A stretch of 56,907 nucleotides of DNA, counting the filler, from Platydemus manokwari (taxonomy: Eukaryota): the NCBI GenBank assembly GCA_037951405.1. It is 5 parts of 5 records of this genome, joined end to end, with 100 filler letters (N's around TTAATTAATTAA, not from the genome) between each part and the next. Parts side by side here need not be neighbours in the genome. Positions count along the whole stretch, not along the records: positions 9,608 to 20,011 come from JBBMOY011136439.1; 4 more parts are not named here. One strand, written 5' to 3'. Below the pieces are notes generated by a model. It ran no database searches. It was not told the origin of the DNA and worked only from the letters and a program-made list of their open reading frames with translations. Below, piece by piece: positions 1 to 56,907 of this stretch (position 1 is its first letter; each line of letters begins with the position of its first letter). The position numbers and the translations under genes are program-made.

Positions 1-125
1 ACATTTAATCAATAAAATGAATTAATTATTTTCTATTATTCTCCATAAAAGTTCGTCCCAAAATAAATGAATATAAATTATCTTACATGAATTAAAGAAA
101 TTACAATGTGGAAGCTAGTTTTACA

Positions 126-839
126 ATGAATCAGAAAGTTAGTAGCTATGAAAAAAAGATAACCAATGACAATGATAAATCACTAATATTATATTCAACT
201 ACAACCTCTTCGGTTGATTATGATGTGTTCGTTCCTAAAATCTTTGCAAAATTTTCCAATTCAAAATTGATCTCAACTAATAAATCAACAATTTCCAAAT
301 CATATTCTCGTGAATTGGAATTAAATCAGATTATACTCCATAACAATTTACCTCGCATTCTTAGTAAATCTAATCGACAAGAATCTACGTTGTGTATTTT
401 AGAATCCAAACCACGTATACCTAAAAGAAATTCTAAAATCTGTGAAATTTGTAAGAAATATATCTCAATTCCCAACAAATTAGACCAAAAGACATCATCG
501 ATTGAAAGAGATATTATAAAGGATTCAACTCAATCGCGATTTTACTCCATATTCTACAAACAGGATGATGTTTGCAAATGCGATTTGAAAAAGAAACGAA
601 TTTGGACGAAAAAAAGTATCGAAAAATTGGATAAATTTTCTGGATATCCTAGAAAAAGATTAATAAGCAGACATTTTTTCAATGATCCCTACTTTGTTCT
701 CTCGCTTAGTAAAGAATCAAGAACGATTAATAAATTACGAAAACAAAGGAAACGCGAAATGATATCTAGAAGCTTTTCCGAGAATCATGATCCTATGATG
801 GTTCTAAATTTATTTGTTATAAAAGAGAATTTTGAATAA
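126..839 (+). CDS. Hypothetical basic Ser/Lys-rich protein (orphan ORF)
   Basis: Open frame of >700 nt in very AT-rich DNA; first in-frame ATG at 126 (the ORF track starts at GTG 108); contains CEIC...CKC; no family recognised. Confidence 0.5.
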   Translation: MNQKVSSYEKKITNDNDKSLILYSTTTSSVDYDVFVPKIFAKFSNSKLISTNKSTISKSYSRELELNQIILHNNLPRILSKSNRQESTLCILESKPRIPKRNSKICEICKKYISIPNKLDQKTSSIERDIIKDSTQSRFYSIFYKQDDVCKCDLKKKRIWTKKSIEKLDKFSGYPRKRLISRHFFNDPYFVLSLSKESRTINKLRKQRKREMISRSFSENHDPMMVLNLFVIKENFE

Positions 840-1463
840 TTTGAATTGAAAATATAACTTTTTGAATTCATTTCAATATGATTTAACATAAGATTTAGAT
901 TTTTTAAGTATTAAATATTTGGAACAAAACTTGAAAAATATGAAGATGAACCGATTTCGATTAGCCAGGTAGTGAAATCATTTGGGTTATTGTAGAAAGA
1001 TTTAAATTTTTAAGAATTTAATGTTTTGTGGTGAAAAAAACATTTGATTGTGAATTAAATAGTATTTTGTTATGATTTGAAAAATAATCGTTTGATTTCA
1101 ATAGAAGTCTTATCGAATTAGTTTAAAATTCTCTTTATCTTAATTCTTTTTATCAAACTCCGATTTTTAATTCTCAAGAATTTTCCATTATTGCTTAACA
1201 ATATGCTTATTGCAGTATATTCTTCATTTATGACCGGAAGTATCTCATTCTGTGCTAGTTGCAGACATAGCAGTGACATAATACAGACTGATTCATAACC
1301 AATCTAAACCGTATTTGATGCATTTCCAGAAGAATAATGTGTGATTCATCGTATTATGTAATATCAATCAATCAAAGGCAAGATATAATAATTAAATTAT
1401 CATTTTAATCTGAATAAGATTTCTTTAATAATTTGTTTAAATTTGCGAACATTTTTATGAGGA

Positions 1464-2762
1464 ATGGTTGAAAGCAACGTGTTAGAATTTTTAAAGTCCT
1501 TTGGGAACCATCTAGGTCTTGATGATGGAATTGATCAACTAACGTTCAAAGTCACTCCATTTTTGTTCCTTTTCGGATCGATTATTGTTACTTGTGCCGT
1601 TTACTTCAACGATGCTTTAGCTTGTTTTATTTCAACTAGTCAAACGGGAAGTGGATTTGATAAATATGTGAACAATTACTGCTGGACAGAAGGAACAATC
1701 GTATTGCCAAATCAAAACAGTATTCCAAATAATATGAAAGAGTGGGAAAATGCTCGCAAAGACGGATATATTTACTATTATCAATGGATACCTTTCTGCT
1801 TGGCTATCCAATGTATTATGTTGCTTATTCCATATATGATTTGGAAACATACGTATCTCAATCGATCTGGTTGTGATTTTACAAATTTGCTCAAGCAAGC
1901 CAAAGATTCGCAAAACAAAAACGGCGAAGAATCAACAGAAACTGTTAGAAAAATTGCCGAACACATGGAACAAGTTATTTATAGCCACAGAGACAACAGA
2001 ACTGGTGGAATATCAACGGTTAAAAGACGCGCTGCCTCATGGCTCGGTTTAATGGCTCCAAGCAAAAGGCAAGCAACACATTTGGTATTCTGGTATTTAT
2101 TGGTCAAAATTTTATATTTGGGAGTGATCTTCTTACAATTATTCATTATTCAATCTTTTTTTGGATCGACAAAGTCTCCATCGAAATTCGTAAGAGATTT
2201 GTTCAATGAAATTGTTGAAGGAAATACATTGCACAACACCACTATGTTTCCGAAAGTGTCATTCTGCCATTTGGGTAATATGAAACATCCAGGATTCAAA
2301 CATAATTCTTATATTACTCAATGCATACTATCAGTCAATATGTTGTCGGAGAAAGTTTACCTAGCTTTATATATATGGCTATTGCTTTTGACGGTAGTAG
2401 TTTTCATGAGCTTGCTATTGTGGTTATATAGATGTTTATTTTATTCCCGAGTCAAATTTATCAAGAAAGTTTTAGCAGACAATGACGTCGACACAAGGAA
2501 AGAAAAGCACATTATTCATGGTTTTATTAATGATTTTTTGAGACAAAATGGAGTTTTTACACTAAGAATGTTCCAATCTAATATGGGGCCAATGTTTACT
2601 TATCAATTGATAAATCAATTATGGATTACTTATAAGAAAACTTATTTTACCATGAATTTATCCAAGGCCTATCCTCCAAAGGGAGGAATTGATACGGTGT
2701 CAACTCTTCCAAAATTCGATGAGAAAATGTATTGCGACCAATCTGAAGATGCAATGTTATAA
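1464..2762 (+). CDS. inx: Innexin (gap-junction/hemichannel protein), intronless CDS
   Basis: DDGIDQL N-terminus, C...YVNNYCW first loop, YYYQWIPF signature, MFPKVSFC and QCILSVNMLSEKVYLALYIWL second loop, FLRQNGVFTLR tail; 4 TM segments; AATAAA just downstream. Confidence 0.97.
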   Translation: MVESNVLEFLKSFGNHLGLDDGIDQLTFKVTPFLFLFGSIIVTCAVYFNDALACFISTSQTGSGFDKYVNNYCWTEGTIVLPNQNSIPNNMKEWENARKDGYIYYYQWIPFCLAIQCIMLLIPYMIWKHTYLNRSGCDFTNLLKQAKDSQNKNGEESTETVRKIAEHMEQVIYSHRDNRTGGISTVKRRAASWLGLMAPSKRQATHLVFWYLLVKILYLGVIFLQLFIIQSFFGSTKSPSKFVRDLFNEIVEGNTLHNTTMFPKVSFCHLGNMKHPGFKHNSYITQCILSVNMLSEKVYLALYIWLLLLTVVVFMSLLLWLYRCLFYSRVKFIKKVLADNDVDTRKEKHIIHGFINDFLRQNGVFTLRMFQSNMGPMFTYQLINQLWITYKKTYFTMNLSKAYPPKGGIDTVSTLPKFDEKMYCDQSEDAML

Positions 2763-4289
2763 ATGAATTTGTGTGTTGGATTTCGAATAAATGTTTACTG
2801 ATTTTTTATCAAAGATAAAAGAATTTTTTATTTATATTTCGATGAATTAAGCTGTTTGAAGGTCTTTTTAAATAAAGTAATTCATTTATCGTTAAATTTT
2901 CCTTATCCAATGATTTATGTAAATATATTACGATTGATAATGAGCTAGTAACAATTTTTATTAGATTGTTTGTGAGTTATTTAATATAATGATTTTAATA
3001 CGTGTAAAAATATTTGTTTATTTTTATTAAAAAAATAATTATTTAATAACAATTACTATTTTATTGTATTCATTAAAATTTTATTTCTTTTAAAATGAAT
3101 TAAAAATAATTGTTAAACTATTTATAGCCATTAAATTTTTTGTTAATTAATAAGAGTATTTTTATAATTAATTAGGCTTTAATTTGTTTCACTTGTTCGT
3201 AATGGCTTCAGCAGCACGTATGAAGACGATATTGCTGGGAAATATTAAGTATTAAATCTTAAGGTGTTAGTATAACCTTTAGTTATACTTATTGATAACT
3301 GATATCACCACAGTTGCTTATTTTCAATCATTATTAAAGACAGTTATCATATATAATTATTGCAATGATGAAGAATTAAATATCTTTATTTAAATAGCTG
3401 AAATGACTCAACAATAAAAATAGCTAAACGACATTATATCATTATATACCAGGCATCACGTAAGTGATTCATTGTAGAATCCACGGGCGGACGGATGAGA
3501 ACAATTGGATAAAAAATACTACTTATCGATTTCCTTAAAAAGAATTTTACTTGTGATATGACTTGTAACCTGACCAAGTAAAAATTATCCCAAAGATTCT
3601 ATAAGATTTATACATTTTGGTGAACTACGATTCATTAATCTATTGATGATTATTCCAAATATCACTTCACTGTAGATTCGTTAACATGGTTCTAGTTTTT
3701 GTTATTTTGGTTTTTGGAGTTGATTTGTATGATAAAATTCTGCGAAGCCTTTGTGTGTATGTTTGTATGCGCTATTGTATTTATTGATTATTTAATTTTT
3801 ATGCGAATGATTCGCTAGTGCATACATTTGATCAATGTCTATTTATTTTTAATTTTGTTAGTTTTTTTATTTATTTTATCACTTTATCCTTTTTTTATTA
3901 GTTTTCTATTGTTGCAACTATTTCATTTTATATGCACGTCTAATACTGTTCATTTGTTTCTTCTCTTATATAAATCATTTTTGAAAATAATGTTATCACT
4001 TGCACAAATCACAAAAAATACTGTGAAAAATCGATATCGTTTTAACAAAAGATCAAAATTAAGATAATATGACAAAGCGGAGTTATTATAAATGGTATTG
4101 TTATTTGTTAATCTTAATAATCTTTGTCTATTATTTGGTAAACTAACTTCAATACTGAAACAGGGTTTATTTGTAAAGATTAACCGCTATGCATCACAAT
4201 GACCTATTTGTCAAGATAGGCTAGGCCATGAGGTTTTTAGTATAAATCATCATCTGATAAGATAATTAAGGTTTGATCTTCAACAAGAG

Positions 4290-4790
4290 CGCATCGATTT
4301 ATTGGTTACTGATGTAGAGCGAAGAAAGATCTTCCTGGTAGACATGAAATGTCCAATCGACACAATACGAAACTTCGAGGAGTCAAACAAAAATGATATA
4401 ATTCATTATACCAACTTTAGGAATGAGCTCGCCAAATTGAAACCAGATTTCAATATTGAGCTTTTCACGTGCATTATAGGCACACTCGATACAGTTCCGG
4501 CCTCAACAGAAGCAATTTTGGCGAAAATTGGCGTGCCGAAAAATAAAATCCAAAACCTGGTCAAAGAATGTGCAATTTCAAATATTGAACACTCTGCAAA
4601 AATCTGGCAATTTCACTCGACCAGTGTTTTGATAGATATTATCTAACACAACATAGAATCAAACAATTCCAACCCAACGAAAAGCCGAGATGAATGAATG
4701 AAAATGCAAAAATGACTTCTAGAATCAAAGCTTTCAGACCCAAGCAGGTCACAATCAATCCAATAATCCAACAAATTTGTATTGAATAAA
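4290..4790 (+). mobile_element. 3' fragment of a non-LTR retrotransposon with restriction-like endonuclease (R2/NeSL/R4 group)
   Basis: (I)DLLVTD...IFLVDMKCP...IIHY..F..L...IIGTL...CAISNIEHSAKIW matches the PD-(D/E)xK REL domain pattern. Stop at 4646, then a ~140-nt 3' UTR ending GAATAAAT. No RT upstream. Confidence 0.75.
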
Positions 4791-7700
4791 TCTTGTAACA
4801 CAGGTATATAAATATAAAATTCAATAAGTGCAATAGGTTTAAGCTCAGAGTATAAATGCACTATTGATAAAATTATTTATCGATAAAAAGTATTTTATTA
4901 ATATTGATTGATAAGTAAGTAAGTGTAAGTTCAGTACCAAATCAGTTTGCTGCAGCAGGGCAAATAAACTTTGTTATAACAATTAAACAACGTAGCCTTA
5001 AACCTTAAGATAATTCAGTTAATTTTTCACTGTTTGTCACCCATGTGAGTTACTGAAGCCCTCTAAGGTAATCTAAAATATCTCACACAACTTTGATTTT
5101 GTTGGGGTTCAAAAGGATCGAAGGTTGTAATGTGTATTACATAAAAACTAACTAATCAGTAAGCACCGAAAATGATTCGAAAACTCAGTAAAGCCTTTAC
5201 AAATCAATAACAAAATAAAACTTGATACCAACTGGCAGTTTGGCATTTTACATAAATAATTATACTTGAGATTTGTGTGTAATTTTTGTATCACATTTTG
5301 ATTTAATCTTTTATTTCCAAACTTCCATTTTGACTTATTGATTTTGTCTAAATTAGATAGGTTAATTCCTCTATGAGTGTTACTCTGTGGCTATGTTCAT
5401 TTTTCGAATTACAGTTTTCCATTTAAGTCAACTGTGATCGGTTGGTTGCTATGTCTCTCTAGTTATGTAAGCACCAGATGTTTAAAGTGCAAAAATAAGG
5501 GCTTCAAGGTACAAAATCGTTTTTATTTTGTGAGATTTCTTCTCTACTCAACATTTTAACATTATTTGTTTACGATGAACTTCTATTGTAAGGAAATATT
5601 AACCTGTTATTTATGAATAGTAAATGCAATTTATTTCATTTATTGTTCTATTTAATGGAGTACAAAATACAAGTACGTGGAAAATAATAAATGTAATTTA
5701 TTAAAAACTGAATATTAATCGATTAATGATCAATGTGAATATCAATGTAAATTTATCAGCTATTTTATTTCTTAGCAATTATATATGAAAAATCTTCTCA
5801 GAAAAGAAAGTATTTTGAATTTCTAATTAATTCACTTGCGTGGATAATAACTACTTATCACGTCCAAATTTATATATAAAGATTAGTCTCGAGAAACAAC
5901 TAAAATATTTTTCAATTTCTTTAGAAAATCGAAGAAAAAAAAATTGATCTAGATGATTAATAATTCATAATTCGTATGCACCATAGTCAATTGACAATAT
6001 ATAAACCCATTAAGTTAGTTACAACTAAGTCAGATTCTTATCAATTTTATCTATTAAACAATTACATGCCAGTTATTTTCTGGAAGAGAGAAAACCTTGA
6101 ATGATTATTCGCCAATTATTCCTGTTACCAAGCTAAAGTATGTAAATAGTCATATAATATTCTAATTCAGTTACATATATTTTTATTTGCTTAATTTGTA
6201 TTTATAGAGGTCTGTTCATTGTTAAAATTGATAGGCAATATAAAGCACTACCTTTGACTTACCTATTATTATCATATTATCAGTAGAGTTTCGATTTCAA
6301 TTAACATCAATTTAAGGCTAATACCTCTGGGATATATAATATGACTTATTGCACACCTGTATATGAAATCATAAAATTAGATAAGAAACCACTCATAACT
6401 CAAATTTTTCGAGTGGATAGCGAAATCACGTTAATAACCATGATTCGAATAATTCTTGCGATAACTGTGACATAATGCAGAAAAATGCACGCAGATGGAC
6501 CCTGCATTAGTCGAATCAAATAAAGAAATGGATATGTAATTTCGCATGTTGCCGAAATTCGTCAATACGAAGAAACGTTAAAAGTGAATAAAATGACACA
6601 AACCCCACATGTATAGGGCTACTGTTTCCAACATTGCTAAACAAAGCTTCTATGGAGTTGCATGACTTAGACGAACAGTTTCACAATTATCAATTGCACA
6701 GCTTGGGAAAACAGTCCCCAGAAATCTCAGCATATGATGATACTTCTAATTATTCTTATGATACTTACATTATTTATTAAAAGTTGGGAAAATGTAACAA
6801 TTTGGTAGACTTAATGAATTAATTTATATTGAATTTTCAAAATTGCCACTGATAAATAAGTATAAAATTTTAAAAAATAAAATAATAAAGATTTTGAATT
6901 TATAATTATTAAATTATATTATTTACAGATTTATATTTATTATTTATCAGTCATATTTATTTTTATTATTGAATTTAATTTATATAATTTTTTAGATAAA
7001 TAAAAAACAAAAAACAAATATCTATTTAAGACAATGATTAATTGGTTAGCCGTGATAATTCACGACTTATAACATAGATTCTCTCTTGCGATTGAACCTG
7101 TTATCACATTTCTCTTGGCTACGTCCAGTAGTTGATTGCTTATTAATCGTCCTCAGAGTCAAGGTCCAACTGTGAACTATGAAATTCACATTATATTTTT
7201 TTATTTACAGGTCTCAATATTTGGAACAATAAAACCTAAAATTGGTGCAAAATACATTGAAATAATAAAAACAAAAATAATCTGTAAATTCATTATCCTA
7301 GTATGGAGTGGATTGATTCTACTAACTACTATAATTAATCATTATTAAAATAATGAAATACAATTTAATGAAAGTTAAAAAAGATTATACACATCTAGTG
7401 GCAATACACACAACCCCAAATTATCAATCAGAATTTTCTAAATCAACTCTCTGATTAGCGGTTAAAAATGAAAAAAAAACCCAAGAATTAGAAATCTTAT
7501 CAAATAAAAACATTGCTTGATACAAACAAATTTAATAGTCTAAAATATTTGGACTCTGGAGCCGTCTTTTAAGGCTGGTAATATTTTTCGTATTCATTTT
7601 TAAATTCCTTAGCCCTCGTGTGATCGTGACTTTGATATTTGTTTTATTATACATTGTTGCAATTGAATAATAATTCCTTTTTATAATCAAGCATAAACTG

Positions 7701-8567
7701 TGCAAATTTTAATAATTATTAAACAACTAATCGTCATTATCATGAAAAGTCGTTTAAATGCATGTTAAAGCACAATTTCGTGACAAAGTTTTATTAAAAT
7801 CCTTATTTATCGGTAAAATAGTTACTCTTCTTTTCCTATTAGATAATTTTTATTAGAAAACATTTGTCGATAGTTTATTATAACAAAAAGGCAAAAATTT
7901 AAATATTTCTTTCAGTTTTTACCTAAAATAATCCAGTTGAACACTTGAAATTCCAATGCAAAGATATTAAGACTGATAAAACGACTCCATTCCGATTCCA
8001 CAGTATCGCTTGCTTAATCGATAATCTATTAAAAATTCCTTCATATTTACATGAAAATAAAATCGATGATTTTCATTGGTAGGATAGGATTAGTTGCTGT
8101 TGACCGAGCATTATTTTCTGAAGCTTTCTTATTGATTTTAATTTCTTGTTTAAACTACTAAACAGCTATAGCGAAAATAAAAAATTTCAAACATCAACAT
8201 AGAACTGTCTGTCATCACACACAACTTGATACATATAACACTAACAGATTTAATACAAAGTCTATCTTTTTCGTGATAATAAAAACAATCTAACGGCAAG
8301 TAATGAGCAATATTTTTATATAAGTAAACAATATCATATCAATAAGCCAGAAACACGATAAACACAGTATAAAATCAATATTTTACTGGAACGATATCGA
8401 GTTATTTCTACTATCGACCCAGTTCCATTTTATCATTTCATAATTTGTCAACAAAACAATAAAAATCCACAATTCCGACATCTTAAAAATAATTCAATCA
8501 CGATTGCAACAACTAAAAGCAATTATAAAAATGAAGATTTGATATTCAGTAGATTCTGAAATCACAT

Positions 8568-9270
8568 TTATATTGAATCACAATCTTCTGAAAAACTATC
8601 ATCATCATCATCACCACCACCAATATCATCATCATCCCCTAGTAAATCTTTTGATTTCAATTTGAGATTGATATCTTCTAACAACTGATTTATATCAATT
8701 TCATTCTTTTCCAATTTCCTTCTAAATGTTCCTTGTAATAAGTAAATTATATCAAGATGGAAATAAATGAATAAATATTACTTCTTTCACGTTCTGGTAG
8801 TAATTTCATTTTTTCGAGTAGTATCTGATTAGTGTCACCATTAGATTGTCTTTCACAACTAAACCATTATTATCGAAACGCTTTTAATAAATAAAGATAT
8901 ACTATTGAATTACTACTTCAGCAACTTTTACGCATTTCCCACAAACTCCGTGCTTCAAACAGCAATCTTCACAAACAATGTAATAAGCGCGCTTAACATT
9001 TTTTTCACCACATTTTACACTGTCAATAAATTAAATAAATAATAAATAAATATAGCTAAACCATTTTGATGGGGTAGTTAATGGCTTATATTTTTTATAT
9101 TTGATTTTCCATTCAATTATTGCTTTACATTGTTCGCAGGTACCTTCAGCAACGACATTATTTATCTCTTTAGTCTTTTTGGATTTATCGTTCATATTAT
9201 TTTTAAATGCCCATTTATTAGCATGTTTTGGTGGGCCTTTTTTATTAACATTCCCTCTTTGCGAACTCAT
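8568..9270 (-). CDS. C9orf85: C9orf85/DUF2039-like Cys-rich protein, multi-exon
   Basis: Exon 1 (9270-9062): MSSQRGNV..PPKHANKWAFKN..CEQCKAIIEWKIKYKKYKPL. 42-nt GT-AG intron. Exon 2 from 9019: CVKCGEKNVKRAYYIVCEDCCLKHGVCGKC. Further short exons lead to an acidic tail (DDDSFSEDCDSI*), with TAA at 8568-8570. Confidence 0.88.
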
Positions 9271-9507
9271 GTCACTGAAATTTTAAATTTGGTTGACAAA
9301 TTTTTTAAAATTTAAACAAAAATTATTATTGATATTATTTTAAAATATATTAAACGATAGTGAATAGTGAAAGAATTACATAATGCTAATCAAGTAGTTT
9401 TTAGTTTAACTACTCATAAAATAAATTTGGGCTAAAGTTAAAAAAGGGTCCTAAAATAAAATTTTAAAATTGTGGAGTGTATTGCAAAAATCTATATAGA
9501 TTATTTA

Positions 9508-9607
9508 NNNNNNNNNNNNNNNNNNNNNNNNNNNNNNNNNNNNNNNNNNNNTTAATTAATTAANNNNNNNNNNNNNNNNNNNNNNNNNNNNNNNNNNNNN
9601 NNNNNNN
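9508..9607. other. Assembly spacer (N44-TTAATTAATTAA-N44)
   Basis: Seen directly; identical structure at four sites. Confidence 0.97.
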
Positions 9608-9619
9608 TAAAGCAAGTCT

Positions 9620-10072
9620 TTATTCAATTAAAGCATATTCTCTGACCCATTCTTTTACTTTTTCGTTGTATTGTTCTATGTTTGATAAATATAAGTGTGC
9701 TGCATCACCATTCAGTGGACTTCTTGGATTGGGATCTGTTAGAAGTGATGAAATGGATAGAAGTAATTTTTGAATATTCAATGATGGAGCCCAATTACTT
9801 TGTAGAATATCTACACAAATTTGTCCGTTATTGATATTTGGATGAAATATTTTCGTTTTAAAAGTGACTTTCGGTGGATAAAATGGATATTTGGGTGGTA
9901 AGATGATATTGATTTTGAATTTTCCATCTTGAAATGGAGATTGTTCTGGTCCTGGTATTGTTGCAGTCCATTGATGAATATCATTTTCATTTGGATGAGC
10001 ATTGAAATATGGAGTTTCTTCTAACCATTTCATTTCCATTTTCAATCGATTTATCATATTTCGATTGGTCAT
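9620..10072 (-). CDS. Ubiquitin-conjugating enzyme E2, UBE2D/Ubc4-like, divergent, intronless
   Basis: WTATIPGP..SPFQDGKF, YPFYPPKVTFKTKIFHPNINNGQICVDIL (HPN motif plus catalytic Cys), W.PSL..LLLSISSLLTDPNP.SPLN..AA.LY. Confidence 0.95.
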   Translation of the reverse strand: MTNRNMINRLKMEMKWLEETPYFNAHPNENDIHQWTATIPGPEQSPFQDGKFKINIILPPKYPFYPPKVTFKTKIFHPNINNGQICVDILQSNWAPSLNIQKLLLSISSLLTDPNPRSPLNGDAAHLYLSNIEQYNEKVKEWVREYALIE

Positions 10073-10599
10073 GATGTTGTTTGTATTTGTTAATAATTAC
10101 AAAATAATGGATTTAAATAAAACATTTTGAAAATAATTTTAAAATTTATCTAAATTATTATTGGTTAAAAAATATGAATTTATTTTTAAAAATTTTATTT
10201 CTTTAAAATTTAACATTTAAATTTTTTAACTATTTTTTAAATTAAAAAATGCATTTTTCCTTTTTTGTAAACTTTATAAAATTAAAATGAATTTTAAGCA
10301 AATAGGTCCAGGATCTTTTATAAATTAAATTTTTTGTTCAAATGCACTTAATTGAAATGAAAACAATTGGTCTCTAAGCTACACAAAATTATGCATTTTA
10401 TCTCTAAACATCATTGAAAGTTTTTACTGGCACAAAACCCATTATTTGAACAAAAAATCCATAAAATCACAGATAAAGCTTATCGAAATTTTGTGTTGTC
10501 CTCAGCTTTAAGCTTTTAAAATTTTTTAATATAAGTAATACAAAACAATTTTTTCATTAAAAATCTATAAAAATAAATAAATAAAATTGGTTGATTTCG

Positions 10600-11545
10600 T
10601 TAACAGACTTCACAAAATAATTTCTCATTATCGATTTTCTTTAATAGTTCAAGAAATTCTATGTCTTTCATCATCATTTGTCTCCGTCTATTTCCGGCCT
10701 GAAAAATATCAATTTATATCTATGTGTAATAATGATCAATATCACAAAAATCCTAATTATAAACAATAACAATACTTACATCATAATTAATAACTAATGA
10801 GTAAATTAAGATTGCCAATCCATAGAAAATCAACAAAGAAGGTATTAAATAAAGTTCGATCGATTCAATTTTCTTGATAATATCCGTTTTTTGGATACTC
10901 TTATCGAGGAACCAAATCGACGTAGCAGCATGCCATATACATAACACCATGATCATAACGATATTGCCGATAATGGTTTTGTCCTATAATTAGTGAATTG
11001 GAAATCTTTTATTGCTACGATTAGAGTTAATAATTGTGTTTCTAAAAATAAATATTTTACGTTGAGATGAACAATAGTAACAATTTCTTAGACCATATAT
11101 TCATAATTTCCTATCAATGTGATTGTAAGACGAAATCAGTCAATACCGATGCTACTGCAGTTGTCAGGATTACCCTTATCGCTTAAGTTGAAAGAAGGCA
11201 AATCTCTTCAAATGACTGAAATGAAATGAATAACTGAACACGCACACAATCACAACATATGGGTGTCTGTGTGTTCCTGTATCATTTTCAGTATTTAATT
11301 GTACTTTTATTATGTTCTGCCTTAACTTAATTCTCATAATCTTTATTTGATTGTTTTCATATTGAATAAAGGCAACTAACTCATACTCCGTTAACCTTTA
11401 ATTTTCAAAATAACCGCAATATTTTGTGCTTTTTTATTTAATTGATTTATATATCAATAATTTTAATAAATAACACTAAATCAGGGGAAAACATATTAAA
11501 CTTACATCATTATTGATAAATCTTACCAGATATGTCAGATAATGC
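10600..11545 (-). CDS. 3' exons (M3-M4 region) of a pentameric ligand-gated ion channel-like gene; 5' part not located
   Basis: Exon 11545-11527 encodes (x)HYLTYL; exon 10983-10780 encodes DKTIIGNIVMIMVLCIWHAA...LIPSLLIFYGLAILIYSLVINYD; exon 10698-10600 encodes AGNRRRQMMMKDIEFL...CEVC*. All junctions are GT-AG and in phase. The spliced YLTYLDK...LCIWHA motif matches the pLGIC M2-M3 loop and M3. Confidence 0.75.
11124..11506. mobile_element. Putative solo LTR or small insertion inside the channel intron
   Basis: Termini TGTAAG...CTTACA form a 6-bp inverted repeat with TG..CA ends; internal AATAAA; flanks tgat/tcat give only an imperfect TSD. Confidence 0.4.
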
Positions 11546-11599
11546 CTAAAATGAAATCAGTGAGTAATGTTTTACTTGAACTGAACTGGATTGTTTATC

Positions 11600-12900
11600 G
11601 GCTCCTCATTCAGGATCATTGTTATCCGAGTCCTCTCCCAGGTTGGCTTCTTTTTCTGTTGTTCTTCCAGGACTGTGTTTCTAAATTCGAGGTTCATCTC
11701 CTTTCCCGTATAATCACTTGTATATTGGTGAACGTGATATGCCATCGTTTTCTTTCAAACACTATCGATTTATGAATTTGCTTGGGTAGGAAGGGTTTCT
11801 CGGTCGCCTTACTCTTTTTCTGCTAATTTAGATGTGAGAGGTTTATCTCATTATATCCGAGGTTGGATTTTGCTTCTTCGATTCAGATATGCCCTATGTT
11901 GATGTCTGTTACATGGGTAATATCCTCGATATTCATTAGCTGATCCAGTGCTATAGCCGTGGCTTCTTCATCGATGTCACACTGGAGTTTCTTCATATAT
12001 GTTTGGTGCCACCTTTGGTTGGATAAAGTGATCTTCCCACTTTCCTTCCAGTTTGAGAAACATCTGTCGAATTTCGTCAGCATCATTCGCAGTCCTGAGC
12101 TCATGGAACTTTGTTATTTCGTATTCTGGTACGATCTTTTTCAAAATTTTGTATATCTTGAGTTGATTTAGGTTGACAAGCTCATGTGCCGCAATACATT
12201 TCGCTCTTGCTAGGTCACTTATGCCTAGAGGTCGATCGGTCGGTATTTGTTACACTTCAAGAATGTCTGCTATTTTGTATCCTACAAGGATGAGTTGGTC
12301 CACGATCTTATTTATTTGCTTGATAAAGGATATCTCGTCCCATTTATTGATTATATTAGCTTTGTTTACTTTATCAATATAGTCGTTTCGGAAATGTTTT
12401 ACATTGTGACGTGGTGACACTAGGGAATTTATAATCACTTTGCCTTGACAGCCGAGGATAGTAAGGAAAATGATGGCTGGCATAACCACGCTGCTTATGA
12501 GACTTATTGCAGTATCTTGGTGGCAATAAGCAGTGTCCTCTTTCTGAGTTCGTACTTCTCGAGAGCTTGGCAAGTGAAGGAGAGGTATCGATTGATAAAC
12601 TAGTTTGTTATATTTTAACAATATTCGGAAACAGGAGTACAGATGATGTTTAAAATATCATTGAATCCTAGTTCCAATATTAGAGTCGTAGGGACTTGTG
12701 GAAATTCGATTTGTCCAAAAGCGATGCGAGTATCACATTGATTTATCTCCAGTACCGTATGCAGATCCATTCAAATAGGTTCTAGTACACCACCAAGGTT
12801 TATTTGTGGTGCACAGATACATTTTTTCTTTTAGGTGTGCTTTCTTCGTAGTGGGAAACATTGTACTCATTGCGTGCTTTCCGGCTTGCTCCACGTAGAC
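11600..12900 (-). pseudogene. Accessory coding region downstream of integrase (unknown function)
   Basis: Interrupted frames read ..QIEFPQVPTTLILELGFNDILNII.., YNKLVYQSIPLL...IINKWDEISFIKQINKIVDQLILVGYKIADILEV, then a Lys/Glu-rich tail. Confidence 0.5.
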
Positions 12901-13620
12901 AACTGTAGTTATCTCAGATACATCAAATAAAAAGGTGTGTACTCTGTGCAGCGTTTCGGTTCGCAAAATAAACAGGAGGCTATATGGGCATCCCAATCCG
13001 TCTGAGCAGTGTTTGTCTAGGGTGCCAGCACGTTTGTTAGTGTCCCGTTGAACCTTTCAACCAACCCATCGGTCTGTGGGTGGTAAGGTGTAGTGTTCAA
13101 TTTAGTTATTTTAAACATCTTATAGATACAACCCAGGATATTGTTGAGAAATTCCGTTCCGCGATCCGTTAATAGCTTTTTGGTTACCCTGTATCTGTAG
13201 ACAATTTCTTCCACAAAGATTTTGGCAACCGTGCTTGCTTGTTTGTCCGGTATTGCATAAGCCTCTAACCACCGGGCAATGTAATCACAAAAAACTAACA
13301 TATGACGATCACCTAGTTTGGTTAGTGACAAGAGACCAACGAGACCCATTGCGACAATCTCCATGAGAGCAGTAGGAAGTGGCACAAGTCGTAAAGGGAA
13401 TCGACATTTGTTTCCTGTATTCCTGCCGGGTTGATATATCTTGTATGATACGCACAACCTTCTGACATTATTCTTCATTTTTCTCCATATATATTTTTGT
13501 TGAAGGCGGGACATTGTCTTTTTGACGGAAAAGTGTCCCCTAGGGTTCCATCGTGGTACTGTAGGAGAAGCGTTTCTTGGTGTGCCAGGGGCCCAATGAT
13601 AAGCCACCTGTTGTCTTCTT
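12900..13620 (-). pseudogene. Gypsy integrase (decayed)
   Basis: GHFSVKKT..RLQQKYIW, CDYIARWLEA, LLTDRGTEF, YHPQTDGLVERFNGTL. Continues past the stop at 13017 as DWDAHIASCLF...TPFYLMY. Confidence 0.92.
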
Positions 13621-13899
13621 CTATCTTCAACAGATTTTTATCAAACATCATTTTCCCTTGGTGCTTTTTTATAAACTTTGTGCACGATGGCTATGCGAGG
13701 AAATGAATAATCCCATTAGTTTCCCACTCCAAGGGAATGTTATCCAGTGGTAATAAATAGCTCTGAATTTCCTCATCTTCATTTTGTAACTTGCTCACTT
13801 CGGTATCTTGAGTCAGTGTGTGGACCACTGCTTAAACATTTTCTGTATTTATTTCGTATGTGTCCGGGTCGGCATGTGAAAGAGCATCGGCGCTTTTTC

Positions 13900-15100
13900 C
13901 TTGCGAAAACATATCTTGATATTTTATTGCTGTAGTTTGAGCGCCTAGCTGATGCGCCTAGACGCGGTGTCTCGATGCTGTAGCAAACACTGTAAGGATC
14001 GGTGATCGGTGAGTATATGTATCTCGTGACCATAAATGAAAGTTTAAAACTTTTCTACAGCATATACGATGGCCAATGCTTCTAATTCGATGACTGCATA
14101 GTTTTGTTCATGACTTTTTAATCCGCGACTGACATACGCTATGGCGTATTCATTTCCTTCATTGTCTATTTGTCCCAGAACTGCACCAATAACGTAACCG
14201 CTTGCATCGTCATAATGATGAAGGGTTTGCTCATGACTGGGTGTCTAAGAATTGGTTCAGCAATTACTGATTGTTTTAGAAACTTGAAAGCCTTTTCCTG
14301 TGCTTCCCACCATTTATTCTTTTGTAGTAGTTCAGTTAGTGACTGTGCGATATCAGCGCAATTTCGAATAAATTTTCGATAATAATTCACTAATCCCAGG
14401 AACTCTTGGACTTTTTTGACTTGAAATTGAGGGTATTGTTCCACCTTGGTGATATAAGCGCGGTCAGGCTTCGCTCCTTGTCCAGACACGATATGGCCTA
14501 AATATTTGACTTTTTTCGTACCCATTCGCATTTGGTAGGTTTGAGCTTCACTTGTGAGACGATTACGTTTTTCAATATCTCTACATCTCGCTCGTGCTCC
14601 TTATAGCCATTTCAGTAGACAATAACGTCATCTATATATACCATTGCGTGATGAACATTAGATTCATGGCCCTTTGAAATGTTGTTGGAGCACCGGTTAG
14701 TCCGAAAAGCATAACTGTGTATTCATATAGACCCTTGCCGTCGGCGAAGGCCCTGATAGGTATTGAATTCTCATGCATCAAAATATTGTTGTACCCGGTC
14801 TGTAAATCAAGGGTAGAGAATAAATTTACTTTACCAACTCTGATGACCATTTCATTTATTAGCGTTAAGGGATAATTATCCTTCCGTGATTGTTCATTAA
14901 CTTTTCGGCAATCGATTCACATGCGAATCGTTCCCTCCTTTTTTTTCACAAGGGCAATAGGCGATCTCCAAGGATAGTCTGGTCTGATCCGTTTTTGCTC
15001 GAGTAATTCGTTATTTTGCATCTGCGCTTCTGCGGTATGCTGGTTGGCATATTGGATGAGGGTTGAGTAATTCGATCCTATGTTCGATGAGATTACATTT
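13900..15100 (-). pseudogene. Gypsy reverse transcriptase / RNase H (decayed)
   Basis: PWRSPIALVKKK.GTIRM.ID.RKVN, FSTLDLQTGY, FGLTGAPTTFQRAM, VYIDDVIVY (~14627-14638), VKYLGHIVS, FLGLVNYYRKFI, DASGYVIGAVL, ELEALAIVYAV, LTDHRSL. Confidence 0.93.
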
Positions 15101-15499
15101 TCCTAGATCATTCTCGTGCTTTGCGAAAGCTTCTTAGTAATTATTGAGAAGTTTCGTGAGCTGCGTAAATTGTTGTGGAGTGATATCCTTCGATTGGTCT
15201 GTAATGTTTTCTGGGTAGTTTCTCTTGAGATTCCATTATAAATTCCGTAACTGCTCCATATTTAGTGTAGGAATAAAATTTTACCGGCTCTGATGATGTA
15301 TTTGAAATTCGTATTGGAATTCTTCCCTCTTGTACTCTAGCAATACATGCACAGACTGGCATGAAACCAACGCTTGGTTCGAATAATACTTCTTCAATAT
15401 TAGCAAGGCTGATTTCACCAAGACAGACGGTATCAATTCGAGGTGGGATTGTGATTTCTTCCTCAATATATACTTGATTCCAACGTTCATGTTAGTTCT

Positions 15500-15850
15500 T
15501 AGTGAGTTTAACCAAGGTTCCGGTTGTGCATTCATAGACCATGCTTTTTAATTGTCTGAGGACATCTTTTCCTACTACGTAGTCGTATGGACAGAGGTTG
15601 GATACTCTGACAGAGACTGTTAAGGTTTGACCAGTGATTTTCACCTTGCACGTTAATACCCCGAGTAATGGTAAAGGGTTTGATTCCTATAATAGTGATA
15701 TCCGTTTTCTCGATGCCTTGTAATTCATTCATATTGAGTACTCTTGGGTGGATAATAATCGAGTCGGCTCAGATATCGATTAATGCCATGACTGCCTGTC
15801 GATTAAGTTTCATTAGAACTAATTTGTGAGAATTTCTGTCATCCCTCATC
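15500..15850 (-). pseudogene. Retroviral-type aspartic protease (decayed)
   Basis: VMALIDI*ADSIII is a degenerate LID(T/S)GA motif, with Asp at ~15775-15777 and the Gly codon mutated to TGA. Confidence 0.75.
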
Positions 15851-16157
15851 TTGTAGTAATGTTCTGTGTATCCCAAAAGGATATGTCGATGTAACGCGGC
15901 CTCATCGGTATTTGATGGGTATTCCTCTTGGTGTTGTTGCAATGCCTCAATTGGGTAAACATGAGTTTCAGGCTCCTCTAGGGGTGCAGACTCTTTTGAT
16001 TGAGGGCTTGATAAAATCGTTGGGTCCTTTGAATATTTGCCTTAGGTTTCTTCATTGGTTTCCATATGACCTTTATCTCCGAGTTGAATCTTGATTCATT
16101 GTCTGAATTGTTTGGAGATCTTGAAGACCCTCTTGTGGTATAATAAAGTTCATTTCC

Positions 16158-16703
16158 TCATTGTGGAGGAGGCCGTCTGACAGGGTGATGCCTCTCCTTA
16201 AGTAATTGCATTACCAGTTTTGCCTCGGTTCTATGCTTCTTGTGGATTGCCTGGTTCGATATCATCGGACAAATTCCAAAAAGTAGTTTTGTTGAACATC
16301 TGAAAACTTCATACAAATGATAAGTAGTCATTATTTGATGTTNNNNNNNNNNNNNNNNNNNNNNNNNNNNNNNNNNNNNNNNNNNNNNNNNNNNNNNNNN
16401 NNNNNNNNNNNNNNNNNNNNNNNNNNNNNNNNNNNNNNNNNNCGGACAAATTCCAAAAAGTAGTTTTGTTGAACATCTGAAAACTTCATACAAATGATAA
16501 GTAGTCATTATTTGATGTTTTACTGTTTTGATTATCACAAATATGACGTAAATGCCAGTACATCCGGTAACAAAAGTTCCGAATGCAGTGAATCGTTCCC
16601 ATATCTGCCGTGCCACATTTTCTTCTGCTTTCTTAAAGTGATTCATTGTAAACAGGTGATCGTAATTCGGAACTGTATCTCCATTTTGGTAGATAGTTCC
16701 ACC
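16158..16703 (-). pseudogene. C-terminal membrane-anchor remnant of an envelope-like glycoprotein (chuvirus G / gB-like)
   Basis: RGGTIYQ..YDHLFTMNHFKKAEENVARQIWERFTAFGTFVTGCTGIYVIFVIIKTVKHQIMTTYHLYEVFRCSTKLLFGICP. An amphipathic W..F..FG segment, a TM helix and a Y.L..V(F/Y)..S..LL.. motif resemble chuvirus-type glycoprotein C-termini. Recognised by pattern only. Confidence 0.6.
16343..16442. other. 100-N gap flanked by a duplicated ~77-nt overlap (16266-16342 = 16443-16519)
   Basis: Identical sequence on both sides indicates unmerged contig ends. Confidence 0.9.
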
Positions 16704-17364
16704 TCTTTTACAGATGGCACAATTCAACTTCTTGTTTTCCCTATTGTCAGTTTGATTTGGTTTTTTCCATTGGTTCTTTTGCTGGTTCCTTGGTTTAGCA
16801 TTGTTTTCATATGTTGCGCACAATTGTTTCCCATTGCCTTGTCCTATTTCCACCAATCTGGCCTTTTGTACTAATTCATCAAATTCGTCCCACATATGGA
16901 GGCTCAGACTAGATCGAATGTGTGGGGTAAAACCATCCCACAAGTGATCCTTAACGTTATTCCTTGTATCCGCTAGCTAATTCGTTCTATCTCCATAGGC
17001 TCGTTCTCCGACATGTTCGCCTTGCATTTGCTTCCTTTTCTTGAATCGTTGCCTAAACAGATGTCCGGTATCTGCTGGCAATATGTTCCTCCCAAAGGCA
17101 TTTTTGAATTCCGTCCAAGTTTTTGGAGATGTTTCTACACTCATTACACAATTAAAACGTTCTCGTGCTATACCTGTTAAATAAATCGGTAGTCGTTTTA
17201 TCATTTTTTCCTGGCTGATACCGTGAGCTTATGAAAGTTGAAAATAATCAGACATAAACTCAGGATAGATGTTGGGTTCACCATTGTAGGGTTTAACTGG
17301 TATTTTAGCTTTCCTCGTTAGGTACTATGCGCACTGTAGGCGCGAATTTTTCGTTGTCAGACAT
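16704..17364 (-). pseudogene. Gypsy gag (decayed)
   Basis: ATG at 17364 (MSDNEKF..), then PVKPYNGEP, KRLPIYLTGIARERF, TWTEFKNAF, F..RKQMQGEHV, WDGFTPHIR, and a truncated knuckle CAICKR. Confidence 0.85.
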
Positions 17365-17440
17365 AGTTTATTAATCAAATAATTTATAGAGATAATATAA
17401 TATAATAGTTTATTTCAAAACTAATCCCGAGCGATTTCAG

Positions 17441-17459
17441 AATCACGTCGGGCTCACCA
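17441..17459 (-). promoter_or_regulatory. Primer-binding site complementary to tRNA-Trp
   Basis: TGGTGAGCCCGACGTGATT lies 2 nt after the LTR end ..AACA (17462). It differs by one base from the classical tRNA-Trp PBS TGGTGACCCCGACGTGAT. Confidence 0.88.
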
Positions 17460-17461
17460 AA

Positions 17462-17850
17462 TGTTAAAGATTGTCGGGTTGTCGATATAGTAATTACAAA
17501 TTCAAATTATAAATGTACAATTTGTACAAATTTGATCAGAAGGATTTAAATAGAATTAATAATAGTTGCCCTAGATTTTCAACTTATCTGAACTCCAAAC
17601 AGTTGCTGTTGCTATATCACTCGAGTGATTATTATAAAATAGTATTTAAAATATAAATGATAAATAAATAAAATAGAATAAATAGAACAATAAAATAGAA
17701 CAAAACAAAACAAGACAAAATAAAATATATTTTTTACAATAATTTTAAATAAATCAAGATGGTATTTGATATTGTGGGAGGAAAAAGGTGTGTGTCAAGA
17801 AAACAGTAAAAGGCGTACCGCTTAGATGCTCGGGTAAGGCTTTCGTGACA
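17462..17850 (-). repeat. 5' LTR of the gypsy element (distal end uncertain: 17738 or 17850)
   Basis: CA terminus adjacent to the PBS; candidate TG starts on the minus strand are TGTAAAA (17738) and TGTCACGAAA (17850). Confidence 0.55.
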
Positions 17851-18691
17851 AAAAGTTGAAAGTGGGGAACTTTTTAAGCAGGAACCTATATGATTTTAAA
17901 AAACCTCAAGAGTAGCCGTGGGTCGGTAATTAATAAAATAGTGAAAAAAAAATACTTATTGAATGCATCATAAAATAAAATTCTTCATATGTGTAGGATA
18001 AAAATTTTTCATACAATGAAGTATAAGCTTCTTCAAATTCTGCGGCTTCAAATAGTCATACAATAGCTTGAAATGTTCATACAATTTGTAGCTGTAATGA
18101 GTCGAAGTGCGAGTGCTGTCTGTTTATGCCAGTATATATACTATTTTGTGTCTTATTGTGAATCATGCATCTTGTTGCTATTTTTGGTAACATTCTAAGC
18201 TTGGTAGCATGTGTTGCTAAATTTAGCATATGTACAGCATAGGTTACTATTTTTAATTCAATGCGGATTTTCCTAATGACTTTAATGTCGATTAGTTTTG
18301 ATGCAGTAAAACAAATTTAAACATTTTATGGATATTTTGTAATTTCTGGCACTATAATTTCCTTAATTTGAAAAAAAATTATATTAATTTATTCTTATTT
18401 TTTAGTTAATTTGGTTGGTCAAAATGGCCTGGTCAGTTCCGCACAATATCTAACTTGCGGATCCCAATATTGATATTGTGAATATTATTTTTTGCATCAC
18501 TCTGATATTTGATAATCTTCTTTAATGGTATGGATACGTTTTGGAGTTGCGATTTAATTATTTCTAATATATTTATTATCAATCTGCAGACTCTTTTATT
18601 TTATCTTAAATCAGTCTTGAAGGTCTCAAATCCTATTGTATCTTATTGTTATTAACTTATTTAGACAACATAATCACTCTGGAATAGCGTT

Positions 18692-18693
<2 letters not shown>

Positions 18694-18730
<37 letters not shown>
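18694..18730. repeat. (TA)n microsatellite
   Basis: Seen directly. Confidence 0.95.
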
Positions 18731-18732
<2 letters not shown>

Positions 18733-19060
18733 GAAATAACAACAACACCGCTATCAAATAGATAGTGGGATGACAATCACTATCTGTAAGGAATAATGTA
18801 GTAACACTATGTTATAACATAGAATTATATTTAATGTAATAATAATACACTTTGAATAAATAAATGACTTCTATACGAACAGTAGATATCCTCGAAAAGT
18901 GGTTATTTAAATTGGGAGAAAATCAAATCAAAATATTTATGGACTGCTTGATAAATGATAAGTATAAATTGCCGATGATTTTATAAATCTTATAAATCGT
19001 AATAACTGTGACTACTGATCTATATAGGCATTGGTGCGTGACTTGTAGAAATTCTCTACT

Positions 19061-19430
19061 GTTGGGTATCAATCAAAAGGGTCACAAAAATCAAGAAAAA
19101 ACCATAAAAGGCTCAATACATACAAGCCCAATAAACACACGTGTCGTTAACCAATAAGTTTCTTTCTAATTTTAACTCAGATTTAGAAGTTAAGAATCAA
19201 CAGGCACATGTCTACCGATTACAGAAAGCTCAAATATCCGCCAATAGCATGAAAGTTATAAGAAAAATCACAAATAAGTCGATCCACAAACAAATTCAGG
19301 GAATTGAAAACGAAGATAGGCGACATCAAGCTGACACATCCGAGGGGTCTATAAAAGAGGTTGAATTCCATGGATTCTTGCCAGTCTATATTTCAAGGCT
19401 TAGCTTATGTGTGATTTAAGTTATCAGTTT
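19061..19430 (+). repeat. Dispersed repeat copy A (LTR-like); inverted copy at 44820-45190
   Basis: For example, caaatatccgccaat, gaattgaaaacgaagat, gaattccatggat and cttagcttatgtgtgattta match the reverse complement of 44820-45190. Contains TATAAAAG. Confidence 0.85.
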
Positions 19431-20011
19431 TTTGTTATATTTAAGTATTTACATACCTACAAAACCACACAGGCATAACAATCCCAGGTGTCATAAATGG
19501 AAAATTATAATTCGGAAAAAGGGACATAGCTAGACAATAACACTCATATAGTGATTGGCCACTTCCGAGTATACGAAATAGATAAATCCAATTGGAACTT
19601 GAGAATTACAAGATCAAATCAAACGTGATACAATAATTACACGCAAATCTCAAGGCTAAATATCGATTTAAAGATTATCCATTGCCAGTTGGAGGCAAAT
19701 TAGTATTTTTAGTATTTGAGTATTCTACTATGAAAAAGGATGTACTGAGTATCACTGCGCAGTAGAAAGTTAAATAGTAGAAGTTAAATTTGTAATCGCT
19801 TTATCATATTGCCTGGCTTACTCCGTAAACGTCATACAGCTGAAAATAGTCTGCCATGAACTCATGAAATAAGCCTGGCTCTCTGAGATATGGTTTGACA
19901 TTATCGTTAACTTGATAATTTGTGCTGTTCTTTTTTGGTTCCTTTTGTTTCTCTTGACGATTAGCGTTTACCCCATCATTGACGTATATTGACGATGGAT
20001 ATTTTAAGATC

Positions 20012-20111
20012 NNNNNNNNNNNNNNNNNNNNNNNNNNNNNNNNNNNNNNNNNNNNTTAATTAATTAANNNNNNNNNNNNNNNNNNNNNNNNNNNNNNNNN
20101 NNNNNNNNNNN
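20012..20111. other. Assembly spacer (N-TTAATTAATTAA-N)
   Basis: Seen directly. Confidence 0.97.
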
Positions 20112-23100
20112 TTCAGCGTTATAACAATTTGTGTTAATAAAATACCTGCATAAAAACATGAATAACTTTTGACTCAACCTGGTATAATCCTCAGTAACAG
20201 TCATCAACAATTTAGAACTCAAACACTCCTCTGTTTAGCAACCCAACAGTTCCAAATTGATAACTCAGTCTGCATCATAACAATCGATCTATACTCAGCT
20301 TGCTGAATTTCCATACCTTAGTTGAGAAAGTCAGACTTTAGTACCAGTTTTTAGTTCCATACAATATTTTCCTTTTTAATATTTTTCCCTTTCTCTCTTT
20401 TCCTTTTTAATTTTTTACTTTAATACCTTCCTTTTAAATTTTATATAAATTGGAAGTGCACAGAGAAAAATAGGCACAGATCACTACTATATAATAATAA
20501 AGTAATATCTTGATAATTCAAAATTTATGTGAAAGAAAAATCTAATCAAAATTACGGGAATAATGAGAACTTTGCCACTTATGATTAAAAATTATTCTGG
20601 TTTTAAAAGCACATGAAAAATTAAAAAAAAACATACTGGTGGAATCAATAATATAAACAATGCGTTACATTTATAGGCATACGATTCCTCATAAAATTAA
20701 TTTCAATTCAACAGTTTACTGGATCAAAAATTAGAATTTATCACAGACCACCCACTTTCAATGCTCTTCAATATCCTTCCACATACATACACACATACAT
20801 ATTTATATATATACGTTGAATACATTAATAAATAAAAGAAATATAAATTTCCTCGATTAATGTTAATATTATTACTTCCTTATTTTCATTGTCTGCTTCT
20901 AATTTTTTGTTAATTAATGAAAATCATATTTCGATCGACGGTGAAAGTATAACTTTTTACTATAACTCTTTTAGTTTTCTCACTAATGACTAATATGATT
21001 TACAAACAGTCATTCCTTAATTCTTTTCTTTTAAAAAATGGGAACAGTCTTTAACTTTTCTTGTTTCTTCTCCAAATATATTTTACAATAAACACAACTA
21101 GAATGTCTCATTAAAAATTATTTCATTCTCATCAGGCACATCTTTTCCAAATTTAAATCCATCCTCATTATTTATCACCCATTTTAAAAATTTTTTTGAC
21201 CCGATTTTCACTTTGAAATAATTTATCTCTATTTTTTATTAAATAAGGATATCTTGATGTCAATTTTGAATAAATACACGAATGAAATTATTTATTGGAA
21301 ATTTTTGCTAATTTACTTTTTTTTTAATTTTTCAATATAAACACATTCAACATGTGTGATATTTATAAAAGGTAACATTATTGAGCGATTATAATTTCGA
21401 AATTTGAAAATATTATTATTGGATCCGAACATAACATGTTTTGTGATTTCATTTCTGTATTTTTCACATATTATTTGATTATCTTTATCCCTATTTCTAG
21501 TAAAGAAAATAAGTACAACGTCTATCTCAAATATTTAATTTTCGATCTGGTCCTAATTTATAATGCACTTCTCTCTCATTTTTTCATTACATTATAATAT
21601 TATTTAAATGTGCAGGATATAAGGTGTTCAAGATCATAAATACCATAATTCACAAACTCAAAAAGACCACCGATTAACAACTCATTATAAATCCAAAAAC
21701 GCTTATTCCAGAGCCAAAGTATTACTATCAATATTCAGTAAATTTCAATGACAGAATACTCTCAATATTTAAGGAAGTCAGATTCTAATTTCCGCAATTC
21801 GATTTATTATCAGACAAATACCAAGAATTGGATAGCAATTATTGGATTTGTATTGCTAAATAAATTCAACAACATGAGTTCCATTACATATTAAATAGAT
21901 AAATTATTGTCGGTTTTATTTATATCAACAGGTTATAAGAAAAAATATACAAATGAACTCCGATAATTATATTAACAAAAGATGAATGCAAAGTGAATAG
22001 CAGCTATACAATAATTTTACGGGCAGATTTAAAAATATATTTTAAAAATGTTATTAAATATATTTCCAGAAAGAGCGAATATTTTGGCTAATTATTCATA
22101 TGATTTATCCTAACAAATACAAAATAGTATTTATCGATACTAAGTGTGAAATTATTATTTACATAACTATAATAAAACTTATGGTGACATTTAAAGAAAC
22201 TAATTTGTTTGTTTAATCAAAGCATGAAAATAAAATAGTATATGATAAAACATAAATAAATATAAATGCAAATAGTCATGACAATTCCTAAGTTGCCATG
22301 ACAATTTACCGAGTTGTTAGGACAACTGGATAAGAGAAGAAAATAAACACCCAATTAGAGATAAACACAACAAAAACAATATAAAAAATCAAAGTGAAGT
22401 AGATAAAGTTGCACAGATTATTTTGGTTATCCGAACAAATAATTTTAGTGAACATAACAAAATAATTGGGATCTCGACATGAGTAATTTTTATTTATTGT
22501 TAATAATCACTATTAATGTTAACAACAGCCGTAAGGGAATTATTAAATCATAAAATTACCTCGTCAAAGTTCTCAAAGAACATTCGACTTCTCTTTAACT
22601 TTATATTTCCACAGGCCGTCTTTCCACCAGAGTTAGGTGACAATTGTTTCCATCAGAATCTTAAGGATTTTATCAAAGTTGTTTTGTTTTTTGTCTGTAA
22701 ATAAATTTTACTGAAGCATAACTAATTTTCTTGATCACTATAATAAACTATAATTTTTATTGCTGTAACTTTACTACAATAAGACATGCACTTCCTTATA
22801 TTTAAAATGCACAAACATTTTATAATTAAAACTATTAGACTTTAGTTTCAAAAGAAAATAATAATAAATAAAGTACATAAAAATAAAGATAAAAAATTCA
22901 ATAAATGATAATAAGTGAATCAAATTTTGAAAATTAATTTAATCGTATAATGTATATAAAACGAAAATGACTACCTATTATCATAAATTTCTTATTATTT
23001 TATGGAAATTGAGAAAAAATTCAAAATGAAAATTCATTGAAAGTATATATTATCATTGGAAAGATTAGAATCAATTATTCATTTCATGAATCATATTCTT

Positions 23101-23732
23101 ATATATTTATAAAAAAAATAAAACACGTAATTTCTATTAATAACAATCTATAATAAAATGATCATGGGATAGCATAAGTACTATAAATATCATGTATGAA
23201 TAACAATCGATAAACGAGCAGTGATAAATAATCAATATCACTATATAAACAGAAACTTACTACTTCTGAAAATTTTTTAATTAAGAAGGCATGTTCCTTT
23301 ACAATAAGTCATTCTAATACATTTAGACATAATACATTAATATACAATATAAACATAATTTTTATATAATTAGAGTAAATAATTCGCAACTTCGGTCAAA
23401 GGCTTGCTAATTAAATATATAATAAAACTAACATTAATGCTTATCATCAAATCAATATTCATAAGTGCAATATTTTGATAATTTAATCTTACTTAAATAT
23501 TTTCTATTATGAACTTTACCTAATTTTTCATTCGATGTAATATTAATTTTGTTTAGACAAATTTGTATGTGAAATAAATTTATTAGATTCTTTGTTTATT
23601 TTAATAGGATTTGATTAATTATATTTCATAGTAAGCATTGTATGACTTTTACTAAATATATTTGTTTAAATTCTTTAATATTTTGGTGATATTTTAAAGC
23701 GACATAAATTTTAATATTTAAAAACCTTTGAT

Positions 23733-25658
23733 ATGTTTGCCATATATAATCGTATTAAATCAATATTTTACCCTAGTAATTCCAACAAAAGAAAATCAGA
23801 CGAATCAATTGAAGTTCTCAAGTTGACATATTTATTGGAGTATTTTTAATAATATTCATTTTTGTGTAGAGAAAATAGTTCTATAAATGATAATTCAGTA
23901 CAACTTCCAAAGCTACCTTTGACCGAAAGGTTATTTTTTCGCTTTTATTTTAAAATAATTCTTATTTTATGCAGACATTCTAATTTATCCGTATATAATG
24001 ATATTTTTCAAAAAAATAAAAGTGTAAATTTTGTTTACAATGATGTATGTTATTTAATTAATAAGTGTAAATTTCTAAATTTTATTTAGACATTACCAGC
24101 TATGGAATCTTATAGTGTCAAAAAGTGAGATCTGATATAGATTATTTATTTTCGTATTTTTTCAATAGGTTTAAATTAGACCCTAACAACAAAAGCATTT
24201 ATATTAATGGTGATTGTATATTGGCGGAAAGTGAGAATTAAAATTGTTTTTTTAATATTTTATTTTTTGATAGGTAAATTTAATATGAACAGAAAAAAGG
24301 ATATCGAAAACAAAGATTCGAAAGTCACGAGTGTCAAAGGTTTGTATTATATTTAATGAAACACACAATTTTAATTATCACAGATCAATCACCTAATCCA
24401 AAGTTAAACAGTCTTACCGTAAAAACCAAATCTCATTTACTCGATTCTAAATTGATCGAGAATTTATTAAAACCTTCAATTTATCTCGACAGCAGACAGA
24501 AACGATTGCAAGCTTTACAAGCCGAAAGCCATGTCAACAAAGAAGAAGTCTTGAAAATGGATTATTAATAATTAATTGATTATGTTTGTGATTTCAGATC
24601 AAAAAATACGAAGGCAGTTATATCGAAGATATTACGGAATGTTTTCGAGAGTTGTGCTCAATTCCGCCGGTCGTATTTCCAAAGATTTCCAAAAAAATTC
24701 AACTGCCAAGTTCGGTTTTTGTTTTAAATATTTCCAAATTGCTTTTTAACGATCGACGAATGGTTTTTCTGTAGAGATCACTGATCAAATGAGAGAAGAT
24801 GTCCAGCTGTGTTTAATGAATAAACATCGCGATTGTGTGGTGGTGGAAGAATTCAATCTGTCCGTCACCGTTACGGATATGCTTTCATTGCAACCGCGTC
24901 AATGGTTGACGGATAATATCATCAATTTCTATCTCGAATTGATCTATTCACGCAATAACAGCTCATCACATTACCCCTCGGTTCAAATACTCACAACGTT
25001 CTTCTATCCGAAGCTTCGAAGTTCCGGTTACAGTGGCATCAAACGATGGACAAAGAAGCGACCGATATTCGATTGTCAATTGGTTCTCATTCCGATACAT
25101 TTGGGAAACCATTGGTGTTTTGTGGTGGGGAATAAATTCGTGTTTTGTCATTGATTTTTTAATTAAAAAAATTTTTTTTTGTTCACAGATAATTGATATG
25201 TGCAATCAAGAAGTTCTCTATTACGATTCATTGAAAGGACCCAATCAAGAATGTTTGGATTTGATGAGGTTTGCATTTTTAACTAGTTGTCGTGGATTAA
25301 ATGTGACTGTGATTACATTTGTAGGACTTTCCTTATTGAAGATTCCAAAGATAAATTGCAAAAATCCATTAATATCAACGAGTGGACTTTTAAACAAATT
25401 TATGTAAATATTTATGAATTTTATAAAATAATTTATTATTTTATGATAGGATGGACCTAGTCAGCAAAATGGTTATGATTGTGGAGTATTTTTGAGTCAA
25501 ACAGCCGAATTTTTATCACGAAAAGCTAAACTGGAATTCAAACAAGTTTCGAATATGAATTTTAACTTATTTCAAAATTAATGTTTTTATCTTAGGATCA
25601 TATGCCTTATTTCAGAGAGAAAATGAGTTACGAAATAATTCAGAAACAACTTTTGTAA
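23733..25658 (+). CDS. Ulp1/SENP1-like SUMO protease (peptidase C48), many short exons
   Basis: DMLSLQPRQWLTDNIINFYL, TTFFYPKL..GY..IKRWT, LIPIHLGNHWC (His), YYDSL (Asp), PSQQNGYDCGVF (Gln/Cys, ~25450-25495), HMPYFREKMSYEI* with stop at 25656-25658. The start at 23733 is tentative. Confidence 0.92.
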
Positions 25659-25906
25659 TAGAGATCTAATTTGTAAAGATGTACTTTAAATACATTTATA
25701 ATTTGATTTGGCTTTTTATTTTCTAATTATTATCGCGTATTTTAATTAATTAAATTATTTAATTGTTTAATTTATTTTAATTGAATTTGTTTTATTAATT
25801 GAATGTTTGTAAAATTTTAAATTTGTCATATGGAAATATCAGCTTTTATATCATTATACGTTGTGCATATGTAATAATCATTTAAAAATTTAATTTTAGA
25901 GACAAC

Positions 25907-28900
25907 ATGTCAAGTGAAGTTGCAAACGCCGCTGAAAATCAACCAGTTGAACCAAATAATCCAAATCAACCCAGGAATAATTTCTGGACAATGATGAAAG
26001 GATTCTTTTTCAGAATGATGATAATTTATTTTATCAGTAGCTTTTTCCGAAGATCACCAGCACCTGAAGCACAACCTGGGAATAGGTCACCGGTTCCTGT
26101 TCTTTCTGGAATTAATATTTATCAAAAAGGAACTTGGTTTGATCTCTACGTGTATACATCGGATATGCACTATTTTAATGATTTTTCTAACAATTCAAGT
26201 TTATTTTGGCATCTCAAAAATATCGAATATGGTGACTGGCATGCTGGTCCCAATGGTGATGGAAGTTTTGAAACTTTCAGTTATATTAATCCGTCAGAAG
26301 TAAATTATTTTTGGTTTTCAATGTTGATTATTAACGATTATTATCTTCAGAAATTGAAAAATAATGGTTCATTTTATTTGCATATTTATATTGTACCAAG
26401 TGGGCACAGTCCAGATCCATCTAATAAGAACTATGATAAGAAGCTAACAATATACAAGAGCAAAAGTTGGTATTTGTGCAATTGATCAATTGTTATACGT
26501 GTCATTTTTAAAATTTTAATCATTATTATGTAATGTTTGCAATATTATATCACATAGATAAATAGAATAATTTCGCAACCACTTGTAAATGAATAATGAA
26601 TGTCTTGATATCGTTTATTTGTCCATGATTTTGTAATTCAATTATTAATTACTAATAAATTATTTATTAATATATTCAATAGGGAAATTAATAATCTTTA
26701 AATCATAACAATTATTTTATAAATCATTTCGTTTAAAATTTCTATTAGGTTCAATTATTTATTTATTCAATGAATTAATTTGATCATCTTATTTAAATCT
26801 CATTCATATTTATCACCATGGTGATTGTAATTAATAATCATTTGAATATTAATTAATATTTTTCTAATTATTTTAATTGACATTTTGACCATATTAAATG
26901 CATATTAAGTGATTTTTATTGGTTTTTTGGAACATATTGGAAATTTATTGTTATAAATTCATTATTTGTTAGTGTTGACAAAATATAAGAAACGCAAATT
27001 AAAGCGCACCGTCAATCTATTGACCGGTGAAACCGTTACACCACATGAATTGAAGGCAAATCAAAGTATTGAATCGCATTTGCCACCAGTTACCCATTGG
27101 CATCCCAATATGACCATTCAATTATTGGATGATCATACATCATGGACACCTGGCGCTGTTCCTCCTCCGTTGAATGAGAGTAAAGGGATTTTTAACGATT
27201 TCTTTCAAATTTACTTTTGTTTTCTCATTAAGTGGTTGACTTTTATTCGAGCACGAGTGACTATTATCCTATCGTATTTCTCAATGATTATTGGAATCTT
27301 GCCCAAGATTATACAGTTGTCAACGAAACCGTTACGAAATTACCATTGAATTTGGTTTTCTCACCGATTTCCTTGTTTAAATTGCAACTATATGCTGCCC
27401 AATCGATGAGATCGAAATGGTACAGCGGTGTATTCGGTGATAATATGATGCAAGAATCTGATGAGGAACAAGATACATTGAAGGTATGGATTATATGATA
27501 TATTATATGGATTGATTATATATTATATGGATTGATTATATATTATATGGGTTGATTATATCTTATATGGATTGATTATATATTATATGGGTTGATTATA
27601 TATATGGATTGATTATATATTATTGGGATTGATTATATATTATATGGTTTGATTATATATATGGATTGTTTATATATTATTGGGATTGATTATATATTAT
27701 ATGGGTTGATTAACAATGCTATGTTCAGAAAACAATGCTAGATACAAATCCTTATCTGCTGGGAATGACAGTCATTGTTTCCATTGTTCACAGCATTTTT
27801 GAATTCCTGGCATTCAAAAACGGTAAGACAGGCATCTAATCGATTATATTTATATAACTGACCCATCATTAATGAAGATATTCAATTCTGGCGAAACAGG
27901 GAATCATTAGAAGGATTATCGGTTCGATCTGTATTCTTTAATGTTTTCCAATCTGTTATTGTTGTACTCTATGTACTTGATAATGACACCAATTTTATGG
28001 TGAAAGTATCTGTTGTACTTGGATTATTAATTGAGGTTTGGAAAATCAAGAAAGTGATCAATATCACGGTTAATCGAGAAAATTTAGTTTTCGGAATGTT
28101 TCCGAGAATATCTTTTGCTCATAAATCATCATATACTGAATCTGATACCAAGAAATATGATCAGGTGACATTGATTATATATTGATTCTATTTTATAATG
28201 ATTATATATTGATTCTATTTTATAATGATTATATATTGTTTCTATAATGATTATATATTGATTATTCTATAATGAGTATATATTAATATATTGATTATAT
28301 ATAGGTTATATTGATTATTATTAAAAATTCAATATTGATCATATATCGGTTATACTTTGATTTTATATCAGATATATTGATTATATATTGGTTATGTATT
28401 GAATAAACATTATTTATGTATTGATTATACATTGGTTATATTGGTCATATTTGTTATATTAGCTTTATATTGAGTATTATGATTTTTAATTTAATATTGG
28501 TTATATATTAGTTATAATTGAATTAATTATAATGTTTATATCATAAATTTGAAATCATTTATATATAAATTCAAGTAAATTAAAATGAATATTATTGTTT
28601 AATGTTAATAACATTAATGATTTATTTTCATTGATTAATTATTATTATTATTTATTGGCTATCAATTGATTTAAACATTGTTGGCATGACGCCAAATTTT
28701 CATTTACGATTTTTTGATTTAAAAATCAAATTATTTGTAGGCGTTGTCATGATCAATAAAGTTACAATATTGATATTATTAGATCATTTATAGAATGATG
28801 TTATATGGTGTTGATAGATTTATAATAATATATTATTATCATTATTATTGATATGGTTGAGGTGATGATTATAATGGGAATGTTACAAATATTATCAAAC

Positions 28901-30052
28901 CACATGATTGAAGATCTCAAATTGTTCGATCACAACATCTCTTTATCAAATCTAGATAGACAACAACAATAATAATAATACATTAAAATCATCTACTAAA
29001 TAAGCAATTAGATAATCTTGATGATAATTCAATGATGAATAACATTTTCATATTATTTCCATCTATTAATTTGAGAATGAGAATTATAAATATGTAAAAC
29101 TTATCAGACACTGTTATAAGATGTGTTCTTGTTAAAGACAAAATATGTCTCCACAAAGCTTGCAGTTCAATATAAATATTGATTGAGAGAAATATAAAAT
29201 GATAAGGATATTATTTATTGAATGGTGACATTATTTGAAATTATCCGTTATATACATATATTTCTCTCTCTATTTATATACGAGAACAATCACAAAACCT
29301 AAAAAATAATCACATAATAATATATTTCTACAGTGTAATATCAGCTATTATATAAATATCATATGTAACTCGATACATGTTATTTATTTCAATTTTTATA
29401 TGTAGCTGGCTTTTAAATATCTGTCATGGATTCTATTTCCATTACTTGTTGGATATGCAATTTATTCTCTCATTTATTTGGAACATACTGGATGGTATTC
29501 ATGGGTACTGTCGATGTCATATGGTTTCTTGTTGATGTTTGGTAAATTCACATTGTTACAATATTGTCCCTTGTTTCTTATTCGTCGATTTTTCCACCCC
29601 ATTTCTAGGCTTCATCATGATGACTCCACAATTATTCATCAATTACAAAATGAAATCTGTTGCCCATCTTCCTTGGCGAAAATTGACATACAAGGCTTTG
29701 AACACATTTATCGATGATATTTTTGCATTTGTCATCAAAATGCCCACCTTATATAGGATTGGCTGTTTGAGAGATGGTGAGAATTGGTTTTCTATTCTGT
29801 CCGACACAGTCGTTTTAATGCGTTTTGTTTTCTCTTTCCACAGATGTCATATTCTTTATTTATTTGTACCAACGTTGGATTTATCCCATTGATCCCAAAC
29901 GGCCAAATGAATATGGTGTTAGTCAGGAAATGATTGAAAAGTTCGAAGCTGAAAAGTCTGCTGATATTCCAGCTAGTGTAGCCAGTATTGAAGGTACTAC
30001 CAGTGGATCGGAATCCGCTGAATTAGACGAAAATATCAAAAAAATGCAATGA
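25907..30052 (+). CDS. CLPTM1: Cleft lip and palate transmembrane protein 1 homolog (lipid scramblase family)
   Basis: In-phase GT-AG exons: 25907-26299, 26351-26465, 26973-27179, 27233-27483, 27729-27822, 27878-28164, 29406-29541, 29609-29776, 29844-30052. Motifs HWHPN, YYPIVFLNDYW, LDTNPYLL, FEFLAFKNDIQFW, FIMMTPQLFINYKMKSVAHLPW..LTYKALNTFIDD, YQRWIYP.DPKRPNEYG. Confidence 0.97.
27485..27712 (+). repeat. Intronic minisatellite, ~18-21 nt unit (TTATATATTATATGGATTGA-like)
   Basis: About 11 imperfect tandem copies filling a CLPTM1 intron. Confidence 0.9.
28170..28510 (+). repeat. Degenerate minisatellite related to 27485-27712
   Basis: Repeated TGATTATATATTG(A/G)TT units at the start of a later CLPTM1 intron (after exon 27878-28164). 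Confidence 0.7.
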
Positions 30053-31647
30053 TTTATAAAGTGTTTATAATTTAGTGCACTTGTTATTATTAAATATATA
30101 ATGTATTTTATCTGCCTGATTTTCATTTAGTTTTTGTCTTTTCAACTGTGCTATGAACACCTTTATTTGGAAAATTATATTTTGTTTTGTTTCACTTTGA
30201 TTCTTTATAATGATTTTTGATAAGATTTCGATATATAATATTTAATGGCGTTGGAGGTTCGAGCTTTGAATAAATGATATTATTTCGTGTGTCATTCCCA
30301 ATTTTGGTAAATGTTGACATTCTAGAAATTTAAAGCATTAGCAGGAATGCTTATATGTATAGGAGACCATTTATCATGAGTTGATGGCTGATTTAAAATG
30401 TAATTGGACAGTATTGTGTTCACATTGACCACTGATTTTAGACCATTCACTATTAAAGCATTGTTGATTATTCTGGGTATGTATTGGCCTATGGTGTGGC
30501 ATCTCCTTTCCAAACGTTTTATTAAGATTATAACTGGGAATCACGGAAACAAAAGGCTATATAGTATAAATAGTATAAAAATGTACCAAGTACCTTCGAG
30601 CCATAAAAATGTCAAATTTAGTAATATATAATATTTAAAGCTAACCTGGGTTTAAAATCCCATGAAAGATCTAAAAAACCTTTTGCAGATTATAATGCTT
30701 TTTATTAATAATGAACGAATTTCTCTAATGAAAATGACAACGAACAATTTTATTTAAAGATGGGTATGAAAATAAAACGAATAAATCGCATATTAGTGAT
30801 GGATCAAAAACAATGGTTAAAATCTTACATTTTATCAAACACAGACTTTAGAAATTAAGATACTAGCGATTTTGTAAAAGATATCTAGGAATTAATGAAT
30901 AATAATTTTTTGCGAAAACCATGGGAAACAGTAAAAAACGGAAAATATGAAATTAGTTACAGATACAGTTAAAACAAGGAAACGAAATACAAAATCAACG
31001 TGTAAAAGATTATTTAAATTAAGTAATTAATTATTTGCAATTCATTATCATAAAGTACAAGGAAAATTAAATAAACCCGTTTATTTACTATTCTGTATTT
31101 TAGAGTTAAGTAAATTATTAATGTATAAATTTTATTATAATACTTTGAAATCTAAATACAAAGAAGAAATAAAGGTTTTGTATATGGGCACATATTCATA
31201 AATACTAAATATTAAAACGTAAGATAGAAATTCCTTTGATTCAGCAGAGTTAACATTCAGATCTGGTGGTGATATTAATGAAGACATAAATAATGACTAA
31301 ATACTATAAAATGAATTTGATTTTTTGAATTATAATAAAGGTTATTATTTATATAATGCATTAAATAAAAAAGTACCAGGAAAATTTTAAAAATGAATTA
31401 AACGATAAAATTTACCGGAAAGAGATTTATTTATGAAGCTGGAATAAGCATAATAAACCAATGGAAATATAAAGGAGGTTAGATAATTAATTTAAATTTT
31501 TATAAGGCAAATAAATAATTTTAGTTATCTTAACCACTTTAAATAATTATTTACAATTTCTTTTTCTTTTTTGTGATTTATCTCAAAAAGTCCGCTTTTA
31601 TTATTCGGTATTTTGTCAGTTCCAAATCAATTTTATTACTTTTTATA

Positions 31648-31747
31648 NNNNNNNNNNNNNNNNNNNNNNNNNNNNNNNNNNNNNNNNNNNNTTAATTAAT
31701 TAANNNNNNNNNNNNNNNNNNNNNNNNNNNNNNNNNNNNNNNNNNNN
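31648..31747. other. Assembly spacer (N-TTAATTAATTAA-N)
   Basis: Seen directly. Confidence 0.97.
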
Positions 31748-31751
31748 GATC

Positions 31752-31753
<2 letters not shown>

Positions 31754-31796
<43 letters not shown>

Positions 31797-31912
31797 TATT
31801 ATTATTATTATTATTATCATTTTACTTTTATATTATTATTGTTACTATTTTTATTGTTATTTTATATTTTTTTATTATTCACTTTTTCATTTTATTATTA
31901 TTATTATTATTA
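31754..31912. repeat. (TTA)n microsatellite / low complexity
   Basis: Seen directly. Confidence 0.9.
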
Positions 31913-33199
31913 TTTTGCTCATATATTCACTATCGTTTTCTTGTTTATTTAATTTTCTATCTGATTATATTATTTAAATCTTTGTCGCTTCCCACCCTCA
32001 CTCCCTCCTTTTTAAAATTCAAAAGAATACACAAGATCATTATTCTAACTAGTACAGCTTGCTCAACATAAAAACAAAGTGTTGCATACTTAAAGATAAA
32101 AATAAAAAATAAATTAATTTAGTTTGATCAACAATAAGTTATTGTCCATATTGGTATTGATAATTGAAGCTGCTTTCTGATCTGGGCGTTTGTAGCAACT
32201 GGTGAAATGATTCTGATTTAACTACTCAGCGGGATTTCAGAGAGGTTTGATAAAATGTTATATATTGGAGTTGAGATTGTTTTGATTGTTAGTGATTGAT
32301 ATTGAAAAATTGTATTGTTATGAATTGTTAGCAATTGGGATTCGAATATTGGAGATTTGGAAAAACTAAAAGATTGTGGAATTGGGATTTAATTGTATAA
32401 TTCTGAGTTGGGATATTGGAAAGATTGGAGAATTGTTTAGAATTGGAAATTGGGGGAATTAATTGTATAAATCTGAGTACTCCATCCTCAACATAATTAT
32501 TAAGCAATTAAGTTTTAAAATCAATCTTCCTAAAAAAAATCTACTAGAATCATTAGAATTTATTCGCTCTTGATCTAATAAGCCATTATGAAGATCGTTT
32601 TAAATAATTAATATCTTTCATTTTCTTCAAGTCTGTCTTCATCTAAATGAACTTATGTCGAGATCATATCAAAATATTTTATAAAATTTACGTTCTATTA
32701 TCAGTAAAGTATCAAATAATGGTAGCAAATCTAATTAAGGTCAATCGCATAACAGCTTCAGATTTATAGGAATCATTGATTTTAAAATAAATCGAGCAAA
32801 TTAATTAAAATACCTAGAAATGAATAAAAACTATTAAAATAGTAATAAAAATGCTATTTTAAAATAAAATTTAATTAATAAAATAAAATAAGTTTAAGTA
32901 GAAATCATATTGGTCGAAAAAAATAATTAAATCTGATTCAAAATTGGTAACGGGTTAAAGAAAATAAATTTATTCGAAAAGTTGAGATTTAAAGTTGATA
33001 CCTTTTATTTCATGACTTAAATTGATGTTTTTTCCTTATTTTTCTTATAAACATGCAAGTGCACATTTTTATCTTTATATTAGTGCAACATTAATTCATT
33101 TATAACTATACTCTTGAGAAAATGAGATGCAACTCTCACTACTTCCAAATAATAAGAACACTATACAAGAACTCCAAATTTATCTACTATTGTGACCAA

Positions 33200-35010
33200 C
33201 TATAGATACCATCAATTTCTATTCACCGTGGTGTGAAACAATGATTTTCAGTATCTATGTCCTTATTCTGCACAACTACCAGATCCATCAAAGGCAATTT
33301 TCCGCCCAATTTATCAATATAGCCAATTCTGAAGAAAATCTTGAAAAGAGACTCAATAAACTGATCCACAATGCCGTTGACATTCACCTTGTCATCAATG
33401 TTCCTAAGTGTGATTACTATTCAAAACATTCAATGAGCTATATTGACCTCGCATTATTCTATGAAACGGTTCCAATTATTTGGCCTTGCAAAATTAACAC
33501 TAGTGACCAACATGATATCAGGCTTCGAAGCCATTGCAGAGTCTCGACTGCACCCCTGTCAAAGGTGTCAAGGATACAGCACTTTCGTGCACTCGAGGCT
33601 CCCGTCGAAACTACTAAACTCGACTCTCGCATTCTGATCACTAATGAGGTCAACAAACTGACCAAATCCTTTGACCAATAGATCTGAGCAATCTCTCGTA
33701 AAATATCGAATCTGCAAGCCTCAAAAACCAACAACAATGACTTCCTCTACTATCCATGCAAACTCGGTGAATCGGCCTAACTAATTGCATACTATATTCA
33801 GAGCATTGTTTGTGCCTTCAGATTCCTAACAAGTACCGACCATCAATTCAGGTCATTTGTCAGAAATCACTTAACCAACCTGATCAAGTGCAGACTCAAC
33901 GAAACCACCGATTTATCAAGTTCATTCCTCTGGATATAAGACAATATTGCATTTGATAAGAAATGAACTTCCACACTTGATGAACCAAACCTAGACTTGC
34001 TTCCAGAAAACTCAGGAAGCTTCAAATTGACTGCTAATTCAATCATCATAATGATCAAATTCCACTAAAAGTCCCTGTCTTTCCCGAAAAAACATACTTT
34101 TTCTCAGAAGACTGCCGTGACAAAGTCTCAGGTATTCTACACGATTTGGCATCCATGTTTTTCTTCAATCATTGGTCAGCAGTAAAAAAACAAAGACAGC
34201 TGGTCTATTGTATTTCCTTATCTCATCTATCTTATAAGCCATTAAAGAACTTCTATCTATCACCGAAAGTTTGGATATTTACCAACCATGTGCGTAATAA
34301 TCTCTTACAGCTCTGTTACATGCCGCACTTTATCAAGGCAAACAAATAGAACAAGAAACCGATGCTAGTATTTTTAACCACTGCCCGGCTGTTCTAGGAC
34401 TAGCTTCAAAACGTTACGCTATAATCCTATATCATTTACGAAATTATCTACAGTTACTAGGCTTTGACATGGACATCGATGCATCACCGGAATCGGCAGG
34501 TAAACTACGGCTGGGCTTGGCGATCTGAAACAAAAGCCGATCTCAAAATTATTGTTGATAAGAGCGACAACTTCCAGCATCATCTATTCCTCATTCACGA
34601 GAAATTCAGAACTGTTGACAAGGATATCTGTTGGAAAACGAGATTTGAGACTCACCTCGATGTCATCTGCATTGGGTCTTGAGAATATTGGGTCCTGTCA
34701 AATATTGAACTCGATAAAAAGCAAATCTAGGGGTTCCTCATAACACATTGCTCAGAGATGTCTTCTCAACTTACAAGGCTCATACGAACCAAAGAAAACG
34801 AAAGAATGTCTGTTAGGATCGAGTACTAACTATCCTGCACTGGTCACCCAAAACAACAAGTATAAAACAGAGCCATTCGGCAAATGTTGCAAAGCTAATG
34901 AGAAGACTTCAAATGAAGAAATCTCGAATCAGAATATCAGAAACATCGATCTTAATAATTCAATTTAAAAGTCGACGTGAGGATTTGTGCCACCCCGTCG
35001 TGAAGACTGT
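33200..35010 (+). mobile_element. Highly decayed LTR-retrotransposon internal region
   Basis: GC-richer block with broken ORFs; gag-like residues; RNase H-like ETDAS (~34356) followed by AVLG; TGTTATG at ~35009 may start an LTR. Confidence 0.45.
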
Positions 35011-36261
35011 TATGATTATATATTACAAATCTTAATATTCTAGTAGAACTCATGATTTAAATATTAAATATCAGTAGTTATTTCACGTTATGGCCTTGAA
35101 TTACTAATGGATTCCTAAAACATAGTTATTGATTAACTAAGCTAAAGAAAACAAAACAAAACAAAAACCTACAACAAGTTATTTGAATAACACTATATAA
35201 AAGAAGATGGGACAGGAAGCATAAAAAATAATTAAACAAGGTAAATAAAAGTTTAATAAAGGCACTTAAAATTGATAAAATAACTGTCCCGGATCAATAT
35301 AAATATTCCATTTAAACAGCTTCGTCGATTTTCCTACGCAACGATTCTATTTAGAATTCCCATAGATACCCATGTATTTTGTTAAAGAAAGAAACTAAAT
35401 TACCTAGAGATTTAAGAAATTTGAATGGCGAATTAATCATTTACTAATAATATTTCTTAAGAAAATTAATGCATAGAATTAACCTAATATTAAATTTCAA
35501 GATTTTTGTGGACATCATCTACATAAGTTTTTATTATAATTACATCGGTTACATCGGTGACATAAAATTTCACAAATCATCTCTCTATCATTTTTATCAA
35601 TATGGTCCCCTTTTTAATAAAAAAAAACGCTCATTACTGTTTAATATTCCACATGAGATCCTAAAATCCATTGTAATCGGTATTTTAATTTTATAAAACC
35701 AAATAATAAGATATAACTCATTGTTTTATTGTGGGTTCATATTTATATCATTTTTCCTAATTTTAATCTATTTTATAATTATAACAATCGACTTTCAAAT
35801 AGTAAGAGTTAAATTAGTTAGAGTATCATATAACGTGAAGGGAAACTTCTACAATTATGGCATAATTTCAGAGGTTAAAATCCGTTACAATAAATTATGA
35901 AAATTTCGAATAACAAGCCAGAACCCAAATAACAATGGATATAAGATATTGTTAAAATCACATTGATTAACTAAATTATGTCCAAAATCTTATTGTCATA
36001 GTGTGAGTGAATATTTTAAAATCAATAATGTTTTTATCGAAATGTTATAATCTAAATGAAATAATCAATTATGAAAATTAAAAATATCTATTATTTCAAG
36101 TTATTGTTTCACGATCGATATTTGAAATTTATTCCTATTAGATAATGAAAACTTAATTAATATTTCATTTTGAGTTAGTAAAATTATTTTGCAGTATTAT
36201 AAGTGCACATATTTGAGAATCGCTATTCGCAATAGTACAACTTTCCTTTCCGCTTATGTGA

Positions 36262-36618
36262 TACTGTCGTACCATTTACAAATTATTCTCAAGTCGCGAT
36301 AAATTGTCGCAGATTATTTCAGAATCTGTTGAAATAAATACTTTTTTAATGTTGATCGATTTTTGAAAATCATCGATAACAAGTTTTGTTTAATTTTTAC
36401 ATCTTCAATCATGGGAATTATTTTATGTGACTACGTAATTCTCATTCGTCGATAATTACATAAAAACCGTGTTATTGCTTGAAAGTTCTTCAAGAACTTG
36501 TTATTCGTAATTTCTAAAAATCGATTAACAATCAAAAAATATTTATTCCAATTACGTCTGAAATAATCTGCGATAATTTATCGAAACTTGAGAATCATTT
36601 GTAAATGATACGATAGTG
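36262..36618. mobile_element. Palindromic (fold-back) MITE
   Basis: TACTGTCGTACCATTTACAAATTATTCTCAAG..CGATAAATTGTCGCAGATTATTTCAGA is mirrored at 36557-36618. The arms remain alignable for ~150 nt; the right end reads CACTA on the minus strand. Confidence 0.8.
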
Positions 36619-39600
36619 CTACTTGAAATTTGAGATACTATCTCATTAATTTTAAAAATTAGTTAATTTCTATTTGACTTTACTTTTGTTAATCGTCAAA
36701 TATTTGATCCAATTTCTCTTCTTTCGAGACCGGTTTTTCACATCAAATATACTGAAATAAGTTTTACAATATATACCCACTTAATGATGATATTAAAAAA
36801 AATATAATTAACCCCGAAAACATTAAAATTTATGAAAATTATTTCTTATTCCAATTCTTATAACTGTAACATTGTCTACACACTTGTCGAATCAAATAGC
36901 CACTTATCAGGAACAATGTCTTCATATTCTGCAATTGTTTGAATTATTGTGTGTGTGTGAATTCTCCAGGTTAAGTTCGGACAGGTCCGTAAGGTGATTT
37001 CCTAAATTATACAATGTGGGTTAATTTGATAAATTAACCTCGTATTGAGTAATTTATTGCATAACCTTTCCACATCAAACATTGCATACAATAAACAGAG
37101 TTTATTTAAAAGTTTTTCTAATGCACCTACTACACACGAAATTTTCAGGAAGTAATATCGATTCTGAAAGAGTTATAACGAAAAAATTAAGCTTTATTAA
37201 TAAAAGTATAACGCTATTTTTCATTTTGCAAATACAGAACGTTCTTATTTATACATCAGCTATAATTCGAAAACCTTACATAAGAAGTTACAATTTCAAT
37301 AGTAAAACTAACAATGCGTTCTAAATATGATAAAATCAGCATTATTTTAATTCTTTATTTAAACGCATGGAAAATATGCCTAGGCCGCTTAATAAAAGTG
37401 GTAAAAAAATAAATCAAAACTTGCATATCGATTAGAACACATTAAACATCACTTTATTTATTTACTCATTCTTAATTAAAAATTAAAAAAGAAATTTAAA
37501 TTTAAAATCAGACTTGGTGAAAGGTAACATAAGAACTAATTTATCTTTAACTTAGCAATGCCATTTTCGTATAATTTTCGAATATTCACCAAGGATACTA
37601 GAGAAGAATACTCTGATATAAAACCGAAATGCAATTTTAGTAGTTTTCTATTACCAAATAGCGAATGTGAATTAGATGAGAGAAGATTGGAATCCACCAA
37701 TAAACAAATGTCAAGCTCAATGTCGATAAGTTTAAATGGATGCGAAACTTACCTCTCAATAGACCGCTAGTTCCAATCGGATAACATTCTAAACCCTTAT
37801 ATTTATTATTTCTGAAGTCAGGTTTCTAACAAATGAGTGTATGTCATCAAGTTTGCACCACATTTACTTCTAATAAGCAAGTTTTTTGACAATTTTGTTT
37901 ATTTGAGCTTTTTAAAAATCTCATTAAAAATGCACATCAATTTTTGTGGTTTGAGATTGAAGCAGTGATTGTAGATGTGCCATAATATGCGCGATATTTA
38001 AATAATTGTACCTTGATTTACTCATCTATGTTTTGCATGAAAAATGTAATTTTAAAATATTTCATGAATCCGATTACTAGCTAAGAGTAATAAAACTTTT
38101 AGTTTTAAAAAGCTTTGATTTTTTATCTTTAAGATTTATTAAATAGTTCGGAATAACAATAAAACTTCGGAATTAGTTATAAGTTAATATTTAATAGTTT
38201 TACCAAAGAATAAAAGTATAAAAGTTTTAAATAGCCAGGAAAAATAATTAAAAAAAATAACTATAACTACTTAGCGAATAATTTATGAAAACCGAAGAAA
38301 TAAATTTTACGTAATTAAAAATAAAAAAATAACCCAAATATTACGTGACACCAAACAATTTTTGCATAACAACCGCAAAATAAGTGCGTTGCTAAACGAA
38401 AAGCCTCGTTAATAGGTTAATAATATTGAGTAACAAGTCAGGAAATATCGAATGAAAAAGAAAAGCAATTAAGAGGAAATCCAGTTTCGATTAAGTTAGG
38501 CGGTAAGCAATAAATAGGAAACATATATATGGAAATATGAAATAAAGTGAATTGGGAGTAATTAAGTTCACAAAAATTAAGCATTGATTTAATCGGAACA
38601 CCAAAGAAAGTTAAGAAGAGAGAATAGCGATGGGAATTATGAAGGCACTAATCGCAAAAGCAAGTTATCACTCGCTAACTACAAAAATTCGGATAAGCAA
38701 ATTTTCTCTAAGTGTGACACGATCTTGTCAGTTCTAAGTAAAGTTATCTTCCACACATTCCATGTTATGAAGACTGTGCGCACCTTATTTCGATAAGTCT
38801 CTCGATTTCATTTGAAGAGCTTTGTGCTAATAGATTGTTTATCATTTCTAACGTATATTTTTAATCATTAAATTATTTGGTTTATGTGACGAGTATTTCA
38901 GTAGCTTTATACTATGGTTTCATTATGGTTTTTTACAGTTGCGTTATCAGTTTAGTTTCATTTTACGTCAGTACATTAAGTAGTTGTCTCCATTCACAGT
39001 ATTTGTTATTAGTAAGCAACGATCAAAGTAAAATTACGTCACAGTCTCTAGTTATTATTTCGGATGATGATAAGTACTCATTAGATAAAATCTGAACTAT
39101 ATTTTTTAAATATTAAAGAATTCTTTTATCCAGATGTTTTTCGTATTTCTCCAGACATCGGGATTAATATTATTTTTGAACTTATGTGTTTTCTTATTGA
39201 TTATAAATAAATCATCTGAATGAAACTTTATATTAAATTTGATTCCTTTGTATAGAATCTTGTAACACTCATTTTCTAGCATTACAAAAAGGCTGGTGCT
39301 TTTAAGAAAGAATCGTTTGATATACGAAATTTAATTAATGAAGTGCAATGTTCTTACCAACAAAGACATTCGTGCGATTTTCCATGATCTAATTAATTAA
39401 ACACGATAATGACAATGCCAATATTTACTTATATTTTTGATATCAGTAAAGACAATCATTCTTGTTGTTCTGTCAGAGTAGTCGTCATGAAAATGTTGTA
39501 CACAGTGGAAAAATTAATTTTTTAATTTCAATAGTGATTATAACAACATATTTGCATTGCCGGAGAAAAACCAATGGGACGTTTCGGTCAAAGAAATTCA

Positions 39601-40565
39601 AAAAAGTGAATGACTTCATTGAACAAAAAACTATAGCCAAGTTTAAGGTGAAATTATATTTGAAGTTATATATTAAGATTTTCTATAAATAAATTTGTTG
39701 GAAACTCAGAAATTTTCTAGCATTTCTTCCAATCAAAGGGATTGATATTGCAAGACTGTTAAGTAATAATAAAATAATAATTATAATTACGTTCCGCGAT
39801 TTCAGAATTATCTCCATAAATCTTATTTTCGCCCACCACATCCCTCGTCAATGTGTCAGCACAGAGACCTGTAGGACGAAGAGACTCTTAAGAGAAGCTA
39901 TTATCTTATAAGTCTGATAAAAATAAATAAGGCAAGTTACACCAAGTAATTCAAAATCCGGAATTATTACGTAGTGTTTAGATTTTCAACAAGTACCGAG
40001 AAATCTAAATTTCCTAACAAGAAACACATTTTAAAGTTTTATTGTAGTCAGACTGGAACTCGAGGTTCCTAATAACCTTCTAGTAAAACAACTCCAAGTG
40101 GATTTGTGATTAAAATGCGATTTTTATTGTTGATTAAATCTCAATGAGACATCTTTATTTAATAATAATAATAATATCATTATTATATTAATTATATATA
40201 AAATACATATATAACTGTTGTTAAAAATAGTGGAAAAAATGTTAAAATGTTAACAAAAATATATTATAACCAAAGATATCGAACTGCATCATCAGGAGTA
40301 CCAAAGTGCTTGCACACTAAACCACTTTTTGATTGGTTAAAATTGTTTATAGAAAATTTTGTAATATTATTTGAAATAAGTATAATTTTTCTCTAAAAAT
40401 TTTGTTTTATCTGAACCAATCATATAGAATCATAAATATTCAAATTGAATTTCAACGAAAAAACGATATTAAAAAGTGATTCGAAAATAATAACAAATGG
40501 AATAAAAATATATTTACAAATATCTCAGCTCTTCTAATAGTTCTGAAAATCAAATCACAGCAAAA

Positions 40566-41344
40566 TTATTTGTTAAAAGAATGGCGTTTTTTCTTAATTT
40601 TTGAAAAGTCTGTCATTTTCTTTTGGGTGGGTGATTTTTGTTCAAAGAATTCGTGTTTGATTTGATTTAAATTGGTATTGTCCATTTTTTTGTGTTTGTG
40701 AATGAATTTCTTGGCTGAATTGAATACCTTTTCCAACATTGCTCCGCTGCGACGACGAATGCTGGATTTTGTTTGTTGTTTATTGATTGGAGTCGACATG
40801 ACATTGGTTTCTGGTGTGATATCAAATTCGCCTGATAAATGAAATTTATCTGGGGATCTTTTCCGATTTTCCGGTGTCAACGTAATGGCAGTGTTTGATA
40901 GATTGGACTCAACATGGTTATCGATTAATTTGTAATGTAATGGATTTTTGGGAACCGAACAAACTATTGGAAGTGTTTTATCCATAGCTGTCCTGAAATC
41001 GGTGATATGTGCTCTCTGGCGGAGAATTCTATCAAACAAATGGTATTGACAAAATAAAGGAATTCAAAAGAGAATCATACTTGATGTTACTGTACTGTAT
41101 TTCATTCATTGAAAATATTTTCCTCTGATCAATAATTTGTATATAATCTAGAGAAAACAAAATAATGAGTCTACCAAATGGAGCTTGAAATTATTATATA
41201 ATACATATTTGATTTGCAATCAACCATGAATCCATCACAATTACTTTCTAGAATTGTATATGTGATTGTATGCAATTCAGCTATAACTGTATGGTATCAA
41301 TAAATTCCGTAAAATAAACAGACTTCCAAAATATCGTTATTCAT
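40566..41344 (-). CDS. Hypothetical protein, 4 predicted exons
   Basis: MNNDILE|KVIVMDSWLIANQIY|YIQIIDQRKIFSMNEIQYSNIK|ILRQRAHITDFRTAM...; three short in-phase GT-AG introns; basic C-terminus with several TP/SP sites. Confidence 0.65.
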
Positions 41345-43339
41345 TATAATCATCAAGAAGTAGTAATAATAGTCGACATAAACCGTTATAATTAATTTAA
41401 AATTGGTTTACATTCGTTAACAATCGTTATTTGGATATTTTACGTTTAAGAAAATTTTAAAATAATAATTAACTTACATTGAATTAAGTTCCAAAACAAA
41501 ACAGCCCGTAAATAAAAATTAAAGCCCTATGATACTGAAAATTCGATTGATGGAAGTTATATTGTTTGAGAACTTAGAATCCAGCCAATGAAAATGCAAA
41601 CAAATAGATATTGGTTGGAATATTTAATTAATCGGTATTACATAATAATTGTTTCAAAATTACAATTTATTCGTGATATTCAATTTTTGATTCAAGATTT
41701 TTAAAAGTTCGTTTGGAGAATTCGAAATAAGCATCACAGAACGTAAATCCAGTCAAATTATTTGTGTCTGATCAATTTTTATAATTAATATTATCACCAT
41801 TAATCTTATTGATCACTATAGTATGTATGTGGACTATTTTAAGATAATTTCTAAACCCCATACAAATACATTTGTGTGTTTCTACAGGTTTGTTTAATCA
41901 CTCGACGCTGATTTGAAATTTATCTTTCACAAACTGATATTATAAAATAGAAAGATATGTCAATACATTATCTAACAAGTGGACTAGTTAAATTGTTTTC
42001 ATTTCCCCGCTGGGTTTCGTTTTTGTAAATCGCCGATACAAACAATGTTGATAAATTTGATAAATATTTGTTTTCCTCATAACTGTTTCTCTTCTCAATG
42101 AGACATATCATTGTTGATAAAAAAATTTTATCACACATATAACCCTTGGAAATTTCATCGACATGTCAAGACGAAAATCTGTATTATCAATCATGATGCA
42201 ATGGACTAAAATCATCAAGTCCATTTAGAACACTAAGGGAATGACAATGATTGTTATGTCATACAACAGAGACATTAGATAATTGAATCATAAAGGTGTT
42301 GATCGGTCCATAGTGGTCAACAGGTGACACACATTGATTGTTTGATTTGTTAATGAAGACAACAGGGGAAGTTGATTAAATTTAATTATCTTTTCAAATG
42401 TCAAATTATGATTATATCTGTTGATTATTAAATGTTTATTTTATAACTATTGTATACTTCATTAGTAGTATGGTTTTCCTAAAAAACATAAGTTTAGATT
42501 ATCTATTAATTGTTTTTTTTAAATAAAATATTACTTTCAGTTTTGTGATTCGCTATTAAACAATTAAAAATACATATTATAGTATATTTTCCGACTTGTT
42601 GCTTTTAATTTCTTGCCCATTATAGATTTATTAATTGAAATAATGACATTTTTTAAGAAATAAAATTTCAATTATCATAACATCCAAAGGTCAGTTATAA
42701 ATAAAAATTTCGAAAATCTACAATAAATCGATAATATTAATTTGACATTTAAAGATGGATTCAAGAAATTTTTAGTAGATGTTAAAATTTGTATTTGAAA
42801 AATTAAACGAAATGTTTTAAAGCAATTTCGTTTTAGTAACCAATAGAACAAAAACGTTAGTATTTTGGAAAATTTTAAAAAGTTTTATAATTATTTATGG
42901 ATATTCAGCCATAATAATTGAACATTGTTAGATGTTTAGAATGATTAAACACCTCAGTTACTAAAATTCATTGATATGAACAGTCAATAATAATATTAAT
43001 TGGATTAATTTAATTGCGTAACAGACAGTTTGGTTTTTATTGAGGTGAATGACATCATTGCGGTAGTAATTGCAAAATTGAATGAAAATTTGATTGAAAA
43101 TGTTTTCCTATTTTGTGGAAATGGGATCTTTTTTATAATTACCGTTGTTTTAACGTGAAAAATACATTATTATCAATTTATATCTATCAAATATTTATAG
43201 AAAATTTGATTGAATAGAGGATATTTTATATTTTAAACATTTTTCTATAATAAAATCTTTGACGGTAAATTTTATTTAATTAATTAATTAAATGTTTCAT
43301 TCAAATAATTATTTATGAGTGTAAGTTATAACGGTAAGA

Positions 43340-44630
43340 GATTTCTCATATTGACTGATGTATTACTTAATTCACAGTACAGAAACTAATGGTTTTTTCT
43401 TTGCTGCACTCCTGATCTTGGATACAAGATCCTTTCAATGACTAAATTTACATGGCTAAACTAGATTCTCTAAGGCAGACTGAAAATCATTAGTGAATAA
43501 TCATTATACTAATGGTCATTTTAAAGGGGTCTAACGATTTGAAATATGAGATATATGTGAGAAGTCTGTTTAGCAAAATCTGCGAAAAATTCATTGAGAT
43601 CAGTGAAACCTGTCCAATAAAATGTCAATTGTTCGAGGTGACAGATCTCAGTTTTTATTATTGAAAGAACATCTACTAAAGATTAAGGCGAGACTTTCAT
43701 TTGAGAAAATAGAAAACAGATCACTAGAAGATAGCATGAAGATTTATCAGTAAACATTAAGATTATTGAAGAATGTTGGTCGACGAAGTTGTATCTCAAA
43801 ACATTTGATATAAGAATAATAAAGGAAACCATAGTAAATAATGAAACTGATATTTTCTTTAAATCAATATACCTTTTATCTGACCAATAGATTCTAAATC
43901 ACAATACGAAGGCAAATGAGAGGCTCGACTTTAGTGGGATTAAGTTATATAAAGATATTTTGTCTTTTTCGTTTATAAAATTAAATATATAGATATAATA
44001 AGTGCTGGTACTTGATGAGATTTGTGTTTTGGTCTATTGGAATGGTAACTTTTTAGAATTTATTCTTATATGATATAAAATTCTTTCTATAAAACTATAA
44101 ACACTTCTCTCGACTATATCTTCTTTTCGATTAAGGAAGCTGAGTAAAAGAGACTTAAATTTGTATCGAATAACATTATTGGTCAAAAACAACAAATACA
44201 AGGTAACAGTTTTAAAATATGAACGATATCCTTTACAAATGTTGTAAATTATTTCGCTTGTGAAAACAGTTATTCAGACTTAAACACCACATTATTTGAG
44301 ATCAATAACGACTTCTTAGTAATAAAAGAATATAATGATATTTCATCTATAAATCAAGACTTACCTTTAAAAAGAATTCCAAAAATGTTCTTATTCGTAA
44401 TGAATTATATTCAACCAATGAATAAAAAATGAATTTCATATTTGTTCCAAATTTCAATCTTTATAATAGCTTATCAAAATGGAATGTACGGATAACAAAA
44501 CTAAAATTATGAAGAATGGGTACAGATAAACGAGCACTCGTAGAAGAAACTGCTAGATGGAATAACTCAATAAAAGGTAAATATGAGAGACAATTTTTGG
44601 TAGATAAATCATTATATATTATCACCAAAT
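43340..44630 (+). pseudogene. Decayed hAT transposase (Charlie/SPIN/GTF2IRD2-like)
   Basis: Relics in the expected order: ETCP..QLFEVTDLS..ITRR..EDLSVNIK (~43600-43765), VLDE (~44008), CTD (~44484), HCIIHQ-like (~44610). Confidence 0.55.
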
Positions 44631-44819
44631 CACACACACGCCAATATCAGTTGTTGGGTTACTAACAACTATTTGAATCTACAAATCTGTATTATCCAAA
44701 ATATTACACTTAAAGTCTCAACAATAACAATAACAAATCTTTACGCAATTCACAAAGAAAATCATTCAAGATGGGATCAGCGCCCGCAAGTCAAAAACAG
44801 AATGAAAAGTAATCAAACA

Positions 44820-45190
44820 TGCTGATTACTAAAATCACACATAAGCTAAGCTCTAAAGTTGCCGACCAAAGAAGACTGGCAGATATCCATGGAATTCATC
44901 TTTTATAGACCCATCGGGTGTGTCTGTTTAATGTCAGGGATCTTCGTTTTCAATTCGCTGAATTTGTTTGTGAATCGATTTACTTGAGATTTTCCTTATA
45001 TCTCCCACGTCATTGGCGGATATTTGAGATTGCTGCCGTATGTAGGCATGTACCTGTCGATTCTCAGCTTCTAAATATTGATTAACATTAAAAACGAATC
45101 TGATTGGTTAAAATATTTGTGTGTATTGGCCCTTTTTAGGGTTTTCCCTTGGTCCTTGGGACCCTTTTGATTGATTTGTGTTATACCCAA
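44820..45190 (-). repeat. Dispersed repeat copy B (inverted relative to 19061-19430)
   Basis: See copy A. Confidence 0.85.
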
Positions 45191-46308
45191 TAAGGTTAAT
45201 AAAATTAAATCGGATATTGAGTACAACTGATTTTCATATCAATCAACCTAATTTGCCACATTAATTATTTGACGAAGACTGGGGTGTTTCCTAACTCTCA
45301 AGATAAATATATCTCAGATCTAATAACGGTCATGGAAGAATCGAATTTCCTTCAGAGTTTACACTTCAGATTTTTTGAATTCTATTTCTATTATTATTTG
45401 ATAACTCACTAATATTTCCGTTGATTACCATTGCTATAGTTACAGCTAATTTTTATAATTATTTTATTTAAACTCGTATTATATTTATCATTTGCTGATC
45501 ATTCTCATCTGTTTCTAGATTGTACAGAAACAGTATTGTCCAGTTTATTCAAAACAAATGTTTCAAAAAATTCATAACATCATTGGGAACTAGGCTGATC
45601 ACCAAGACTGAAGAGATTTATTCGGGTATTTCGATCAGATCAGCATATTTTTCCAATCGCACTTTAAATTACATTTTAAAATATTATTATCTAATTTTGA
45701 TGACCCCATTTGAAATTTTTCTGAAGAATCTTTTATATAAATAATCGTATAAACCAAAATATAAACATCGTTAATCTTACACAGCCTTACTTAATAACTC
45801 ATTTATATTGAATCAATGAAATTGAACATATTATGTTGGGTTTAAAGGATATGTGATTCAAGCCCCCCCATTCTTCCTCATCAATTTAATTACAGACGAA
45901 TTCCTTAACAAGCACACATCAGTCAAAAATATATCAAATGAGAGAGAGAGAATCATCAATTCTCAAAAACGAATAAATGTTATTTTTGATTCATAAAATA
46001 TCTTTTGAACAAATTTATATCAAAATCAAAAATCTTATATTTTATGATAACACCAATACAATCACTACGAAACTTAAATTAACCTGAAATTAATAAAACG
46101 ACTTGGATGGTAAATTATAGATGAATTTAATAACATTCTCATCGTGACTTAGAGTACGGATGTACTCTAAGAATATAATTTTGTAAAATGAATTTAATAT
46201 TAGTTCAATCGATAATTCAGTAAAATCTTTAAATTATAAATTAATTTTAGTATCAACACAAAACAAATCAATAAGTTCAATACTTCAAACGATCAAAAAT
46301 ATCTTTAT

Positions 46309-46557
46309 TCAATAATTTGATCCTCCGATTAGAACACTAGTCACAATAATAATCGATTCTGGAGTTAACTCACAATCTTCAATTGTCTGAAAATTTTCCA
46401 AAGTCATACCATTGTATACAAAATTTAAATTCTCTGAATTCACTCCTCGCCGCGTAGAATACAGATTCTTTATATGTTCGATTTTATCACTTGGCAAAAC
46501 ATTCAAAGTGCTTATTCGTGAATTTTGTTCTAAATTATCTTGAATAGAAATAATCAT
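46309..46557 (-). CDS. Divergent ubiquitin-like protein ending LIGG-SNY
   Basis: Beta-grasp pattern: LNVLPSDKIEHIK..Y....G.....LNFVYNGMTLEN.QTIEDCEL...S.I.V...LIGG. AATAAA overlaps the stop codon. Confidence 0.85.
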   Translation of the reverse strand: MIISIQDNLEQNSRISTLNVLPSDKIEHIKNLYSTRRGVNSENLNFVYNGMTLENFQTIEDCELTPESIIIVTSVLIGGSNY

Positions 46558-47348
46558 TATATTTTTGAAGAAATTTCCTTGGATTTAATTTATTATTTGA
46601 AATATTAAACAGTGCTATAATATTAAAACAATCTCATTATTTATTCTACCAGATTTTATTTATAAGATTACGATAATGACGTGAAGATGTAAAGATTTAA
46701 TTCAAAACATAAAAATTTCTCTTTTGAAAATCAAAGCGTGAAATTCTGATTTTTTGTAGTCTAACTTTTGTACGTCATAGTCGGTTTTCACAGGTATGAA
46801 AATGTTCACTGTCCGCTTTTCTTTAAACCAATCTTCTCGTTCCGCGATCATCCCGTTTTTCATCAATTACCAGGCTAAAATCTAAAAAACAGAATATAGT
46901 CATATAAAAATAATAAAACTCATCTCCGTGGTGATTTTTTTCTGATCTAAAATGAAAATATAAGGTAATATTTATTCTATATCCTATAATCGATTTATAC
47001 ATGGATCGATTTATACAAATACAATCAGCTGGATATTCTAATCAATGCTTATGCGCAACTGAAATATGTTTACAAATTCAATAAAATATTACGTCATTAT
47101 GCTAACATTTTGATTATAAAAGACTTCATTTATAATTGATAAATTAAAACTTAAACATAATATTTAAATGATATACACTTCTTAAATGATATACACCAAC
47201 CAAGAGAATGTTGATACTCTTAAATTATTGGTTTTCAATATTAGATAATAATTAAAATTCTAAAACAACATTTATAATTGCGATCTTAATAGAAGTGATA
47301 TTGAAAGAGTTAAAATATAAATATGCAGAAAAGTGCAAACATATTTCT

Positions 47349-47448
47349 NNNNNNNNNNNNNNNNNNNNNNNNNNNNNNNNNNNNNNNNNNNNTTAATTAA
47401 TTAANNNNNNNNNNNNNNNNNNNNNNNNNNNNNNNNNNNNNNNNNNNN
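47349..47448. other. Assembly spacer (N-TTAATTAATTAA-N)
   Basis: Seen directly. Confidence 0.97.
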
Positions 47449-48530
47449 ATTAATTGTCAAAATATTTCATTCCATAATACACAAATATTTTTTAATTCTT
47501 TAACATGCAAATCCCTTAATATCTCAAAACAAGAAATATATGACTTATACCACTTTCATAATCAAGGGCACATGTAAAAAATTGGGAATTCTATTGGCAC
47601 TATATACAGTTTGTATATCCATTTATCCTGTTCTGTTTTCCTAGTGCATTATGTGTTGATATAAAACCTACAAAATCCAATTGCAAACCCTCAAAATCCT
47701 TACATTCCCATTAAATATATCAACTCACATTCGAGCTTTCTTTAATAACTTCTTAATTGATTTTTCCTATGTGTCCTTATCTGCGATAATCATTCCATTT
47801 TACATGATAATTTTAAAATTATTTCATTGAATTTTTATATCAATCCAATGCCTAACTATTTTTCAAAAAATGCTCATCAATGACTGCATTTCCTGGTTGC
47901 TGGATATGCAAATCAAAAATACGGTAGACTTTAATGATTTACGTCAGGTTTAATTCAGATTAATGCCAATGAATAAAAAACGATTTTTAATTCTGAGCTT
48001 TTCATGCAATTGGCTCAATGTAATTTTAATCATCTCATTCCGGAACTGTCTGTAACAATAATGATAAAAATAAATATTTGTCTTTTTTTTGTCACTTTAA
48101 TTTTCACGAAATAAATTTAAAATCATGTCGAAAAAGCTCGAAAAATGTCTGTTTTCCCGAATCAACCAGCTTTTCATTATTTATAAAGCATAGCTCTCAC
48201 AATACATCGTCATGATATTTGATATTATTGATTTTGAGCTTGATCACATTTCTGTAAATAATGCTTGTGATTATATTTATTTATTTATTTTAATTATTTA
48301 TTTCATAACAATAATTTAATTATAATTACAATGTGATTTATATTTTTAAAGAGTTTTTAAATTAATTTCCTTCTTTACAAAGATTTTTTTACCTCACGGA
48401 AATTAGGTTTGGATAAACAATCAGGTCCTGGAGACATTTAAATGTCATGAGTTTTTTAAAAAATTAAAATGTAGAAAACTGTTGATAATGCCTTCTAAAA
48501 TTTATTACTAAAGTGTGTGTTCCTGTTATG

Positions 48531-48756
48531 CAGTGATTTTCAACCAGTGTTCGGCGGAACCTTAAATTCAATTTCGAAAATCTATTCTATTATTATTATT
48601 ACTTCGTTATTATTTGTATTATTTTTATTATTAGTTATTGCTTAAAAATACTAAATTTAACATAATTAAACTCGCTACATTATTGTGCATGGGTTCCTCG
48701 AGCCAGAGGAATGTTTCCGTGGGGTTCCTCTTCAGTAAAAAGGTTGAAAACCACTG
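48531..48756. mobile_element. Non-autonomous hAT (Charlie/Buster-type) MITE
   Basis: TIRs CAGTGATTTTCAACC / GGTTGAAAACCACTG (14/15 match); 8-bp TSD ctgttatg / ctgtgatg (7/8 match); internal GGGTTCC motifs. Confidence 0.9.
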
Positions 48757-49420
48757 CTGTGATGAGTTATTGAAACCTTCTTACAGGCAGTAAAAGTATG
48801 ACCTGAATTTGATGAAATAATTTCCTTTGCCTAAAATTGGATTTCGGAGGGTCTCATCTTTGGTGGTTCCAATTTTTCAAAATATAATGTGAAGAAATAT
48901 TTTTTGAACTTGTTTCACGTACAGACCACATGTTGTTCCATTTGTAGCTTTTAATAGCCGAGAAATATATGGAATCGAATGTAGATATCTCGTTTTTTGA
49001 CAGATATTGACTTTAAAATCGCTTTAGAACACATAATTGGCAAGCATCGGGTTAGAATCAAATGATTTAATAAAAAAAATTATTTCCGCTGTTCTTACTA
49101 TTTTTGAAGCGTAATATTGAATAATAAAAGATCTTAAACACGACTTGATAATAAATTGAAAATCACTGCTCCGTAACTGGTTTCGGTTCTTCAACATTTC
49201 GATCATCATCAATTAATATATGTGTTCACGACATTGACGGTGTTTATTGGTGAATTTGTACAAATATTAGTGTTGTTGCTGAAATAGTTTTCAAAATCAA
49301 AAATTATTTTACAATTCTACGAATAAATGATTCATTATCATGGATTTGTTTTGATACCATTTGAATCTAAATCGATAAAACACTATTTAAATAAACGATA
49401 AATAATCAACCAAATTTCAG

Positions 49421-50100
49421 ATATCAATGTTACTGTTCTTGAATTATAATCAATTAAAAATAACATAATAATAATTATTATTTAGTCGAGTATCGATCAA
49501 CTGTCAAAACCACTTGTGGGAATCGTCAACTATGTCAACTATTTCAATGATCTGCAGACGTTTGGAGGGGATGCATTTCAAATATTGGGAAGGAGTTCTG
49601 AATTGTCAGCACTCACTGACACGGTAAATCTACTGCTTCAAATGGCTAGCTCTATAAATGGAACCCAGAATTCAATGAACACCATGCTTATCAGTTACCA
49701 GAATCTCCAAATTTACAGAAATAATACCCAATTGATAAATCAATTGACCTCAAATTTAAACATTGCCGACAATCATTTCAAGAATGCCACCAGTATGGGA
49801 ATCATCTTCAATTCCACTTTCACACAATTGATAACCAATAATATGCTCTCATCTATCATTGAAATTGCCACTGCAAATATAACAACGCTCACAAATCAAC
49901 TCATACCCTGTGGTAATGCTTCGTTTATTTTGGAAGCTGTTACGACATCATTATGTTCCACCAACAATATGAAAGATAGTCTGGCATCGTTGGGAATAAT
50001 ATTGATCATTGCAACAGTCATGTGTCAAATTATAACCATTATTGGAATCATATCTACAATATTCCGGTTGAAATTTCCAAAAAATATCTCCAAATGTTGA
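49421..50100 (+). CDS. 3' exons of a prominin-like membrane glycoprotein (partial)
   Basis: Helical Asn/Thr-rich ectodomain with many NxS/T sites, then PCG.....E....SLC....D.L and a terminal TM helix followed by RLKFPK. Splice acceptors at ~49420 and ~49485; AATAAA downstream. Confidence 0.6.
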
Positions 50101-50480
50101 ATTGATTTCGAATTATATTGTATTGATGATGTTATTTTTACAATCAATATTTGAATTTTTTTAATAAATTTATTGATTTCAAAATCATTATCAGTAAATC
50201 AAAATCGTTAATTTTATTTTCAAGTTGTATTCAGCTAAGAGAATATTACAAGTTTGGTAGTGAAAGTTTATAATTTTCATTATCGATGATTTAATTTTCA
50301 TTGATTTGTTAATGATTGATTCTGTAAAAGAAATCAGTCGAAATTAAGTAAGTCTTAGTCGATAGGAATTATTTATCACCATCTCATTTTCGTAGAGAAA
50401 CGATAGTTTTATGTTTGGATCGTTTTTTAGGTTGCGATTCTTAATTAATTTCAGATTAAGGTTTGCTCCTAACTTTAAAT

Positions 50481-50484
50481 TATA

Positions 50485-50534
<50 letters not shown>

Positions 50535-50550
50535 TATTATTATTATTATT
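50481..50550. repeat. (TAA)n(TTA)n microsatellite
   Basis: Seen directly. Confidence 0.9.
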
Positions 50551-51099
50551 AGAATACTAAATCCGAGGATTGTAAATAAAAGTTTTATTCATGAGTAACA
50601 AAAAATGACAAATACACAAAATATCCTCTAGTGGTAACAACCTTCACAATAGAAATATCAATAAATAACACTCTCCTCTGACTACTACTGGTCATCATCC
50701 ATGTTTTAATTGTGATTTGTAGTCAAGATTTTGTGTACTTTATTCATAGTCGACTTTTATTTGTTGTACTGATTTCAATTAAAAATATTGATTTATGATA
50801 ACTGTGTGTGTATATATGGAGTCATGTATTTTACCAAATTGTAATTCTTTGTTCTATGTTGCTCACAGCTTGTCCGTTATCGTGCTTGTATAACTAAACA
50901 AGCATATTTGTATTTAAAATATAGAAGCAGGCCTTATAATGTGACAGGGATAGCTATTCTGTGTGAAATTCGTCTGCACTCATCATTAATAAAAATTTCT
51001 AAGTTGTTTCATTATTTATCCATATTGCCTATTTATCAGAACTATTTTAAGAAATAAAAATTTGAAGACTTTTTCACATAACGAATTTCCACTAGGAAT

Positions 51100-52450
51100 A
51101 CATTAAAAGGAAATCTTTACAAATCTCCCATAAAGTACTCTTATTTACAAGTAGACTTATTTAAAAGCCCATGGTTGACAAGGAAAATCGATGAAGGCGA
51201 TGTCGATGATAACTTGAGAGAAAGACCAATATTACAAGAAAAAACTATAAGATCAGCAACTTGTTTCATTAGTGGAGAAATATAATATGGCAAATTTTAA
51301 TATCCATTACCCGATAAATGATTTTTACGTGAAAGAAGGATGTGTTACTTAGTGAGGGTTCATTGGAAAGATCTATCTTGTAGAATCATATGTATTCACG
51401 AGAAGATCACTTAAATTAATAGAAGCGATTTTTATAATATAAATGAAATATTTACGTACAACAAGGACAACTTATAATGGAGGACTGGCAGAAATCTTAG
51501 TGTAATTCATGGATCAATTTATGTATATATAGATGATATGGAATTTGATATCTTCCAACATGATTTTGGAAAAGATGTTATGGGTGATTTATTATTAGAA
51601 TGCTTAGTTCCCAAAAAATATGAAATCTTTTCGAAGGTAAAGAGATACAACTTTATGAAAAATTTAGAAAAAGTATGTCATGACCAGGATATTGATAGTG
51701 TAGAATGATGGAAACGATAGGTGGCTAGTTTACCTGGAATCTAAAGCATGAATATTATCGCATCATCTAAATGAAGAACTGTGACAGATTTTATCTGGAT
51801 TATATCTAGAATTTCTATTACTGATCCGATTTGAAGAGGAATAATGTTCAGAAACGGGTTATTTATGTAAAATCGAAACTTTAGACAAGAAAGATCAACG
51901 ACGTAATTATACCGATTGAACCATTTGGACATTTTTCTAAATCCGAATCGATAGTTAATCGTTTCAGTTAGAATAATTATACTTTCATCAACCCCAAAGA
52001 CGTTCAAGAACCACTGAAATTATCGATTCCATGCATCAAATTAAATATTATCAGATTGTCGACATTTTAAAACAACGCAAAAAAAATTGTGCCAAATCTG
52101 TTAGATAAGTGGAGAAAAATCCGAAAATATATCGTAATTTTCTGGTAAATTCTCCTGGCGGATTATAAAAGCAATTCAAAATTCTGTGCTGGAAAAGTAA
52201 TCCTTTTTATGGTTTGAAGACAAATAAGTCGAGAGATTATAATCAAATCATTTAAGTTGCAAAAGCTCAAATAAAATAATCCACGGGGCTAATTTTCAGA
52301 AACATAATGCATAACGAAAAGGAAAAAAATTCTGCTCAATCGATGAAGAGATATTGTTAAGAAATGTTCATAAGTATCACGAGATATATGAGAACGTCTA
52401 ACAGGTGATTGAATTTATCAGTGTCCACCGATGCTGGTCTGATTTTTCTG
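51100..52450 (+). pseudogene. Possible decayed protein-primed family B DNA polymerase (Polinton/adintovirus-like)
   Basis: Relic motifs across frames: YEK/FRKVC....D....SLPGI (~51655-51742), I*RGI (~51830), KKILLN (~52322). Heavily disrupted. Confidence 0.3.
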
Positions 52451-54501
52451 ACCAACCAAATAATTCAACATTCTTCTGGCAGGCATTAATAATCCATAAT
52501 TAAAAATTTTATTAAAAATTTTATCTTTGTTAAAAGCTTTATTATCAATCAATATTTCAAATCATAAAAAAAATTAATTATGATAATGATAGACAATCGA
52601 GTAAAGAAGAGCTATTATTATAAAAGCTAAGAGTCAGTATATATGTAAATCTTTCATACACTGTTAACATTTACACAGCTCCAAAAATAGGTACAAACAA
52701 AAGCTGATGAGATAAATTCACATTAACTGATTAAGAGAATAAGATATACAAATTTACATCAATTGGTGCAATACTAAGAATGCTTTTATTGGTCTTTAAT
52801 TGATATTTATTATCATTTACTGAATGTTCAACGTATTCAACACTCGCTATTAATCTTTTTTTTATAAATTTGCAAAAGTTCATCATGAACATCAGAAATA
52901 ATTCATTTCAGTAATTCATTGAACTCGAGATTTTTCTAATTTTTGAAAATAACTACACACATCAATGAAACCATGACAACAATTGATTGGTCGGTTTAAT
53001 GGTGTTATCGATATGGTATCACAATTTGAAGCACTTCTAAATATTTTTTTGCATCATCACAAAGTCAAAGTAGTTACTTTGATCCCGACTTAATCAATAT
53101 TCGGCTTAATTTAAGAAAACAGATCTTTTGACCTGCTTTCGTTATAATTAATTTACACACATAAGGTAATGCTATAACTTAATTTTATATATAACTGCTG
53201 TTTTTATTTATTCATATAATTCAGTTAATATCTCATTTTTTAAGGTGTCTAATAGTGACAAACCATAGTTTTAAAACCAAGCTCCTATTCTAATGACAAC
53301 ACTTCTATCTGATTTTTGAGTTTTTAAATTTAAATTTTTATAATTATAAATCGAGTTAGTTTATAAAAGACATGTTTAATAATATCATTGGTTATTTTTA
53401 TAAAATAATTGTAAAAATTATGAGTATCTTTTAATTTACTTCTAATGTTAAAAATGGGATCCTCACTAATTTTCAATAAATTGCAATTTGACCTGTTTTG
53501 GTCCGTTTATCAAATAATAAAAAAAAAAAACAAAAACAAATATCTATTTAAGACAATGATTAGGAGATTTTTAACTCCTAATCTATTTAATATTTGATTT
53601 AAAACTACTAAAATTCTTTCAAAGCACTTAAATAAAAAATTCAAAATGTTTTTAATGAATATAATTAAATAAACTATATAGAATTTCGCAATACACTCAA
53701 CAATTTTAAAATTTTATTTTAGTATCCTTTTTAACTTTCGCCCGATATTCAAATTAAACAAAGAAAGGCCATGATATGTTGACGTCATCAATATGTAACT
53801 ACTTACTAAATCACTTTATTCATTTTATTATTTGTCAAAGTCATTTTAAAAGCCCTTGATAATTTGTCAAGAAAAAACCGTATTGATTAAATGACCATCT
53901 AATATAACAGAACCCACACTGTACGTAAAATATTTTTATGAAAAATCAACTATAACAACTAAGCTCTCAAATCATTTGATTACACACAGAATTGCTTAAT
54001 TGATTATGAAAAGAAACAGTAAAAATAAATGATGTACAAAACGCTTATATCAGATGGTTATAATCTTTCAATTTTGACTTCATCATAGTTTAATTCACAA
54101 GATAAAAGTACCGACAATTATAAATGTTTGCAAAAATTTAAAATTTCTATGCAACATGCAATCATAAATTTTGAAAATTACACAACTCTGTAATTTTATC
54201 GAAAGAAAAACTCTAATAAAATTTAAAAGAAATTTCAGCTTTAATCTGAAGATCTAAAGACATAAGTTTATATTTTTCTGTTAGCCATAAAGTTAATAGC
54301 AACCAAGGTTGGTGTCGGAATTGGAGTGACTCATTCTGCAATATTAATAACACCAAAATATTGACAGTTATAAATAATTCGTAGTGAGAGATTTTATGAC
54401 CCAATAAATAAGCAATAATTATTGATAAAAACCGATAAAAAATCAGGCAAATCAAAATTCAAATGATCCAAATTTTATTCAAAATAAAAATTTAATAAAA
54501 T

Positions 54502-56592
54502 CTAATCAACTTCTTCCATCTTTTCGGCATCTTCATCATCAGCAGATGGAGTCAATTCAGGTACAGATTCGATGATTGGTTCACTTTCTTCTTCATCAAT
54601 ACCCAAACCTAATTTGATCATTCTGTGGATTCTGTTTCCATGAACTTGTGGGTCTTCCAAATTGAATCCAGAGCAAAGGAGAGATGTTTCGAATAATAAG
54701 CAAACCAAATCTTTCACAGCTTTGTCGTTCTTATCGTTTTCGACTCGTTTCTTCAAAGACATGATGATAGAATGATCTGGGTTGATTTCCAAATGTTTCT
54801 TGGCAGCCATGTAACCCATGGTTGATGAATCTCTAAGAGCTTGAGCTTTCATGATTCTTTCCATATTAGCTGACCATCCGTATTGAGATGTGACAATACA
54901 ACATGGTGATGAGACCAATCGGTTTGAGACGGTGACTTTTTCTACTTTCTTGTCAAGAACTTCTTTCATTACCTTGCAGAGTGATTCGTAATCAGCAACT
55001 TGTTCTTCGAATCGTTTCTTTTCTTCTTCATCTTCAGGTAATTCCAAACCTTCTTTGGTTACACAGACCAATTTCTTACCGTCGTATTCTTTCAATTGTT
55101 GTACACTGTATTCATCGATTGGATCAACCATCAACAAAACTTCATAGCCTCGTTTAACCAATCTTTCAACAAATGCAGAATTGATGATAGTTTCTTTATT
55201 TTCACCAGTAATATAGTAAATGTCTTTTTGGTTTTCCTTCATTCTTGAAACATAATCTTTAAGACTAACCAATTCATCACCACTTGAGGTTGAAGCATAT
55301 CTCAAGAATTCTGATAATTTAGCACGGTTTACACTGTCTTCGTGGATACCGAGTTTAAGATTCTTTGAGAATTGTTCATAGAATTTATTGTAGTTTTCTT
55401 TGTCTTCCATGATTTCTTCGAACAATTCAATACATTTCTTGACAATGTTCTTTCGAACGACTTTCAAAATCTTGTTTTGTTGAAGCATTTCTCTGCTGAT
55501 GTTCAAAGGTAAATCTTCACTGTCAACAACACCCTTGATGAAATTCAAGTATTCTGGGATCAAATCTTCACAGTTGTCCATGATGAAAACTCGTCTGACA
55601 TACAATTTGATGTTGTTTCTCTTCTTTTTGTTTTCAAACATATCGAATGGTGCTCTCTTTGGACAGAAGAGAAGAGCTCTGAATTCCAATTGACCTTCAA
55701 CTGAGAAGTGTTTCACAGCCAAATGATCTTCCCAATCATTGGTCAATGATTTGTAGAATTCAGAATAATCTTCTTGACTGATATCATCAGGATTTCTGGT
55801 CCAGATTGGTTTAGTTTTGTTCAATTCTTCTTCATCGATGTATTTTTCTTTGATGGTCTTCTTTTTCTTTTCATCGGATTTTTCACCTTCTTCTTCATCT
55901 AAATCTTCAATCTTTGGTTTTTCTTCAGTTTCATCATCAGATACTTCAGTTTCTCTTTCTTTTTCAACAACCAATTTGATTGGATAGCCGATAAATTGAG
56001 AATGTTTCTTGATTATTTCTTTGATTTTCTTATCATCCAAGTATTCGGTTTGATCTTCTTTCATGTGAAGAATGATTTTAGTACCTCTTCCAATTGGTTC
56101 ACTGTCATCGTTCTTGATGGTAAATGATCCACCGGCTGATGATTCCCAAAGGTATTGTTCATCATCATTGGATTTGGTGATTACTTGAACTTTATCAGCA
56201 GCCAAGTAAGCTGAATAAAATCCAACACCAAATTGACCAATCATAGAAATATCAGCACCAGCTTGAAGAGCTTCCATGAAAGCTTTTGTTCCTGATCTGG
56301 CAATTGTACCGAGATTGTTGATCAATTCGGTTTTTGTCATACCAATACCGGTATCGTACAAAGTCAAAGTGTTGGCATCTTTATCTGGAATGATTTTGAT
56401 CATCAATTCTTTTTGGCTGTCCAAAACTGATGGATCAGTCAAACTCTTGTATCGGATTTTATCAAGAGCATCACTGGCATTGGAAATCAATTCTCTGAGA
56501 AAGATTTCTTTGTTGGAATAGAAAGTATTGATGATCAAGCTCATCAATTGAGAGATTTCGGCTTGAAAGGCAAATGTTTCAACGTTGTCCAT
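54502..56592 (-). CDS. HSP90: Cytosolic heat shock protein 90
   Basis: [69 protein letters not shown]-terminal MEEVD; intronless CDS. Confidence 0.99.
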
Positions 56593-56648
56593 GTCTGAAA
56601 ATATTTAATGATTATTCTGATTATTCTATTATTACTCAAATCGTTACC

Positions 56649-56747
56649 TTTTATATTAGTTTTCGTGAGAAATGCTTCTCGATGTTTATGAATTTAAACA
56701 AACGATGAAGGAACATTCTGGATGATCGTTTCAGAATTTTCTAGATT
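56649..56747 (-). promoter_or_regulatory. HSP90 promoter: heat-shock elements and TATA-like box
   Basis: gGAAc-aTTCt-gGATg (56710-56724) and aGAAt-tTTCt-aGATt (56733-56747); a weaker element at ~56668-56683; TATAAAAG on the minus strand at ~56648-56655. Confidence 0.75.
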
Positions 56748-56907
56748 AATTTTTATTTTAAATAAATATTGATTTTTCTTTGTTTACATTTTCCATAATT
56801 ATTGATTAATTTTTTGACTAATTAAGATTAACCATTAATATTCCTAATTTAATTGATTACCATAACACAGATCGATAATTTTTAAAATTAATTAAAATGA
56901 TAATTTA

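Follow-up and report, generated by a model that had tools for sequence, protein, structure and literature searches.

A probable dead copy of a Burro-like GAG-ENV-POL Ty3/gypsy element in Platydemus manokwari

A minus-strand LTR-retrotransposon remnant of Platydemus manokwari (assembly GCA_037951405.1) carries an envelope-like segment between gag and protease, and the question is whether this order belongs to the element's family or only to this copy. The window, i.e. the whole stretch of DNA analysed (56,907 nucleotides, five parts joined end to end), has a GC content of mostly 20–35%, that of AT-rich animal DNA, and the remnant is contained in an island of 33–42% GC at about 11,000–17,500. 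Judged from sequence, the remnant, about 6 kb in size, is in all likelihood a dead Ty3/gypsy copy of the Burro-like GAG-ENV-POL type (an errantivirus in the wide sense) that underwent a deletion and decayed thereafter. The gag-env-pol lineage proposed in the initial annotation is real; the arrangement, however, has already been published (PMC6431247, PMC13524379), and the window copy is a decayed new member of that lineage. As a fossil, the locus by itself is of little weight; the gag-env-pol gypsy group gains one more lineage, and a set of about 20 relatives is now available for reading the membrane topology.

Gene order and decay of the window copy

The features of the element, from its 5' end, are as follows (P numbers here and below denote database proteins).

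17442..17459, minus strand: PBS-like 18-mer, probably for tRNA-Trp, directly after an ...AACA end
16722..17364, minus strand: capsid part of gag, beginning with the ATG at 17364; stops at 17231 and 16979 and, close to the start, one frame change
16698..16721, minus strand: CCHC zinc knuckle, first half only; CAICKR at 16721–16704
16443..16697, minus strand: what remains of env, from the end of the ectodomain stem through the amphipathic membrane-proximal helix and the TM to the start of the cytoplasmic tail; PF24664
16266..16442, no strand: probable assembly artefact, consisting of a 100-N gap (16343–16442) and a 77-bp exact repeat of 16443–16519
15978..16265, minus strand: remaining env cytoplasmic tail and linker to the protease; TGA at 16160–16158
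15180..15977, minus strand: aspartic protease and protease-RT spacer domain; matches P0042 aa 1604–1887
13891..15223, minus strand: reverse transcriptase, connection and RNase H; the frame changes several times and is interrupted by stops
12876..13801, minus strand: integrase, zinc finger and core; Integrase_H2C2 and rve
11973..12875, minus strand: degraded post-integrase coding stretch; TM-like segment at about 12510–12454, hydropathy 2.42

The pol order PR-RT-RH-IN of Ty3/gypsy elements is found in the window, collinear with P0042 and others, and with P0042 the collinearity extends from gag to the integrase. The gag part is recognized as Retrotrans_gag (E 9.8e-5) and is 37% identical to P0042 aa 9–204 (E 4e-34), with identities to the same protein of 55% in the RT, 61% in the RNase H (RT_RNaseH_2, E 8e-6) and 54% in the integrase, where the similarity to relatives ends about 70 aa past the core. 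The protease-RT spacer is conserved between the window and the relatives and gives no Pfam dUTPase match; two single-frame pieces of the protease region that were scanned matched neither a Pfam protease nor a dUTPase. Decay is evident throughout: 13 stops occur within the 1447 codons of the element that were checked, one of them (TGA at 15771) inside the protease catalytic motif, a frame change lies near 15685 in the same region, and at least nine frame changes separate env from the end of the integrase. An active element requires intact ORFs and a full ectodomain, and the window copy has neither. The missing ectodomain, the stops and the frame changes make an active element less likely, while descent from the group is untouched by them.

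The termini are less distinct. The first 12 nt of the PBS-like 18-mer differ by one mismatch from the tRNA-Trp 3' 12-mer given in supplement 1 of PMC13524379, and the ...AACA end beside it may be a candidate 5' LTR boundary. No LTR pair was found between 17440–20000 and 9620–12900, a view bounded by gaps at 9508 and 20012, and the LTR search of the window returned only short AT-rich chance matches. None of the three purine runs close to the 3' end of the element makes a convincing PPT. A second gag N-terminal fragment, from a related element, lies at 19813–19899 (minus strand), adjoins the gap at 20012, and is 59% identical over 29 aa to the gag start of the main element.

Three-frame translation of the minus strand reproduces exactly the succession quoted in the initial annotation, in which a helix, a TM and a second hydrophobic motif come directly after CAICKR without a change of frame. 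The residues encoded at 16703–16443 (minus strand) correspond to the C-terminal stem, the membrane-proximal helix and the TM (at about 16586–16530, hydropathy 2.04) of a chuvirus/Monjiviricetes-type glycoprotein. The suspected homology to chuvirus-type glycoproteins is borne out by PF24664 (Monjiviricetes fusion glycoprotein), which matches residues 104–175 of the 16976–16443 frame with an E value of 4.2e-11 and a score of 42 bits, above the curated cut-off of 27. The top ESM Atlas cluster for the remnant is 92% PF24664 (score 0.90, 181 shared features), and the segment is 61% identical over 61 aa to P0001 and 39% identical to the env of P0042; as sequence similarity, this is far beyond chance. 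The match covers positions 519–590 of the 653 in the profile, and with some tail this is all there is: no env gene is present, and env survives in the window copy only as its membrane-anchor end, situated between the half knuckle and the protease. The tail itself (16334–16224) matches P0042 aa 1473–1509 with an E value of 5e-5, and P0003 and P0005 are similar.

The second hydrophobic motif was considered as a second TM and rejected on hydropathy, which is 0.55 in the window and 0.68–1.43 in 17 of 18 relatives (one being without the anchor), with P0015 as an exception at 1.71; a second TM would also place Pol in the lumen. In 12 of 17 relatives Cys-Pro stands at a constant distance from the motif, which is better read as a putative membrane-associated cytoplasmic helix ending in Cys-Pro.

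The knuckle of the window copy consists of CX2C only, the histidine and the last cysteine being absent, and merely 40 aa separate it from the tryptophan before the TM, whereas this distance is 849–1408 aa in all ten relatives whose knuckle is complete, P0042 having 1251. About 810–1,370 aa are absent at approximately 16700, where we place the putative deletion junction; the missing part comprises half of the knuckle, an internal signal and a 14-Cys ectodomain. By an in-frame internal deletion the env stem would have become attached to the half knuckle, and the stops and frameshifts would have built up afterwards. Deletion as the cause is drawn from comparison with relatives at 37–61% identity rather than with sister copies from the same genome.

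The in-frame junction and the approximately 213 real codons without a stop, from 16976 to 16161, could also suggest that the short gag-to-TM fusion was retained as a functional product, either as a domesticated fragment with a membrane anchor or as a non-autonomous subfamily. We regard this as highly improbable, however, since a random deletion preserves the frame one time in three, two stops lie upstream in gag, and the remnant has no signal sequence for normal membrane placement. The integrase moreover has a similarly long open stretch (206 aa), so the stop-free stretch around the env remnant shows no selection. Decay after deletion remains the preferred reading.

The open frame was described as running past the TGA at 16160–16158 to the TAG at 15980–15978, with the -1 frame then leading to the protease motif near 15780. 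These elements of the description stand, but the frame passes through 100 N (16343–16442) whose flanks are duplicated, 16266–16342 being identical to 16443–16519 over 77 bp, and the second hydrophobic motif occurs twice for this reason. Gap and duplicate together add 177 nt, and because these amount to 59 whole codons the same frame is found on both sides. No tandem repeat accounts for the duplicate, and the gap is most likely an assembly artefact in which two overlapping contig ends were placed in succession. The gag-env join and the join of env tail and pol flank the gap on opposite sides, both in ungapped sequence, so that neither junction depends on the gap. The gap is unlike the four spacers between the joined parts (9508–9607, 20012–20111, 31648–31747 and 47349–47448), each of which reads N44, a 12-mer with stops in all frames and N44, and is not biological.

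The gap does sit inside a repeat, and the second gag fragment at 19899–19813 implies more than one family copy nearby, which leaves room for a scaffolding chimera, in which a gag-env contig and an env-pol contig from two copies of the family were joined through the shared 77 bp. Such a chimera is improbable given that the overlap is 100% identical in a heavily mutated element and that both sides of the gap share the same best relative, P0042; even if it were true, each contig has its own junction and the gene order would stand.

Relatives with the envelope inside one reading frame

The relatives considered here are database ORFs, machine-predicted. An exhaustive phmmer search with the gag end and env piece, hits being kept at E≤0.001, gave 30 matches, the best stretch falling on the env part in 29. 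PF24664 was found in all 23 of the matches that were scanned (seven short ones were omitted), and in 11 of these 23 a protease domain follows it in the same protein. A word-index search with the same piece against proteins of 313–2000 aa had confirmed none of 121 candidates, a weak negative that the exhaustive search overturned. When the env of P0004 was used as the query, all 12 proteins obtained carried env and protease and nine of them RT and integrase as well, in a search confined to proteins of 1444–4598 aa and hence biased toward fusions.

It is clear from these proteins that the gag-env-pol order is held in relatives. Seven of them (P0004, P0034, P0036, P0037, P0040, P0041 and P0042) have a knuckle or gag, PF24664, protease, RT and integrase in this order in one ORF, and among the proteins whose domain positions were examined none has env after the integrase. 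P0031, a sister protein in cluster 6, runs without interruption for 4844 aa. Other env-bearing relatives end before the RT (P0003, P0009, P0011, P0015, P0016 and P0039), so some members of the clade may split pol off. A programmed -1 frameshift before the protease was also considered for the window element and is unlikely, as the relatives run continuously from env into the protease; the shift probably reflects decay of this copy.

The pol domains place the window in the same group. All 57 matches of the integrase core carry rve and RT_RNaseH families, and the top 11, at 50–54% identity, score 214–241 bits, the next one scoring 179. Five of these 11 carry PF24664 in the same protein; the other six, without a gag or env family, begin at or after the protease region. 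In the integrase tree (64 rows) the window falls inside a 19-row clade (100/99) together with 11 env-in-ORF proteins. The RT phylogeny, which the initial annotation had called for, comprises 47 rows and places the window as sister to P0042 (98/90), both belonging to an 18-row group supported at 94/95. Both trees are midpoint-rooted, omit rows covering <80% of the query and contain no named reference element. The terminal branches of the window are long (0.87 and 0.9), which leaves its exact place within the clade unsure. With seven such relatives, and with integrase and RT of the window grouping with them, the earlier proposal that the intact family encodes a fusogen inside its gag-pol polyprotein is upheld.

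That part of a chuvirus-like glycoprotein gene instead entered an ordinary gag-pol gypsy element, as an event specific to this copy, is extremely improbable. Standalone chuvirus-like G proteins also match the segment (P0023, E 1.6e-4), and captures of this kind are known in BEL/Pao elements (PMC7642597); nevertheless, the best long matches are retroelement polyproteins and not viral G, the pol of the window belongs to the env-in-ORF clade, and the env tail runs on into the linker as it does in P0042.

Several of the database proteins have features of their own. P0065, a single gag-env-pol ORF outside the clade of the window, carries PF24664 together with a weak herpesvirus gB match (Glycoprotein_B, E 0.004), and its position in another pol clade, as judged from sequence, fits repeated origins of the gag-env-pol order. 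P0004 (HBK71150.1) is named as a protein of a Flavobacteriaceae MAG, yet it is an animal-type gag-env-pol polyprotein, probably present through bin contamination; a scan of prokaryotic genome contigs with it gave 21 pattern matches, none of which was confirmed. Protease-like motifs number up to six per polyprotein by pattern (P0031, P0011, P0034, P0037 and others), some of them after the integrase, and ankyrin repeats and C2H2 fingers are found in some relatives.

Proposed membrane topology and the region after the integrase

The arrangement in the intact relatives suggests a one-ORF polyprotein that would thread the ER membrane. Gag would stay cytosolic, and an internal hydrophobic signal would start translocation of an ectodomain of about 540 aa with 14 cysteines, of class III (gB/chuvirus-G-like) type. 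A TM of the kind retained in the window copy would stop the transfer and bring protease, RT, RNase H and integrase back into the cytosol, after which signal peptidase and the element's own protease would release the parts. The proposed product would be enveloped particles in which env is made one-to-one with Gag and Pol. A signal-like segment precedes env in 14 of 20 proteins, with none above the threshold in the other six, and the ectodomain has exactly 14 cysteines in 13 of 17 proteins, the remaining four not being measurable by the pattern.

The gB-like fold of the env of GAG-ENV-POL errantiviruses is taken from PMC13524379. A single-sequence AlphaFold2 model of the relative P0019 had a mean pLDDT of 33. 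In a PDB sequence search with the same protein, no solved glycoprotein matched the ectodomain among the matches listed (60 of 85), all of which were weak Bcl-xL/Bcl-2 matches to residues 9–82.

Beyond the integrase, a pair of hydrophobic segments with the spacing of a signal and a TM is present in 15 of the clade's 18 database proteins (P0004, P0017, P0031, P0034–P0037, P0040–P0044 and P0046–P0048) and in none of 45 proteins outside the clade, two of which have one such segment. The exceptions within the clade are P0032, which ends early, P0038, with no hydrophobic segment, and P0045, with one. The post-integrase segments match no Pfam family and are hypervariable, only 10 pairs among the 15 aligning at E<0.05. 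In P0004 and P0017 the segment contains, by eye, what we take to be an FN3-like motif. The corresponding stretch of the window has neither a Pfam match nor detectable similarity to the post-integrase segments of the relatives, and by its position it may be a remnant of the second membrane protein of the clade.

These segments allow the tentative idea, which we consider possible but rather unlikely, of a two-glycoprotein entry machine in one four-pass polyprotein, in which the conserved gB-like fusogen between gag and protease would be joined by a post-integrase type I protein acting as receptor binder or trigger. The proposed protein would have an internal signal and roughly 130–410 aa up to its TM, would evolve fast, and might be likened to gH/gL or gD, which serve herpesvirus gB. 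If true, this reading would bear on cell entry and attachment of errantiviruses with only a gB-like fusogen, and how such gB-only elements enter cells is a question posed in PMC13524379. No description of a second post-integrase membrane protein was found in the literature searched; figures, sequence files and two key papers lay outside that search and may bear on the point.

Comparison with described elements and other features of the window

The closest described system is Burro (GYPSM1), a giant gypsy element of dugesiid planarians whose single polyprotein has env in frame, placed between gag and protease (PMC6431247). Its env matches mononegavirus fusion glycoproteins and its gag has CCHC knuckles; Arkhipova and Yushenova (2019, PMC6431247) presented it as the first such case, with decaying copies in Dugesia japonica. 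As in Burro, gag and env of the window element share a frame, and seven relatives have the single ORF. The sizes differ: the window copy is about 6 kb and its closest relative 3181 aa, as opposed to 4873 aa for Burro1 and an internal region of up to 25 kb (PMC6431247). The element is for this reason termed Burro-like and not filed as Burro; the trees contain no Burro sequence, and no named one occurs among the matches. Burro has a dUTPase-like domain between PR and RT (PMC6431247), where the spacer of the window gave no such match, and in the accessible text of PMC6431247 a membrane protein after the integrase is not mentioned. The accessory domains of Burro (BCL2-like, ubiquitin-like, ankyrin, BIR and MATH) are absent from the window, where the region concerned is missing. 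In the relatives, weak matches were obtained, between gag and env as described for Burro, to BCL2-like (P0019 residues 9–82, E 0.001) and to ubiquitin-like domains (P0036 845–900, E 0.018; P0042 607–639, UBX, E 0.006), whereas ankyrin repeats are clear in P0031, P0047 and P0048; BIR and MATH occurred in no protein scanned. The BCL2-like, ubiquitin-like and ankyrin matches tie the clade to Burro in style.

The nematode endogenous retroviruses (NERVs) reportedly have one continuous gag-env-pro-pol ORF and are said to be restricted to chromadorean nematodes. TTTTCAG is a nematode-type splice-acceptor motif, and it occurs 18 times in the window against 18.9 expected, i.e. without excess, which speaks weakly against a host of that kind. 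With the present element the NERVs share the character of a metavirus with a captured RNA-virus glycoprotein before pol (Sacco et al. 2022, doi 10.1099/jgv.0.001739), and PMC13524379 cites that work for nematode elements.

Chary and Hayashi (2026, PMC13524379) described GAG-ENV-POL errantiviruses with an HSV/gB-type ENV in Nematoda, Bryozoa and Platyhelminthes, including six elements of Schmidtea with up to 215 copies, and found the gag-env-pol order not to be monophyletic. The window element resembles them in its Ty3/gypsy pol, in a gB-type env related to chuvirus G and in the gag-env-pol order, but theirs are intact elements and the window copy is not; in the accessible text of that paper, figures aside, an in-frame polyprotein and a second membrane protein are not discussed. 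The same chuvirus-like glycoprotein family is likewise found inside LTR retrotransposons of mosquitoes, the Anakin BEL/Pao elements (Dezordi et al. 2020, PMC7642597), but these have a BEL/Pao pol and insect hosts, whereas the pol of the window is of the Ty3/gypsy type.

The remainder of the window has no tRNA genes and includes several protein-coding loci, among them an intronless innexin at 1464–2762 (plus strand), whose nearest atlas clusters are from nematodes and flatworms, an intronless HSP90 at 54502–56592 (minus strand), a divergent ubiquitin-conjugating enzyme at 9620–10072 (minus strand), Ulp1 and CLPTM1. Just 3' of the element, at 10600–11550 (minus strand), are exon-like stretches from a host gene that encode hydrophobic helices; two of these stretches had no Pfam match. 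A dispersed 370-bp repeat is present as two inverted copies, 75% identical, at 19068–19427 and 44822–45175, and a minisatellite with a period of 17–20 bp occupies 27484–27735.
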